From Octopus sinensis (lineage: Eukaryota): a DNA stretch of 64,000 nucleotides. Positions within the stretch are counted from its first letter, which is position 1. Every line of letters begins with the position of its first letter. The stretch is from the NCBI RefSeq assembly GCF_006345805.1, contig NC_043011.1:52092464-52156463 (forward strand). The letters run 5' to 3'. Positions 1 through 64,000 of the stretch are shown piece by piece. A program made the position numbers and the translations under genes. The notes beneath the pieces were generated by a model, which was given only the letters and a program-made list of their open reading frames with translations, had not been told where the DNA came from and made no database searches.

Positions 1-379
1 CGACGACCCGACCATGCAACAGGTTGTACTGGGTTACATGTTACCAGTAGCACTCGAAAGTGACCTGACATAGTATATATATATATATATACATACACAC
101 ATATATATATATATAGTACTAAATTAGATTTGAATTTGGGACTGTTATATTTAAACTAATGGTAGTAACATTCTTAATCACAAGGCCACTGACACATATA
201 TTTAATGTTGCACATTTAGGTCATTTAGCTGCTTCCATTTCTACTGATGAAGTTAACAGTACAAAAAACAAAAAAAATAACAACTATTGAAAACAAAAAG
301 TTTTTCCCATGAACATGAAATAACTTGAAATTGGTTGGAAGTGTTAAAACCCACAACACAAGTTGCTGGCCAAATAAGC

Positions 380-485
380 CTACATCAACCACAACAACAA
401 CAGCATGAAGATGAAGAAGGATAATCCACCCAACATGATGACATCTTGGCCTTCAAGTGATAAATTTCTTTGTGAAAGTTGGCTC
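380..485 (-). CDS. Candidate terminal exon of a minus-strand gene; reading frame unresolved
   Basis: Acceptor ttttattcctcttgtcaaatAG|G. One frame gives SQLSQRNLSLEGQDVIMLGGLSFFIFMLLLLWLM* (tail-anchor-like). Other frames give ANFHKEIYHLKAKMSSCWVDYPSSSSCCCCG* or EPTFTKKFIT*. No homologue recognised. Confidence 0.3.
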
Positions 486-1016
486 CTATTTGACAAGAGG
501 AATAAAATTAGCTAACTGACACAAGGTTCACGTTTCATTGTAGACAAGAGAGATTTTGATTAAAGGTCAGCGTGTAACATTTAACACTGAAGGTTTGACT
601 TAACGGTCAACCATAAGATAGGTGAGTATTACTGTTTGAGAGAGAACAAATGACTAAATAAATAAATAAATAAATAAAGGAGTTAATATGGTAATTATCA
701 GTGGATTTTTGTTTGTGTTGAGAAGATGAATGTTTGCCCACTTGGATGGGCCACATTATTTTTGGCTTATAAATGGCAAAAAGGCTTGTTTGTTATAAGA
801 AGTAGAAATAATTCTAGTTACTAAGCTCTACCAAAATATAGCCAATTGTTTTTACTTCCTGTAACTAATAGACATCACCAATAAATTATAAACCTATCAC
901 TTGTTTTCTCTTTTGAATCTCTCAATGAGATTTGAGATAGGCTTATACAGAGTCAAAATAACAAAACATAAATTGCCTCTTTAAAGTTGTGGATGTATAT
1001 ATATATGTGTGTGTGT

Positions 1017-1386
1017 ACTCTTTTATTTGTTTCAGTCATTTGACTGCGGCCATGCTGGAGCACCGCCTTTAGTCAAGCAAATCGACCCCAGGACTTATTC
1101 TTTGTAAGCCTAGTACTTATTCTATTGGTCTCTTTTGCCGAACTGCTAAGTTACAGGGACGTAAACACACCAGCATCGGTTGTCAAGCGATGTTGGGGGG
1201 ACAAACACAGACACACATACATATACATATATATGACGGGCTTCTTTCAGTTTCCGTCTACCAAACCCATTCACTAGACTTTGGTCAGCCCGAGGCTCTA
1301 GTAGAAGACACTTGCCCAAGGTGCCACGTAGTGGGACTGAACTCGGAACCATGTGGTTCGTAAGCAAGCTACTTACCACACAGCCG
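1017..1386 (-). mobile_element. tRNA-headed SINE family A
   Basis: Head ggctgtgtggtaagtagcttgcttacgaaccacatggttccgagttcagtccc (A/B boxes, ACG anticodon-like loop), core ccttgggcaagtgtcttc, tail gcggtgctccagcatggccgcagtcaaatgactgaaac. Confidence 0.9.
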
Positions 1387-1399
1387 CTCCAACACACGA

Positions 1400-1433
<34 letters not shown>

Positions 1434-1748
1434 TCATACACGCAATTGCATTTATAGACACCTGTCTGCTACACAGGTGCCAAACCCAAACCCACTGCAT
1501 TCTTACTGTTCTTTCCAGTAACAGCTCAGGTTGGAAACCAGCCATAATTGAAAAAAATAATAATAAATAATCTGCCTGATATTGGAGGTCTGTCACTGTT
1601 AGCTAGGGCTTGAATGCTCCGTTCCTCACCGCAAAGAGGCATAATTTAAACTTAAAACACAAAGTGCCACAACAGATACTGCAAGTTATCTTATCAGACA
1701 AGAACAAATCTGATAATTCACAACACAGGACTACCAGCTTGTATAAGA

Positions 1749-2113
1749 CTAGCAGCATCGCCTGGCGTTGCTCGGGTTTGTAAGGGAAATAACTATATAA
1801 GCATTTTTAGAGAGTTATAGCCAAAAAATAGCAAAAAAATTATGGTAAATTTTTTTTTAAATCGTTGACTCATCGTAGACATTTTTAGAGAGTTACTTCC
1901 CTTATATAATAGCGAAAAAATGCATTAAAATGGAAAAAAATGATGGTAAATTTTTTTTTAAATCGTAGACGCGCGCTAATACCCAGAAGGGCTCGATATG
2001 AATCACGACTATAAGATACCCGGTTTTGGTTAAACTAAACCGCAAAATGTGGGAGTAGTTAGGAATCTAAATCGTAGGAGACAGACACACAACTTTACTT
2101 TTATATTTCAAGA
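1749..2113 (-). mobile_element. Non-autonomous Helitron (family H1)
   Basis: On the minus strand it ends ...cccgagcaacgccaggcgatgctgCTAG|T with a subterminal hairpin; homologous to 27077-27474. Confidence 0.8.
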
Positions 2114-2388
2114 TAGGCTAAAAATTTTCTATAAGGGGGGACAACTCTAGATGGACTTTCCCAAGGAAATGATTTTCCATAGAAATTTTCAAATCCTTAC
2201 TACTAACCCGTAACAGAGCATTTTTATATCAATTGTTAATTTATAATTAACCCTTTTAATACCAAAATCAGAATTAATGATTCGGAAACCAAAAAAAAAA
2301 AAGGTAAATGTTAATTCTTGGAATATTGTTTTTCAGGGATTCCTTTCGTAAATAAAAAATACCAAGGCAATAGGAAATTATTTTTACG

Positions 2389-2702
2389 TGTGGCTGTGTA
2401 GAAAGAAATTTGCTTTCAAACGACATGATTTTGAGTTCAGTTCCACTGCGTGGTACCCGTGCCACCCAAAGCTTTGTGTCTGGATTTGGTAGACGGAAAC
2501 TGAAATGTGTTTGTCTGTCCCCCACCACCACTTGACATCTGGTGGTGGGGGACAGACATCTCTGTAACTAAGTGGTTTGGCAAAAGGAGATCGATGGAAT
2601 AAGTACCAAGCTTAAAAGTTGTGGGGTCAATTGATTCAACCACAACCCTTTAAGGAAGTGCCCCAGCATGGTCACAGTCTAATGAGTGAAACAAGTAAAA
2701 GA
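2389..2702 (+). mobile_element. SINE family A, diverged
   Basis: Same head and tail motifs as 1017-1386. Confidence 0.75.
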
Positions 2703-3439
2703 TAGATAAAATAAAAAATATGGTGAGATTTAAAGAGCAGAACTGTCGATTAATTTGAAAAATTTAACAAAGAGCTCTGTATTATTGTCCGACGAAGGAC
2801 AATCATCCTGAAACACGTGTCCCTAGATGCAGCCCAGGCAGCTGGGGGTATTTGTCTTCCCTTCGTAAATGTATATAAGAACACAGGAAAAATGTGTCAA
2901 AGCCATCAGGAGGCGTCGATGCTTCCTAGGGCTAAACAGCGGTGGTGTACCCCCACCTATTGTCACGTTCGTGTTAGATTGACAGTATACAACCATTCTA
3001 TCGCCCCACCACCGTACATGTCTCTACGAGAGATTTAGAAATTTAGTATTTCTGATTCTGTATTATTATTTTTACGGAAAGGTTTAAGAGCAGAATCACA
3101 GTGTATTGTTATTAAAACTATGGTATTCCACTCAACTAAGCACACAATCTGAACATTGTCACTGGTGCACTTTTACCCTGCATCTAGCACACCCATGCAA
3201 TTATTTTCGGTGTTCTCATAAGCACACACCCTAAATTTCGTCACCTGCCCACTAACTTCTAACTACACATCTATATAATTATATTCATTACTCCACTCAC
3301 ACACACTCATTGAACTTTGTCATAACAATGCAAATATGGAACTTGTTGATTTTTATTTTATTTTATACATCAGCTCCATCCATTTCCTATATTCATCCCC
3401 TCTCTCCTTACCCTGTCTTGCTATATTCTAATTCTCACT

Positions 3440-3760
3440 GGCTTCCATGCTGGTGGCACGTAAAAAGCACCATCCGATCATGGCCGTTTGCCAGCTTCGC
3501 CTGGCCTCTATGCCGGTGGCACATAAAAAGCACCATCCGATCGTGGCCGTTGCCAGCCTCATCTGGCACCTGTGCTGGTGGCACGTAAAAAGCATCCACT
3601 ACACTCATGGAGTGGTTGGCATTAGGAAGGGCATCCAGCTGTAGAAACATTGCCAGATCAGACTGGGCCTGGTGCAGCCTTCTGGCTTCCCAGACCCCAG
3701 TTGCACCGTCCAACCCATGCCAGCATGGAAAGCGGACACTAAATAATGATGATGATGATA
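3440..3760 (+). mobile_element. Family C retroposon tail with internal ~57-bp tandem units and (GAT)n tail
   Basis: Units ggtggcacgtaaaaagcaccatccgatcgtggccgtt(t)gccagc; 3' end ccaacccatgccagcatggaaagcggac..(gat)n. Confidence 0.85.
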
Positions 3761-4344
3761 TTGAACCCTGAATTGAAAAATCCTTTCCCTTTTAGACAAA
3801 GGGTCAGTCCCAAAATATCAGACCCCCACCTCTTGCCCAGCATAAGAACTTAACCAAGATGACAAATGAGTATGGTTGTTGGTAGGTTGTAAGATGAAAT
3901 ATCCTATTACAATTCTCTGCACAGTGAATTGTAGAACATTGGATGAGACAGCTTATGATATTTATTCCATTTCTTTGTGTCCTATGTTCTTGAATACTAT
4001 CTTTAATCTGTTGCCCAATTTAACATTATCAACTGGTCCTTGGGTGCCTTTAGTAGAGACCACTAGGTTTTAAACAATAAGGCCAGATCTCCAGTTTAAG
4101 GATAGATTCCTCCCTTTCTCCCACCATTCTTTGAGGCTCTGAAAAAATAAAGGGGCATGGGTATTGTTCAGTTCTATATTTAAGAAATGAGGAATTATGT
4201 ACATTGTTTACATTTGACGGATATTTGTCCTCATCTTGTTTCTTGTTAACACAACATTTCGGCTGATATAACCTTCAGCCTTCATCAGGTGTCTTGGGGA
4301 AATTTCGAACCTGGGTTCTCATTCCTAAGGTATTTTCACAATAG

Positions 4345-4682
4345 AAAAGGAAAAAGACAATTAGCTAACATTCCTGGACGTATTAATAACATGCACCAAA
4401 TATGAATTCAGGACATCCGTATACCACAAGCCGACCTTCACTGGATGATATCTCAACTTCAATTCCCACCATCCATACAGTGTAAAGAGAGGGATTGCTC
4501 AGTGCTTAAAACATCGAGCAAAGAATATAAGTAGCGATCGTGATACCCACCACGAAGAAATGATCAAGCTCAGTAACAATCTATTAAGCAACAACTACCC
4601 CAAAAACACACTATCTATTCCAATTATGAAGAAAAGAGGGGATGAAACCAATAAACTGTCTACAGTCTGTCTACCCTGTGTG
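4345..4682 (+). mobile_element. Penelope-like element remnant (RT C-terminal region), preceded by a Penelope-type terminal segment (~4190-4335)
   Basis: Reads LTFLDVLITCTKYEFRTSVYHKPTFTG*YLNFNSHHPYSVKRGIAQCLKHRAKNISSD...TVCLP, matching the PLE motif FLDV...SVYRKPT.T..YLNF.S.HP; one in-frame stop. Confidence 0.85.
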
Positions 4683-5360
4683 TATATTTATTTATTGGAT
4701 TTCTTTATTCTTGTTACCAAATATTTCCCCATTGGATATTTTGATTTATACTATTGTGACTTGACTATTTTTGTATAAAAATATCTAAGGTTTTTATAGC
4801 TATCGACAATGAATTGTTATGAAATAGTTATTGAAACTGATACAACCAAATTGAGGTGTGTAGAATTACAAAAATATTTTTTGTTTGCAATTCAAAGTCT
4901 AAAAATTGTGAAAACAATTTGAAATCCATCAAAGTAAAAGTATTTACTTAGAGGTTGGTCAAAAAGTGGAAATATTTTTGTGGATGAAAAGCGAAAGTTT
5001 TAATGTTTTTTTTTTTTTTTAATGCAGATCAACCTCGATGACATAACAGATTTGAATTGGACAAAATGAGTTTTGAAATAACTGACTCTTGCAAGTTTCA
5101 TACCTCAGAGGAAAGAACAAGGGTATGAAACCTGGGGAAAAAAACAGTATGAAAACAATTGAAATTTTTGGACATTTTTGGGTTGTTAAGTCTCATGGAG
5201 ATGATGACAAGTGACCAAGATTTTCTGTGCTTGAGAAGATACATCAACCTAAGTGAAATTGTAGTCGTGGCCAGTGCCAGTGACACATAAAAGACACCCA
5301 GTACACTCTGTAGAGTGGTTGTTTTTCGTTGTTTCTGGGTTGATAAAATAAAGTACATGT

Positions 5361-5810
5361 CGGTACTATTTAAGAAGAGTGGTAACGGCGCGCGCTAGTC
5401 GTGACTAGTAGATCCTTACTTTGTGTTTTTGTATTTTATTTACTTTGATTAGAAAAATTATTTACTTTGTGTTTTTGTGTTTTATATGATTTGATTTTGA
5501 TTTTTCCAGTTTCAGCTAATGAGCTGTGGCCATGCTGGGGCACCGCCATTTAAACAGAAGGGAATGCTTACAGCACCTAGGTTTCCCAAGCGGTCACCCA
5601 TCTAAGTACTAACTAGGCTCGATGTTGCTTAACTTCGGTGATCGGACGAGAACCGATGCTTTCAACGTGATATGGCCATAAGCCATATTATTTTGTGTTT
5701 TATTTACTTTGCTAGGTAGTCGTTGTAGGATCGACTAGTCACGACTCGCTAGCACGGATGCGCGACTACGCGAGTGCGCGCACCGGGACCAATCTTCTTA
5801 AATAGTACCG
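5361..5810. mobile_element. Non-autonomous TIR element (MITE) that contains the 5S copy
   Basis: Perfect 18-bp TIRs cggtactatttaagaaga (5361-5378) and tcttcttaaatagtaccg (5793-5810), subterminal ~23-bp inverted repeats, and flanking direct repeat tacatgt (5354-5360, 5811-5817). Confidence 0.8.
5563..5683 (-). rRNA. 5S rRNA: Full-length 5S rRNA gene copy, solitary and probably a retroposed pseudogene or SINE3-like head
   Basis: Reverse complement reads GCTTATGGCCATATCACGTTGAAAGCATCGGTTCTCGTCCGATCACCGAAGTTAAGCAACATCGAGCCTAGTTAGTACTTAGATGGGTGACCGCTTGGGAAACCTAGGTGCTGTAAGCATT (~120 nt), a clear metazoan 5S. It has CpG-type transitions, no T-run terminator and no tandem array. Confidence 0.92.
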
Positions 5811-6242
5811 TACATGTCAACTACTAGAACCAATTTAATCGACTAAACTCTTATTTCCAAATTTCTGGTCGTGTGCCTCCGTAAGAAATTACGGCGAAAG
5901 TAAAGAATACGTACACCCGGTGTTTAGAGTTAGGGGTTTTTTACGCCGAAAACGGGTGGTGTACGTATTCTTTACCGCCGCCGAAATTACCATATTAATG
6001 CTCAAGAAACTAGAAGATATTGAATTCTTTCAACGAAAGATAGAGGGCTAATAACTGTAAAGGATTCGGCATACCTAAGCAAGTGTGTTCGATTCGGCAG
6101 GGCACACTTGTTTGGGCATGACACTTATTCGACCTTCGGAAATAGTTAATGACAACTTCAAACTCAAGGCGAAAACTGAATAACATCTTCATTAATATTC
6201 AACAACATCAAAACTACAACCAAACTCGAGTAAGCAACTTAC

Positions 6243-6400
6243 TATAATAGCAGCAGCAGTGAATGAAGTCAAATAACGACGTCAAAGAAAGGAAACTCTA
6301 AGTTATACATTGCAAAACCACGCCATTTACAAGGGCGCTGCCATGTTTGTTTACTAAATGAAAGCCAGTCCTTACTTTCGCATCTGTCAACAGTAAAACT
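6243..6400 (-). promoter_or_regulatory. Candidate TSS / non-coding first exon of a minus-strand transcript
   Basis: On the minus strand, YY1-like motifs AACATGGCAGCGCCC and AAATGGCG lie in CpG-rich unique sequence, followed by a GTAAGT donor (plus-strand acttac, 6237-6242). All ATGs open only short uORFs. Confidence 0.4.
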
Positions 6401-7997
6401 GTGAATTTAGTATTTGGAGCAGAGAAAATGCTTTTTCAAATGATTTTATGAAAAGTTTAAATTAAAGTAATAGTATGATATATTTTAGAGGTGCAAAATC
6501 TTCAGTTTCATCATTCCAATTTTTTCTCACCTGAACTTCGGAAGTTTTAGGTCAATATTGAGGTGGGGGTCGTATCTCGAAAAATCCTTACCTGTGCATC
6601 CCTTTTAATATATGAAAACATATTCAGGTTATAGCCGAAGCAAAAGGTGGAACTAAATATTTAACATCACTAAAACAATAATTAAATAACTAATATTATC
6701 TTAAAGTAATGAGAGATGTTTTCTTGTTTAGCCCGAGGTCAGCAATCATTGAGTACGCCTATGTATGATCAATCAAAGACATTCCAGCTGCTACAATCCC
6801 ATCTTTTCAAATACAGTCAATCTTAAATTGCTTTATTTAATATCTATTTATTTTCATTTCTATTTTCAGACGGTAGGGTATGCTTATAGAAAAATTTAGC
6901 TGATATTCGAACGACCACGCAGAGCATCGCTCTTTTGACCTCGGGTCAATCCCAACGGCGAAAACCCATGGGCAAAGACGTTCCCACTATGACCTTTCTC
7001 TTGAGTGTTACGCAAGTTGCATTGACTGTAAGCCATAAAAATACTTTTCTCTAGTATAAAAACTCGTTTCATTGCTCGACATGCACATATCACAAAGGTT
7101 TCTCTCCGAACTTATAGCAGTCTAAAAGTCCATCATCATGTAGTCAGGAAACCCCTCCCAGCTCAGGCGCAACCATCATAAAAATAAAGATGAATTAGTT
7201 ATACTTTAATCGCATCTAAAAGTGTAAGCAGCAAATAAACACTGGCTAGAGGTGGTATGTAACATAGCCATAGAACCATAGCATACTCAGTCGTGTTCTG
7301 TGGGTTTACGATCGATTCAACAAACACCAAGCAAATACAGCAGGGTGTTCTACTTTGTTGTGTATCAAGTGCTTTCCCGGGGGTAGAACATTCGGATATT
7401 TGTACATAGATCATCAGAGAAAGAGTTTACAGCTAACTGCTCTTCCTATAACGACCGACAGAATTAATCCTGTGTGGATGTGATTAACTAAAGTCGTTTT
7501 GGACAACCAGAGTAATCTACCTTGCCTAAGGAAGTTCACTACAGTCTGCACGCACAAATCATGCGAAATAATGCCATACACTGTGTGTGTGTGTATACTG
7601 GGTGCGTAAGATATTGAGGCCAGATTTATGTTTATAAAAAAACAGATATTTAATAACAGATAATAACTTCATTTATCAAAAAATGCTACGAGTATAAAAA
7701 TAAACCTTTTCTATAATGTTATTCAATGAATGTTCTGTAAAGTACTTTGTTCAAAAATGATGTTAAAAAAACCAAAAAACGTGGCTGAATGAATTTCTCC
7801 TTTGAGCCAAGATTTCTATTGTCAACGCTGAACAAGCTAGTGGAGTGATGGCAAGAAGTTGTGAATTTATTATTGACTGATTTGTTAAAACTGTTGATGA
7901 GAAAGAAAGATTAAAATAAATGGAAAAAAAACCTAGAAAGTTTATCTGACAACCCAATACATGCAAACACACATACACACACGTACACACACATACA

Positions 7998-8033
<36 letters not shown>

Positions 8034-8329
8034 TATAAGCTGTGTTAAAAAAAATATACAACTTTATTTTTTTTCACCAAAACAAATTCCACATAGGCAA
8101 AATCCTTTGGGTAGGAGATGATGCCATCTTTCCTGTGCATGTATGAAAGTTTTCTCCACTGGATACAGTGGGAATTTATTTCCTTGCTAGCAATAAACAC
8201 AAGAGTGCATTTGCACCAAGAGTCAATATGAGAGTTACTCTCATGGCATCAAATACAGTGTAGCTTGTTCTAATGGAGCTTCCACGTTTAAGAGGGGACA
8301 AATATTACTTCTCAGTATTAATACTTGTA

Positions 8330-8690
8330 TATCATCATCATCATCATCATCGTTTAATGTCCGTTTTCCGCGCTAGCACAGGTTGGACGGTTCGACCGGG
8401 GTCTTGGAAGCCAGGGGCTGCACCAGGCTCCAGTCTGATCTGGCAGAGTTTCTACAGCTGGATGCCCTTCCTAACGCCAACCACTCCGCGAGTGTAGTGG
8501 GTGCTTTTTACGTGCCACCTGCACAGGTGCCAAGGGGGTCCGGCATCGGCCACGATTGGTTGGAGATTTTAACGTGCCACCGGCACGGAAGCCAGCCAAG
8601 GCGGCACTGGCAACGGCCACATTTGGATGGTGCTTTTTATGTGCCACCAGCACAGAAGCCAGTCGGGGCCGCGCTGCCATCGGCCTAAAT
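8330..8690 (-). mobile_element. Family C retroposon tail
   Basis: (ATC)n at left, reverse-complement family C motifs. Confidence 0.85.
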
Positions 8691-9339
8691 GTCACCAATA
8701 TATATTTTCTAAGAAGCTCACTGATGAATCGCAACACCAGCACCTGTTCAGGCACTGTTTTTTTATATATTGCTGGTGGGGAGATGAGTTGCTGCTATCT
8801 TTAGTGGTTGAACATCCATTATTGACAAGACCAAGGAAGGTCAAACCCACGTGACCTGGTGGTGTCAGCACTGGAGATGGCAGGGATTTATCTCCCCTCT
8901 TGTAATATAAACAAGACTGGATTTTGCACCAAAAGCCAATATTGAGAGTTTTTCTCATGGTAGCTACTACAGTATAATTTGTTCTAATGGAAAATCCACG
9001 TTTAAGTGAAGATAAATATGTATGTGTATGTGTGTGTTATATTAGATATATATATACATACACACATGTCTGTACACACAAACACACACACATACATATA
9101 TATATATACATATGCACACATATATAAAATATTTGTTTTTATGTCAGGTTTTATCATTAAGGTGAAGCATTGTACAATATGTTTTAGTAGAGTACATATT
9201 TATTAACTCTTGCAAAGAAAAAATTCACAGTGACTTCATAGCTTTGGATTGCTCACCTCCCTCAGACTGTACTTTATTTCGGTTCTTTTTGGTTTAATAT
9301 GTTTGGAAAGTTGTTATTTTTATGTAGATGAAGCTATGT

Positions 9340-9660
9340 AAATAATAATTAAATATGGTGTCGGCAGAGCGGGGAAGAGGTTGTTAAGGAAAGCATGGTT
9401 GTGGAATATAGGGAAAATGCATGCAGTTACAGGTGAGGTGAGTTGATAGAAAGCCATGGTGAAGAGATTTATTTTGGTTTGTGTTGTGATGAGAGTCACG
9501 ATGCCCCCTTGCAAGAAATAGACTGGACTGGGTGATTATAAATAGTAGCGGTCGGACTGAAGTTTGTGTGTTAGTTTGAGTTGAGTTCACAGTGAAGTCG
9601 GGAGGTGTTGGTTGGTTTAGTTCATTTGGAATATTGATTGTTGTTTTATGAAGAGTCTGT
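9340..9660 (-). mobile_element. Possible degenerate LINE endonuclease remnant
   Basis: Fragments PPDFTV and QGGIVTLIT resemble an APE N-terminal region; weak match. Confidence 0.3.
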
Positions 9661-9671
9661 TGGATCATTAT

Positions 9672-10075
9672 ACTCTTACTCTTTTACTTGCTTCAGTCAT
9701 TTGACTGCGGCCATGCTGGAGCACCGCCTTTAGTCGAGCAAATCGTCCCCGGGACTTATTCTTTGTAAGCCCAGTACTTATTCTATTGGTCTCTTTTGCC
9801 GAACTGCTAAGTGACGGGGACGTAAACACACCAGCATCGGTTGTCAAGCAATGCTAGGGGGACAAACACAGACACACAAACATATACACACACACTTATA
9901 TATATATACATATATACGACAGGCTTCTTTCAGTTTCCGTCTACCAAATCCACTCACAAGGCATCGGTCGGTCTGGGGCTATAGCAGAAGACACTTGCCC
10001 AAGATGCCACGCAGTGGGACTGAACCCGGAACCATGTGGTTGGTTAGCAAGCTACTTACCACAGTCACTCCTGCG
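9672..10075 (-). mobile_element. SINE family A, full length
   Basis: High similarity to 1017-1386. Confidence 0.9.
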
Positions 10076-10223
10076 GCTATTATGTTGTCATTACAGCTGC
10101 ATCATTATCTTGTTTACTGTTACAATACTGGTACTGTGTATCTACATATATACAGGCATACATACATACATACACACATGCAAAAATACATGTATGTATT
10201 TTTGGGGTTTAACACTTGGGTTT

Positions 10224-10310
10224 AATTTGGAGTTTAACAGTTTGTTCTCAAATATGAGTTCTTAGTCGCTAAGAACTCAAATATAGGTACAAACTGTTAA
10301 ACCCCAAATT
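10224..10310. repeat. Palindrome with ~42-bp arms and 3-nt loop
   Basis: aatttggagtttaacagtttgt...tgagttcttag-tcg-ctaagaactca...acaaactgttaaaccccaaatt. Confidence 0.85.
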
Positions 10311-10467
10311 TTCTTTTCTCTCTGACTTCCCCCAAAATCCTTTCTAATACTTGATAAGATGGCTACATTGAAACCGGTTATATTTTAAATCACTCACTGT
10401 AACAAAAATATTAAACATTCTCTAAAATATACTTCTGTGCCTTTTCCAACTTTATTTACTTTTTAAT

Positions 10468-10509
<42 letters not shown>

Positions 10510-10511
10510 TA

Positions 10512-10789
10512 TGTTGTGTCTAGGGAAAGTCATGTCAATACTATTAACACATGCACTGGTCCAATTCCTTTATCATTAGTCAATTGGTGTTAAATATCCA
10601 ACTGACTAATTGATTGTTTAATTTGCTTAACCAGTAAGTCAAAAACAAATGATTCACAGTTTAACCAAATTAAACAAACAGTTGATTAGTTAATTGGATA
10701 TTTAACCAATTAACTAATAATAAAGGAGTGGAATTGAACCAGTGGATGTGTTAATAATATCAGCATAATGACTCTCTCTAGACACAACA
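10512..10789. mobile_element. Fold-back (palindromic) MITE
   Basis: ~120-bp imperfect inverted arms starting tgttgtgtctag and ending ctagacacaaca, with a ~25-bp spacer. Confidence 0.8.
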
Positions 10790-10865
10790 AAATTTGTTTC
10801 AACCCTCAAATTCACAAAACGAATCTTGCAAACCAGATACAAAAATGAAGTATATATATATATAG

Positions 10866-11230
10866 GATCTTTACCTTTTGACCTATAGATTTAAAAAATA
10901 ATTTTTTGTAACTAAACACTTTCAAACTTCGGACACTGGTAGAATGTGTCATATAAAACATCTTTTGCTCTTAGCATTTTTGAGAAAAACTTATATTTAT
11001 GAAGTTATTTCACGTTAAAGTTCTTGTATTTCAGTAATTTCAACCAATCAATGACGTGTATTCAGCTGAATAAAATTATTGCCGTTGTTTGTCAACAACA
11101 ACTATCGGCGGTGTATTTTTCGTTTGTCACAGTTATTTATGACATCATTCATGCATTTGTACTGGTTTTAAGGTTTTAGAGTTAGGGTTTTAGGGCTAGG
11201 GTTAGGGTTAGGGTTAGGTTAGGGTTGGTC
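10866..11230. mobile_element. Truncated relative of the 43585-43995 element carrying a (TTAGGG)n tract
   Basis: Starts ggatcttt and shares inverted internal blocks (ggtagaatgtg..tataaaacatctttt; ttcaaccaatca.tgacgt) with 43585-43995; degenerate TTAGGG run at 11182-11226. Confidence 0.65.
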
Positions 11231-11689
11231 CAGGAAACTTGATGGTAAAATCATCTTTTTTTGTCTGCACATGCTTCTTCAGTTAACGTCATCATCACCA
11301 TGAACGTCATTTTAAAGTTCCCTTTTGTGGCATGGTCCCTTCTAATAAAATACCTCACTTTTTACTACAATCCTCTTTCCTCTCTGTTTTGTAGTTCAGT
11401 CTCTTGAGACTAGCTTTCACCATTTCTCATGAATTTGTCAATCAAATTCTTCCACAAGTTCCTTCCACTGGGATTGCTTAGCACTTCTTTACTCAACTGA
11501 CATCCTTTATATGCATCATATATCCATACTGTGCAGCTTTTCGCTTGCACACAGCATCTAATTCCTCCCATCCCTAGAGTTAATCTCATCTCATTTGTTC
11601 TTTGTCACACACACACACGTACGTATGTATGTATGTATGTATGTATGTATGAGAGCGTATGTGTATGTATCCTTTACTTGTATCCCATG

Positions 11690-12270
11690 CTGGGATACTG
11701 CCTTGAAAAATATTTTGTAGTCAAATGTATTGATGCCAGTACTTATTTTTGTTTTTAACCCTGGTACTTTTTCCATGAATTTCTTTTACTGAATTGCTAA
11801 GTTATGGGACATAAACACACCAACACTGGTTGTCAAGTGGTGGTGGGAGACAAACACACCACACACACACACTTATATATGTACACATATGTATATACGA
11901 CAGGTTTCTTTCAGTTTTTGTCTACCAAATCCACTCACAAGGCTTTTATCAGTTTGAGGCTATAATAAAAGACACTTGCCCAAGGTTCCATGCAGTGGGA
12001 CTGAACCCAGAACCATGTGGTTGGGAAATAGGCTTCTTATTTCTTTACTGCTCACAAGGGGCTACATACAGAGGAGACAAACAAAGACGGACAAATGGAT
12101 TAAGTCGATTATATCACCCCAGTGCATAACTGGTACTTATTTAATCAACCCCCAAAAGGATGAAAGGTAAAGTCGACCTCAGCTGAATTTGAACTCAGAA
12201 CGTAGCGGCAGACGAAACGCTGCTAAGCATTTCGCCCGGCATGCTAACGATTCTGCCAGCTCGCCGCCTT
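11690..12270 (-). mobile_element. Adjacent SINE family A (11690-12032) and SINE family B (12036-12270)
   Basis: Family A motifs, then family B (minus-strand head aaggcggcgagctggcagaatcgttagc...gagttcaaattc). Confidence 0.82.
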
Positions 12271-13027
12271 TCATACCACACAGCCATGCCTACGCCTATA
12301 TGTATTTATGTGCCTGTACATGTTTATTTGAAGATTTTGCTTAGGCCTAGCAATACTAATAACCTAGTGTCAGCACTCAATATACATATGCTTCAGAATA
12401 ACGTGTCAGGTGAGTACAGAGCATAATATGAAATTAGATAAATGACAAGAGATCAGGAATTGCATAATGAACTTCATTAGCTTACAGATGTTTCTGTAAT
12501 AAGATTCAGTGTACTCAGAGCCAAGTGCTTGTGCATCATCTTATATGTAGTTAGAGAGAGAGAGAGAGAGAGAGAGAAACAGACAGACAGTTAGACATAG
12601 AGACTGACAGATACACATACATAGACAGACAGACAGACAGATAGAGTCACAGACACAAATATTCAGATAGATAGATAGATGTTGGGCTTTATTGATATAT
12701 TACAATATTTAAAGATTTTGGTATTGTTGCATAGGCTGAAGCTGTCTTAAATTGTATAATAGGCACCTGGGTCTATAAGCCATGGTGAGGGTGGTCCTAC
12801 ACAACAAAATCATATAAAAATTTGCATTGAGCTCCTTCCTTGATCAGTGGTGCCTCTGGACAACTATTTAGTGTGTCTGTGCATTAGAATAGCACCAAGT
12901 GAAACATTTTTAATCATGGGTTTACTGAATTAGCAACAACCTGGGACTGAAGAACATGAATGTGACAGCAGCAGTGGAATTGAACTCCTGATGTATGAGT
13001 TGGTGGAGACAAAGAAAGTTTGAATGG

Positions 13028-13076
<49 letters not shown>

Positions 13077-13244
13077 ATAGTGTTGAGTATGAGTGAAATA
13101 AATTGAAAGAATGAAAGAAGAGTGGAAGTGAGAGAGGCAGAAGAAAAAGACAGATTGATAGATAGGTAGGCAGACAGACTAGATAAGATATATATATAGA
13201 AAGATACAAGGTGGTATCAAAAAATTTCCCAAACTAATTCTGTA

Positions 13245-13543
13245 GTGTGTGGAGGCACATGGTCTAGTGGTTAGAGCAGCAGACTCGCGGTCGAGGGATC
13301 GTGCGTTTGAATCTCAGACTGGGCGATGTGTGTGTTTATGAGCGAAACACTTAAGCTCCTTGAGGCTCCGGCAGAAGGTAATGGTGAACTTCTGCTGACT
13401 CTTTCGCCACAACTTTCTCTCACTCTTTCCTCTTGCAGCTCACCTGTAACAGACTGGCGTCCCATCCAGGTGGGGAACCTACATGCCAAGGAAACCAGGA
13501 AACCGGCCCTAATGAGTCAGGTGTGGCTCGAGAAGGAACAAAC
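13245..13543 (+). mobile_element. tRNA-headed SINE (family D) inserted in the mariner 5' end
   Basis: Head ggcacatggtctagtggttagagcagcagactcgcggtcgagggatcgtgcgtttgaatctc; 9-bp TSD aattctgta (13236-13244, 13544-13552). Confidence 0.88.
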
Positions 13544-13922
13544 AATTCTGTACTGCACCAACTGATTGCAGCAACCATTTGCATGTGCAGGGAGAGGTAG
13601 CAGGGACCTTCATGAGGCAGTGTGCCGAGGGACATCACTGTGTTTACTTTGCAAGTAGTGAAATTTGTGTCTCTGAGATCACATGTATGATGTAGTCTGC
13701 AATTTTGTTATGGACAGAAACAAAGAGCCAACGTGAAATTTTGCCTTAAACTTGGGAAGTCTGCTACAGAGAGACATTGAGCATGCTTCAGCAAGCTTAT
13801 GGCAATGAGGTAATGGGTTGTACACAATGTTTCAAGTGGTGCAGGCACTTCAAAAGTGGAAGAACATCTCTGGAAAATGATGAGCGATCTAGAAGATCTG
13901 CCACAAGTGTTACCCTTGGAAA

Positions 13923-14592
13923 TGTGGTATTGTGCATTAAGAATTTGTCTCCCAGGTCCAAACCATCAATAGTGGTATTGTGCATTAAGAATTTGTCTCC
14001 CAGGGCCAAACCATCAATAGTGGTATTGTGCATTAAGAATTTGTCTCCCAGGGCCAAACCATCAATAGTGGTATTGTGCATTAAGAATTTGTCTCCCAGG
14101 GCCAAACCATCAATAGTGGTATTGTGCATTAAGAATTGTCTCCCAGGGCCAAACCATCATAGTGGTATTGTGCATTAAGAATTTGTCTCCCAGGGCCAAA
14201 CCATCAATAGTGGTATTGTGCATTAAGAATTTGTCTCCCAGGGCCAAACCATCAATAGTGGTATTGTGCATTAAGAATTTGTCTCCCAGGGCCAAACCAT
14301 CAATAGTGGTATTGTGCATTAAGAATTTGTCTCCCAGGGCCAAACCATCAATAGTGGTATTGTGCATTAAGAATTTGTCTCCCAGGGCCAAACCATCAAT
14401 AGTGGTATTGTGCATTAAGAATTTGTCTCCCAGGGCCAAACCATCAATAGTGGTATTGTGCATTAAGAATTTGTCTCCCAGGGCCAAACCATCAATAGTG
14501 GTATTGTGCATTAAGAATTTGTCTCCCAGGGCCAAACCATCAATAGTGGTATTGTGCATTAAGAATTTGTCTCCCAGGGCCAAACCATCAAT
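13923..14592 (+). repeat. 48-bp tandem minisatellite, 14 copies, derived from transposase coding sequence
   Basis: Unit agtggtattgtgcattaagaatttgtctcccagggccaaaccatcaat. Only unit 1 (substitution) and unit 5 (two 1-bp deletions, 46 bp) differ. There are no spacers. Confidence 0.97.
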
Positions 14593-15035
14593 TGAGAGTT
14601 CTACTGTGACGTTTTGAAGTGTTTGAAGGGAGACATTCGGTGAAAGTGACCAGATCTGTGGAGCACAAAGAATTGGATCTTTCATGATGACAATGCACCC
14701 TGTCACTGAATTCTCCTTGCTCATGCCATCATTCTGCACCCGTCGTATTCGTCAGCCCCTGTGGACTTCCATCTCTTCCCCAAGACGAAAATGCAGCTCA
14801 AAGATTGCTGTTTTAACACTGTTGTTGTAATCTAGAGTGAATTGCAGAAGGTCTTTGACTGACTTGCTGATGGAAAACGACTTCCAAGCTGGATTCCAAA
14901 AGTGGCAGGAATGCTGGGACCACAGCGTTGCTGTGCAAGGTAACTATTTTGAAGGAGGTGATATTAAAACTTCGGTAAATAAGTTATCTTTTATTAAGCA
15001 TAACTATTCCTGGAACTTTTTGATAGCACCCTGTA

Positions 15036-15290
15036 GATAAATAGAGATAGATAGATAAATAGACAGTCAGACAGATAGATAGATAAACAGATGGACAGAC
15101 AAAGATAGATAGATAGATAGATATAGATAGATAGATAGATAGACAGATAGCTAATCAAAGACAGATATATAGACGGATAGGGAAGGTAGACACAGATAGG
15201 CTGATAGCAGACAGATAGGTCGGCTGATTGATAGATAGGAAGATACATAAATAGATAGACTGATAGATAGAGAGACAGACAGATAGATAG

Positions 15291-15366
<76 letters not shown>

Positions 15367-15430
15367 ACAGACAGATAGTTGGAAATAGAGACAGATACAC
15401 AGAGACAGATAGATAGCGTCACAGACACAA

Positions 15431-15461
<31 letters not shown>

Positions 15462-15482
15462 GAGAGAGACAGACAGAGATAA

Positions 15483-15519
<37 letters not shown>

Positions 15520-15548
15520 CAGACAGACTGACAAACAGGCATAGAGAC

Positions 15549-15605
<57 letters not shown>

Positions 15606-15612
15606 TTAGGAA
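15036..15612. repeat. Compound (GATA)/(GACA)/(TA)/(GA) microsatellite field
   Basis: Read directly from the sequence. Confidence 0.95.
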
Positions 15613-16099
15613 TAATAAACGAAATACTGAGGTAAAGAAATATGTTGGGAATTCTATGTATAAGTTAAGACAGAAAGACAAAGAGAGAGACTGGGATATA
15701 AGAATGGCGTAGTTAAGCGTGAAGGAAAAGAGAGAGAGAGAGAGAGAACGTGTAAGACAGTTAGAGAAAGAGAAACAATGACAACCGGAGAAGAAAAAAG
15801 AAAGCGAGTGTGGAGGGTAAATGTGAGGGACATGAATAAAGAGGAAAAAAGTGTAAATAGGAAAAGAAAGAGTATAGGGTAGGGAAACAGAAAAGGTGAA
15901 AGAGTAAAAACCAACGACAGAGAAAGAAAGGAGAGAGAGAGAGAGAGAGCAAAAGATGTAAAGAAAGACAAAATGAGACAAAGAATAAATGTATATACGT
16001 GAAAGATAGACAGAAGGTGTGTGTGTGTGTGATTCACACACACACTCACGCTTTCATATACCCGCATATAATCACACACATGCACAAACCCGTGTGAAA

Positions 16100-16831
16100 T
16101 GCACCTTTCTTCGCTTCTTGTTACTCTATCATCATCCTCTTACTATTACTCTATTGTAGCTGTTATTATCTTATTCTTGTGTATCAGCTTCGTGCTCAAC
16201 TTTCCCCTCCTCCTTCCTTATTCGTCCGAGTCACCGCGAGCAACAGCAGCAGTAGTATCGACAATTGCCCCCCACCACCACCACCTGTCTGAACCGAGTA
16301 CTGTGGATTTAGTGTGGCGGAGCCGAATCAGCCTACAGGCGCTACCATGACGGACAGCGACACAAATCGTAAACTCTTGCTGACAATAACTGCAACAACA
16401 CCATTATAAGTATTAGCCATATATACATATACCATTTACCAAATACAAGCTAATATACTACAAAGCAGTGGACTGTGATTACAATAATATAAGGGGGGAA
16501 AAAATAAGGGGAACCACCTCCTTAAAAAAAACTTCGACTATATGTCTATGCAGACACAAACTGTGTATATTACACAAATACATAGAAAGAGATATCGTGA
16601 GGTAGGAAGTTGTTGCTCAGTAGGAAGAAAAAGTTTAGGGAAAATTATTTAAATAAATACACACACACACATACACTCATACACAGACCAAGGACGTGAA
16701 AATACGTGGATAATCACCGGGAAAAAAATACTTACAGCACACTTAACCTCTTGGAGAGCTGATTGAATTACCCATTATTGTCGTCTACCTTTGTTTGAAT
16801 TTCTCATCCATGACATACACCCACTAACCGG

Positions 16832-16893
<62 letters not shown>

Positions 16894-16953
16894 TATATAT
16901 ATATAAAAGCGAGAGAAAGAAGCAACAGTATAAACACACGGAAAAACACCCGA

Positions 16954-16993
<40 letters not shown>

Positions 16994-17171
16994 GAAAGTT
17001 TAATGCAGTAACATTTACTAGCCGTGTGTGTGTGTCTCTCTCTCTCTCACGCACATCCAGAGCTCTCTTTCTCTCTGTACTTAGTCTCCGTTGCTTTAAA
17101 TAGTATTAGTAGTAATATTACTGTTATTACTGTCACTAACTAGTTATTTCTATGTTGAAAAGATAGCAGCA
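16100..17171 (+). promoter_or_regulatory. Probable promoter/5'UTR region of the FERM gene; possible upstream UTR exon with an acceptor at 17083-17084
   Basis: CpG-enriched unique sequence downstream of a GA-rich tract. Polypyrimidine tract ctctctttctctctgtacttAG precedes 17085, and a possible donor GAG|GTAGGA lies near 16600. Confidence 0.45.
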
Positions 17172-17330
17172 ATGTCGGCATTCTTTCGTCTTTTAACGGG
17201 TAGGAGACGTACCCGACCCGGTGGAGGTAATACCACGACCGATGGAGGACAGGTGGCTGGTCGCAAGAAAAATCAGCTCTCGTGTAACGTCGTTCTTCTG
17301 GATGGCACTGTTTATACTGTTGACATAAGT
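17172..17330 (+). CDS. EPB41L5: First coding exon of a FERM-domain (band 4.1 superfamily) protein, Yurt/EPB41L5(-L4B)-like; 53 aa, phase-0 intron follows
   Basis: Translates as MSAFFRLLTGRRRTRPGGGNTTTDGGQVAGRKKNQLSCNVVLLDGTVYTVDIS, followed by a canonical AGT|GTAAGT donor at 17331. The N-terminus (FFR..GRR) and the FERM-N start C.V.LLDGT...VD.S resemble EPB41L5 MLSFFRRTLGRR...ITCRVSLLDGTDVSVDLP, recalled from memory. Choice among band 4.1 paralogues is tentative. Confidence 0.85.
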
Positions 17331-19697
17331 GTAAGTTTTCTTTATATGTACGAATATATATATATATATATAAATGTGTTTGTGTATAACTTTCCTTTGT
17401 AGTTTGTCAAGCACATCGAGTCTGCAGATTCGGTTTCGATTCCTGATTGTCGTAATTTCATTTTTACCTCTACTGCCAAAAAAAAAAAAAAAAAAAAGCA
17501 AGAAAAAGCCCCTTATCCCTCCCTTTCTCCATTTCTCTGCCTATATATAAACTGGAGATTAGTATTCGCTGCTCCGTCGGGGTAACGGCAACGTTCTGAA
17601 GCTCCTCTAAAATGCTTTTTTCCCCCCTCTAAATTTTATCAGTTTAATCATAAGCTACAGCTTAAAAAACGTGTCTCTGCCCTTTTTTAAATCCATTTAA
17701 AAAAAAACGTGTAAACAAAGTCAGGAAGGGACACCAAGCTGTAGTTGTATCAAAGATACACGGCTTTTTGTGAGAAAAATATTTCGTACACAAATCAATG
17801 AACCACTTAACCTTTTTTACCCTGCATCGATAAATACCTGTAATATACCAGTATCAATCTCACCGAGATGAGTTTTCCCCTTACATTGACCAATAAATCT
17901 TCACAATTGTTTTTGTTATTATTGTACTTTAGTAAGAAATCGTTTGTTGCATTACTTTTATAACTATCTATTGATCTTGGTTACTAAGGATTATGTCACA
18001 TCGATGAAGCCATGTTACTAGGGACTCGAGTCGGGCAAGTCAAGTTGTCTCATTGCTGAATCATACCGATCGATTCAAGAGATCGATATAACAGAAAAGT
18101 GGGCTTACGTTACGTTACATGGGTTAATGTCATCTCTGTCACAATATCCAATGCTTTTGTCACTTGTGGCTCTGTTGCATTAACTGCAGCAGTCATATTA
18201 AGCTGTGTCAACTGCTAACAGTCACTTACATCCAACATATAAATACACATTCATACATGAAAAGCGTACACACCTATGACACACACATGTCCTATATGAA
18301 AGGATTTAACATTGATTTGTAGTTAAAAACTTGAGAAGACATATAGGTCATTCATTCTCTCTTTCTAAAGTTGTTAAATATATGTGTGTGTGGTATAAAA
18401 TATATATTGTTTGCTTGTACGTAAAGTTAAGTATAAAAACAGCTGAACATTAAATTGAAGGCTCACCCAATACATTCTAGTAGATTACCATATTTATTAA
18501 TTTTTACAAAGAAAAGGTTGACAGTGACTTAGTGGTTACAGCTTACTAGCCTTCACTAGACAGTTTGGTCAACCTTTTCTCTGTGTGTGTGTGTGTGTTA
18601 TGAAACAAATACGTAGACACGTAGTCGCATCATAAAATCAAACACGAATAGACTCACACACCTGAGTCATCCACTTCATTTAGGTGTGTTCTATGTTAAT
18701 ATGTACACTTGTATATTATACTTGATAAAATAAGACTGAATTAATACGCCCCATTTCATGTGTACAACTTCATATACATGGGCCCTGCTCAATACTTTTA
18801 CTTAGGATCTCACTGCAAATCAGTTTGTCCCACCTTTAAATTGCTGCCCATAAAAACCATGATTTAGTCTGACCAAAATCCTAGTGTTTACTTTCATATT
18901 ATGTGCGTTGAAGATATTGTTTAGCTCTAGGTCAGTCCTGATCGAGCAGACCTCTGTCAAAAGACATTCCAACTGCGACCACCCCATCTTTCTCTGACCT
19001 CATTATCCAGTGTAGTCTTTAAAATAATAGAGTTGGATTTGAGTTAGAGTTAGTTGCTATTTCTAAAAGCTTCAGCGTCCACTTACAGGTTCCCGCGATT
19101 GGTTTGTATGTATTTGAGATGTAATTTAATCCTAGATCTGCTGATCTGTTTATGTGAACATATATTTACTTTGTTTTCTGTATCTGTGCAGTAACGTCTT
19201 AAGGCCTGGACACACTGGGCCGTTGCCCGAGGGTCTCACAGATCGAGGGGACCAACTCTGAACCCTGTTTGCTGGACAAGCTATCAATAAATACTATAGG
19301 GCCAAGTGCATTAATTTGCGTGGGGGCTTAAGACAGCCTTGCGTGTGTTTTGTGACAACTAATATAATAGTCAACAAGTTTCAACAGTTCACTTCATATA
19401 CGTAGTATGTCTGGTGTATTAGATAACAGTTGCCCAGTAACAACTGTGTGTGTGAGTGAGGTAGGCTTTCGGTTTTGTGGTTACGAAATGAAAGTGGGGA
19501 AATTTTCGTAAGCAGTCAGTATTAAAATTGAAATTAAAAAAAAAAAATCCTGTCCTTCTCGGAAATCATAACCACTGCATTTCTAAACGTGATATTATTT
19601 ACCCCCACCCCACGATCTACAGAAAATATTCGAAAAAATTTAAAGCAATTTGGAGTTGGGTTGGGTTGGAAAATTTGAAAAGCTGTATTTGCGCGCA

Positions 19698-19730
<33 letters not shown>

Positions 19731-20190
19731 TCTCTTCCACATACACATTCTCTCTCTCTCTCTCACGCATACACATACATTTTATGCCCTGAAGAAGAAA
19801 AACGTTTTAGTTTGACCCTTTGTCGCTGAGACAATGTCAACGACGAAGTGCTCCGACCCAAACTTTGTAAAATTTCCCGGATTCTACAGTAACACACACA
19901 CACGCGTGTGCGTGTGTCTATGTCTACGAGCTTTTCCAGAATCTGTGTTTATACTTATGTATATATATACATACGTCTTTATACTTACATAAATAATGTA
20001 TGCATGTGAGTGTTATACTATACACACACACTTTCTTTGATTTTTTTTTTTACGTCATCTTCGTCTTATGATCCTTATTTCTCCTGTTAATCATTGCCGT
20101 TCTAAAAACCCACCGACACCACATAACACATACGTGCTGTCCCATACATAAAGCAGACGTCAAAAACCTGACTTGAAGGACATACATGAT

Positions 20191-20222
<32 letters not shown>

Positions 20223-22524
20223 GTCAATGTATCATATTACATCGACAGAAAGTTACAAAAGTGGCTCAAAGACCGCGAGTTTCTTTGTACATGTGCGTGT
20301 GTGCTCGTACACACACACACACACATCTTTCTTTAAAAATTGCCATGGATTTCATAACTGGACCAGCCAAGTGGTAACCGAACGAAAGCTGTATATAAAA
20401 GAAATCCACTTTTAAATCAATCCTTAATATACACGCTGAAGGCAGTGCATTATTGATAGTGTTAAAACAATATATATACACACCATCAAAATAGCGTAGA
20501 AAATGAGAGAAATGAAAATTTTCATGTTTGAAGAAGAAACATAAGGGGTGGGCCCCGTTAACCTAGTAAGTAGTAAATAAATGTTGACACAGATATGAAT
20601 GAAGGCGGTGCTTCAGCATGGCTTCTTCAACCGTGTTGAGTTAAAGAATACAGATATGTATGCATGTATTGCGATACAAACTTACATACAGACTTATGTA
20701 CACTGTTTGGTCATGAACTATTAATAGTTGATAAGTACCGTTGATATCCGATGAGGCCTTGCCTGGCCGTCGTAATAGCAACCAAATTTTCTCAAACCAC
20801 ACAGTACCACCTTAAAATAAGATCACATAAAACAACGTTCTCTTAGTTAGACTGAGAAAAGGAGATAGTCAAGATCGGAATGGTGTTGATCCGAGGTCCA
20901 TAGTTTTGTTCGATCACAGTTGATCCAGTGTGTTAAACGCAAAGACGAGCCAACGAAATTACTTTTGCGCAGTCGTTTAACTGACCAGAAATGACAGCTA
21001 AATCTTACTCAAATCAACACCTCGCTGATTTATAAAGGGATTTATAGGTTAATATTGTCAGGGATACATTGTTCTTGAGGTTATATGAGGTCACCCCAGT
21101 TTGTATATGAAGGAAGGCGTGTGTGTGTGTGTCAGTCGTTGCAAGAGGGAGGGGAAGACTATCATCAGAGGATTCAGCCCCACCTCCGTCTTCATCTCAT
21201 GAGCCTTATTTCTCCTGTTAAATAATCGTTGCACTCTAAAAACCCACCACCACCTAATGCATACATGTTGTCCCATACGCAAAGCAGACGTCAAAAACCT
21301 GACTTGAAGGACACACGTGTGTGTGTGTATCTATTTATCTATATCTCGTCAATGTTTCGTATATACGACAATGAAGCACACTCTAAAACAGTGCGGTAAT
21401 GTATTAAAAGTAATTAAGTTTATATCCGGTCATAGAGTGACCAGTTATTTCGTATCCACAAAGGCCTTAAAATTTGCAGTCGTCTGCAAGGCTAAGTCCT
21501 TTGTGGATGCGGAATCATTGGTCACTCTATGGCCGGACATAAACTTAATTACTTTTAAGCGAGTTTTAAGAAATTCGACACGTGTCTTTATTATTATTTT
21601 TCATCACCCTGTTCGACCCAGGGCTTGTAAGTAAAACTGTCCACCTGTAAACTACGTCGAATGGATTTTAATTCTAAGTACCGACCTTTTCATACAATGA
21701 GTGTCGAAGTTTCTGTCATAGGAAAACATTTAAACCCGCCATATCAGGCCTGTAACGATACAGGCCCAGGCATTCTACTTGTATTATACTGAAACCAGCC
21801 AGATCTGGTCTCTCACACGTACCCTTCTATGTCACTCTACAAATGACGTCACACCATTGAAATCTCGAAGCTAATAGATAAATGCATGATTAATTCAAAA
21901 CAATGGGAATGAATTAACAAATTTTGACAGTAATCTAAATGCTGAAGAGTTAAAGGTACACGACGCGTGAAACACTCGTTTACTCGACAATTCATTGATT
22001 AGGTATTTCAGTAGATCGATCAACTACTCGTCGAAACCAACGGAAATCCATTTACTTATTTATTTATTCATTTATTTTCGCATATATGTCATTGCTAGTC
22101 TAGACATTCCTGATAAATATTTGTTCTTAAATAGGTGGTAGGTAGGTAGTTGTGGTATTAAGGTTGAGGTGAGCTGCAGTGATTGTTCCCTGGGCACCCC
22201 TCCGCACATGACTTCTTGTTATCTTGCCTGTTTATATATATTAGGCTACTTACCTACTTCTCCAGATTTACTTTTCTGTAGCTCACTTGCTAGCTAGCTA
22301 CATTTACCTTGTTACCTTGTCATCTTCGTTGCTATCCGTCCATCTATCTGTCTGTTTATTTGTTAGCTAACTAGCTAAATTGTTTGCAAGTTAGTTGGTT
22401 GCTTTTGCTACCTGTCAACTCTCTGGAGTTGCTTTCCTAGACCAATGATTTTCAAACTTTTCGATTTAGGACACACCATCTGCTTTAAAAATCTTTTTAG
22501 TGCGCGCGCGCACATATGTGTGTA

Positions 22525-22584
<60 letters not shown>

Positions 22585-22591
<7 letters not shown>

Positions 22592-22870
22592 GTGAAAATG
22601 TCTGTCTGTGTGGATTCCTAAAACTTGAGAACTACACAACCGATTTCATTGAAATTTTACACATCCTTTACTTAGGGTCCATGCAGTGTCATGGGCCCCA
22701 AAAATTTTCAACTCCTTGTCTAATGCGAGCCCAGAGCAATCTCTTGTCTCTTACTCTATTTCAGTATTACGTGTCAAAAGTGAAACAATAACATCACTAT
22801 TGTAATGTGAGATACTTTCAGTTTAATAGTTTTACTATTAATACTGAAACTATTAAAGTGAAACTATTAT
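22585..22870 (+). mobile_element. Probable Helitron/DINE-like fragment
   Basis: tatataaaggtgaaaatgtctgtctgtgtgg...ccgatttcattgaaatttt, a DINE-1-like architecture. Confidence 0.4.
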
Positions 22871-23179
22871 CTCCCATATATACACATATATACATGTATG
22901 TATACATACATACATATGTATGTATGTATGTAGGTTGAAGGTTGAAAAGGAACACATGAGTTGATATATATATGGAAAAAAAGTCAAGGTAGAAAATGCT
23001 AAAATAATTTTATAAAAAACATTTCAGCACCAGTTTCAGTCATTGAGACTTTTTCAACTGTAAGTATGGAAAACAATTAAATTTTGGAAAAATTAAATGA
23101 AACACTGATTTAACCTAAATTTGAGACACCAGCAAAAGAAGAAATATAGATTTTTTTTTAATTCCAGGATAAACGATTT

Positions 23180-23365
23180 TACAAATGCACGTTCCCACGG
23201 CTTTATCGATTGCATTCTCACCTGGAATCGATTTTTGTAATTTTTTCAAGACTTATACTCACCCTGATACCGTTGGTAAATATATCAAATTTGAGCGCAA
23301 TGGGATGGAGGATGCCCAAGATCCTAGAAGACACACACACACAGACAGAATGGATTTTATATTAT
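23180..23365 (-). mobile_element. Helitron/DINE-like 5' segment (family H2)
   Basis: Reverse complement matches 46397-46584; contains an internal (TG)n. Confidence 0.65.
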
Positions 23366-23382
23366 ATATATATATATATATA

Positions 23383-23730
23383 TAGGTGCAGGTGTTGCTG
23401 TGTGGTAAGAAACTTGGTTCCAAAACACAACCGCATGGTCCTGGGTTCAGTCCTACTATGTGGTAACTTGGCATGTGTCCTGTGAGTGTATTTGGTAGAC
23501 AGAAACTGAAAGAAATCCATCTTATATATATATGTATATATGTAAGTGTATGTGTATGTTTGTATTTCTCCCTCATCACTGCTTGACAACTGGTGTAGGT
23601 TTATTTACATCCCCATAACTTACTGGTTTGACAAGAAGAGACCGATAGAGTAAGTACCAGGCTTATCAAAATATAAAAAAAGCACTGGGGTCGATTCATT
23701 CGACAAAAAATTCTTCAAGGCAGTGTCTCA
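23383..23730 (+). mobile_element. SINE family A, diverged
   Basis: taggtgcaggtgttgctgtgtggtaagaaacttg...gggttcagtcc head and taagtaccagg motif. Confidence 0.78.
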
Positions 23731-23788
23731 TATTTTTGTTTGCTAAAAATATTATTGATAGATACTTGATTGTATCTATCAATCTTTC

Positions 23789-23826
<38 letters not shown>

Positions 23827-23865
23827 TCACACACACACACACATACATATACACATGTATGTATA

Positions 23866-23920
<55 letters not shown>

Positions 23921-23974
23921 AAGCCTAGGGAGAGGGGTAATGCTGTATGTTTCATACAATTTCATGGACCAAAA

Positions 23975-24505
23975 TTACTGATTGGATCCTTATAATATGT
24001 AGAACTTAGATTCAATGCATAAGGGCGGATATAATGCAGTATGTTTGGTTTGAATTTGAGGTGGATTAAAGAGGGAAGAACGCCCCATGAAAATTCATAA
24101 ATTTCCAATGTTGATGAAATTTCAACCGTAGGTAATTGACACACATCAAGAAGTATTACCAAAGTTTCTGCTTCTCATGAGGATTCTAAGACCCCCTAAT
24201 GGGGGCCTTAACTCCCAAATTTTAGTCATGTTTTATGATCCAAAACTAGGTCAAAAGTATTGAATGGATCTTTATGAAATTTGGAAATTATATTCTATGC
24301 ATAAGGACAGATGTAATGCAGTATATATTTGAAAGTGAGGGGGCATAAATGAGGGCATAACACTCATAAAAATTCATATATTTTTGCTGTTGATGAAATT
24401 TTAACTAGCTATTGGACACAAATGAAGTAATATTCCTAAAATTTCAACTTCATAGGAGTTAGTAAGAGCCCTTATTGGGGGCTTAACCCCCACAATTTAG
24501 TCATT
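23975..24505. repeat. Two diverged tandem units of ~280 bp, DINE/Helentron core-like
   Basis: Units begin tggatc (~23983, ~24265) and share atgcataagg..taatgcagtat, aaaattcata..tgttgatgaaattt and gggg.cttaac.ccc.aattttagtcat. Confidence 0.7.
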
Positions 24506-25090
24506 TTTTCCTAAGCCAAGATGAATACAATTGTAGTCTTGGAAGCTGTAGAGTCACCCAAGCATTGAAGATGAACATTATTTGTAATTCAATGGTACAA
24601 CAGTGTAAGAGTGTGCTTTGAGATATACTTAGATTGTGATTTCTGCAATGTGGTGCATAAATTGTCAAGTAAAGGAGAGGCATCTTTGCCTCCACTGATT
24701 CAGTTGCAAAGTGTTATTTTGAGTAAAGTTATTTGGTTGCAGACCTCCTTTGAGTCTTTTTATTATCACAGGGTCAGAGATAGTCCCCAGATGGTAACAT
24801 TGATTTCAAGGCCTTTCCAGATAGTGATTGGTCATTTAAAGAGATTTATATATTGCAAATTTATTCTTTTCAGTTACCTATCGGCATTGTGATCATTGGC
24901 AAACTCCAGAGGTGCGCTTTCATTTCCCCTTAGCCCTCACGTCATACAGTTGTTAATGTTTATTTGAGTTGGGTCACACCCTTCCAATTGCTATAGACTT
25001 GTAATGCCTCTTATGGCTGTGTTGGTCACCTGCATGGTGAGGAATCCTACATTGGGGAGTGGTAACAACCAGGGTAGAGTAGCTGACTGC
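24500..25090 (-). mobile_element. Degenerate RTE-type LINE apurinic endonuclease remnant
   Basis: Frameshifted motifs FAIYKSL, GTISDPVIIKRLK, LTIYAP and IFNAWV resemble the APE motifs GVGFAI, ISERLM.LRL, YAPT and GDFNA.VG. Confidence 0.5.
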
Positions 25091-25804
25091 TTATTGTGAT
25101 CAGTTGTCTTTTGGTTTCCTGTACCTTTGCTCTCTCATCTTGAATCATTTAATATCATTACATGATAATCTAACAGGAGTTGGAGCTCAGCTGCTGAGGA
25201 AGTCAAAGATGATGGAAATATGTTCACAGCTGCCTCCTTTCCTTACCAAAATGATGAACTGTTTTAATCTTTTAGCTAATGTTATTTTCCATTTTTGCAT
25301 AATCATTTCTAATTAGAATTTTAATACTCACTAGATTAAATATGTTAACTTAGAGTTAGTTAGTTAGTTACTGCAACTATTTATTTACAGTTATTTAGAA
25401 GTTAAGTGTAGTGGCTACAGACACAATGAAAGTGTCCAATGACAGGCTGTGAACTTCCTGCTTGTCATTTCATAGTCTACTGTCTTCCAGGCTATCTACT
25501 TAATCATCTACATTCACTGAGACAGACTTCTAATTATTGTTTTCAGCCTTTATATTCTTTTGTTGTTAAGTTTGCTTCATATTTCCATGGTTCTTTCAAT
25601 TTTTGGCGCAAGGTCAGGATTCCTAGGGAGTGGGTAGGTCAGTTACATTGACCCTAGTGCTCAACTGGTGCTTATTTTAATTGACCTTGAAAGGATGAAA
25701 GGCAAAGTTGATCATGGCAGAATTTGAACTCAGAGGGATGAAATGCCACCAAGCATTTTGCTCAGTGTGCTAATGGTTCTGCCAGCTCACCGCCTTATAT
25801 TTAA

Positions 25805-26024
25805 CCCTTTAGTGTTTAAACTGGCTATATCCGGCCCAAATATTCTACACATTTTATGCTCAAACTGGCCAGAACATGCATCTCACACCTACCCTGCAAT
25901 GTCATTCTAGAAATAAGCAATTACATCTTTACTATCTTGAAGCTACAAAATAATATCAGATAAATTTTTTTAAATGTGAATAAATAAGGATTATTTTTGA
26001 CAAATTAATATGAACGCTAAAGGG
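25805..26024. mobile_element. TTAA-flanked piggyBac-type MITE (family P1)
   Basis: TTAA|ccctttag...ctaaaggg|TTAA. Confidence 0.85.
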
Positions 26025-26030
26025 TTAATA

Positions 26031-26061
<31 letters not shown>

Positions 26062-26429
26062 TGAATTTGTATACACTGCTCACATATACTAACTACAGCT
26101 TACCAAGAAAGGTTAAAAGTGGGAACAGAAAGCAGCAAATAAGTCACATAAAGATAGCAATGAAGGCAAGAAGTGCATGCATAATACACAGAATAAAACA
26201 AAAATAGACAGAAAAGTCAATATAGTCACAAAGAGGGAAAGGTCCATTGACAGGTCAGGAGTAGTGTTAGTGAACTTTGGGAAGAAGCATGGAATTTTTG
26301 AAGGATGCAATGTCCTGACAGACTTAACATTCAATGGATTGAGTAATCAATGTCAGTCTGGAAGATATTTTTAAAATTCTTCATTTCAATCAATAAGGAA
26401 AACATATTCACATGCATATATACATACAT

Positions 26430-26615
26430 ACATATCATCATCCTTTAACATCTGTTTTCCATGCTGGCATGGGTTGGACAGTTTGACCAGAGCTGGCCAG
26501 CAGGAGAGCTGCACCAGGTTGCAGTCTGATTTGGCTTTTGTTTCTACAGGCTGGATGCACTTTCTAATGCCAACCACTTCACAGTGTGTGCTGGGTGCTT
26601 TTAATGTGGCACTGG
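26430..26615 (-). mobile_element. Family C retroposon tail
   Basis: Family C motifs. Confidence 0.78.
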
Positions 26616-26674
26616 CACAGGACTCTTGAAGGCCAATTCTCTTCATCAGAGAATATATATATGTATATATATAT

Positions 26675-26963
26675 AAGATGTACTTGCATAGCAAGTGACC
26701 TGATCTGAGATCGTGTGCTGGAACGAAAACAATTGCAGCATGGAAGGTGTTTATAAGCCATTTAAGAAACACACAAAATCCATTAGATTCACCTCAACAT
26801 TTAAATTTAATTCAGTGCTGCACGGAATTTTGTCAGTGAACAGGTCGCGGTCTCAAAGCGATGAAAATATTTTGACAAATTAAATTTAAATGTTCAAGTG
26901 AATCTAACGGATTTTGTGTGTTTCTTAAATGGCTTATAAACACCTTCCATACTGCAATTGTTT
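26675..26963. mobile_element. Palindromic repeat element with 86-bp inverted arms
   Basis: Arms 26727-26812 and 26878-26963 with about 4 mismatches; a rearranged relative lies at ~29955-30082. Confidence 0.85.
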
Positions 26964-27076
26964 ATATATATAATATATATATATACAAGAAGAAAAGAAA
27001 ATGGTGATTGGAAAGTTAATAATAGTTTATTAACGACAAATTGGTCGTCTTTGCTTCTTACAGCTGTTTCAATTAA

Positions 27077-27474
27077 TCTTTATATATAAAAGTAAGGTTG
27101 TGTGCTGTCTGTCTCCTACAATTTAGATTCCTAACTACTCCCACATTTTGTGGTGCAGTTTAACCAAAACCAGGTATCTTATAGTCGTGATTCATATCGA
27201 GCCCTTCTGGGTATTAGCGTGTGTCTACGATGAGTCTACGATTTTAAAAAGAACTTACCATCAATTTTTCCCATTTTTAATGCATTTTTGGCATATATAA
27301 TGGAAGTAACTCTCTAAAAATTTATTATTAAATCTCAGAACGTAAAAAGCTACAGTAACCACCCCCCCCTTTGTGGTTAGCCATATTGAGATGGCTATTA
27401 AACTTTACATCTCTAAAAATGTTTATATAGTTATTTCCCTTACAAACCCGAGCAACGCCGGGTGATACTGCTAG
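27077..27474 (+). mobile_element. Non-autonomous Helitron (family H1), full length
   Basis: A|TC start, hairpin cccgagcaacgccggg about 10 nt before CTAG|T end, no TSD. Confidence 0.88.
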
Positions 27475-29276
27475 TACCCAATAATTTAATTACAAATTTG
27501 TACATTAAATTTACATTTATGTGACATGAGTATAATTTCATCAGAGGTAAAAAAAAAAGATGTACTTTGGATGTTACATGTTCGTTAAAAATTCATTTTA
27601 TCAGACTCTTGAATCTGCTTATCAATTCATTTTAGCAGGCTCATGTCACATAACTATAAATTTAATGTATAAATTTGTAATTAAATTATTGATATTAATT
27701 GAAACAGCTGCAAGAAGTGAAGATGACCAATTTGTTGTTAATAATAAACAATTATAAACTTCCTAATCTCCATTTTCATGTCTTCTTTTAAATGGATGTG
27801 AACTATATGCTTTATATATACCTATTAAGGAAGTTCATTCCCCACAAAATACTAGGTATTGAACCAGAAGTTCCTTGGATGAAACCATCCCTTCATGAGA
27901 TTAACATATACTCTAATTAAATTTTTGTATGTATGTATGCGTGTATGTATGTATGTATGTATGTATATATGTGTATTTGTGTGTATGTATGTATATATGT
28001 GTATTTGTGTGTATGCATGCATGTATGTGTGTATGTATGCACTCTTGCATGCAAGCTACTGGCCTGCTGGAAATAGAAACCAAATTGCTCTTGAATCACA
28101 CCCTACTGTTTTAAATACAAAAGGATGTATTGAATAATGTAGTTCAAGATATACAGTGTCTGATAATAAAAAAGAATAGAAAAGGGATGCCAAGGAACAT
28201 ATTTGAACATCTTCATTTATATCTCAAATACATTAAATACCTACTCTTATTTCACTGTATAGCTACACATATATGTTAGTGTTTTTATGTCAAGTTATAA
28301 ATAAAAGTAATAACCGAAGGGTTACTCAACACATTTTGGGAGAGTACATATTTATCAACCTTTACAAGGAACTGCTTGACAGTAACTTTATCAGACTTGA
28401 AAGTGAGCAAGCTGAAACTTCAGAGACATTGTCAACGTTTTCTTTGTAAAAGTTAATAAATGTCTGTCTGTCTGTTAGTCTGTCTACACACACACACATG
28501 TGCATGCACATATGTGTGTATGCATGTGGTGCACATGTATTTTGTCCTCTACATTATTTTAGCTAGGTGTCACCTGATTACTAAATGACCCAGTGTGAAA
28601 AAATGTAGTACTTAAAATTGGACTGCTGTGTATTGGCCACACACACACACACACACACACAGAGTATCACCCTACTTTAACAAAATTATATTGACATAGT
28701 CTCTCTGCTATACCCCCCATTACTGCTCCTGCTGTTTCATTGCTGTGCTATCAACTTTCCTACATCACCTTCCATCATGTTCTCCACCTGATTTCCACCT
28801 GACTACTGACTACTGGCAGTGGTAGTGGTGGCGTGATTTACCTACTTAACTGTCCTCACAGGTTGATATCAGGTGGCACAGCTACTGACACTATTTTCTC
28901 ACCTAGCTTAGCTGTTGTCAACTTCTGCTCTCTCAATATTTATTTCTTGACCCCTTTTGATACCAACCCTCTTGAGACCACCCCTACTTCTAAGATACAA
29001 CTTCCTGCTTTAAAGTGATCTAAACTTCAAACATTCCATGAAAATTTCATATTATAATCTCAAACACCATCTTAACAATCTTTTCTACTATAGGCACAAG
29101 GCCTGAAATTTTGTGGAAGGGGGATGGTCAACTGGTATTTATTTCATCAACCCCAAAAGGATGAAAGGCAAAGTCAACCTTGGTGGCATTTGAACTCAGA
29201 ACGTAAAGACAGATAAAATGTCACTAAGCATTTTCTATCGCATTGCTAATGATTCTGCCAGCTCACTGCCTTAAAA

Positions 29277-29496
29277 CCCTTTCGTTACTGTATTTATTTA
29301 GAGATGCTCTGTGTTTCTTTCAATTACTTTAAACACAACAAAGAATTTAGTAAAATAACTTAATTATCATTCAGCCATTGTCAGGAACATAAATTGTGAC
29401 TAAGGTTTGGTGGAAGATTTTAATTCAAAACTTATGAAAACAAGACATTTGTACTACAGAGCCAGAGCCGATTCAGCCGGGTTGGTAACAAAAGGG
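29277..29496. mobile_element. TTAA-flanked piggyBac-type MITE (family P2)
   Basis: ccctttcgttac...gtaacaaaaggg|TTAA. Confidence 0.82.
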
Positions 29497-29874
29497 TTAA
29501 TAATGGCTGTTGACTAAATTCTGTATTATTTTCAAGGTCAATTGAAACAAAAGTAGTGTTAATTTTTATAGTTCCGTCTTCCCTGTCTATCAGTATGTGT
29601 GTGTTTGCAAGAGGCAATGATTTGTTTTTTAGATACATCACGGAGGCATTGTTTAAGCCGGAACTTAGCTAATATGCTCAATAATAGGAAATTTAAAGTT
29701 ATATAAATTAATAATATGTGGTGTAATTGAATCTAGAAACCTATATCCTCTCTTACTCTTCCTGTGTGGTGTGTGTGTGTATATACTTGTATATATGTAC
29801 TTCAGAGGGTAACAATCCCATGGTCATTCATGACCTATGGAAGGTGGACGTTAAATGATGATAATGATGATGAT

Positions 29875-30300
29875 ATATGTATTATATTCTTAATATTCTA
29901 TTATATATATATATATATCATATTCTTAATATTCTATCATATATATTATATTCTTACAATTACTGTGTGGAAAGTGTTTATAAGCCATTTAAGAAACACA
30001 AAAAAACCCGTTAGATTCACTTCATTGTTTTCGTTCCAGCACATGATCTCAGATCAGGTCACTTGCTATGAAAGTACATCTCCATAATTATATTCTTGAT
30101 ATTCCATTATATATATATATATATATATAGAGATTTTATTCTTAATATTTTATTTTATATTATATCCTTAATGTTATATATCATATTCTTAATACTCTAT
30201 TATATATATATATTATATTACATTCTTAATATTCTATTATATATATATTCTTAATATTCTATTATTTTATGTATTATATTACTTATATATATATCTATAG
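29875..30300. repeat. Degenerate AT-rich tandem repeat (attatattcttaatattctattatatat-like)
   Basis: Motif tattcttaatatt recurs several times, interrupted by a fragment of the 26675-type element. Confidence 0.7.
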
Positions 30301-30699
30301 TAAATGATTACATTGGTAACATAAATAAAATATTACTGTACAAAAAATTTTTTAGTGTGTGCTATTTTTCTGACTAAAGTAAATCTGACCAATTATTTAC
30401 ACACACGCACACATGTATATATACAGTGTCCTTAAGCAAGGTACTTCATTTCATGTTACTCCAGTCTAGTCAGCTAAAATGAGACTTAACCCACTACTGG
30501 GACAGCCCCCTTCTCACTGTCTCCAGTTGTCACTTCCTGATTGTTGCAATTGATGCAAGTTCGTTCGTTTATTGGCCACAAGGGCTAACAAAAATCTATT
30601 AAAACATAAAGGGGCAAAACACAGGACGAAAGTTACAAAGGGTTTTGTCCGTTTAATAATGACTTCCTGATTTAGGCACAAGCCCCAGCAATTTGAATA

Positions 30700-30878
30700 G
30701 GAGGACATTGGTTGTACCTTTGCCTCACAAGTTGACTGGTACTCTATTTTATTGAACTTGGAGGGATGTTAAGGGCAAAGTTGACCGTGGTGAGATTTGA
30801 AACCAGAATGTAAAGAATTAAGACAAATAGCACCAGACATTTTACCCAATACTCTAACAATTCTGCCTACTTGATGCC

Positions 30879-30913
<35 letters not shown>

Positions 30914-31330
30914 TCCTTTCTACTATTGGCACAAGGCCTGAAATTTGGGGGAGGTAGAGAATCAACTATATTGACCCCCAGTACTTGACTGATACTTAAT
31001 TTATCAACCCCAAAAGGAAGAAAGGCAAAGTTGACCATGGCAGAATTTGAACTCAGAATGTAAAGACAGACAAAATGCTCCTAAGCATTTTGCCTGGTGT
31101 GCTAATGATTCTGTCAGCTCGCCAACAGCTTCTCATTTAGGCACAAGACCTGAGAGGAATGGAATTCATCAATACTGTTGGACACTTAGTACTTTACTGG
31201 TACTCTGTTTTATCAACCCCAAAACGATGGAAGGTGAACTTGATTTTGGTGAGATTTGAAATTCAGAGTGTAAAGAACTAAGACAAATCACTGCAAGGCA
31301 TTTTAGCCAACAATTACAATTCTGCAAGCT
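30700..31330 (-). mobile_element. Three consecutive older SINE B-type copies
   Basis: Repeated gaaaggcaaagttgacc..gatttgaactcagaatgtaaag..agcatttt motifs at ~30700-30870, ~30915-31125 and ~31140-31330. Confidence 0.72.
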
Positions 31331-31462
31331 TGCTGCCAATAACGATTTCTTCTATTTGCCATCAGGGTAACAGTTGAGGGGTACAATACAAAAAAAAAAG
31401 AAAAACCTTAAGTATGGGGATTTACATGGAATAGAATTACTTATTTCCAAATAAAAGTATAC

Positions 31463-31626
31463 ATATGCAGGCATGGCTGTGTGCTAAGAAGCTAACTTCC
31501 CAACCACATGGTTCCAGGTTCAGTCCCACTGAATGGCACCTTGGGCAAGTGTCTTCTATAACCTCAGGCCAACTAAGCCTTGCAAGTGGCTTTGGTAGAG
31601 AGAAACTGAAGGAAGCCCATTGTGTG

Positions 31627-31662
<36 letters not shown>

Positions 31663-31875
31663 CACATATTTATGCTTGTTTGTCCCCCTTGACAACTGAT
31701 GCTGGTGTGTTTATATTGCCATAACTGAGTGGCTTGGCAAAAGAGAACAATAGAATAAGCGCTAGGCATACAAGGAATAAGTCCTAGGATCGATTTCTTC
31801 GACTATATCCCTGTAAGGTAGTGCTCCAGCATGGCCGCAGTCAGATGATTGAAACAAGTTAAAGAATAAAAGGAT
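31463..31875 (+). mobile_element. SINE family A, full length
   Basis: Head, core and tail motifs present. Confidence 0.85.
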
Positions 31876-32979
31876 AGTCACATTGTTCCTAGTTCAATCC
31901 TGCTGCATGGCACCTTGGGATGACCTAAGCCTTGTGAGTGAATTTGGTAGATGGAAACTGAGAGAAGCCCATTGTATGTATGTGTGCATGAATGTGTTTG
32001 TGTATATATGTATATGATGATACAATCCCTCTGATAATATAGGAGGACTTCTGGGGTCAATCAAGGAACCCCGCCATTGAAAATCTCCCCAAATACCAAG
32101 GGAAAGTGTCCTATCCAATTTTGATTCCCCAATTTATGGGCTTATACCTAATGGTGCCTTCCATTCTTGCTATTTTTGCCACTTCCATCCACCTTTCGAA
32201 AAGTTCACTCCTAGATGGTACCTACCTTACCTTTCCACTTCACCTTACTGTTTAAGTGAAACATGAAAAAGATAACGAGGGTTCTACCAAAGAGGAAAGT
32301 CTCTGTTCTAATATCTTTCAGCCTTGTCCACTGCATAGCATCTTTCACTATAGCCGCAAAACAAGGGAAACTTGCCGGCCTTTCATTTCTGTGGCATTTT
32401 GTAAAAACTTTTCTCTTTCTTGCAACTTAGTTACGTAAGTGTAAAAATGTAAAAGAAGAAACATCCCCTTAAAAGGCCCCAATGCAATGTTTCCCACTTA
32501 AGCAGAAAAAAAAATAGGGGGGGAGGGCAAAATGAAATACAAAAAAAAAAAAAAGGGAAAAGCAAAATACCTATCCCTTCCTGGTCTATTGATAAGAATC
32601 TTGCCACACCCTTTTATCTGTGAAATGGGGGTTGGAGATAGTCTAGAGTTACAACAAACAAGTATAACACTATGTAACAACAGTTTTAGTTAACCAGTTG
32701 AAAGGTGATGGTGATGGCAGTGGTGGAGGAGTTTGTGGTGGGTAAGGCAGCAGGGTGGGGGTATGAGCTTGCACCCATAAATTCTTCTGGTGATAGATGG
32801 TGTTGATAAGGAACAATTGGCTTTGCCTGATGATGTCCACACGCACATGTTCCTTCATTTTACTTGTTTTTCTTCTATGCCAGCATGATTTGAACATATA
32901 CCTTATTGTGTGTATACAAGTACACACGCACATCCATACTTGTATGTTATTTCATGCCAGTATAGGTCGAATGGATAAT

Positions 32980-33006
32980 ATCTATCTATCTATTTATCTA
33001 TCTCTA

Positions 33007-33061
<55 letters not shown>

Positions 33062-33098
33062 ATCTATCCATCCATCCATCCATCCATCCATCTGTCTG

Positions 33099-33150
<52 letters not shown>

Positions 33151-33195
33151 ATCTATCTCTATATCTATCTATCTATCTATCTATATCTATCTCTA

Positions 33196-33252
<57 letters not shown>

Positions 33253-33360
33253 CTATATCTATCTATCTATCTATCTATCTCTATATCTATCTATCTATCT
33301 ATCATCTATCTCTATATCTATCTATCCATCCATCCAAACATCTATCTATCTATCTATCTA

Positions 33361-33410
<50 letters not shown>
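32980..33410. repeat. (TCTA)n/(TCCA)n/(TA)n compound microsatellite
   Basis: Read directly from the sequence. Confidence 0.95.
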
Positions 33411-33414
<4 letters not shown>

Positions 33415-33570
33415 GCTAGTATAAATTACTTGCCATACTGATCATTAGAAACAGCTAATAGTCAGTATCGGCAAAGTAATCTACTATACATATAATTTGA
33501 ATCTCGCCTCTGGTCCCTTTGCATACTGAACACTTGGTGAAATATATATTAATATTTTGCCCTCAATTGT

Positions 33571-33603
<33 letters not shown>

Positions 33604-34084
33604 TATACACACACATATACAGATATACATACAGACATTTATGCAAACAACACACACACTTGTATATACATACAGATGTATGTGTATATGTATACACATA
33701 TTTACACACATATGCACATAGACACACAAACATACACATATAAAGATAGGGTGGAAGCTGCCAATCCACAAATACACATCTACATCATTTCTTCCATCAA
33801 TTTCAGATTTTCAACACTATTTATAAACATAATATACTGTCATTTAAACATATGACATCCATTGTATAAAACGATGTACAATTTATCTTATCACAGCTAT
33901 CAGCACAACCCTCTTTCAGTTCCACTAATGTATACATCATGTAGTGTGTACACATCTAATCACATGTGCATAGACATTGTCTATACTCTTGTGTGTGTGT
34001 GTGTTTGTGTCTGTCTATCTGTATACCATAAGTATATATAGGTTTGTATATATTATATAGGTATCTCTCTTTCTCTCTCTCAGT

Positions 34085-34091
34085 ATATATA

Positions 34092-34127
<36 letters not shown>

Positions 34128-34344
34128 TGTATGTGTGTATATGTATGTATGTATGTACATGTGTATATATATATATATGTATGTACATGTATATATATAT
34201 ATATGTATATATGTACATGTGTATATATATATGTATATATGTACATGTGTATATATATATATGTATGTACATGTGTATATATATATGTATGTACATGTGT
34301 ATATATATATATATATGTACATGTGTATATATATATGTATGTAC

Positions 34345-34379
<35 letters not shown>

Positions 34380-34677
34380 CATGTGTATATATATATGTAT
34401 GTATGTACATGTGTATATATATATGTATGTATGTACATGTGTATATATATATGTATGTATGTACATGTGTATATATATATGTATGTATGTACATGTGTAT
34501 ATATATATGTATGTATGTACATGTGTATATATATATGTATGTATGTACATGTGTATATATATATATGTATGTATGTACATGTGTATATATATGTATGTAT
34601 GTATGTACATGTGTATATATATGTATGTATGTATGTACATGTGTATATATATGTATATATATATATATGTACATGTG

Positions 34678-34728
<51 letters not shown>

Positions 34729-34730
34729 AT
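34085..34730. repeat. Higher-order minisatellite, unit gtacatgtg(ta)n(tgta)m of ~22-30 bp
   Basis: About 20 repeats of tgtacatgtgtatata with variable TA/TGTA runs. Confidence 0.92.
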
Positions 34731-35899
34731 TGCAGATATTCTTCTAATAGTCTGCTACCATTATTCCCACCTTTTTCATATTTTCAACACTATTTATAAA
34801 CATAGTAAATTCACCATTTAAACCTATTACAATTCTGCTATAAACAATGTTACCATTTTACCCTGTTATAATAATAATAGTCAACCCGCTGTGTTTCTCT
34901 ATTTATATCTCTCCATCCAGTGTAGTAGTAGTAGTACTACTACTACTACAGCCAGCTGTCACTCATGAGCGAGTATGGCTTGGTAACTTGTATCATGCTC
35001 TCACTAATTGTTTTCCGTGTCTATGTAGTTGTGAACAGACATAGACACTCCTCTTGATCCTTCCCACCCTTAAACCCAACAGCACATTCAGAATAAAACA
35101 GCCGGAGGGCAAAATAGCTGCATCAGCATCCATCCAGCTAGTGCTCATTTTCAGCTAACTAGATTGGAGGAAAGTGAAATTAAGTGCCTTGCTGAAGGAC
35201 CCAACGTGCCAACTTGATCCAGGAATTGAACTCACAATCTCATGATTAAGATCAGTCATGCTTCATGATTCATGATTCTGATGAGTCATTAAACATGTTC
35301 TTTGTTACAAATCTGTTCCTTTCCTTATTTTCTTCAACCAATACAAAACCGGTCTGTCCAAGACAGTCTATTTCTCTAGTGTTCAGATCTGAATCTAAAT
35401 CTTGATTGTGACCATTTTATGATACAGAGTAGTGGATATTTTTAGTTCTTCCACTCATGATGTCTCTAATACCTGTGGAGAGGTAAAATGCAGCCAGTCC
35501 TCTTATCAACCTGCCCTCTTACCAACCATTGCAAAGTGGTTGATTAGAACCATACCAACAACAAATGAGGAATGAACAATGGCAAAGTAGAATCTGGAAG
35601 CTACTGTGCAGGCAACCTAAGAGAAGAGTAACTCTGAAAAATACTGTTAAAGGATAAAGGGTGCATTTAGGCTTTGCTACAAACAACCACTATAATGTTG
35701 GTGGCATGATAAATGTACCTGGTTCATGGCGAGATATTTAGTCTGTCCAGCCAATGCTTGCATGGTAAAAAGGATACAAAGCGATGGTGATGGTAATGAA
35801 AACAAGAATGTGAATGACCAACCAATACATTGAGTTAGCTGTTTTAATATTGGTTCCAAATTTTAGCACAAGGCCTGTAATTTCTGGGGAGGGGGTAAG

Positions 35900-36160
35900 T
35901 TGATTACAATGGGTGGCACATAAAAAACACCATTTGAGCATGGCCATTGCCAGTACCACCTGACTGGCCCTCGTGCTGATGGCATGTAAAAGCACCCACT
36001 ACACTCTCCGAGTGGTTGGCATTAGGAAGGGCATCCGGCTGTAGAAACTCTGCCAGATCAGATTGGAGTCTGGTGCAGCCATCTCGTTTGCCAGACCTCA
36101 GTCAAATCATCCAACCCATGCTAGCATGGAAAGCAGATGTCAAACGATGATGATGATGAC
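35900..36160 (+). mobile_element. Family C retroposon tail
   Basis: Family C motifs. Confidence 0.82.
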
Positions 36161-37321
36161 CCCAGTGTTCAATTGGTACTCATTTTATCAACCCTGAAAG
36201 GATGAAATGCAAAGTTGGCCTCAGCAGAATTTGAACTCAAGATGTGAGGATGGATGAAATGTTGCTGTGCTAATGATTTGCCAGCTCATTACCTTAGACA
36301 GGTGTTTTAATATGGTTACATAATCAGTTTTGATTAACTCAAAAATTAATTGAGCCCCATAGGAAATTTACATATAGTGTTATTGCCAATACAGAGAACT
36401 GGTACAGGTGCTACAAAGCACTTCATCTGACTCTCCAATACTTTTACCAATCCATTACTTTGGATTGGGAGGTTTTTTATTGCCATTGAAAAAATAAAAG
36501 TAAAGTTGACCTCAGCAGGGTTTGAACTCAGGGTACAGAGCATCGAGGCAAATTCCGCAAGACCACGTGGAACTAAATATGTAAAAGATAAAAATATAAC
36601 AAAGATAGTCCAGTGAATCAGTGGTTTGAATTTTAATTCCCTGACACTAAGGTGACACTTAAGACAATTTCTTTAAATGGTTTATCTTGCCATGCGTATA
36701 GAGGCCAGCCATGTCTATCAGGTCACATCTGTCACCATAGCAACACTGTAGATATATTGTAGTAGTAGTACTGTGAGTAATTAGAGCATAGTAGTAGTAG
36801 TAGTAGTAGTGGTAGTAGAAGTGCTGTTGGCTTTTATAGGTAGTTGCTGTCTTTCCAACACAATACTATGTAGACAAGAAATTTAATTTTTTTTCTGTTT
36901 ACTCTTTCTCGATATAAAGATTACAAACCATTTCAAAACATATCAAAAATAGTGTATTCTTTGATTTTAATCAAAAAGAAATGCAGTATCTTATCAGTGT
37001 TCCATGAATGTTGCTATAATTTAAACCCTCAATATTCAGGAACCAGAGCTGTAATCAAAGGCATTCCTGTCGTGAACATTTTGTCTTTCCTCAGCATATC
37101 CAAGAAACAGAAAACCTTGTCCAGTAAGACCTTTTCTTAAACAGAAAATTATTTGGCTGTTATTTCTAGCATGTTGAACGACCATCTAGAGGCACCTCTA
37201 TTGGATCGTTCTATTGATGTTTCTAAATAAGGGTATTCGTCCCTGCTTAAATGTTGTAATTTTGGTCCCAAGATTTAGGATCACTGAGCTGAAATTATAC
37301 TATCTTTGTAGGTCATAGGTC

Positions 37322-37521
37322 TTCTCTCTCTATCCGCTCAGTCGAAGTCGACTCTCGGTCACTCGTTGGATCAGTGTCCTCCAGTCAGTTCTATCCTGGG
37401 CCGCTTCCTTCAGACTGGCCATGTCCATTCCGGTATCACTCCTGATGGTGTCAAACCAGCGGGTTCTTGGTCGGCCTCTTCCTCTCTTGCCACTGACCAT
37501 TCCAAGCATGGTCTTATAGCC
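37322..37521 (-). mobile_element. 5'-truncated RTE (BovB-like) LINE 3' end
   Basis: Open frame KTMLGMVSGKRGRGRPRTRWFDTIRSDTGMDMASLKEAAQDRTDWRTLIQRVTESRLRLSG* followed by a short GA tail; typical RTE-BovB C-terminus. Confidence 0.9.
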
Positions 37522-39323
37522 CTTAAATCTAGGTCTGAAAACTTGTGATAATTAATCTGGCTGCTGTGTTCAGCAGGTCAAAGACACTATAGAACAGTCA
37601 TAAGCAAACTGTAGCCCATGTGTCTTTCTGAATGGTGCACTAATGAAGAATTACCTTGAATTTTTTTATGCTGTGCCCTGAAAAAGCTTACCCATGCCAG
37701 CTACAGAATTTCTCTAACTGGTTTGTGTGATTGTTGTGTTGCTGTTGTTTAACCCTAGGTAGTCCTGATTGTACAGACGTCAAAAACATCCCAGTCATGA
37801 CCATCTCATCTTCTTGTCACAGTTCCCCTAGGATCACATAGCATCTAATGTGTCCTTTTTTCTAAGGTAGTAATGCAGTAATTCACAATCTTTTAATTAC
37901 CAATGACCCCTTTATTTAAATAAATTTTTTCCATGGGCCCTTACCCTTGCCCCAGCTTTTGAAAGGTCTGTATACTCATCATTTTGAACTCACTTCTTGG
38001 TGTCCTACTTATTTCATTTTGGACCCTGAGGCAACTCTTACAAAAGTGTAGGGCCAGATCAGCCAGCACATCAGAGCATGGCAAGCCAAGGAGAGGGCCC
38101 ATGACTATCTGTTGTACCCCTCCTCATTAAAAGAAAAAGAAAAAAAACCCACTGAAGACCCCCACCCCACCCCCAGCTTCTTTGAATTGTGAAAGGAGCA
38201 TTCCACTTGGGGCCCCAAAGTAGTCCTATTCTGCTTTGTCAAATTTCTGCAAGAAGCCCTGCCCAAAGGTTCTGCAAGTACAAGTTGGGATCTGTTGCAG
38301 TTGTGTGATTAAAGGGAAATTTAGTTGCTATTTCTAGCAACAAGTGAAGTGATGATTACATTTTGTGTGATGAGTTATACCCCTGTATGGTGGTGGGGAT
38401 GATGGTTGTGGTAGCAGTAACAATGGTAGTGGTAATTCATATTTATGCACACAAGAAATTTAGTTGCTGAGTTTGTTCTCTCGATGTCAAGGTTGGAATA
38501 CATTAAAAAGGAATTGAGTTAATTATTGACTCGTCAAAAATCAAGAAAAAAAAGAAAGAAAGAAAAAACAACCCAAAATACATGCTTTATTATTCATGTG
38601 ATGTCATCTTATATATCACTTGCTTTTGTTATTTTCTTTGTTTGATTCCTTGGCTTTCGGCTTTATGTTCTGTGTTCATTTGAATACACCGAGGTTGACG
38701 TTGCTTTTCATCCTTTTGGGGTTCGTAAAGTGAATGCCAGTTAAGTACTGGATCAATGTAACCAACCAGCTCCCTTCCCTAAAATTTCAGGCCTTGTGTT
38801 TATAGTAGAAAGGATCATCATCATCATTATTGTTGTTGTTGTTACTGTAATTATTAGGGTGGTGAGCTGGCACCATAAAAAGTGCTTAGCAGCATTTCTT
38901 CTGGCTTTGTATTCTGAGTTCAAATTCCATCAAGGTCAGCTTTGCATTTCACCCTTTGTGGGTCAATAAAATAAGTACCAGTTGATCACTGGGGGTCGAT
39001 GTAATCCACATACATATACCTCCCCCCATAGGCCACATTTCAAACTGTACATTGTTTTATTAGTCAATGCTAAATACACATAATTTTATTATTTATGTAT
39101 GGGCTAGATATATATAGATAAATATTTTAAAGAGATTTGTTGTGTAAGGCCAGGACAATGCAAGAAGATATGACATAAACTGCAAAAGGAAGAGGAAAAT
39201 AAAATAAAAAGTTACAGCTTTACCTTGTATTTCTATATTTTGGGGTTTTGACCCCTTCTTCAGAACACTTGGCAAAAGTGGTGGTTGGAAAAGTCTTTGC
39301 TCAGATGTGTGGGGAAGGAAGGA

Positions 39324-39357
<34 letters not shown>

Positions 39358-39359
<2 letters not shown>

Positions 39360-39640
39360 CATCATCATCATCATTTCATTGTCCATTGTCCATGCTGGCA
39401 TGGGTTGGATGGTTTGACCTGGGCTGGTAAGCTGGAAGACTGTACCAGACTCCAGTCTGATTTGGCATGGTTTTCTATGGCTTGATGCCCTTCCTAACAC
39501 CAGTCACTCCAAGAATGTAATGGGTGCTTTTACGTGCCACCAGCATGGGTGCCATTTGCATGACACTGGTATCTGCCATGATTGATTTTGCTCGGCTTGA
39601 TGGGTCTTCTTCTCCAGCACAACATAATGCCAAAGGTCTT
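39358..39640 (-). mobile_element. Family C retroposon tail
   Basis: Family C motifs. Confidence 0.8.
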
Positions 39641-40462
39641 GGTCATTGCCTCTGTGAAGCCCAACACTAGAAAGGAACTGGGTCACTTTGCCTCCATGAA
39701 GCTCAACACTCATGTACATGATGTATTTACAAGTAACAAAACAGTTAAAAAGAACTAGGAACAGTAATTCTTTACTTCAAACAGGTGGAATTGGCTCCTC
39801 AAAATCATAAGCTCTAGTGACTGCCCCTACTTCCTGTTCTAGCTTGGTTGTCCTCAGCAGAATCTATAGAATAGGCCAGAAATTGTTTGTGTCGGTATAA
39901 ATTTGAGTATAAAAGAAAATATTAGAGTTGTTGTTGTTTAACCTATGGTCAAAAGTATTCCAGATGTGACCATCCCATATTTTTAGGTGTATATGGAACT
40001 ACATTATATAATGTTTTGTTTCCTTTTAAAACAGTAGAATGTGATTTGAGGGTGACTTGGCTCCTATTTCTAGTTGGTTGAGTGATTATATAAAGGCTCC
40101 CTCTTTGACTAATCCTATCAATTATGTAAGATATGGCATCTTTAGATTTAGGATTAAAAACGCAAGAGCCGAAGTATTGCAGAATATAATATTCTGCTCA
40201 CTTAATTCTGAAAAAAAAGGAAGAGAAAAAAAAAAAAGAATGATGAAACACCATCAGATATTGAACTCTTGATCGTTGATAACATAGTCCATTACCTTAA
40301 CCACTCCGCTAACCTGTATTGACTTTCTTACAAACAGGTTTATTGAAGTCACATTATTATATCTGAAGTGAAAGACAGGTTACTTCTAGGTGACTCAATG
40401 ATATAAACGTGCATTTTAATTAATCTTTTTCTCTTTAATGACTTAGCAGAGGGACATCAATA

Positions 40463-40696
40463 CCTATTTCTTTATTACCCACAAGGGGCTAAACACAGAG
40501 GGGACAAACAAGGACAGACATAGGTATTAAGTCGATTACATCAACCCCAGTGCGTAACTGGTACTTAATTTATTGACCCCGAAAGGATGAAAGGCAAAGT
40601 CGACCTCGGCGGAATTTGAACTCACAACGTAACGCAGACGGAATACCGCTAAGCATTTTGCCCGGCGTGCTAACGGTTCTGCCAGCTCGCCGCCTT
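40463..40696 (-). mobile_element. SINE family B, full length, young-looking
   Basis: Minus strand aaggcggcgagctggcagaaccgttagcacgccgggc...gtgagttcaaattccgccgaggtcgac; tail ...cccttgtgggtaataaagaaatag. Confidence 0.88.
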
Positions 40697-41936
40697 TGAC
40701 CCTATCTTCAGGGTGTCTGAGACAGGAGACAAGCTATCCTCAGACTAGAAAACCAGGAGACTTGCCATGAATGCTTGCAATGAAGCTTATTCTACTGAAA
40801 GCACCCAAGTGTCAGACAGTAGTGTTTAATTGAACAAAGGACTAAGTCTACCTACCACAGAGGAAGAAAGAAATGTGCACCAGAGAAATACACGTATTGA
40901 TATCCATGAATGAAATATTGTAGTCATTGACAAATCTCGGTGGAGACAATTCAACAGAACAGGTTCTGTCTCTTGTCAGAACCATGTATGAATGGTGGGT
41001 GCGGTATAGTTTGACCTGCAACACTGCTGTTTATCATTTCTATATATTTATGTGATTAAAGACTTTGAAGTAAACTCTAAACACTTCCTCTGAACCAAAA
41101 TATGCCCTTTTTATCAAGGAAACAAGTTGACATTAAGCTTTGGGAATTTTCATTTCTTTTCTTTTTTTTTTTTCCTCTTCTCTACTTTTATCCTTTCATA
41201 ACTTTGTTTACTGATGGATTCACTACCATCATCATCATCATTGTCGTCATCAGTATTGTCATCTGCGTTGTATTAGTTTTTACTTACTATTCTATGCTTG
41301 CATGGATCAAAACTTTGTTGAAGTAGAATTTTCTGTGGCTGGATGCTTTTCCATCACCAACCTTCACCTGTTTCCAAGCAAGGTAATAGTTTCCAGTTTC
41401 CCTAATTTATTGAACAATGAACAACCAGGACTTGTTTTTCTAGAGGATAGCAAAAAAAAAACCCCTCCAAAAGACACTATTTGTATAATTGGTGACATCT
41501 CAAGACAAAGTCTGTGTGCACACATACATATGCACATGCACACACACACACACACACACACCCGCCTCTTCAAGTTTTTGTCCACCAAATTTTGTTCACA
41601 AGGCATTGGTCAACTTGCAGCTATAGAAAAAAAAACACCAGCCAACAGTGTCTGTGCAGTGGGAGTGAACCCATAACAACGTGTTTCGGAAGCAAACTTC
41701 TCTTATGTATTTCAGTTGATTTTCCATTTATTCAAGATTTTAAAAGATTTTAGTAAATTCTTTAATTTTATATGTAGGTGGTGGTGGTTGTTGTTAAGGT
41801 CCACATTAACTTTGATCGTGAAAAGCAAGTAGACATATGATCAAAAGCATACCAACCATGACCATCCTACCTCTTGCCTCAGTTATAGTGTTTCCATGAC
41901 TACATTTTCCAATGTGTCTTTCTATGTTTATGTTTT

Positions 41937-42388
41937 AACCCTTTAGCATTTAAGCCTTCCATATCCAACCCAGATAAAGTATTTGTTTTATGTTCTAACC
42001 AGCCAGATCCAACCTATCACACCTATCCTTCAATGCCATTCTAAAAATATACAATCACACCATCAAAATTTTGAATCTACTAAATAATGCATGGTTAATT
42101 AAATCAATGTCAATGAAAAAGCATTACATTTGATAGGATAATCTGAATGCTAAAGGCTTAACCCTTTCATTACTGTATTTTTTTTTTTAGATGCTCTGTG
42201 CTTCTATCAATCACTTTAAATATAACAAAGAATTTAGTAAAATAACTTAGTTATCATTAAGCTAGAGTTAGGAGCTTAAATTGTGACTAAGGTTTGGTGG
42301 AAGATTTTAATTCAAAACTTAGGAAGACAAAACATTTGTACTCAGAGCCAGAGCTGGTTTCAGCCGGTTTGGTAACGAAAGGGTTAAA
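41937..42388. mobile_element. Abutting P1 and P2 MITEs sharing one TTAA
   Basis: ttaaccctttagc...gctaaaggc|TTAA|ccctttcattac...gtaacgaaaggg|ttaa. Confidence 0.82.
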
Positions 42389-43258
42389 GATAGTAATGTA
42401 TTTCTAGAATAAAAGAGATGCGAGTTTCCATTGTCTATTTACTTTTTAAGAAAAGCAGGGTATAGTTTGAGGGAGATTTGCTTGCTAGTTCTAGAAGAAG
42501 AAAAAGAAGGATCTGAACTCAGCATGCTGTGTTAGAACAAGTACAAATACAACAAGGCATTCTATTTAACACTCTAATGACTGCATGTTCACTACTTTTG
42601 ATTGAGATTTTAAACTAAAATATGAACAGTTCAGTACATGTGGACTGAGACATGTTGATGGTATTAAACGGGTTAGTCATAATTGTTTTTGAAATTGTTG
42701 TATCCAAAAATATCTTTATGCTGAGAATATTGGAACATTCGTCTCAATATGACAATGAAAACAGAGTTAATCATTAATTATGGGAGATATTTATAATCTG
42801 TTAAGATTTTATTCAATTTGATGGTGGTAAACTTTTGTGCTTTTCTACATAATCATTTAAATATTTATAAGATATTCTCCACCATCTATTTTTTTTTTTA
42901 TGGCTAAGCAACTGGGTTCTCAATCAAAGGTCATTGATTCAAATTCTGGTGCAGGAGGGGTATTGTGTTCCTGGACTTAACTTTACATTGCTCTCATCCA
43001 TCCATCGAGCATTCCATGCTTTTTGTATGCAAGCTGGTGGGGCACAACAGCATTAATAAATCAGTGATACAACCAAAACCCTTCAGGCATGAAGAGGAAT
43101 ACATCCAGTGTGGATTGTTATTTCCTATCTTCTTTTTTTGATAGTTACGGTTTACTGAAATATAAAGTTGCTAGCCTTAACATCTTATCAACAGTTCATC
43201 TTTCTGCAATAACACCACCAGATCCTTGGCAAATAAACTTCAGTTTTTATTATTATGC

Positions 43259-43294
<36 letters not shown>

Positions 43295-43584
43295 TGGATT
43301 GGCAGAATTATTAGGGTACCAGAAAAGATGTTTTACCACATTTGTTCCAGCTCTTTACATGCTGAGTTCATATTCCACAGAGGTCAACTTTGCCTTTCAT
43401 CCCTCTGACATCAATATTGTACAGGACCACTCAAATACCGGTGTCAATGGAACTGACTAATCCACATCCCTCAAAATTACTGATCTCTTTCCTAAATTAG
43501 AAACCATTATTATGCTCATACAGCAGTAAATAAGATGAAACAGTGTGTCCTCCATTGTTTTTCACAATGGATATTCCATTTGTT

Positions 43585-43995
43585 GGATCTTTTTGGTTTG
43601 AACAGCAGTTTTTTCTAGTGGTGTCATATGAAATTGTCACCCATAATTATGACCCTAGAATCGATCTATTGCATTTCAATCTCTTTTAGGGTTAGGGGTG
43701 GGGGAAGGGTATCTTTTTTTTCTTCACAAATGTAAATAAACCCAATCTGTTTCTTAAACGAAGGACATATTCATTATGCACAGAATGCTTTTTAACTCAA
43801 TTGACGTCACTGATTGGTTGAAATTGCAGAAATTGAAGAAAAAAAACAACAAATATCTTACAAACTATAGAATTTTTTCAATAAAGCCAAGAGAAAAAGA
43901 TGTTTTATAAACACATTCTACCAGTATATGAAGTTTAAAATTTTTTAGTTACCTAGAAATTATGTTAAGAACTGCCGTTCAAACCAAAAAGATCC
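43585..43995. mobile_element. Non-autonomous TIR element with 8-bp TSD (GG termini; Merlin- or hAT-like, superfamily uncertain)
   Basis: 26-bp TIRs ggatctttttggtttgaacagcagtt / aactgccgttcaaaccaaaaagatcc; TSD catttgtt (43577-43584, 43996-44003). Confidence 0.85.
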
Positions 43996-45941
43996 CATTT
44001 GTTTAATCAACAGAAATTGTTAATTTTTTAAAGATAGGTAGGAGTGTTTTGAGGAAGATTTGGCTGCTGTATCTAGCAGATCTAGTGACCACATGAAAAC
44101 TTCTTTATTAGCTGGTTACTCTTGTTAGCATTGTTGCTGTTGTTGGTCTTGTTGTTAGTGTTACTGTTAATGTTACGGCTGTTAGCATTGTTGTTGGTCT
44201 TGCTGTTAGTATTGATATTATTATTATTATTATAAACTTGTTACCAGTTCAAATATCTTTGAGACCTATTTGAACCCATAAGACAGCAACTCCTCAGATT
44301 TTTTCAAGAGAAGTTTTTGCTATAGATAAAAAGGTGTAAACATATCTGGTCAGTTCGGAATGTCCTCTACTTAGATTGTTGGATGCATGCATATCAGAGT
44401 AGTCACCTATTCAACATCGAAGACTGGAAAGAGAAGGGACTCTGAACTAATGGCAAGAGATTAGGTCTCTCTTATTAGATCCCAGTTAAAATGCTGTAAC
44501 TGGTTGCCTGTGATCTTTTACAGGGTCTCCAAGACTGGTGGGAAGGAATGAGAAAGGTATCCTCAAACCAAAATCTTGGCCCAAAATGCTTGCAATAAGA
44601 GTAAGTGGTGTTAAATTGAGTGATGAATACAGCCTACTATCTACACACATAACATAGTGGGATTTGAACTCATAATACAAAGAATTGGAACAAATACCAC
44701 AAGGCATCCAATGTGATGGTTTTATCAGTCCACTGACTCACCACATAGATTGATATTTGTTTATTGACCCCCAAAAAGATAAAAAGAAAAGTTGACTTTA
44801 GTATGAGTTGAACTCAGTGTGTCGGGACATATACCATGGAACACTCTGCCACTTTGCTGCCTATAAATGTTGTTGTTGTTGTTATATTGTTGTTGGCATT
44901 GTTAGTTTTATTGGTCCTCTGGTGTTGGTGGTGTTAAGGTGGTTGTTATTGTTAGTGTTGAAATTCTATATTCACCTTAGAAACTATATACACTCCACAC
45001 GCCATTGTAAAGAAGTGGGGTCATAGTTATTTTGATTCAAACTAGGGCATACTCCTCCCTCGCATATTACTGGTAGTTTTCTCTCCACCCGAAATGACAA
45101 AAAAGTCAACCTCGAGAAATCAAGACTAAGTCATGTGACTGGATTCAGTGATAGCCTTTCTTCTACATACTCAAACCTTCTTATGATGCCTCTCTCACCT
45201 CACTCCCCCTCTCTCTTTCCCCTCTCCTCTCTTTCCCCTCTCCCTCTCTCTCTTCCTTTCTCTCTAGATAGTTACAAATATTTCTATTCTGTTATTCATA
45301 GCCAAAATACCACATTTTACAATCACCACTTACTTACTTACTCAGTCCACCCACCTCTCACTGTCTGGCTTTCACCCCCCCCCCCCCCGGGGGCCTTCTT
45401 CTTTCACTGAGCGAGTCAAAACTTGTTTAAGCAATTGTTATTGTATCGCAATTTAAATTTCAGTGGTTAAAGTTCCCAGTCAACTCGAAAGAATTACATT
45501 TTGTATAATTATAGTTTCAGAAAAATTAGGTTTGCAAATAGAAAATGTCTATGTGTACGTATGTGTGTGTGTGTGACAGAGCAAGTTTCAAGCTAGCAGT
45601 TCAGACAAGAAATAGAAAGAAGAAAAGAGATTTATTCTCCTCCTCCTCTCTTCTATTGATTTCACAATGTCTCACCATTCATTGTTTCCTTCGTCTGACA
45701 TATACAGAAACAAAAGAAACAGGCAATTTTGTTGTGTAGGTCCTGTTTTGGATTGGCTTTTATGGCTGGATGTCCTTTCTATCACCAACTACTTTACAGC
45801 ATATGTATATGTTTGTTATATATATATATATATATATATATATCACTGCGCGACACCTTGGGCAAGTGTCTTCTACTATAGCCTCAGGTCGACCAAAGCC
45901 TTGTGAGTGGATTTGGTAGACGGAATGAAAGAAGCCTGTTG

Positions 45942-45964
<23 letters not shown>

Positions 45965-45973
<9 letters not shown>

Positions 45974-46396
45974 ATATCCAAAATCCAGATCAAAATCGAA
46001 ATCGATCAACATCAATGGAAATTGCAGCTGTGATACCAGTGCTGGTGGTACGTAAGAGAACCATCCAAATGTGGCCGTTGCCAGCACTGCCTCGTGCCGG
46101 TGGCACGTAAAAAGCACCATCCGATCGTGGCCGTTACCAGCCTTGCCTGGCCCCTGTGCCAGTGGCACATAAAAAGCACCATCCGATCGTGGCCGTTTGC
46201 TAGCCTCGTCTGGCACGTAAAAAGCACCCACTACACTCATGGAGTGGTTGGCGTTAGGAAGGGCATCCAGCCATAGAAACATTGCCAGATCAGACTGGGC
46301 CTGGTGCAGCCTTCTGGCTTCCCAGACCCCAGTTGAACCGTCCAACCCATGCTAGCATGGAAAGCGGACGCTAAACGATGATGATGATGATGATGA
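45965..46396 (+). mobile_element. Family C retroposon tail with about three internal units
   Basis: Family C motifs and (GAT)n tail. Confidence 0.87.
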
Positions 46397-46584
46397 TCTA
46401 TTATATAAAATCCGTCCTGTCTGTCTGTGTGTGTGTGTCTTCTAGGATCTCGGGCATCCAATTGCGCTCAAATTTGATATGTAGATACCAACGGTATCAG
46501 GGTGTGTATAAGTCTTGAAAAAATTACAAAAATTGATTCCAGGTGAGAATGCGATCGATAAAGCTGTGGGAATGTGCATTTGTA
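46397..46584 (+). mobile_element. Helitron/DINE-like 5' segment (family H2)
   Basis: Starts TCTATTATATAAAATCCGTCCTGTCTGTCTG(TG)n; matches 23180-23365 in inverted orientation. Confidence 0.65.
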
Positions 46585-46829
46585 TGCGCAAGTACATCAG
46601 CTGTTGCAATGTACTTACTGGTACTTTAAACTCTTTGGTTGCATATTTGTGTGAATAAAATTGTTTATCTTTATTTCTTCTTTTACTGGTGCCTCAAATT
46701 TAGGTTAAATCAGTGTTTCTCAAAGGGGAGGCCTGTGGGATGGTCGGACAAGTTGTTTTGAGAAAATTTGGTTTAAATGTTTGACAACTCAGCACCATCC
46801 ATTGGACGGGGGGGGGGGGCTTTTGCTCG

Positions 46830-47625
46830 TGTGTGTGTGTGTGTTTGTGTCTGTGTTTGTCTCCCCATTATCACTTGACAATTGATGCTGGTGTGTTTAC
46901 GTCCCTGTAACTTAGCAGTTCAGCAAAAGAGAACCAATAGGATAAGTACTAAGCTTACAAAGAATAAGTCCTGGGGTTGATTTGTTTGATTAAAGGCAGT
47001 GCTCCAGCATGGCCGCAGTCAAATGACTGAAACAAGTAAAAGAGTAAAAGAGAATATGTATAAAGTACAATGTGGCAAAGGTACAAGCATAGCTGTGTGG
47101 TAAGAAGATTGCTTCTCAGTTGCATGTTTCTGGGTTCAGTCCCACTGTGTGGAACTTTGGGCAAGTGTCTTCTACAATAGCCCTAAGCTGATCAAAGCTT
47201 TATGAATGAATTTGGTGGATGAAAACTGAAAGATGCCTGGTGTGTGTGCGTACACACACACAGATGCATGCGCACATATGTATGGCATGTACAGAACTTG
47301 TTAAGGTGAATTTTCTACAGCCACATGCTCTTGTTGCCAATCCTCACCTGTTTCCAAGAAAGGTAATATTTCCCTATGATCATGGAAGACAGAAAAAAAA
47401 AAAGGATACCACTTACACTCATTTACAAGTCACATGATGTCAGTTCAAAGAGACAGTTACACACACACAAACACGACAATGTCTTTTAGATTCCATCTAC
47501 CAAATCTACTCACAAAGCTTTGGTTGGCCCAGGGCTATAGTAGAAGACACTTTTCCACACAACAGGACTGAACCTAGAACCATGTGGTTTGGAAGCAAAC
47601 TTCTTACAACACAGTCACACCTACA
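46830..47625. mobile_element. Cluster of SINE A pieces: 3' half (+), 5' half (+) and 5' half (-)
   Basis: Family A motifs at ~46830-47050, ~47078-47250 and inverted at ~47475-47625. Confidence 0.75.
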
Positions 47626-47842
47626 CATGGATACACACACACACACACACACACACATATGATGTTCTTTATAGTTAGTGTTAGGTTCATGATCATAATG
47701 TTATGGGTTCAATTCCTGAACTAGGCTGTGATGTCCTGAAACCAGAGACCTGGCTTCAGTGAATGCTTGCACCAGAGTGAACTCTACTAAAGGCACTCAA
47801 GGTGACCTGTGGTGGTACTAAATCAAGCAGCTGGACAGTTTC

Positions 47843-48070
47843 TTATTTCTTTATTGCCCACAAGGGGCTAAACATAGAGGGGACAAACAAGGACAGACGA
47901 AGGGATTAAGTCGATTACATCGACCCCAGTGCGTAACTGGTACTTAATTTATCGACCTCGAAACGATGAAAGGCAAAGTCGACCTCGGCAGAATTTGAAC
48001 TCAGAACGTAAAAACAGACGAAATACTGCTAAGCATTTCGCCCAGCGTGCTAACGTTTCTGCCAGCTTAC
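47843..48070 (-). mobile_element. SINE family B
   Basis: Highly similar to 40463-40696. Confidence 0.88.
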
Positions 48071-49276
48071 CATAACTGGTCAGTTTCTATCTACCAAATT
48101 TCACTCACCAGGTATGGCTCAACCCAAGACTATACTTGCCCATGGTGCTAGAGACACATGATTGTATGATTGGTTACCAAGTGAACTTATTGGCTACAAA
48201 GCTATATCTGACAAAATTGTTGTTGTGCCTAGTCTCAAGAAATCTATATTAGATTAGAATGTCTCTGGTGAACGAAGCCTGACATGGTTTTCATTTACAG
48301 TGAAAAGGCATTTTAATTTGCTTACATTACTAACATGGTTGTCAATAACACAACCTTGACCACCAGCTGTGAGGCTGATGGCTTTTTTCCTCTTGTAAAT
48401 ACTACATTGTCATTGTAACCAACACTCTTTCAAACAACTCAGGCTAACTGGCTGTAAATAGATACCATTAGGTTGTTGTTGTTTAGCCCAAAGTCAGGGA
48501 CTATACTCTCTAACATTTTCTTCTATATTTGAAAAAAAGTAGTGGTGTGTAGTTTGAAGTTGGTTTGGCTGGTATTTCTATCATGGTAAGTAATTTCAAG
48601 AAGCTTCCTTATACCATTATCTTACCGGCGGGGCTGGATAAACTCCCTTCTGTAAGCTGCTCCTTTACTTATATGTATAAGGTACAGACATGACCCTGTG
48701 GTTAACAAGTTTGCTATTCAACCATTGTGTGGCACTGTAGAAAAGTCTTCCACTAGAGCCACAGGCTGACCAATGCTTTCTAAGCGGAATTTGGTAGACA
48801 GAAACAGCAGGTAGCTTTTCATGTGTGTTTGTGTGTTCCCATTAGTTTGGTATCGTTTCCATACTGTGTAAGTGATGGGTCATTGTTAACCTCTGATGCA
48901 AAAAACATGTTTGGTTATATGCACACAGCATTAACAACATCATGATATAGATGATGTCTTTGTTTACAACTGCTGCAAAAACATGTCCACCTGTTAGTCA
49001 AAAGACCAAAGAAAATATTACTCTTCTTGGAAAATGAGTGAGAATTGGTGATAGGATGAGCTTCTGATCATAGAAAAAAACTTGTATTAATAAAACTCTT
49101 CTTACCCATGATAGCATGGAAAATCAGATATTAAAATGATGATGATGGTAAGTCAGTTTGAAGAGTCAGTGACCTAGGCTTTATCTAACACTTCTGGATG
49201 TAGTCAAGAGGAGGAGGCGGGGTACTTCTACCCCGATGAATACATTATTGTGACTATATTGCATTTCATTACAAGC

Positions 49277-49446
49277 ACCCACTACACTCACGGAGTGGTT
49301 GGCGTTAGGAAGGGCATCCAGCTGTAGAAACATTGCCAGATAAGACTGGAGCCTGGTGCAGCCTTCTGGCTTCCCAGATCCCCGGTCGAACCATCCAACC
49401 CATGCTAGCATGGAGAACGGACGTTAAACGATGATGATGATGATGA
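49277..49446 (+). mobile_element. Family C retroposon tail, short
   Basis: Family C motifs. Confidence 0.85.
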
Positions 49447-50087
49447 AGCTCTCATTACAAAGAATGTCATAACCTCTTGCATTTCTTGCCTTCTCTACAA
49501 AAAATATGCAAGACTGATAAACACCCATCGATGGATACAAGTGGTTATAAGCTGTCAAGTAGAAAATAGATATTAGTTATTTCAGCTCTTTGTGTCTTGG
49601 CTTTCTTTGTGTTTCACGTACAAGTGAAATCAATAAATGGTTTCAGATTGAAACAGCTGGTCTGGTTGAAACAAATGACTGTCTCTCACTTAGTCTGTCT
49701 CCTTCCTATTCTAGCAGTAAACAATAACAAACAGCAAAAACAAACTTTGTTTGCATCCCATGCTATCCAAGACCTAATTATAGAGTTTTCTATTGTATTG
49801 CTTGACCTACTAGAAATAGCAAATGAATCGCATTCAAATCACAAGCATGCTGTGTCAGAAAGGAAGGACCATTTTGATAATCTAATTTTGTCTGAGTAAA
49901 TGATGGGGTGATCACTGTTGGAATGCTTATGATCATAGCAGGATAGCTTGGTCAAGACTGAACTCAGACAAGATGTTGTTGGTAATAGATTTTCTAAGGG
50001 CCAGTCACTGGTTCACTATGTTTACAACTGTTACAATTGTTACAAGTGACAAGGGACTGTCTATGCAACCAGGGTGTTAATTCTGCC

Positions 50088-50504
50088 TTAACCTTTTAGC
50101 ACTTAAACTGACCAAATCCAGCCCAAATATTCTACCTGTTTTATGTTCAAATTAACCAGATCCAGCCTCTCACACCTACCCTACAATGTCATTCTGAGAA
50201 TACTCGTCAAGCCAAGTGAAGTCATAGTTGTGGCTAACAATGGTATCACATAACTGGAGTGGTTAATGTTAAGAAGGGCATCCAGCTGTAGAAACCATGC
50301 CAAATCAGATAGGAATCTGGTACAGCTCCCTCAGCTTACCAGTTTCAGTCAAACCGTCTAACCCATGCCAGCATGGAAAGCATACACTAAATGATGATGA
50401 TGATATCGTTGAAATCTTTAGGCTACAAGATTAATGTATGATTTAATATGAAACAATGTGAATAAATAAGCATTATAGTTGGCAGTAATCTGAAAAAGGG
50501 TTAA
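50088..50504. mobile_element. P1 MITE interrupted by a family C retroposon tail (~50200-50404)
   Basis: P1 left half, then an insert ending gatgatgatgat, then the P1 right half ending aaaaggg|ttaa. Confidence 0.75.
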
Positions 50505-51134
50505 AGAAGTTAATATAAAACTGAACGATGTGTTTCTAGATATTAGTAGTACCCCTAAAATAAAACTGGGGGAAGGATACTCATCGCTTGAATACATTTG
50601 ACCATAGGCTTGCTCGATTGGGATTGACCTGGGGTTAAACAAGTACAACAACAACTGTGTCTGCGTATGTGAGTTAAGTGTTTTGATTATGGAGACACAA
50701 CAATAAGTGCAACAACCGCCACAACCCAGTGCCTGTGATGAAATATAAACAGTGGACTCTTCTGTCAAGACAAACCCCAGCTGTGTTTCTGGTGTCTCCT
50801 GGCCATCAAAAAATAAACTCATAAATTATTTTTCTGAAAATAAATATGGTCCCCATATAAAATGTGTGTGGGAAGGAGTAGCTATCAAGATAAGTTTTTT
50901 TTGTTAGTGGGAGACAGTGTTATGATAAGTAAAACTGTTGTATTATATTTCATTTCTTAAATTATTAATGGCATCAGTAATATGTTTATATATGTGTTTG
51001 AGTATGTGTGTATATAATATATATATATATAATATCACTAATATATATATGTGCTCATGTGTGTGTCTACATATCACTAATATGTATGGGCATATATGTA
51101 TATGCATGTATATATACATGCGTATGTATGTATA

Positions 51135-51821
51135 CACATGGTCTGATCAATAAGAATCCGGACTTGAAGCCACTTGGCACAGATTGACCTTAAATTCTGC
51201 TGTACATGTGCACTAAGTTTTAACATTCTAGCTCACTTCCACTGTTTACAGCAGTGCTTGGAAGGAAGGTGTGTAGCATGTGATCGTCGCAATGACCATG
51301 ATCGATAAAGTTGAGCAGAGAATCTGCATCAAATTTTGCCAAAAGCTTGGCAATAACCTCTCAGAGGCCTATGCAAAGTTTTCAAAACATTTTCAGCATT
51401 CTCGACACAATCAGGAGATTTTGTGCAACTGAAACTCAAGTGTCCTTTTGGTCAGCTGAAAGCAGTTTTGGCACAAACATGACAGACACGCATCTCATAC
51501 CCAAATCTTCAGTGATAATGGACTGAAGTGAACCGTAGCTAATGTGTGTGGCTAATACACTCCTCTCCATACACTTTCTGCAACTTTACGCAAGTCTCTG
51601 AGCAGGTATCAGAAGGTATGACAACTTTCTCTGTCATGGTCAAGCAATGATCATACACTACACACCTTCCTTCCAAGCACTGCTGTAAACAGCAGAAGTG
51701 AGCTAGAATGTTAAAACTTAGTGTGCATGGAAATCAGAGTTCAAGGTCAATCTTGCCAAGTGGCTTCACTCTGTTTGCTTTAGCTTTATTACTATGGCAA
51801 CAGACCGGATACTTGTTGATC
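51135..51821. mobile_element. Fold-back mariner derivative made of two head-to-head 5' ends
   Basis: ~147-bp inverted arms at 51165-51312 and 51623-51768. Plus strand reads MIDKVEQRICIKFCQKLG. Minus strand reads MTEKV..DTCSETCVKLQKVYGEECIS...IITEDLGMRCVSVMFVPKLLSADQKDT. Terminal motifs are gatcaataagaatccgga / ccggatacttgttgatc. Confidence 0.88.
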
Positions 51822-52354
51822 TTCTAAGTTTAAATCCCATTGAAGTCAACTTTGTTTTTCCTCTTTCTGGGGTTGATAAAGTAATAGTCAAGTTTTGGAG
51901 TCAATTTAATTGACTCACCTTCATCTCTTAAAATCATTGGTTTAGTACACAAATCAGAAACAAGTCTTCTCATATGGTATCACAAAATCTATGACCATAC
52001 ACTTTTTCTTTTGTCTTCTACAATCATATCTGATCTTCTTGCTTCAGTAGTATTGTCTATTTTTATGGAGAAATCCCACAGAATCCTGTAATTATTATTC
52101 TCCATCACAGACTCTGGCTCATGTTGATACCACTTTTCTTGAACCCCCATACTTGACTAAAATCCCAATGCACTCTTTAATAACACAATCATACCTGTGC
52201 TTATACTCTTTTTTTGGTGGGTTCAGCAGTATTAAGTGGATGAAAGATAATTGCATCCCTGGACAGAACACAGGCCTAGCCATTGAACTTGGTGCTGAAG
52301 TCCTAAAAGCCTTGTACCAACTGAGAAGCCAGGGTCAACATTATCATTATTATT

Positions 52355-52745
52355 TAAGGCAGCAAACTAGCAGAATTGTTAGCTCACTGGACAAAAATGC
52401 TTAGTGGTATTTCATCCATCTTTATGTTCTGGGTTCAAATTCCACTGAGGTCGACTTTGCCTTTCGTCCTTTTGGGGACAAAGGAATAAGTACCAATTAA
52501 GCTCTGGGGTCAGTGTAATCGACAGTCCTGGGATTATTATTATTGTTATCAAGGTGGCGAGCTGGCAGAATCATTAGCATACTGGGTGAAGTGCTTAACA
52601 GTATTGAGTTCAAATTCTGTTGAGGTCAACTTTACCCTTCATCCTTTCAGGGCTGACAAAATAAGTACCAGTTGAACATTAGGGTCGATGTAATTGACTT
52701 ATCCCCTCTCCCAAAATTGCTGCCCTTGTGGAAAAATTTGAAACC
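52355..52745 (+). mobile_element. Two tandem SINE B-type copies
   Basis: ggcagcaaactagcagaattgttagc and ggtggcgagctggcagaatcattagc heads; gttcaaattc B-box-like motif. Confidence 0.78.
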
Positions 52746-52746
52746 A

Positions 52747-52790
<44 letters not shown>

Positions 52791-52793
<3 letters not shown>

Positions 52794-53108
52794 TAGTCTT
52801 ATTTTCATTACATGCTTTCACTGCAGTACCGAGTGCAGCTCTGTGTACCTAGGGTATGTGCTATGATTTGCTTTGGAGTTGTTATTTTCACTATATTGAA
52901 AGTGCTTTGTGTAGAATGTGTGTGGTGCATATATACATACACATACACACACATAAGCCCTAGTGTTTTGGTTATGAATTTGCCTCTGTTTTTAACCATA
53001 CCTAATGCACCTATTATTATAGGGGTTGTTTCTGGTTTTAGGCTCCATGTTTGGGTTATCTCCATTTCCAGATCTTTGTAGTTCAAGAGTTTCTCTCTTT
53101 CTTTTAGG
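52791..53108 (-). mobile_element. R4/Dong-like LINE 3' end (restriction-like endonuclease C-terminus) within (TAA)n
   Basis: Reads LKEREKLLNYKDLEMEITQTWSLKPETTPIIIGALGMVK, matching the RLE motif EK..KY.DL..EI...W......PIIIGALG; (TTA)n runs on both flanks. Confidence 0.8.
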
Positions 53109-53819
53109 GATATTATTATTATTATCATCATCATCATTACTACTACTACTGCTACTACTACTTGACACGAAAAATGGGCAAGATTCTTTCACATGGCTAC
53201 AAAATAATCCATTTTGCTGGAGGAGAAAGCTTAATGTTCCATAAGACAAATAAATAAATCTACAAACAGAGAAAAAAGAAGTAGGTGGGTAGGTGGCAAA
53301 TAGATGTAAAAATAAAACAAAAGAACACCCTCATTCACATTTCCTCCCAAAAGATGGCCCCTTCCGCAATAACACATACAAATGATGGGCATTATAGAAA
53401 ATCACAGCTTCCATGAAAATGCTATAAAAATATACAATATCCTTGGACTTTTTTAAAAATAACTCAAGTGTACCACCTTATACCCCCTTCTGTTTTATAG
53501 TCGGATAACCATTACCAAATGTTACACTGCCTACCAGCTCCATTGCTGCTTTAACACAGGGAGGAAGATACAGCTCCCCCCACCTCCACCTCACCATGGA
53601 CTGCCACTTCCCTAATACTGGAAGTGGTGATGGCGGGGGATGCTGAGGATCAGGGTTACTGATGTCTGGGGTTTGCAGTTTCTTTGTTGTCATTTCTGTA
53701 AGCAGAACCAAGATATGTTGTAGGGGATATTTATGTATGTGTTTATGTATACTGATGTATACTGAATGTGTGTGTATTTATATGTGGGTGTATATATACA
53801 TGTATATGTGTGTGTGTGT

Positions 53820-54190
53820 GTATTTTATCGTGTTTCAGTCATTAGACTGTGGCCATGCTGGGGCACCACCTTGAAGGATTTCTAGTTGAACGAACTGATC
53901 CAATTACTTATTTATTTTTAAATCTGGTACTTATTCTATTGGTCCCTTTTGCCGGACCACTAAGTTACGGGGACATAAACATGCCAACACCAGTTGTCAA
54001 ATGGTGGTGGGAAACACACATACACATGTGCACAGTGGGCTTCTTTCAGTTTCTGTCTACCAAATCCACTCAAAGATTTGGTTGGCCCAAGGCTACAGTA
54101 GATGACACCTGCCCAAGGTGCCTTGCAGTCAGACTGAACCTAGAACCATGAGGTTGGAAAGCAAACTTCTTACTGCACAGCCACACCTGT
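53820..54190 (-). mobile_element. SINE family A
   Basis: Family A motifs. Confidence 0.82.
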
Positions 54191-54191
54191 G

Positions 54192-54239
54192 CAAGTGGTC
54201 ACCTATCTAATTACTAACTAGGCTTGATGTTGCTTAACT
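54192..54239 (-). pseudogene. 5S rRNA internal fragment
   Basis: caagtggtcacctatctaattactaactaggcttgatgttgcttaact aligns with the internal control region part of the 5563-5683 copy. Confidence 0.75.
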
Positions 54240-54409
54240 ACACTTATATGTTTACATATTTATGCATGGAGGGGAGGGGGATTGTGTGTATGTATCTCAT
54301 TGGAGATTATCCACTTTTTGTTCTCTCTGCTGACCACCCACTGCTTGAAGCTTACAGACTTCCTACACTTGGATCCCAGGATTGTATTCATATATTGATA
54401 TATATATTC

Positions 54410-54822
54410 TTTGATTCTTTTACTTGTTTCAGTCATTTGATTGTGGCTATGCTGGAGCACTGCTTTTAGTTGAAGAAATTGCCCCCAGAACTTATTCTTT
54501 GTAAATCCAGTACTTATTCCATAGGTCTCTTTTGCCGAACCACTAAGTTATGAGGACATAAACACACCAACATCAGCTGTCAAGCGATGGTGGGTGGCAA
54601 ACACACGCACGCACGCACACACACACACACATACACACACACACACACACATATATATATATTATATATGATGGGCTTCTTTCAATTTCTGTCCACCAAA
54701 TCCACTCACAAGGCTTTGGTTGGCCTGAGGCTATAGTAGAAGACACTTGCCCAAGTTGCCACAGTGTGGCACTGAATCCAGAACCATGTGGTTGGGAAGC
54801 AAGCTACTTACTACACAGCCAC
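54410..54822 (-). mobile_element. SINE family A, full length
   Basis: Family A motifs. Confidence 0.88.
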
Positions 54823-55532
54823 TGGGCATAACAATATATATCTATTTGTGTGTGTGTGTGTGTGTGTATGTGTATAATGTCTTTGTGTGTGTATTTGTGT
54901 GTCTAAATGTATATACTTGTCACTTTTATATTATACTATGGAAGACTGTAGGGAATATTTTTTGTATGACTTAAAGGTTTGGTCGCTGTTTAGTTACATA
55001 TTTGTAGTTGGTTATAGATTTACTTATTGGAATTTATTTACTGATACTATTGTAAGTAGGGTAAATGTGTTTGAAAGTTGTGGTTTCTTTGGTATGTTTG
55101 TTCCCAAACAACACTTGTTTTAGTGCTGTTGACACTGCCAGATTGAATGGTACCACAGATATCATTATGGTGTTGAAACCATAATGATATCTGTGGCTGA
55201 TGATGGAAGTATGCTGGATTGTTTTTGCACAGAGAAGGCTGTTTTTGTATATGTGGAATAGTATTGTAAGACATCCGTTTGATATCTTTGTGTGTGCATA
55301 TATGTGTGTGGGCACAGTGTAAAAACATGACTTAATACTAGGTGAAGTTCCACTCCAATCTTATCAACTACACATATTGCATAGTTTTTCACATGGAATC
55401 ATTTAAGTATAATGGGGGTTAGAAATGGAGTGGTACAAAAACAATTGTAACTACTAATAAAGTTGTACTAGATTTATTTTTTGTGTTCTTGCTTGTATTA
55501 TATATAAACATATATTCAATATATATATATGT

Positions 55533-55925
55533 ATAGGCGCAGGAGTGGCTGTGTAGTAAGTAGCTGTGTGGTTCAGTCCCACTGCGTGGCATCTTGGGCA
55601 AGTGTCTTCTGCTATAGCCCCGGGCCAACCAATGCCTTGTGAGTGGATTTGGTAGATGGAAACTGAAAGAAGCCCGTCGTATATATGTATATATATGTGT
55701 ATGTGTGTGTGTTTGTGTGTGTGTGTTTGTCCCTCTAGCATTGCTTGACAACCGATGCTGGTGTGTTTACGTCCCCGTCACTTAGCAGTTCGGCAAAAGA
55801 GACCGATAGAATAAGTATTGGGCTTACAAAAAATAAGTCCTGGGGTCGATTTGCTCGACTAAAGGCGGTGCTCCAGCATGGCCGCAGTCAAATGACTGAA
55901 ACAAGTGAAAGAGTAAAAGAGAGAG
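55533..55925 (+). mobile_element. SINE family A, full length, young-looking
   Basis: Family A motifs with CpGs retained. Confidence 0.9.
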
Positions 55926-56249
55926 TAAAGAATATGTGTGTGTGTATGTATATATGTATTTGTGTGTATGAAACCTTATTTAATTTCTTACCAGATTGAT
56001 ATCATGATACATCGGGTGCTGTAAATCTCTGTCATTTAATTCGATACATCTTTAAGCAGCCCAGTGGGTGAAGGGTAATAAATAAATAAATACATAAAGA
56101 AAGATAAAGACTTCTGTTACTGTAACCAAAGACAGTGGTAACTGGGCAGGGATGGGGTGTTGAACCATTCTATTCTTAAGCCAGGGGCTTACGGATTATC
56201 TATACTTACAACTTGTACAAACATTACCATTGATTAATGTACAAATAAC

Positions 56250-56480
56250 TGTGGAGGCATGTGGCTTAGTGGTTAGGGTGTCAGTATCATAATCGTAAGA
56301 TTGTGGTTTCGATTCCTGGACCGAGCGACGCGTTGTGTTCTTGAGCAAAACACTTCATTTCACAACTCCAGTTCACTCAGCTGGCAAAAATGAGTAACGC
56401 TGTGATGGACTGGCGTCCCGTCCATTGGAAATGGGAAACCGGGTCCATGAGCCTGGTTAGGGTTTAAAAAGAGCGCATAT
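56250..56480 (+). mobile_element. SINE family D variant
   Basis: gtggaggcatgtggcttagtggttagggtg...ggtttcgattcctggacc...cttgagcaaaacactt...gatggactggcgtcccgtcc. Confidence 0.82.
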
Positions 56481-56639
56481 ATTTGTTTTTTTTTAATGTA
56501 CAAATAACTAGGGTTATCACATCACTGAAGACTGGGTGTTTGGGATTCCAGTCTTCCAGCTACACTTCTATGTTATGAAATTCTTAAAAGTACTTCTTTA
56601 GATTGTGTTCAAGTGCTGTGCAAAAAGGACATTGTGTAC

Positions 56640-57055
56640 ATAGGTGTTGGCATGGCTGTGTGGATAAGAAACTTGCTCTGCAACCACATCGTTTCAAGTT
56701 CAATCCCACTGTGTGGTACCTTTGGGCAAATGTCTGTTACTATAGCCCTGGGCCCATCAATGCTTTGAAAGTGAATTTGGTAGATGAAAACTGTGTGGGA
56801 GTTTGTTGCGTTGGTATGTATATATACACAAACACATATTTGTGTGTGTGTGTATATATATATGTGTGTGTGTTTTTCTATTTTTGTTTGTTCTGCGACA
56901 GCAGTTTGACAACCAGTGTTGGTTTGTTTACATCCCCATAACTTAGTTGTTCAGTAAAAGAGACCTTTAGAATAAGTACCAGACTTAAAAAGTATGTCCA
57001 GTTCCCCAGTGTTGCTGCAGTCCAATGACTGAAACAAGTAAAAGATGAAAGATAT
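56640..57055 (+). mobile_element. SINE family A
   Basis: Family A motifs. Confidence 0.82.
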
Positions 57056-57719
57056 AAGAAAGAATTGACCTCCATCTCAACCAAACCAATTATTCTATGC
57101 AGAACCAATCCTTTTACTTAAAGCCAGAGCATGCCATGTCAAAAATCAAAGCCAATCTAATTGATGTAGGATACGTGTAGCCTGTATGTACCTTCTTGCC
57201 AGCTGTCTCTCATAAAGATGAAAAATTTCTATTAAAAATTTTCTGGTCTGTTATTTGCATTCATTTAATATATCTTAGGTGGATCTACATCATTGCATGC
57301 CATGCATTCATGCAGAAAATACCACTGGTTCCATATTACATAATGATTTGGTTGCTTGGGACTTCACTTAACAAGGAGAGGAAAAAAGAGTGAAATGAAG
57401 TCACAACCAACCAACCAACCAACCAGCCAGCCAACCAACCAAACCCCTTTTTCTTTAACTTCATCCACCTTTTACTTCTTCTGTTTTACTTATTGTTTCT
57501 CCTTTCTTTTTTAACTCTCATTTCAATACTACTACTACTACTACCACCACTACCACTAATAATAATAATAATAATACTATGACTACTGCCATCATTACCA
57601 GCAGCACCTCCTCCTCCTCCTCCTCCGTTTGAGGATGCAGAGGTGCTACCTACAGCCTTTACATGTATTTGCTTTCATTATCCTAGATCTAGGGATCTCA
57701 AACTGGTATATTTGTACCC

Positions 57720-58055
57720 TAGGGGGTAAAGGGTAAAGAGACCCTTTGGTCATGAATGACCATGGGATTGCACCTAGAGATTTCCCCTATGAGGCATAAG
57801 TCTGGGCAAGGTTGTTTGTGGAAGACCAGTGGTTGCCCATGCATACCAGCCTCCCCTCTCCACATCACCAATGTTGCCCAAGGGAAAAGCAAAGGCCAAT
57901 ACAGCTTGGCACCAGTGATGTCATAACTCATTTCTACAGCTGAGTGACCTCGAGCAATATGAAATAAAGTGTCTTGCTCAAGAACACAGCCCAGTCATAG
58001 AACCGAACTCACAACCTTACAATTCTAAGTCTGATACTTTAACCACTGACCCACA
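57720..58055 (-). mobile_element. SINE family D
   Basis: Reverse complement of the 61665-61990 type. Confidence 0.85.
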
Positions 58056-58737
58056 TTCCTTCGCACCCTTAGTATATATGATGTTTGTAAAAATATCAGA
58101 ATTTTAAAGCGATAATGACCAACTAAATGCAAGTGATGTGTCTCAAAAATGTATGGAGATTTATTTTGTTTTTCTCATCCACTTACCATTGTGAACAAGA
58201 TCTTTCAGTAATGTTGATAACCAAAAACTAAGTTTTATGCAAGACTGTCAATTGAGAATAATGTGTAGGTGTATCTTTTTGAAACTGTACCTTGGGTTCA
58301 GTTAACTGTTAAATGAGACTAACTCGTCTAGCTTGTTAAGAATATATCACTAAATTAAATGAAAATGATTTACCTTAAGCATAAGGTTAAAAATTTTGCA
58401 GGAATGAACAGTTGATTATATGACCACAGTAATTTGATGAGTACTTTAGTTTATCAACCTCGTAAGGATGAAAAGAAAAGTTGAACACAGTAGGATTTGA
58501 ACTCATTGAAGTGAATTAAATTCAATCAATAATAATAATCTATTCTATGATATCCAACCATTTTACGCCATATTCATCATGCAGGTGGGCCAACACTGCC
58601 GGGCATGATGATGGGATACACTTGCTGGAGGAAAATCCTGGAAGACCCCACTTGTAGAATTTAAGATAAACAACCTCTTTTTTTGTCTGGGTGATGGTCC
58701 ATAAAATTCTTAAGAAAAATTTTGTGAATCATGTGTC

Positions 58738-58879
58738 GTGAGTAGCTTGCTTACCAACCACATGGTTCTGGGTTCATTCCCACTGAGTGGCACCTTGGGC
58801 AAGTGTCTTCTACTATAGAATCAGGCCAACCAAAGCCTTGTGAGTGGATTTGGTAGACAGAAACTGAAAGAAGCCCATC

Positions 58880-58925
<46 letters not shown>

Positions 58926-59130
58926 ATATGTTTGTGTGTCTGTCCCCCAACATCGCTTGACAACCGACGGTGCTGTGTTTACGTCCCTGTAACTTAGTGG
59001 TTTGGCAAAAGAGACCAATAGAATAAGTACTAGGCTTCCAAAGATTAAGTCCTGGGGTTGATTTGCTTGACTAAAGGCAGTGCTCCAGCATGGCCACAGT
59101 CAAATGTCTGAAACAAGTAAAAGAGTAAAC
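58738..59130 (+). mobile_element. SINE family A
   Basis: Family A motifs. Confidence 0.88.
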
Positions 59131-60494
59131 ATTTACTTTTAATTGTTTTATATAATATTTCAGTGAAACATGCAACTTACTGTGGGCCGCCAAAAATTTG
59201 GTATGGATCACTGGTTGTCTGTCTAGATCATATTGTACATGATTCCTAGAAGCAGTACAGATAAGGATAGGATAACTAGGGATCATAGATATAGTTAATG
59301 TTCAAACTGTTGCAGGTTACTGTTTAGAAGAGAACAATTTACTGAATTTGAGGAAAGGACTTCTTGAATGAACAGGTGAAGAGGAATTCTTGAGGATTTC
59401 TCTCAGAGGGAAGATGAATTTAACAACAGTTACATTTTAGTGTGGTATCTTGGCTCCATGATAATATTTTAATAGAGACATGATAGAACTTAGTGAAGCT
59501 GTCATGTCTGTCTTTCGTGTTGGAACACAACTCCTAAACACTCTGTATTTTATTCTGTAGTCAGTTCCATTCAAGAAAATCTTTGGTAACAGGTGTTTTC
59601 TGTGACCATTTCATCTTTCATTCAGTCACACTATCTAGGATTACATTATCTGAAGTGTTTCCCTTCTTTCTAAGACTGCAATGTGTAATTTGACCTACAA
59701 GAGATGGCAACAAAAATTCCTCAGTCAACTGTGTCAATGCTCCTTAACAGCCTGAAAAAAAAAAAAAACCCAAAACAAAGAAAACTTGTGTGTCTCTGTA
59801 GGGAGATATTTCATTTTTGTGGACCCTTTTAATTATCAGTAATAGCATCATGAAGGGGTGACAGGGGTCAGACTTGTATTTCTATTAGATAAACAACAGA
59901 ATATTTACATAAGCATAAATCTGCTCATTTAAAGGCTTGTGTTAAAAGTAAATGGATTTTCTGTTGGCCTCCCCCACCCCATGATGAGTTTCCCTGTTGT
60001 ATAATCAACAATGTTGCCTACTTTCATAAATCATAAGTGGCTGAGTACTCCACATACGCATGTTCTTTTAACATTATTAATCCTCAAGCAGAATCAAAGG
60101 AGCAGTCTTGTCACAGTGTGTGCAACCTGTTTCCTGAATAAATGCTTTTGTCATCATATTTTTGTTCAAATACATTGTCTGTGTTTCAATTTATGAAAAT
60201 AAGGAAGAATTTAGTAAAATAACCTTGTCATTATTAATCTGATGTTTGAAGCATAAACTGACATGAAAATTTCAAGGAAGGTTTTGAATTTAGATCATTT
60301 TAAAATGGAAAGTTTGTATCACAGAACTAGGCATGGGCTTGAGCAGGTTTGTATCAAAAGGGTTAATGACAAGCTTCTGCATAATTTCTGTCTGTCCAAT
60401 TTCATCAACAAGGGTTCACCTGAGGTTGCTGTGGTGCCACACAGTAGGACTGAATTTGGGACCTGATGATTGCAAAGCAATTAACCATTTGGCC

Positions 60495-60850
60495 ATAGGC
60501 GTAGGAGTGGCTGTGTGGTAAGTAGCTTGCTTACGAACCACATGGTTCTAGGTTCAGTCCCACTGCATGGCACCTTGGGCAAGTGTCTTCTACTATAGCC
60601 TCGGGCAGACCAAAGCCTTGTAAGTGGATTCGGTAGACAGAAACTGAAAGAAGCCCCTCGTATATATGTGTGTATGTATATGTATATGTGTGTGTGTGTG
60701 TGTATATATACGTTTGTGTGTTTGTTTTCCCCCCCAACATCGCTTGACAACCGATGCTGGTGTGTTTACGTCCCCGTAACTTAGCAGTTTGGCAAAAGAG
60801 ACCGATAGAATAAGTACTAGGCTTACAAAGAATAAGTTCTGGGGTCGATT
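60495..60850 (+). mobile_element. SINE family A, 3'-truncated
   Basis: taggcgtaggagtggctgtgtggtaagtagcttgcttacgaacc head. Confidence 0.88.
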
Positions 60851-61628
60851 TGAGTGGCCAGGTATTGAACCTCTTTACTTTCAAAATATAAAGTGATGAA
60901 TTGAAAGGTGTTAGAGCAGTGGGTAAAATGCTTTGCAATACATGTTGTGGCTCTCTGAGTTCAAAACCAACCTAGCTCAACCTTGCTTTTGGAATAGTGG
61001 GGTTGATTCTTTTCTCCCTCCAACTCACCCCAGCCTTCCCCCCTCTCTCTCTCTCTTGTCTAGGTATTAGTAATGTTGCTTCACAGGAAGCATTCTTGAG
61101 CACTACTCACACCATTCCTTTCTTCCCAGAGAGTGTTAGGGGAAGGTTGTATAAAGAGTGCTAGCAACCTCTTTCCATTGTAAAAGCTGATATATTATCG
61201 GAACTTTGACGGACAGATGTGCTGCGTAACCCTGAACGGAAACAGGAAAGAGACAGAGAGAAGAAAAAAAGATTTCTCAAAACAGGACTTATTCAAAGGA
61301 GTCATGAATGAGTAAGTGAATGAATGAATTATTGCTTGGTCTTTATTTACTTAAAACCTTCAAGTAGTAAAACCATCTGTTGTATTCTGTGTTCTAAATC
61401 CTATTAAGTTAATGACATTGATTTTTGTGGGGGTGACTGGGGGGGTGGAATATAGATAGCAATGTGTAAATAATTGGCTTGTCTGTGTGTGTGTGTGTGT
61501 GGTTAAGAAGTTTGCTTCATGTCCGCATGGTCTCCGGTTTGGTTCTACTGTGTAGTATCTTGGTCAACTGTCTTTCTACTATTTATATGTATGCATATCT
61601 GTGAATGTATGCATGTGAATTTGTGTGA

Positions 61629-61664
<36 letters not shown>

Positions 61665-61670
<6 letters not shown>

Positions 61671-61990
61671 TCAGTGGTTAGAGCGTCGAGCTTACGATTG
61701 TGAGGTTGTGAGTTCGATTCCCGGACCGGGCTGCGTGTTGTGTTCTTGAGCAAGACACTTTATTTCTCGTTGCTCCAGTTAACTCAGTTGTAGAAATGAG
61801 TTGCAACATCACTGGTGCCAAGCTGTATCGGCCTTTGCCTTTCTCTTGGATAACACTGGTGGCGTGGAGAGGGGAGGCCGGTATACATGGGCGACTGCTG
61901 GCCTTCCATAAACAACTTTGCCCGGACTTGTGCTTTGGAGGGTAACTTTCTAGATGCAATCCTCTGGTCATTCATGACCAAAGGGGGTCT
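61665..61990 (+). mobile_element. tRNA-headed SINE family D, full length
   Basis: ggctcagtggttagagcgtcgagcttacgattgtgaggttgtgagttcgattcccggacc (A/B boxes, ACG loop), followed by cttgagcaagacact. Confidence 0.9.
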
Positions 61991-62312
61991 TAAATATATA
62001 TATATAATATATATTGTTATATTTCGGAATGGTCAACAAATATATATATATATATAATCTTATCATCATAACATCCATTTTTATTAATGCTTGTCTGGGG
62101 CAGATGGAGTATATTTGATGCAGATTTTTTACAGCCAGATGCTCTTCCTGTTACCACTTCTCTCCTGTTTTCATGTAAGGTACATTCTTCCGCATAGCCA
62201 GACGTATTTCATGGAAAATTGGAAACAAAAGATACCACTTGTATGACCGTGACACTCATTTACAGCCATCATACAATGTCAAAACAAGGAGACACTAACA
62301 CACACACATACA

Positions 62313-63490
62313 CACTGGGTGTTCAGACTAAACTTGACAATTTTTTTATGTCTTCTTTTTTCGGGAACAGCTTGATGTATTAGTGAATTGTCAAAATTGG
62401 AAAGAACTGTCAACGTTGAAAAGATTAAAGTTGTATTTGAGAAAATGTTAGATGACACGGAGGACTGGAAGCCATCTGAATATTGGAAAAGAGTTATCTG
62501 TATCATGATAATTTGCACTATCAAAAATATCAACATCATGACTGCTGCTCAATGCTCTGTGAAGACTGTGATGGCTCTAAGATATGACATGGACGTCACG
62601 AGGGTGTTGTCATGCCACCCCACATCTTTGAACAAGGCCTTAGGCTCAATTCAGACAGCTTTGTGAAACTGCTGGAGATTGCGGTCAAACTCAGGCAGGA
62701 GAGAGTTGCTGCTGGAAAGCCATATGTGTGACAGCAGGATTCAAACTCCTTGCCATAGCTCTGGAAAGAGTCAGAAGTGGTTGTTTAAAAATTTCTATAA
62801 GCTCTGTCTGGCCCCGTGTCGGTGGCACGTAAAAGCACCATCCGTTCGTGTCCGTTGCCAGCCTCGCCTGGCCCTGTGCCGGTGACACGTAAAAGCACCA
62901 TCCGTTCGTGGCCGTTTGCCAGCTCTGTCTGGCACCTGTGCAGGTGGCACGTAAAAAACACCCACTACACTCGCAGAGTGGTTGGCGTTAGGAAGGGCAT
63001 CCAGCCGTAGAAACACTGCCAGATCTGACTGGGCCTGACGAAGCCTTCCAGCTTCACAGACCCCAGTTGACCCGTCCAACCCATGCTAGCATGGAAGGTG
63101 GACGCTAAATGATGATGATGATGAACTTCACCCACCCCAATTTCTGGAGTTCTGATTCACCCAATTGTAATCCCATGGATTACTATGTATGGGACATGGT
63201 TGAGAAAGACATCAACCACTCTGCCTGCAACACCAAAACCAAGCTGGTGGCCAAGATCAAGGATGTGCTCAAAGATCTTCCCAGGGACAGTGAGGGATGC
63301 ATGTGCTAGGTTCTGGAGCCATCTTGAGGCTATGGTAGAAGCTGAGGGTAGCTACTTTTAGTAAACTATTGTCTCCCAGTCATAATCTAGTTGATATTTA
63401 TTAATTTTTTTTAATATTTTTTTTTTTGGATGGGATATTGTGTTTGCTTTTCCTTTATGCAAACTGTCAAATTTAGCTGAAAATACTCTG
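62313..63490 (+). mobile_element. Defective maT/DD37D (Bmmar1-like) Tc1/mariner transposon with internal deletion and nested retroposon
   Basis: N-terminus WKPSEYWKRVICIM. Catalytic region VMPPHIFEQGLRLNSDSFVKLLE...GKPYV*QQDS.PCHSSGKSQKWLFKNFY/NFTHPNFWSSDSPNCNPMDYYVW gives 37 residues between the last two Asp once the insertion is removed and a frameshift is corrected. C-terminus ACARFWSHLEAMVEAEGSYF. Imperfect TIRs ctgggtgttcagactaaacttgaca / tgtcaaatttagctgaaaatactctg. Confidence 0.88.
62799..63123 (+). mobile_element. Family C retroposon tail nested in the maT transposase
   Basis: Interrupts the frame between KNFY and NFTHPNFW. Confidence 0.87.
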
Positions 63491-63769
63491 AACACACACA
63501 CACACACACACACATACCACACATACAAAAACATACATATATATACATATATATATCTATTTGTATCACATCGAAACTAACTGTGACTTAATTTTTCCTC
63601 TCACACCATCTCCGATGAAGGGATATTATTATTAATTAATATTCTAGAAACAGCTGTATGACCTTCTATCTATAAATGCTCTAATATCTATACAGCCTTG
63701 GTTTTTATCTCATTATGCAAAAAATTCATATAACGTGAGTTCATGGCTGTTTCCTGCAACAGCTTCACA

Positions 63770-64000
63770 TAGAAGCCCCAGTCCATCCAAAGTACCTTGG
63801 ATTGCAAGACAGCCTGCTGTGCTTACCTTGGATCGTAGGGTGACCTGCTGTGCTTGAGGAGACCTATTGAGTCAAGTACATCAACATCAAGAAATCAAAT
63901 GGAAATTGTAGTAGTGATACCTGTGCCAGTGGCATGTAAAAAGCACCATCCGAACGTGGCCGATGCCGATGCTACCTTGACTGGCTTCCATGCCGGTGGC
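63770..64000 (+). mobile_element. Longer family C copy running off the window end
   Basis: Shares atcaacatcaa..tggaaattg.ag.tgtgatacc.gtg with 45990-46040, then the tandem unit. Confidence 0.75.

What the first reader, a model, noticed from the sequence alone, without database searches (positions are those of the whole stretch)
5361..5810. 5S rRNA + SINE-tail chimera sitting inside a TIR element (SINE3-like retroposon or 5S-carrying MITE)
On the minus strand a complete 5S rRNA (5683-5563) runs, without a Pol III T-run terminator, into aaatggcggtgccccagcatggccacagctcattagctgaaactggaaaaa. That is the same 3' tail used by the tRNA-headed SINE A copies in this window, followed by an A-rich tail. 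A 13-bp direct repeat ttttgtgttttat (5473-5485, 5691-5703) brackets it like a retroposition TSD. The whole unit lies between perfect 18-bp TIRs with a 7-bp duplication (tacatgt). Two readings fit: a 5S-headed SINE (SINE3) or template-switch chimera using the SINE A partner LINE inserted into a MITE, or a MITE subfamily that now spreads 5S copies. 5S-derived SINEs are known in other animals; I do not know of this arrangement in octopus, but have not searched.
Basis: partly seen in the sequence, partly recalled or inferred. Interest (0 to 1): 0.78.

Follow-up and report, generated by a model that had tools for sequence, protein, structure and literature searches.

The report
5S-headed retroposon nested in a MITE
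A complete 5S ribosomal RNA copy fused to a LINE/SINE-type 3' tail was reverse-transcribed as one unit into a small DNA transposon (MITE); this is a known kind of mobile element (a 5S-headed SINE or its one-off precursor) not yet described for octopus, so it is tidy but fairly ordinary.

Summary
A full-length 5S rRNA (5683-5565, minus strand; Rfam 108.9 bits) has no terminator. It runs into a 41-nt two-hairpin tail and an (AAAATC)n end, and exact 13-bp repeats bracket the whole unit. Removing the 205-bp unit plus one repeat rebuilds an internal repeat of the surrounding 232-bp TIR element at 31 of 32 bases. So the unit was retroposed into an existing MITE, which is only the landing site.

The tail is related to the window's tRNA-like SINE tails but is not the same: 75% identity against 89% among those SINEs, two compensated stem pairs, and a different terminal repeat. 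Seven extra 5' bases look like a cDNA snap-back on 5S nt 8-16.

A second 5S piece (nt 50-97) at 54239-54192 is fused to the start of a full-length SINE copy. 5S fusions with this tail system therefore recur.

I could not test whether this is a multi-copy SINE3-type family or a one-off template-switch chimera, because no cephalopod genome was searchable. I favour a family (about 0.55). The giant squid genome is reported to hold about 24,000 5S-derived loci. The reading that the MITE spreads 5S copies has no support but is not excluded.

The parts
5361..5810 (.). Host TIR element (MITE), 232 bp before the insertion. It has GC-rich arms (51-56% GC) and an AT-rich centre (17% GC), with no coding capacity.
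   Evidence: It is single-copy in the window.
5361..5395 (+). Left terminal inverted repeat (18 nt perfect, 35 nt at 89%).
5776..5810 (-). Right terminal inverted repeat.
5353..5361 (.). Left copy of the MITE target-site duplication: GTACATGTC (9 bp), or TACATGT at 5354-5360 (7 bp) if the TIR starts at C5361.
5810..5818 (.). Right copy of the MITE target-site duplication: GTACATGTC, or TACATGT at 5811-5817.
5416..5461 (+). MITE internal repeat unit 1 (46 nt). Unit 2 is 5462-5485 plus 5704-5711 and is split by the retroposon.
   Evidence: the reconstructed unit 2 matches unit 1 at 31/32.
5473..5485 (.). Retroposon target-site duplication, 3' side of the element (TTTTGTGTTTTAT).
5691..5703 (.). 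Retroposon target-site duplication, 5' side of the element.
5486..5690 (-). The retroposed unit (205 bp): extra 7 nt, 5S, TT, linker, two-hairpin tail, simple-repeat end.
5684..5690 (-). Seven extra 5' nucleotides, TAATATG. Together with 5S nt 1-2 they are the reverse complement of 5S nt 8-16 (8/9), a putative cDNA snap-back footprint.
   Evidence: chance about 0.004; pair I8.
5565..5683 (-). Complete 5S rRNA head. The positions equivalent to box A, IE and box C lie at 5634-5620, 5617-5612 and 5604-5587.
5550..5564 (-). TT (possibly Pol III terminal U residues) plus the linker CCCTTCTGTTTAA, weakly similar to the ...CCCTTTAAGG stretch of the long SINE A subfamily.
   Evidence: the similarity is an inference.
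5509..5549 (-). LINE/SINE-type 3' recognition block with two hairpins (5548-5527 and 5526-5513).
5486..5508 (-). Terminal simple-repeat tail, TGGAAAAATCAAAATCAAATCAT.
5453..5457 (-). First Pol III-type terminator (TTTTT) downstream of the 5S, inside the MITE. The predicted transcript is 231 nt.
54192..54239 (-). Second 5S-derived piece (5S nt 50-97, 44/48 identical to the first). It is fused directly to nt ~1-2 of a full-length SINE A copy.
53824..54191 (-). The SINE A copy (long subfamily) fused to the second 5S piece. Its tail is the closest in the window to the 5S-linked tail.

Best explanation
A roughly 200-nt Pol III-type RNA was reverse-transcribed by a LINE enzyme at a nick in the AT-rich centre of an existing 232-bp MITE. 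This is target-primed reverse transcription. The RNA consisted of a complete 5S rRNA starting at +1, followed by about 77 nt of LINE/SINE-type 3' sequence: two hairpins plus an (AAAATC)n end.

The insertion produced a 13-bp target-site duplication and, at the 5' end, a 7-nt snap-back copy. The MITE is only the landing site.

The unit is most likely a copy of a 5S-headed SINE (SINE3 type). Such elements arise when a LINE reverse transcriptase switches template from a LINE/SINE tail onto 5S rRNA. They then propagate because the 5S internal promoter travels with the transcript and the tail is recognised by the LINE enzyme.

Shown: the anatomy, the insertion into the MITE, the conserved tail fold, and the absence of a terminator. 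Inferred: membership of a multi-copy family, Pol III transcription, and the identity of the LINE partner.
For: - The 5S head is full-length, structurally intact apart from one pair, and isolated.
- There is no T-run until 107 nt downstream.
- The 13-bp exact repeat brackets the composite, and excision rebuilds the MITE repeat unit at 31/32.
- The tail shares a 41-nt block and the same two-hairpin fold with nine SINE tails.
- The tail is nevertheless a separate lineage. It is 75% identical to those tails against 89% among them. Two stem pairs are kept by double-sided changes (20/500 shuffles, and the slid controls collapse). It also has its own terminal repeat. This argues against a piece simply copied from a SINE A RNA.
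- Only the minimal recognition module (about 77 nt) is attached, as in streamlined SINEs.
- The extra 5' bases are an 8/9 inverted copy of 5S nt 8-16 (P about 0.004), which places the template's 5' end at 5S +1.
- A second 5S piece in the same 64 kb shares the helix-breaking A61 and is fused to the SINE copy with the most similar tail.
- The giant squid genome has about 24,000 5S-derived loci 'likely to be SINEs' (PMC6962438).
- SINE3 families have arisen many times independently (PMC10886601).
- Soft argument: a random 64-kb window is far more likely to contain a member of a high-copy family than a unique chimera.
Against: - No second copy of this 5S-tail junction was seen anywhere. There is only one in the window, and no searchable collection holds octopus DNA.
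- The two 5S fusions in the window have different architectures. That fits repeated one-off template switching as well as it fits a family.
- The head is almost native-looking, so it carries no clear family-diagnostic substitutions. A61 is a CpG transition that could recur.
- The native 5S of this animal was not available for comparison.
- No partner LINE with this tail was found in the window.
Confidence: 0.55

Rival explanations
1. It is a one-off chimeric retrocopy and not a family. During retroposition of a LINE or a related SINE RNA, the reverse transcriptase copied about 77 nt of the 3' end. It then jumped onto the 3' end of a mature 5S rRNA and copied it to its 5' end. The product integrated into the MITE and never amplified. 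This resembles the human U6-L1 and 5S-L1 chimeras of Buzdin et al. 2003, as cited in PMC4758252 and PMC4824008.
For: - The architecture matches this type exactly: a full-length small RNA at the 5' end, a 5'-truncated retroelement at the 3' end, and one TSD around both.
- TT after the 5S body is what the terminal U residues of a mature Pol III transcript would leave.
- The head is nearly native, with one broken pair.
- A second 5S fusion with a different architecture lies in the same window, suggesting that the enzyme often switches onto 5S RNA.
- The junction is single-copy in all sequence I could search.
Against: - The tail does not match any of the nine SINE tails sampled. The donor would have to be an unsampled LINE or SINE.
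- Only the minimal two-hairpin module was retained, which is improbable for an arbitrary switch point on a long LINE RNA.
- Unique chimeras are rare per genome, so meeting one, let alone two 5S fusions, in a random 64 kb is unlikely unless such events are very frequent.
- Squid carry tens of thousands of 5S-derived loci.
Confidence: 0.3
2. It is a 5S-carrying MITE subfamily. After the retroposon landed, the loaded 450-bp TIR element was itself mobilised by a DNA transposase. Copies of the 5S unit now spread by cut-and-paste. This does not exclude either origin above.
For: The TIRs are perfect over 18 bp and the flanking duplication is perfect, so the MITE may have moved recently. The precedent is by analogy only: 5S promoters are carried inside the LTRs of Cassandra and Ajax, thought to derive from SINE3 insertions (PMC10886601).
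Against: There is no other copy of the MITE, loaded or empty, in the window or in any searchable collection. Nothing requires the MITE to have moved after the insertion. Nested TE insertions are commonplace.
Confidence: 0.07
3. It is a DNA-level 5S gene or pseudogene, such as an orphon from the 5S array, that happens to lie next to an independently inserted, truncated SINE fragment.
For: The 5S is intact enough to be a gene.
Against: - No tandem array is present, and this is the only full 5S in 64 kb.
- No terminator follows it.
- No separate TSDs flank the tail or the 5S alone.
- The single 13-bp duplication brackets both parts, and excision restores the host sequence.
- The snap-back footprint at 5S +1 indicates an RNA intermediate.
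Confidence: 0.03

Closest known systems
SINE3 / 5S rRNA-derived SINEs (zebrafish SINE3, Kapitonov & Jurka 2003; lepidopteran HaSE3 and PxSE4/5; fruit-bat and fungal 5S SINEs), as cited in PMC10886601, PMC3531059 and PMC4824008
   Same: Both have a 5S-derived head that carries the internal Pol III control region and a non-5S 3' part ending in a simple repeat. Both insert with TSDs and lack a terminator after the head.
   Different: Here the head is a complete, almost unaltered 5S (119 nt). It is followed directly by a roughly 77-nt tail with no body or Deu/CORE-type central domain. Copy number and the partner LINE are unknown. No such family is described for octopus in the papers I could search.
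Template-switch chimeric retrogenes (small RNA fused to L1/Alu/mRNA; Buzdin et al. 2003)
   Same: Both have a full-length small RNA at the 5' end, a 5'-truncated retroelement at the 3' end, and one TSD around the whole.
   Different: Those are unique, dead-on-arrival copies made by L1. Here the 3' part is a compact stem-loop module of a stringent-type tail, which would let the chimera be recognised again. It is therefore a plausible SINE founder or member.
AmnSINE1 / DeuSINE-type 5S-tRNA composite heads (Nishihara et al. 2006, cited in PMC4824008 and PMC4758252)
   Same: The second locus (54239-53824) joins a 5S piece to the 5' end of a tRNA-like SINE. This is the arrangement proposed to have created those composite promoters.
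   Different: Only 5S nt 50-97 are present and the tRNA-like SINE is complete. A single copy was seen, and its TSD is ambiguous in low-complexity DNA.
Cassandra / Ajax TRIMs (5S promoter inside LTRs; PMC10886601)
   Same: A 5S-derived Pol III unit sits inside another non-autonomous mobile element, probably through insertion of a 5S SINE.
   Different: The host here is a TIR element and not an LTR element. The 5S is central and single, not duplicated in the terminal repeats. There is no evidence that the host element uses it.
The 5S-derived loci of the giant squid genome (about 24,000; PMC6962438)
   Same: Dispersed 5S-derived copies in a cephalopod, suspected to be SINEs.
   Different: The paper only counts them by Rfam and does not describe their structure or tails, so no sequence comparison was possible.

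Membership tests
SINE, 5S-headed (SINE3), by the SINEBase formal criteria (PMC3531059) | Short (<1 kb), interspersed, not tandem | tested here: met
   The unit is 205 bp. It is the only full 5S in 64 kb.
SINE, 5S-headed (SINE3), by the SINEBase formal criteria (PMC3531059) | At least 60% identity to 5S rRNA over at least 60 nt | tested here: met
   Rfam 5S model positions 1-120, 108.9 bits.
SINE, 5S-headed (SINE3), by the SINEBase formal criteria (PMC3531059) | Extra non-5S sequence (body or LINE-type tail) that sets it apart from a 5S retropseudogene | tested here: met
   A roughly 77-nt tail with two hairpins, homologous to the SINE tails in the window.
SINE, 5S-headed (SINE3), by the SINEBase formal criteria (PMC3531059) | [quoted passage not shown] | not testable with these tools
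   No cephalopod genome was searchable and every indirect route failed. There is one junction copy in the window.
SINE, 5S-headed (SINE3), by the SINEBase formal criteria (PMC3531059) | Transcribed by Pol III from the internal promoter | not testable with these tools
   The positions equivalent to box A, IE and box C are present and intact, and no terminator falls within the unit. SINEBase itself treats promoter motifs as an indication and not as proof.
SINE, 5S-headed (SINE3), by the SINEBase formal criteria (PMC3531059) | 3' end shared with a partner LINE | tested here: inconclusive
   The tail is shared at about 75% with the resident tRNA-like SINE tails. No LINE 3' end with this tail lies in the window.
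SINE, 5S-headed (SINE3), by the SINEBase formal criteria (PMC3531059) | Retroposition hallmarks: TSD and a simple-repeat 3' end | tested here: met
   The 13-bp TSD is exact, the empty site reconstructs at 31/32, and the element ends in (AAAATC)n.
Template-switch chimeric retrogene | Full-length small RNA at the 5' end, a 5'-truncated retroelement at the 3' end, and one TSD around both | tested here: met
Template-switch chimeric retrogene | Unique junction that is not amplified | not testable with these tools
   Same limitation as for copy number.
MITE (the host element) | Terminal inverted repeats | tested here: met
   18 nt perfect and 35 nt at 89%, against 0.03 matches expected by chance.
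MITE (the host element) | Target-site duplication | tested here: met
   7 bp (TACATGT) or 9 bp (GTACATGTC), depending on where the TIR starts. The superfamily therefore cannot be assigned: a 9-bp TSD would suggest Mutator-like, and 7-8 bp would suggest P or hAT-like (from general knowledge).
MITE (the host element) | Small, non-coding and multi-copy | tested here: inconclusive
   It is 232 bp before the insertion and has no ORF. Only one copy is in the window and none is in the searchable collections.
Functional 5S rRNA gene | Tandem array membership and a T-run terminator directly after about +120 | tested here: not met
   A single isolated copy, with only TT after the gene and the first run of four or more T 107 nt downstream.
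Cassandra/Ajax-type element (5S promoter in terminal repeats) | 5S-derived sequence present in both terminal repeats of the host element | tested here: not met
   The 5S is single and central, and the TIRs contain no 5S.

The most novel reading that the evidence does not exclude
The loaded element (TIRs + 5S + tail) is a mobile MITE subfamily. A DNA transposase then spreads a Pol III-transcribed 5S unit. That would be a DNA-transposon counterpart of Cassandra and Ajax, and a route by which one 5S unit uses both cut-and-paste and retroposition. A milder version is that the octopus LINE enzyme switches onto 5S RNA so often that new 5S-headed SINEs are continually being born, with the two different fusions in this window as snapshots.
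Probability: 0.07. Interest if true: 0.65.

Novelty: new member of a known kind. Interest (0 to 1): 0.35.

Why it matters
If this is a family, it would be a 5S-headed SINE in octopus, where the papers I could search describe only tRNA-derived SINEs (OR1, OR2, OK). It would also give a structure to the unexplained excess of 5S-derived loci reported in squid.

This copy is unusually legible. It has an intact head, a minimal two-hairpin tail with compensated stem changes, a clean empty-site reconstruction and a snap-back footprint. That makes it a good specimen of how SINE3-type elements arise by template switching, and of which tail features the partner LINE enzyme reads.

For genome annotation, it warns that Rfam 5S hits in cephalopods are largely retroposons and not genes. 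The nesting inside a MITE is an ordinary nested insertion unless loaded copies turn up elsewhere.

Tried and rejected
Routes to other genomic copies, all empty:
- Two metagenome scans, for the junction pattern and for the tail variant.
- Two viral-contig scans, for the junction and for the MITE TIR.
- One prokaryote-genome scan for the generic SINE tail.
- A protein search with the junction frame read through its stops, after a first attempt was too short.
- A protein search with the natural 41-aa MITE-5S ORF.
- An exhaustive representative search with the 34-aa junction frame.
- An exact look-up of five start-codon ORFs across the insert.

An antisense SINE A ORF found only one Argonauta hians protein. 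Its 20.3-kb locus has no 5S, no MITE and one degenerate tail, and no neighbouring genes to walk along.

Native cephalopod 5S sequence: nothing in the searchable papers, and Walker & Doolittle 1983 and Albertin 2015 are not held. Literature searches for SINE/5S classes in cephalopods and for the octopus SINE/LINE partnership added nothing beyond the squid note.

Ideas rejected:
- The 13-mer as merely a third copy of the MITE's internal repeat. The excision restores unit 2 in exact register, and the ATGATTTGATT that follows the left 13-mer is better read as the (GATTT)n end of the retroposon.
- A TA target-site duplication with longer TIRs. The flanks do not fit.
- SINE A insertion into an older 5S element at the second locus. 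There is no 5S nt 98-119 and no adjacent target footprint downstream.
- The weak tail-like hit at 20602-20622 as a LINE 3' end. It is only a 20-nt remnant.

Full report
**Observation.**
The region was read on both strands. Rfam finds one 5S rRNA above threshold in the 64-kb window. It lies on the minus strand at 5683-5565, covers model positions 1-120 and scores 108.9 bits against a gathering score of 38. It has a single non-canonical pair, C17.A61. Even at E<=1 there is no other full 5S; the remaining hits are microsatellite artefacts. This is therefore an isolated copy and not part of a tandem 5S array.

Only TT follows the 5S. The first run of four or more T on that strand is TTTTT at 5457-5453, 107 nt downstream. 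The sequence after the 5S is TT-CCCTTCTGTTTAA-ATGGCGGTGCCCCAGCATGGCCACAGCTCATTAGCTGAAAC-TGGAAAAATCAAAATCAAATCAT.

**The tail.**
The core GGTGCCCCAGCATGGCCAC occurs ten times in the window, with none expected by chance. ARAGORN and Rfam do not call its head a tRNA.

- The shared block is 41 nt long.
- The 5S-linked tail is 68-80% (mean 75%) identical to the nine SINE tails, which are 89% alike among themselves.
- All tails fold into the same two hairpins.
- In the second hairpin the 5S-linked tail has CAGCU/AGCUG where the SINEs have CAGUC/GACUG. Two pairs are thus kept by changes on both sides (2 such pairs, reached by 20 of 500 shuffles; pairing falls from 89% to 18-43% when partners are slid).
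- The terminal simple repeat is also different: (AAAATC)n-like versus (GTAAAAGA)n.

The tail is therefore homologous and structurally equivalent to the SINE A tail, but it is a separate lineage. It is not a fragment of any SINE A sampled here. That points to a related but possibly different LINE partner. No LINE 3' end with this tail lies in the window.

**Insertion into a MITE.**
The exact 13-mer TTTTGTGTTTTAT flanks the composite at 5473-5485 and 5691-5703 and does not extend on either side. It lies in an AT-rich internal repeat of the surrounding element (family D1). Deleting 5486-5703 joins TTACTTTGTGTTTTTGTGTTTTAT to TTACTTTG.... This recreates a second repeat unit identical to unit 1 (5416-5447) at 31 of 32 positions. 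That is the signature of a target-site duplication made when a 205-bp unit entered an existing 232-bp element. No separate duplication flanks the 5S alone or the tail alone, so the two parts arrived together.

The host element has:
- 18-nt perfect TIRs, extending to 35 nt at 89%;
- a second inverted segment of 23 nt at 91%;
- GC-rich arms and an AT-rich centre;
- no ORF;
- a flanking duplication that reads as 7 bp (TACATGT) or 9 bp (GTACATGTC), depending on whether the TIR starts at C5361 or G5362.

Its superfamily cannot be assigned, and it is single-copy in the window.

**Footprint at the 5' end.**
Seven nucleotides (TAATATG) lie between the 5' duplication and 5S nucleotide 1. With 5S nt 1-2 they form GCCATATTA in reverse complement, which matches 5S nt 8-16 (GCCATATCA) at 8 of 9 positions. 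Random 7-mers of local composition do this in about 0.4% of trials. The simplest reading, which is an inference, is as follows. The first-strand cDNA reached the 5' end of the template at 5S +1. It then folded back on the self-complementary GGCC and copied a few of its own bases. This supports an RNA intermediate whose 5' end was exactly 5S +1: either a Pol III transcript or mature 5S rRNA.

**A second 5S fusion.**
A sensitive search of the window with the 205-bp unit found a 48-nt stretch at 54239-54192 on the minus strand. It equals 5S nt 50-97 at 44/48 (nhmmer E=2e-8). It shares the unusual bases of the first copy, including A61, the only helix-breaking base in the full copy.

It abuts nucleotide ~1-2 of a full-length SINE A copy in the same orientation...GACCACTT|GCACAGGTGTGGCTG..., against the consensus start GGCGCAGGAGTGGCTG. 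That copy is the one whose tail is closest to the 5S-linked tail. No 5S nt 98-119 and no adjacent target footprint lie beyond the SINE's 3' end. A simple insertion of SINE A into an older 5S element is therefore less likely than a fused cDNA. Its own TSD is ambiguous in microsatellite DNA. So 5S sequences recur in fusion with this tail system, in two different architectures, within 64 kb.

**Mechanism and rivals.**
The composite certainly originated by joining 5S RNA to a LINE/SINE 3' end. Template switching of a LINE reverse transcriptase is the established explanation for such joins (Buzdin 2003 and Nishihara 2006, as cited in PMC4758252 and PMC4824008). The open question is whether this copy belongs to an amplifying 5S-headed SINE family or is a dead-on-arrival chimera.

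For a family:
- the tail is a separate, structurally maintained lineage;
- only the minimal recognition module is attached;
- the second 5S piece shares A61;
- squid carry about 24,000 5S-derived loci 'likely to be SINEs' (PMC6962438);
- SINE3 families arise repeatedly (PMC10886601);
- a random window is far more likely to hit a high-copy family than a unique event.

For a one-off:
- the architecture is exactly that of chimeric retrogenes;
- the head is nearly native;
- the two fusions differ from each other;
- no second junction copy was seen.

I put the family at about 0.55 and the one-off at about 0.30. The nested retroposition itself I hold at about 0.85. The idea that the loaded MITE spreads 5S copies has no supporting evidence but cannot be excluded (about 0.07). 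A DNA-level 5S orphon next to an unrelated SINE fragment is disfavoured by the single bracketing TSD, the missing terminator and the snap-back footprint (about 0.03).

**Limits.**
None of the collections holds octopus DNA. Scans of metagenome, viral and prokaryote contigs found nothing. Protein-based tricks with ORFs across the junction also found nothing. The only cephalopod handle was one Argonauta hians protein that matches an antisense SINE A ORF. This indirectly supports an octopod origin for the window. Its 20-kb locus was uninformative. The native 5S of the species was not obtainable. Copy number, partner LINE and transcription therefore remain untested.

**Comparison and novelty.**
By the SINEBase criteria (PMC3531059) the unit meets the tests for length, interspersion, 5S identity, extra sequence and TSD. 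The criterion of at least 100 copies could not be tested. It works like a simple SINE3: a 5S head plus a LINE-type tail, with no central domain. No 5S-headed SINE is described for octopus in the papers searched. Repbase and Dfam could not be consulted.

At most it is a new member of a known kind. The MITE nesting is ordinary.

Noticed in passing
window 54192-54239 (minus), adjoining 53824-54191: A second 5S-derived piece (5S nt 50-97, i.e. the span equivalent to the internal control region) is fused head-to-tail to the first nucleotides of a full-length tRNA-like SINE copy. Rfam does not detect it. Its TSD is ambiguous.
   Followed up: yes
window 5887-5988: A small palindromic element lies 77 nt from the MITE, with 31-nt arms at 87% complementarity and a 40-nt spacer (AATTACGGCGAAAGTAAAGAATACGTACACC...). 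It may be another MITE or foldback element.
   Followed up: no
window 13777-14740: An ORF begins with a weak Mos1/mariner HTH_48 match (E=0.03, below the cutoff). It is followed by a long tandem array of a 33-nt unit that reads open on both strands (VVLCIKNLSPRAKPSI... / LMHNTTIDGLALGDKF...).
   Followed up: partly
window 17172-17402 (+): An ORF whose ...LSCNVVLLDGTVYTVDIS motif reminded me of the N-terminus of FERM-domain proteins, possibly a first exon of a host gene. Pfam gives no hit, so this remains an impression only.
   Followed up: partly
window, SINE A copies (e.g. 9683-10060, 55540-55910): Neither ARAGORN nor Rfam recognises the abundant tRNA-like SINE as tRNA-derived. Most copies carry an internal or 3' TG/TA microsatellite, and these generate dozens of spurious sub-threshold miRNA hits (mir-297, mir-466 and others).
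   Followed up: partly
L001 (Argonauta hians GCA_054771915.1, BAAFZT010000006.1:34040487-34060786): An annotated 99-aa 'hypothetical protein' of Argonauta hians is 68% identical to an antisense ORF of the window's SINE A. That SINE, or a relative of it, is therefore shared across octopods and has been annotated as a gene.
   Followed up: partly
window 20600-20622: An isolated 20-nt remnant of the SINE tail core (AAGGCGGTGCTTCAGCATGGC) with no recognisable SINE body. It is probably an old, decayed relative.
   Followed up: partly
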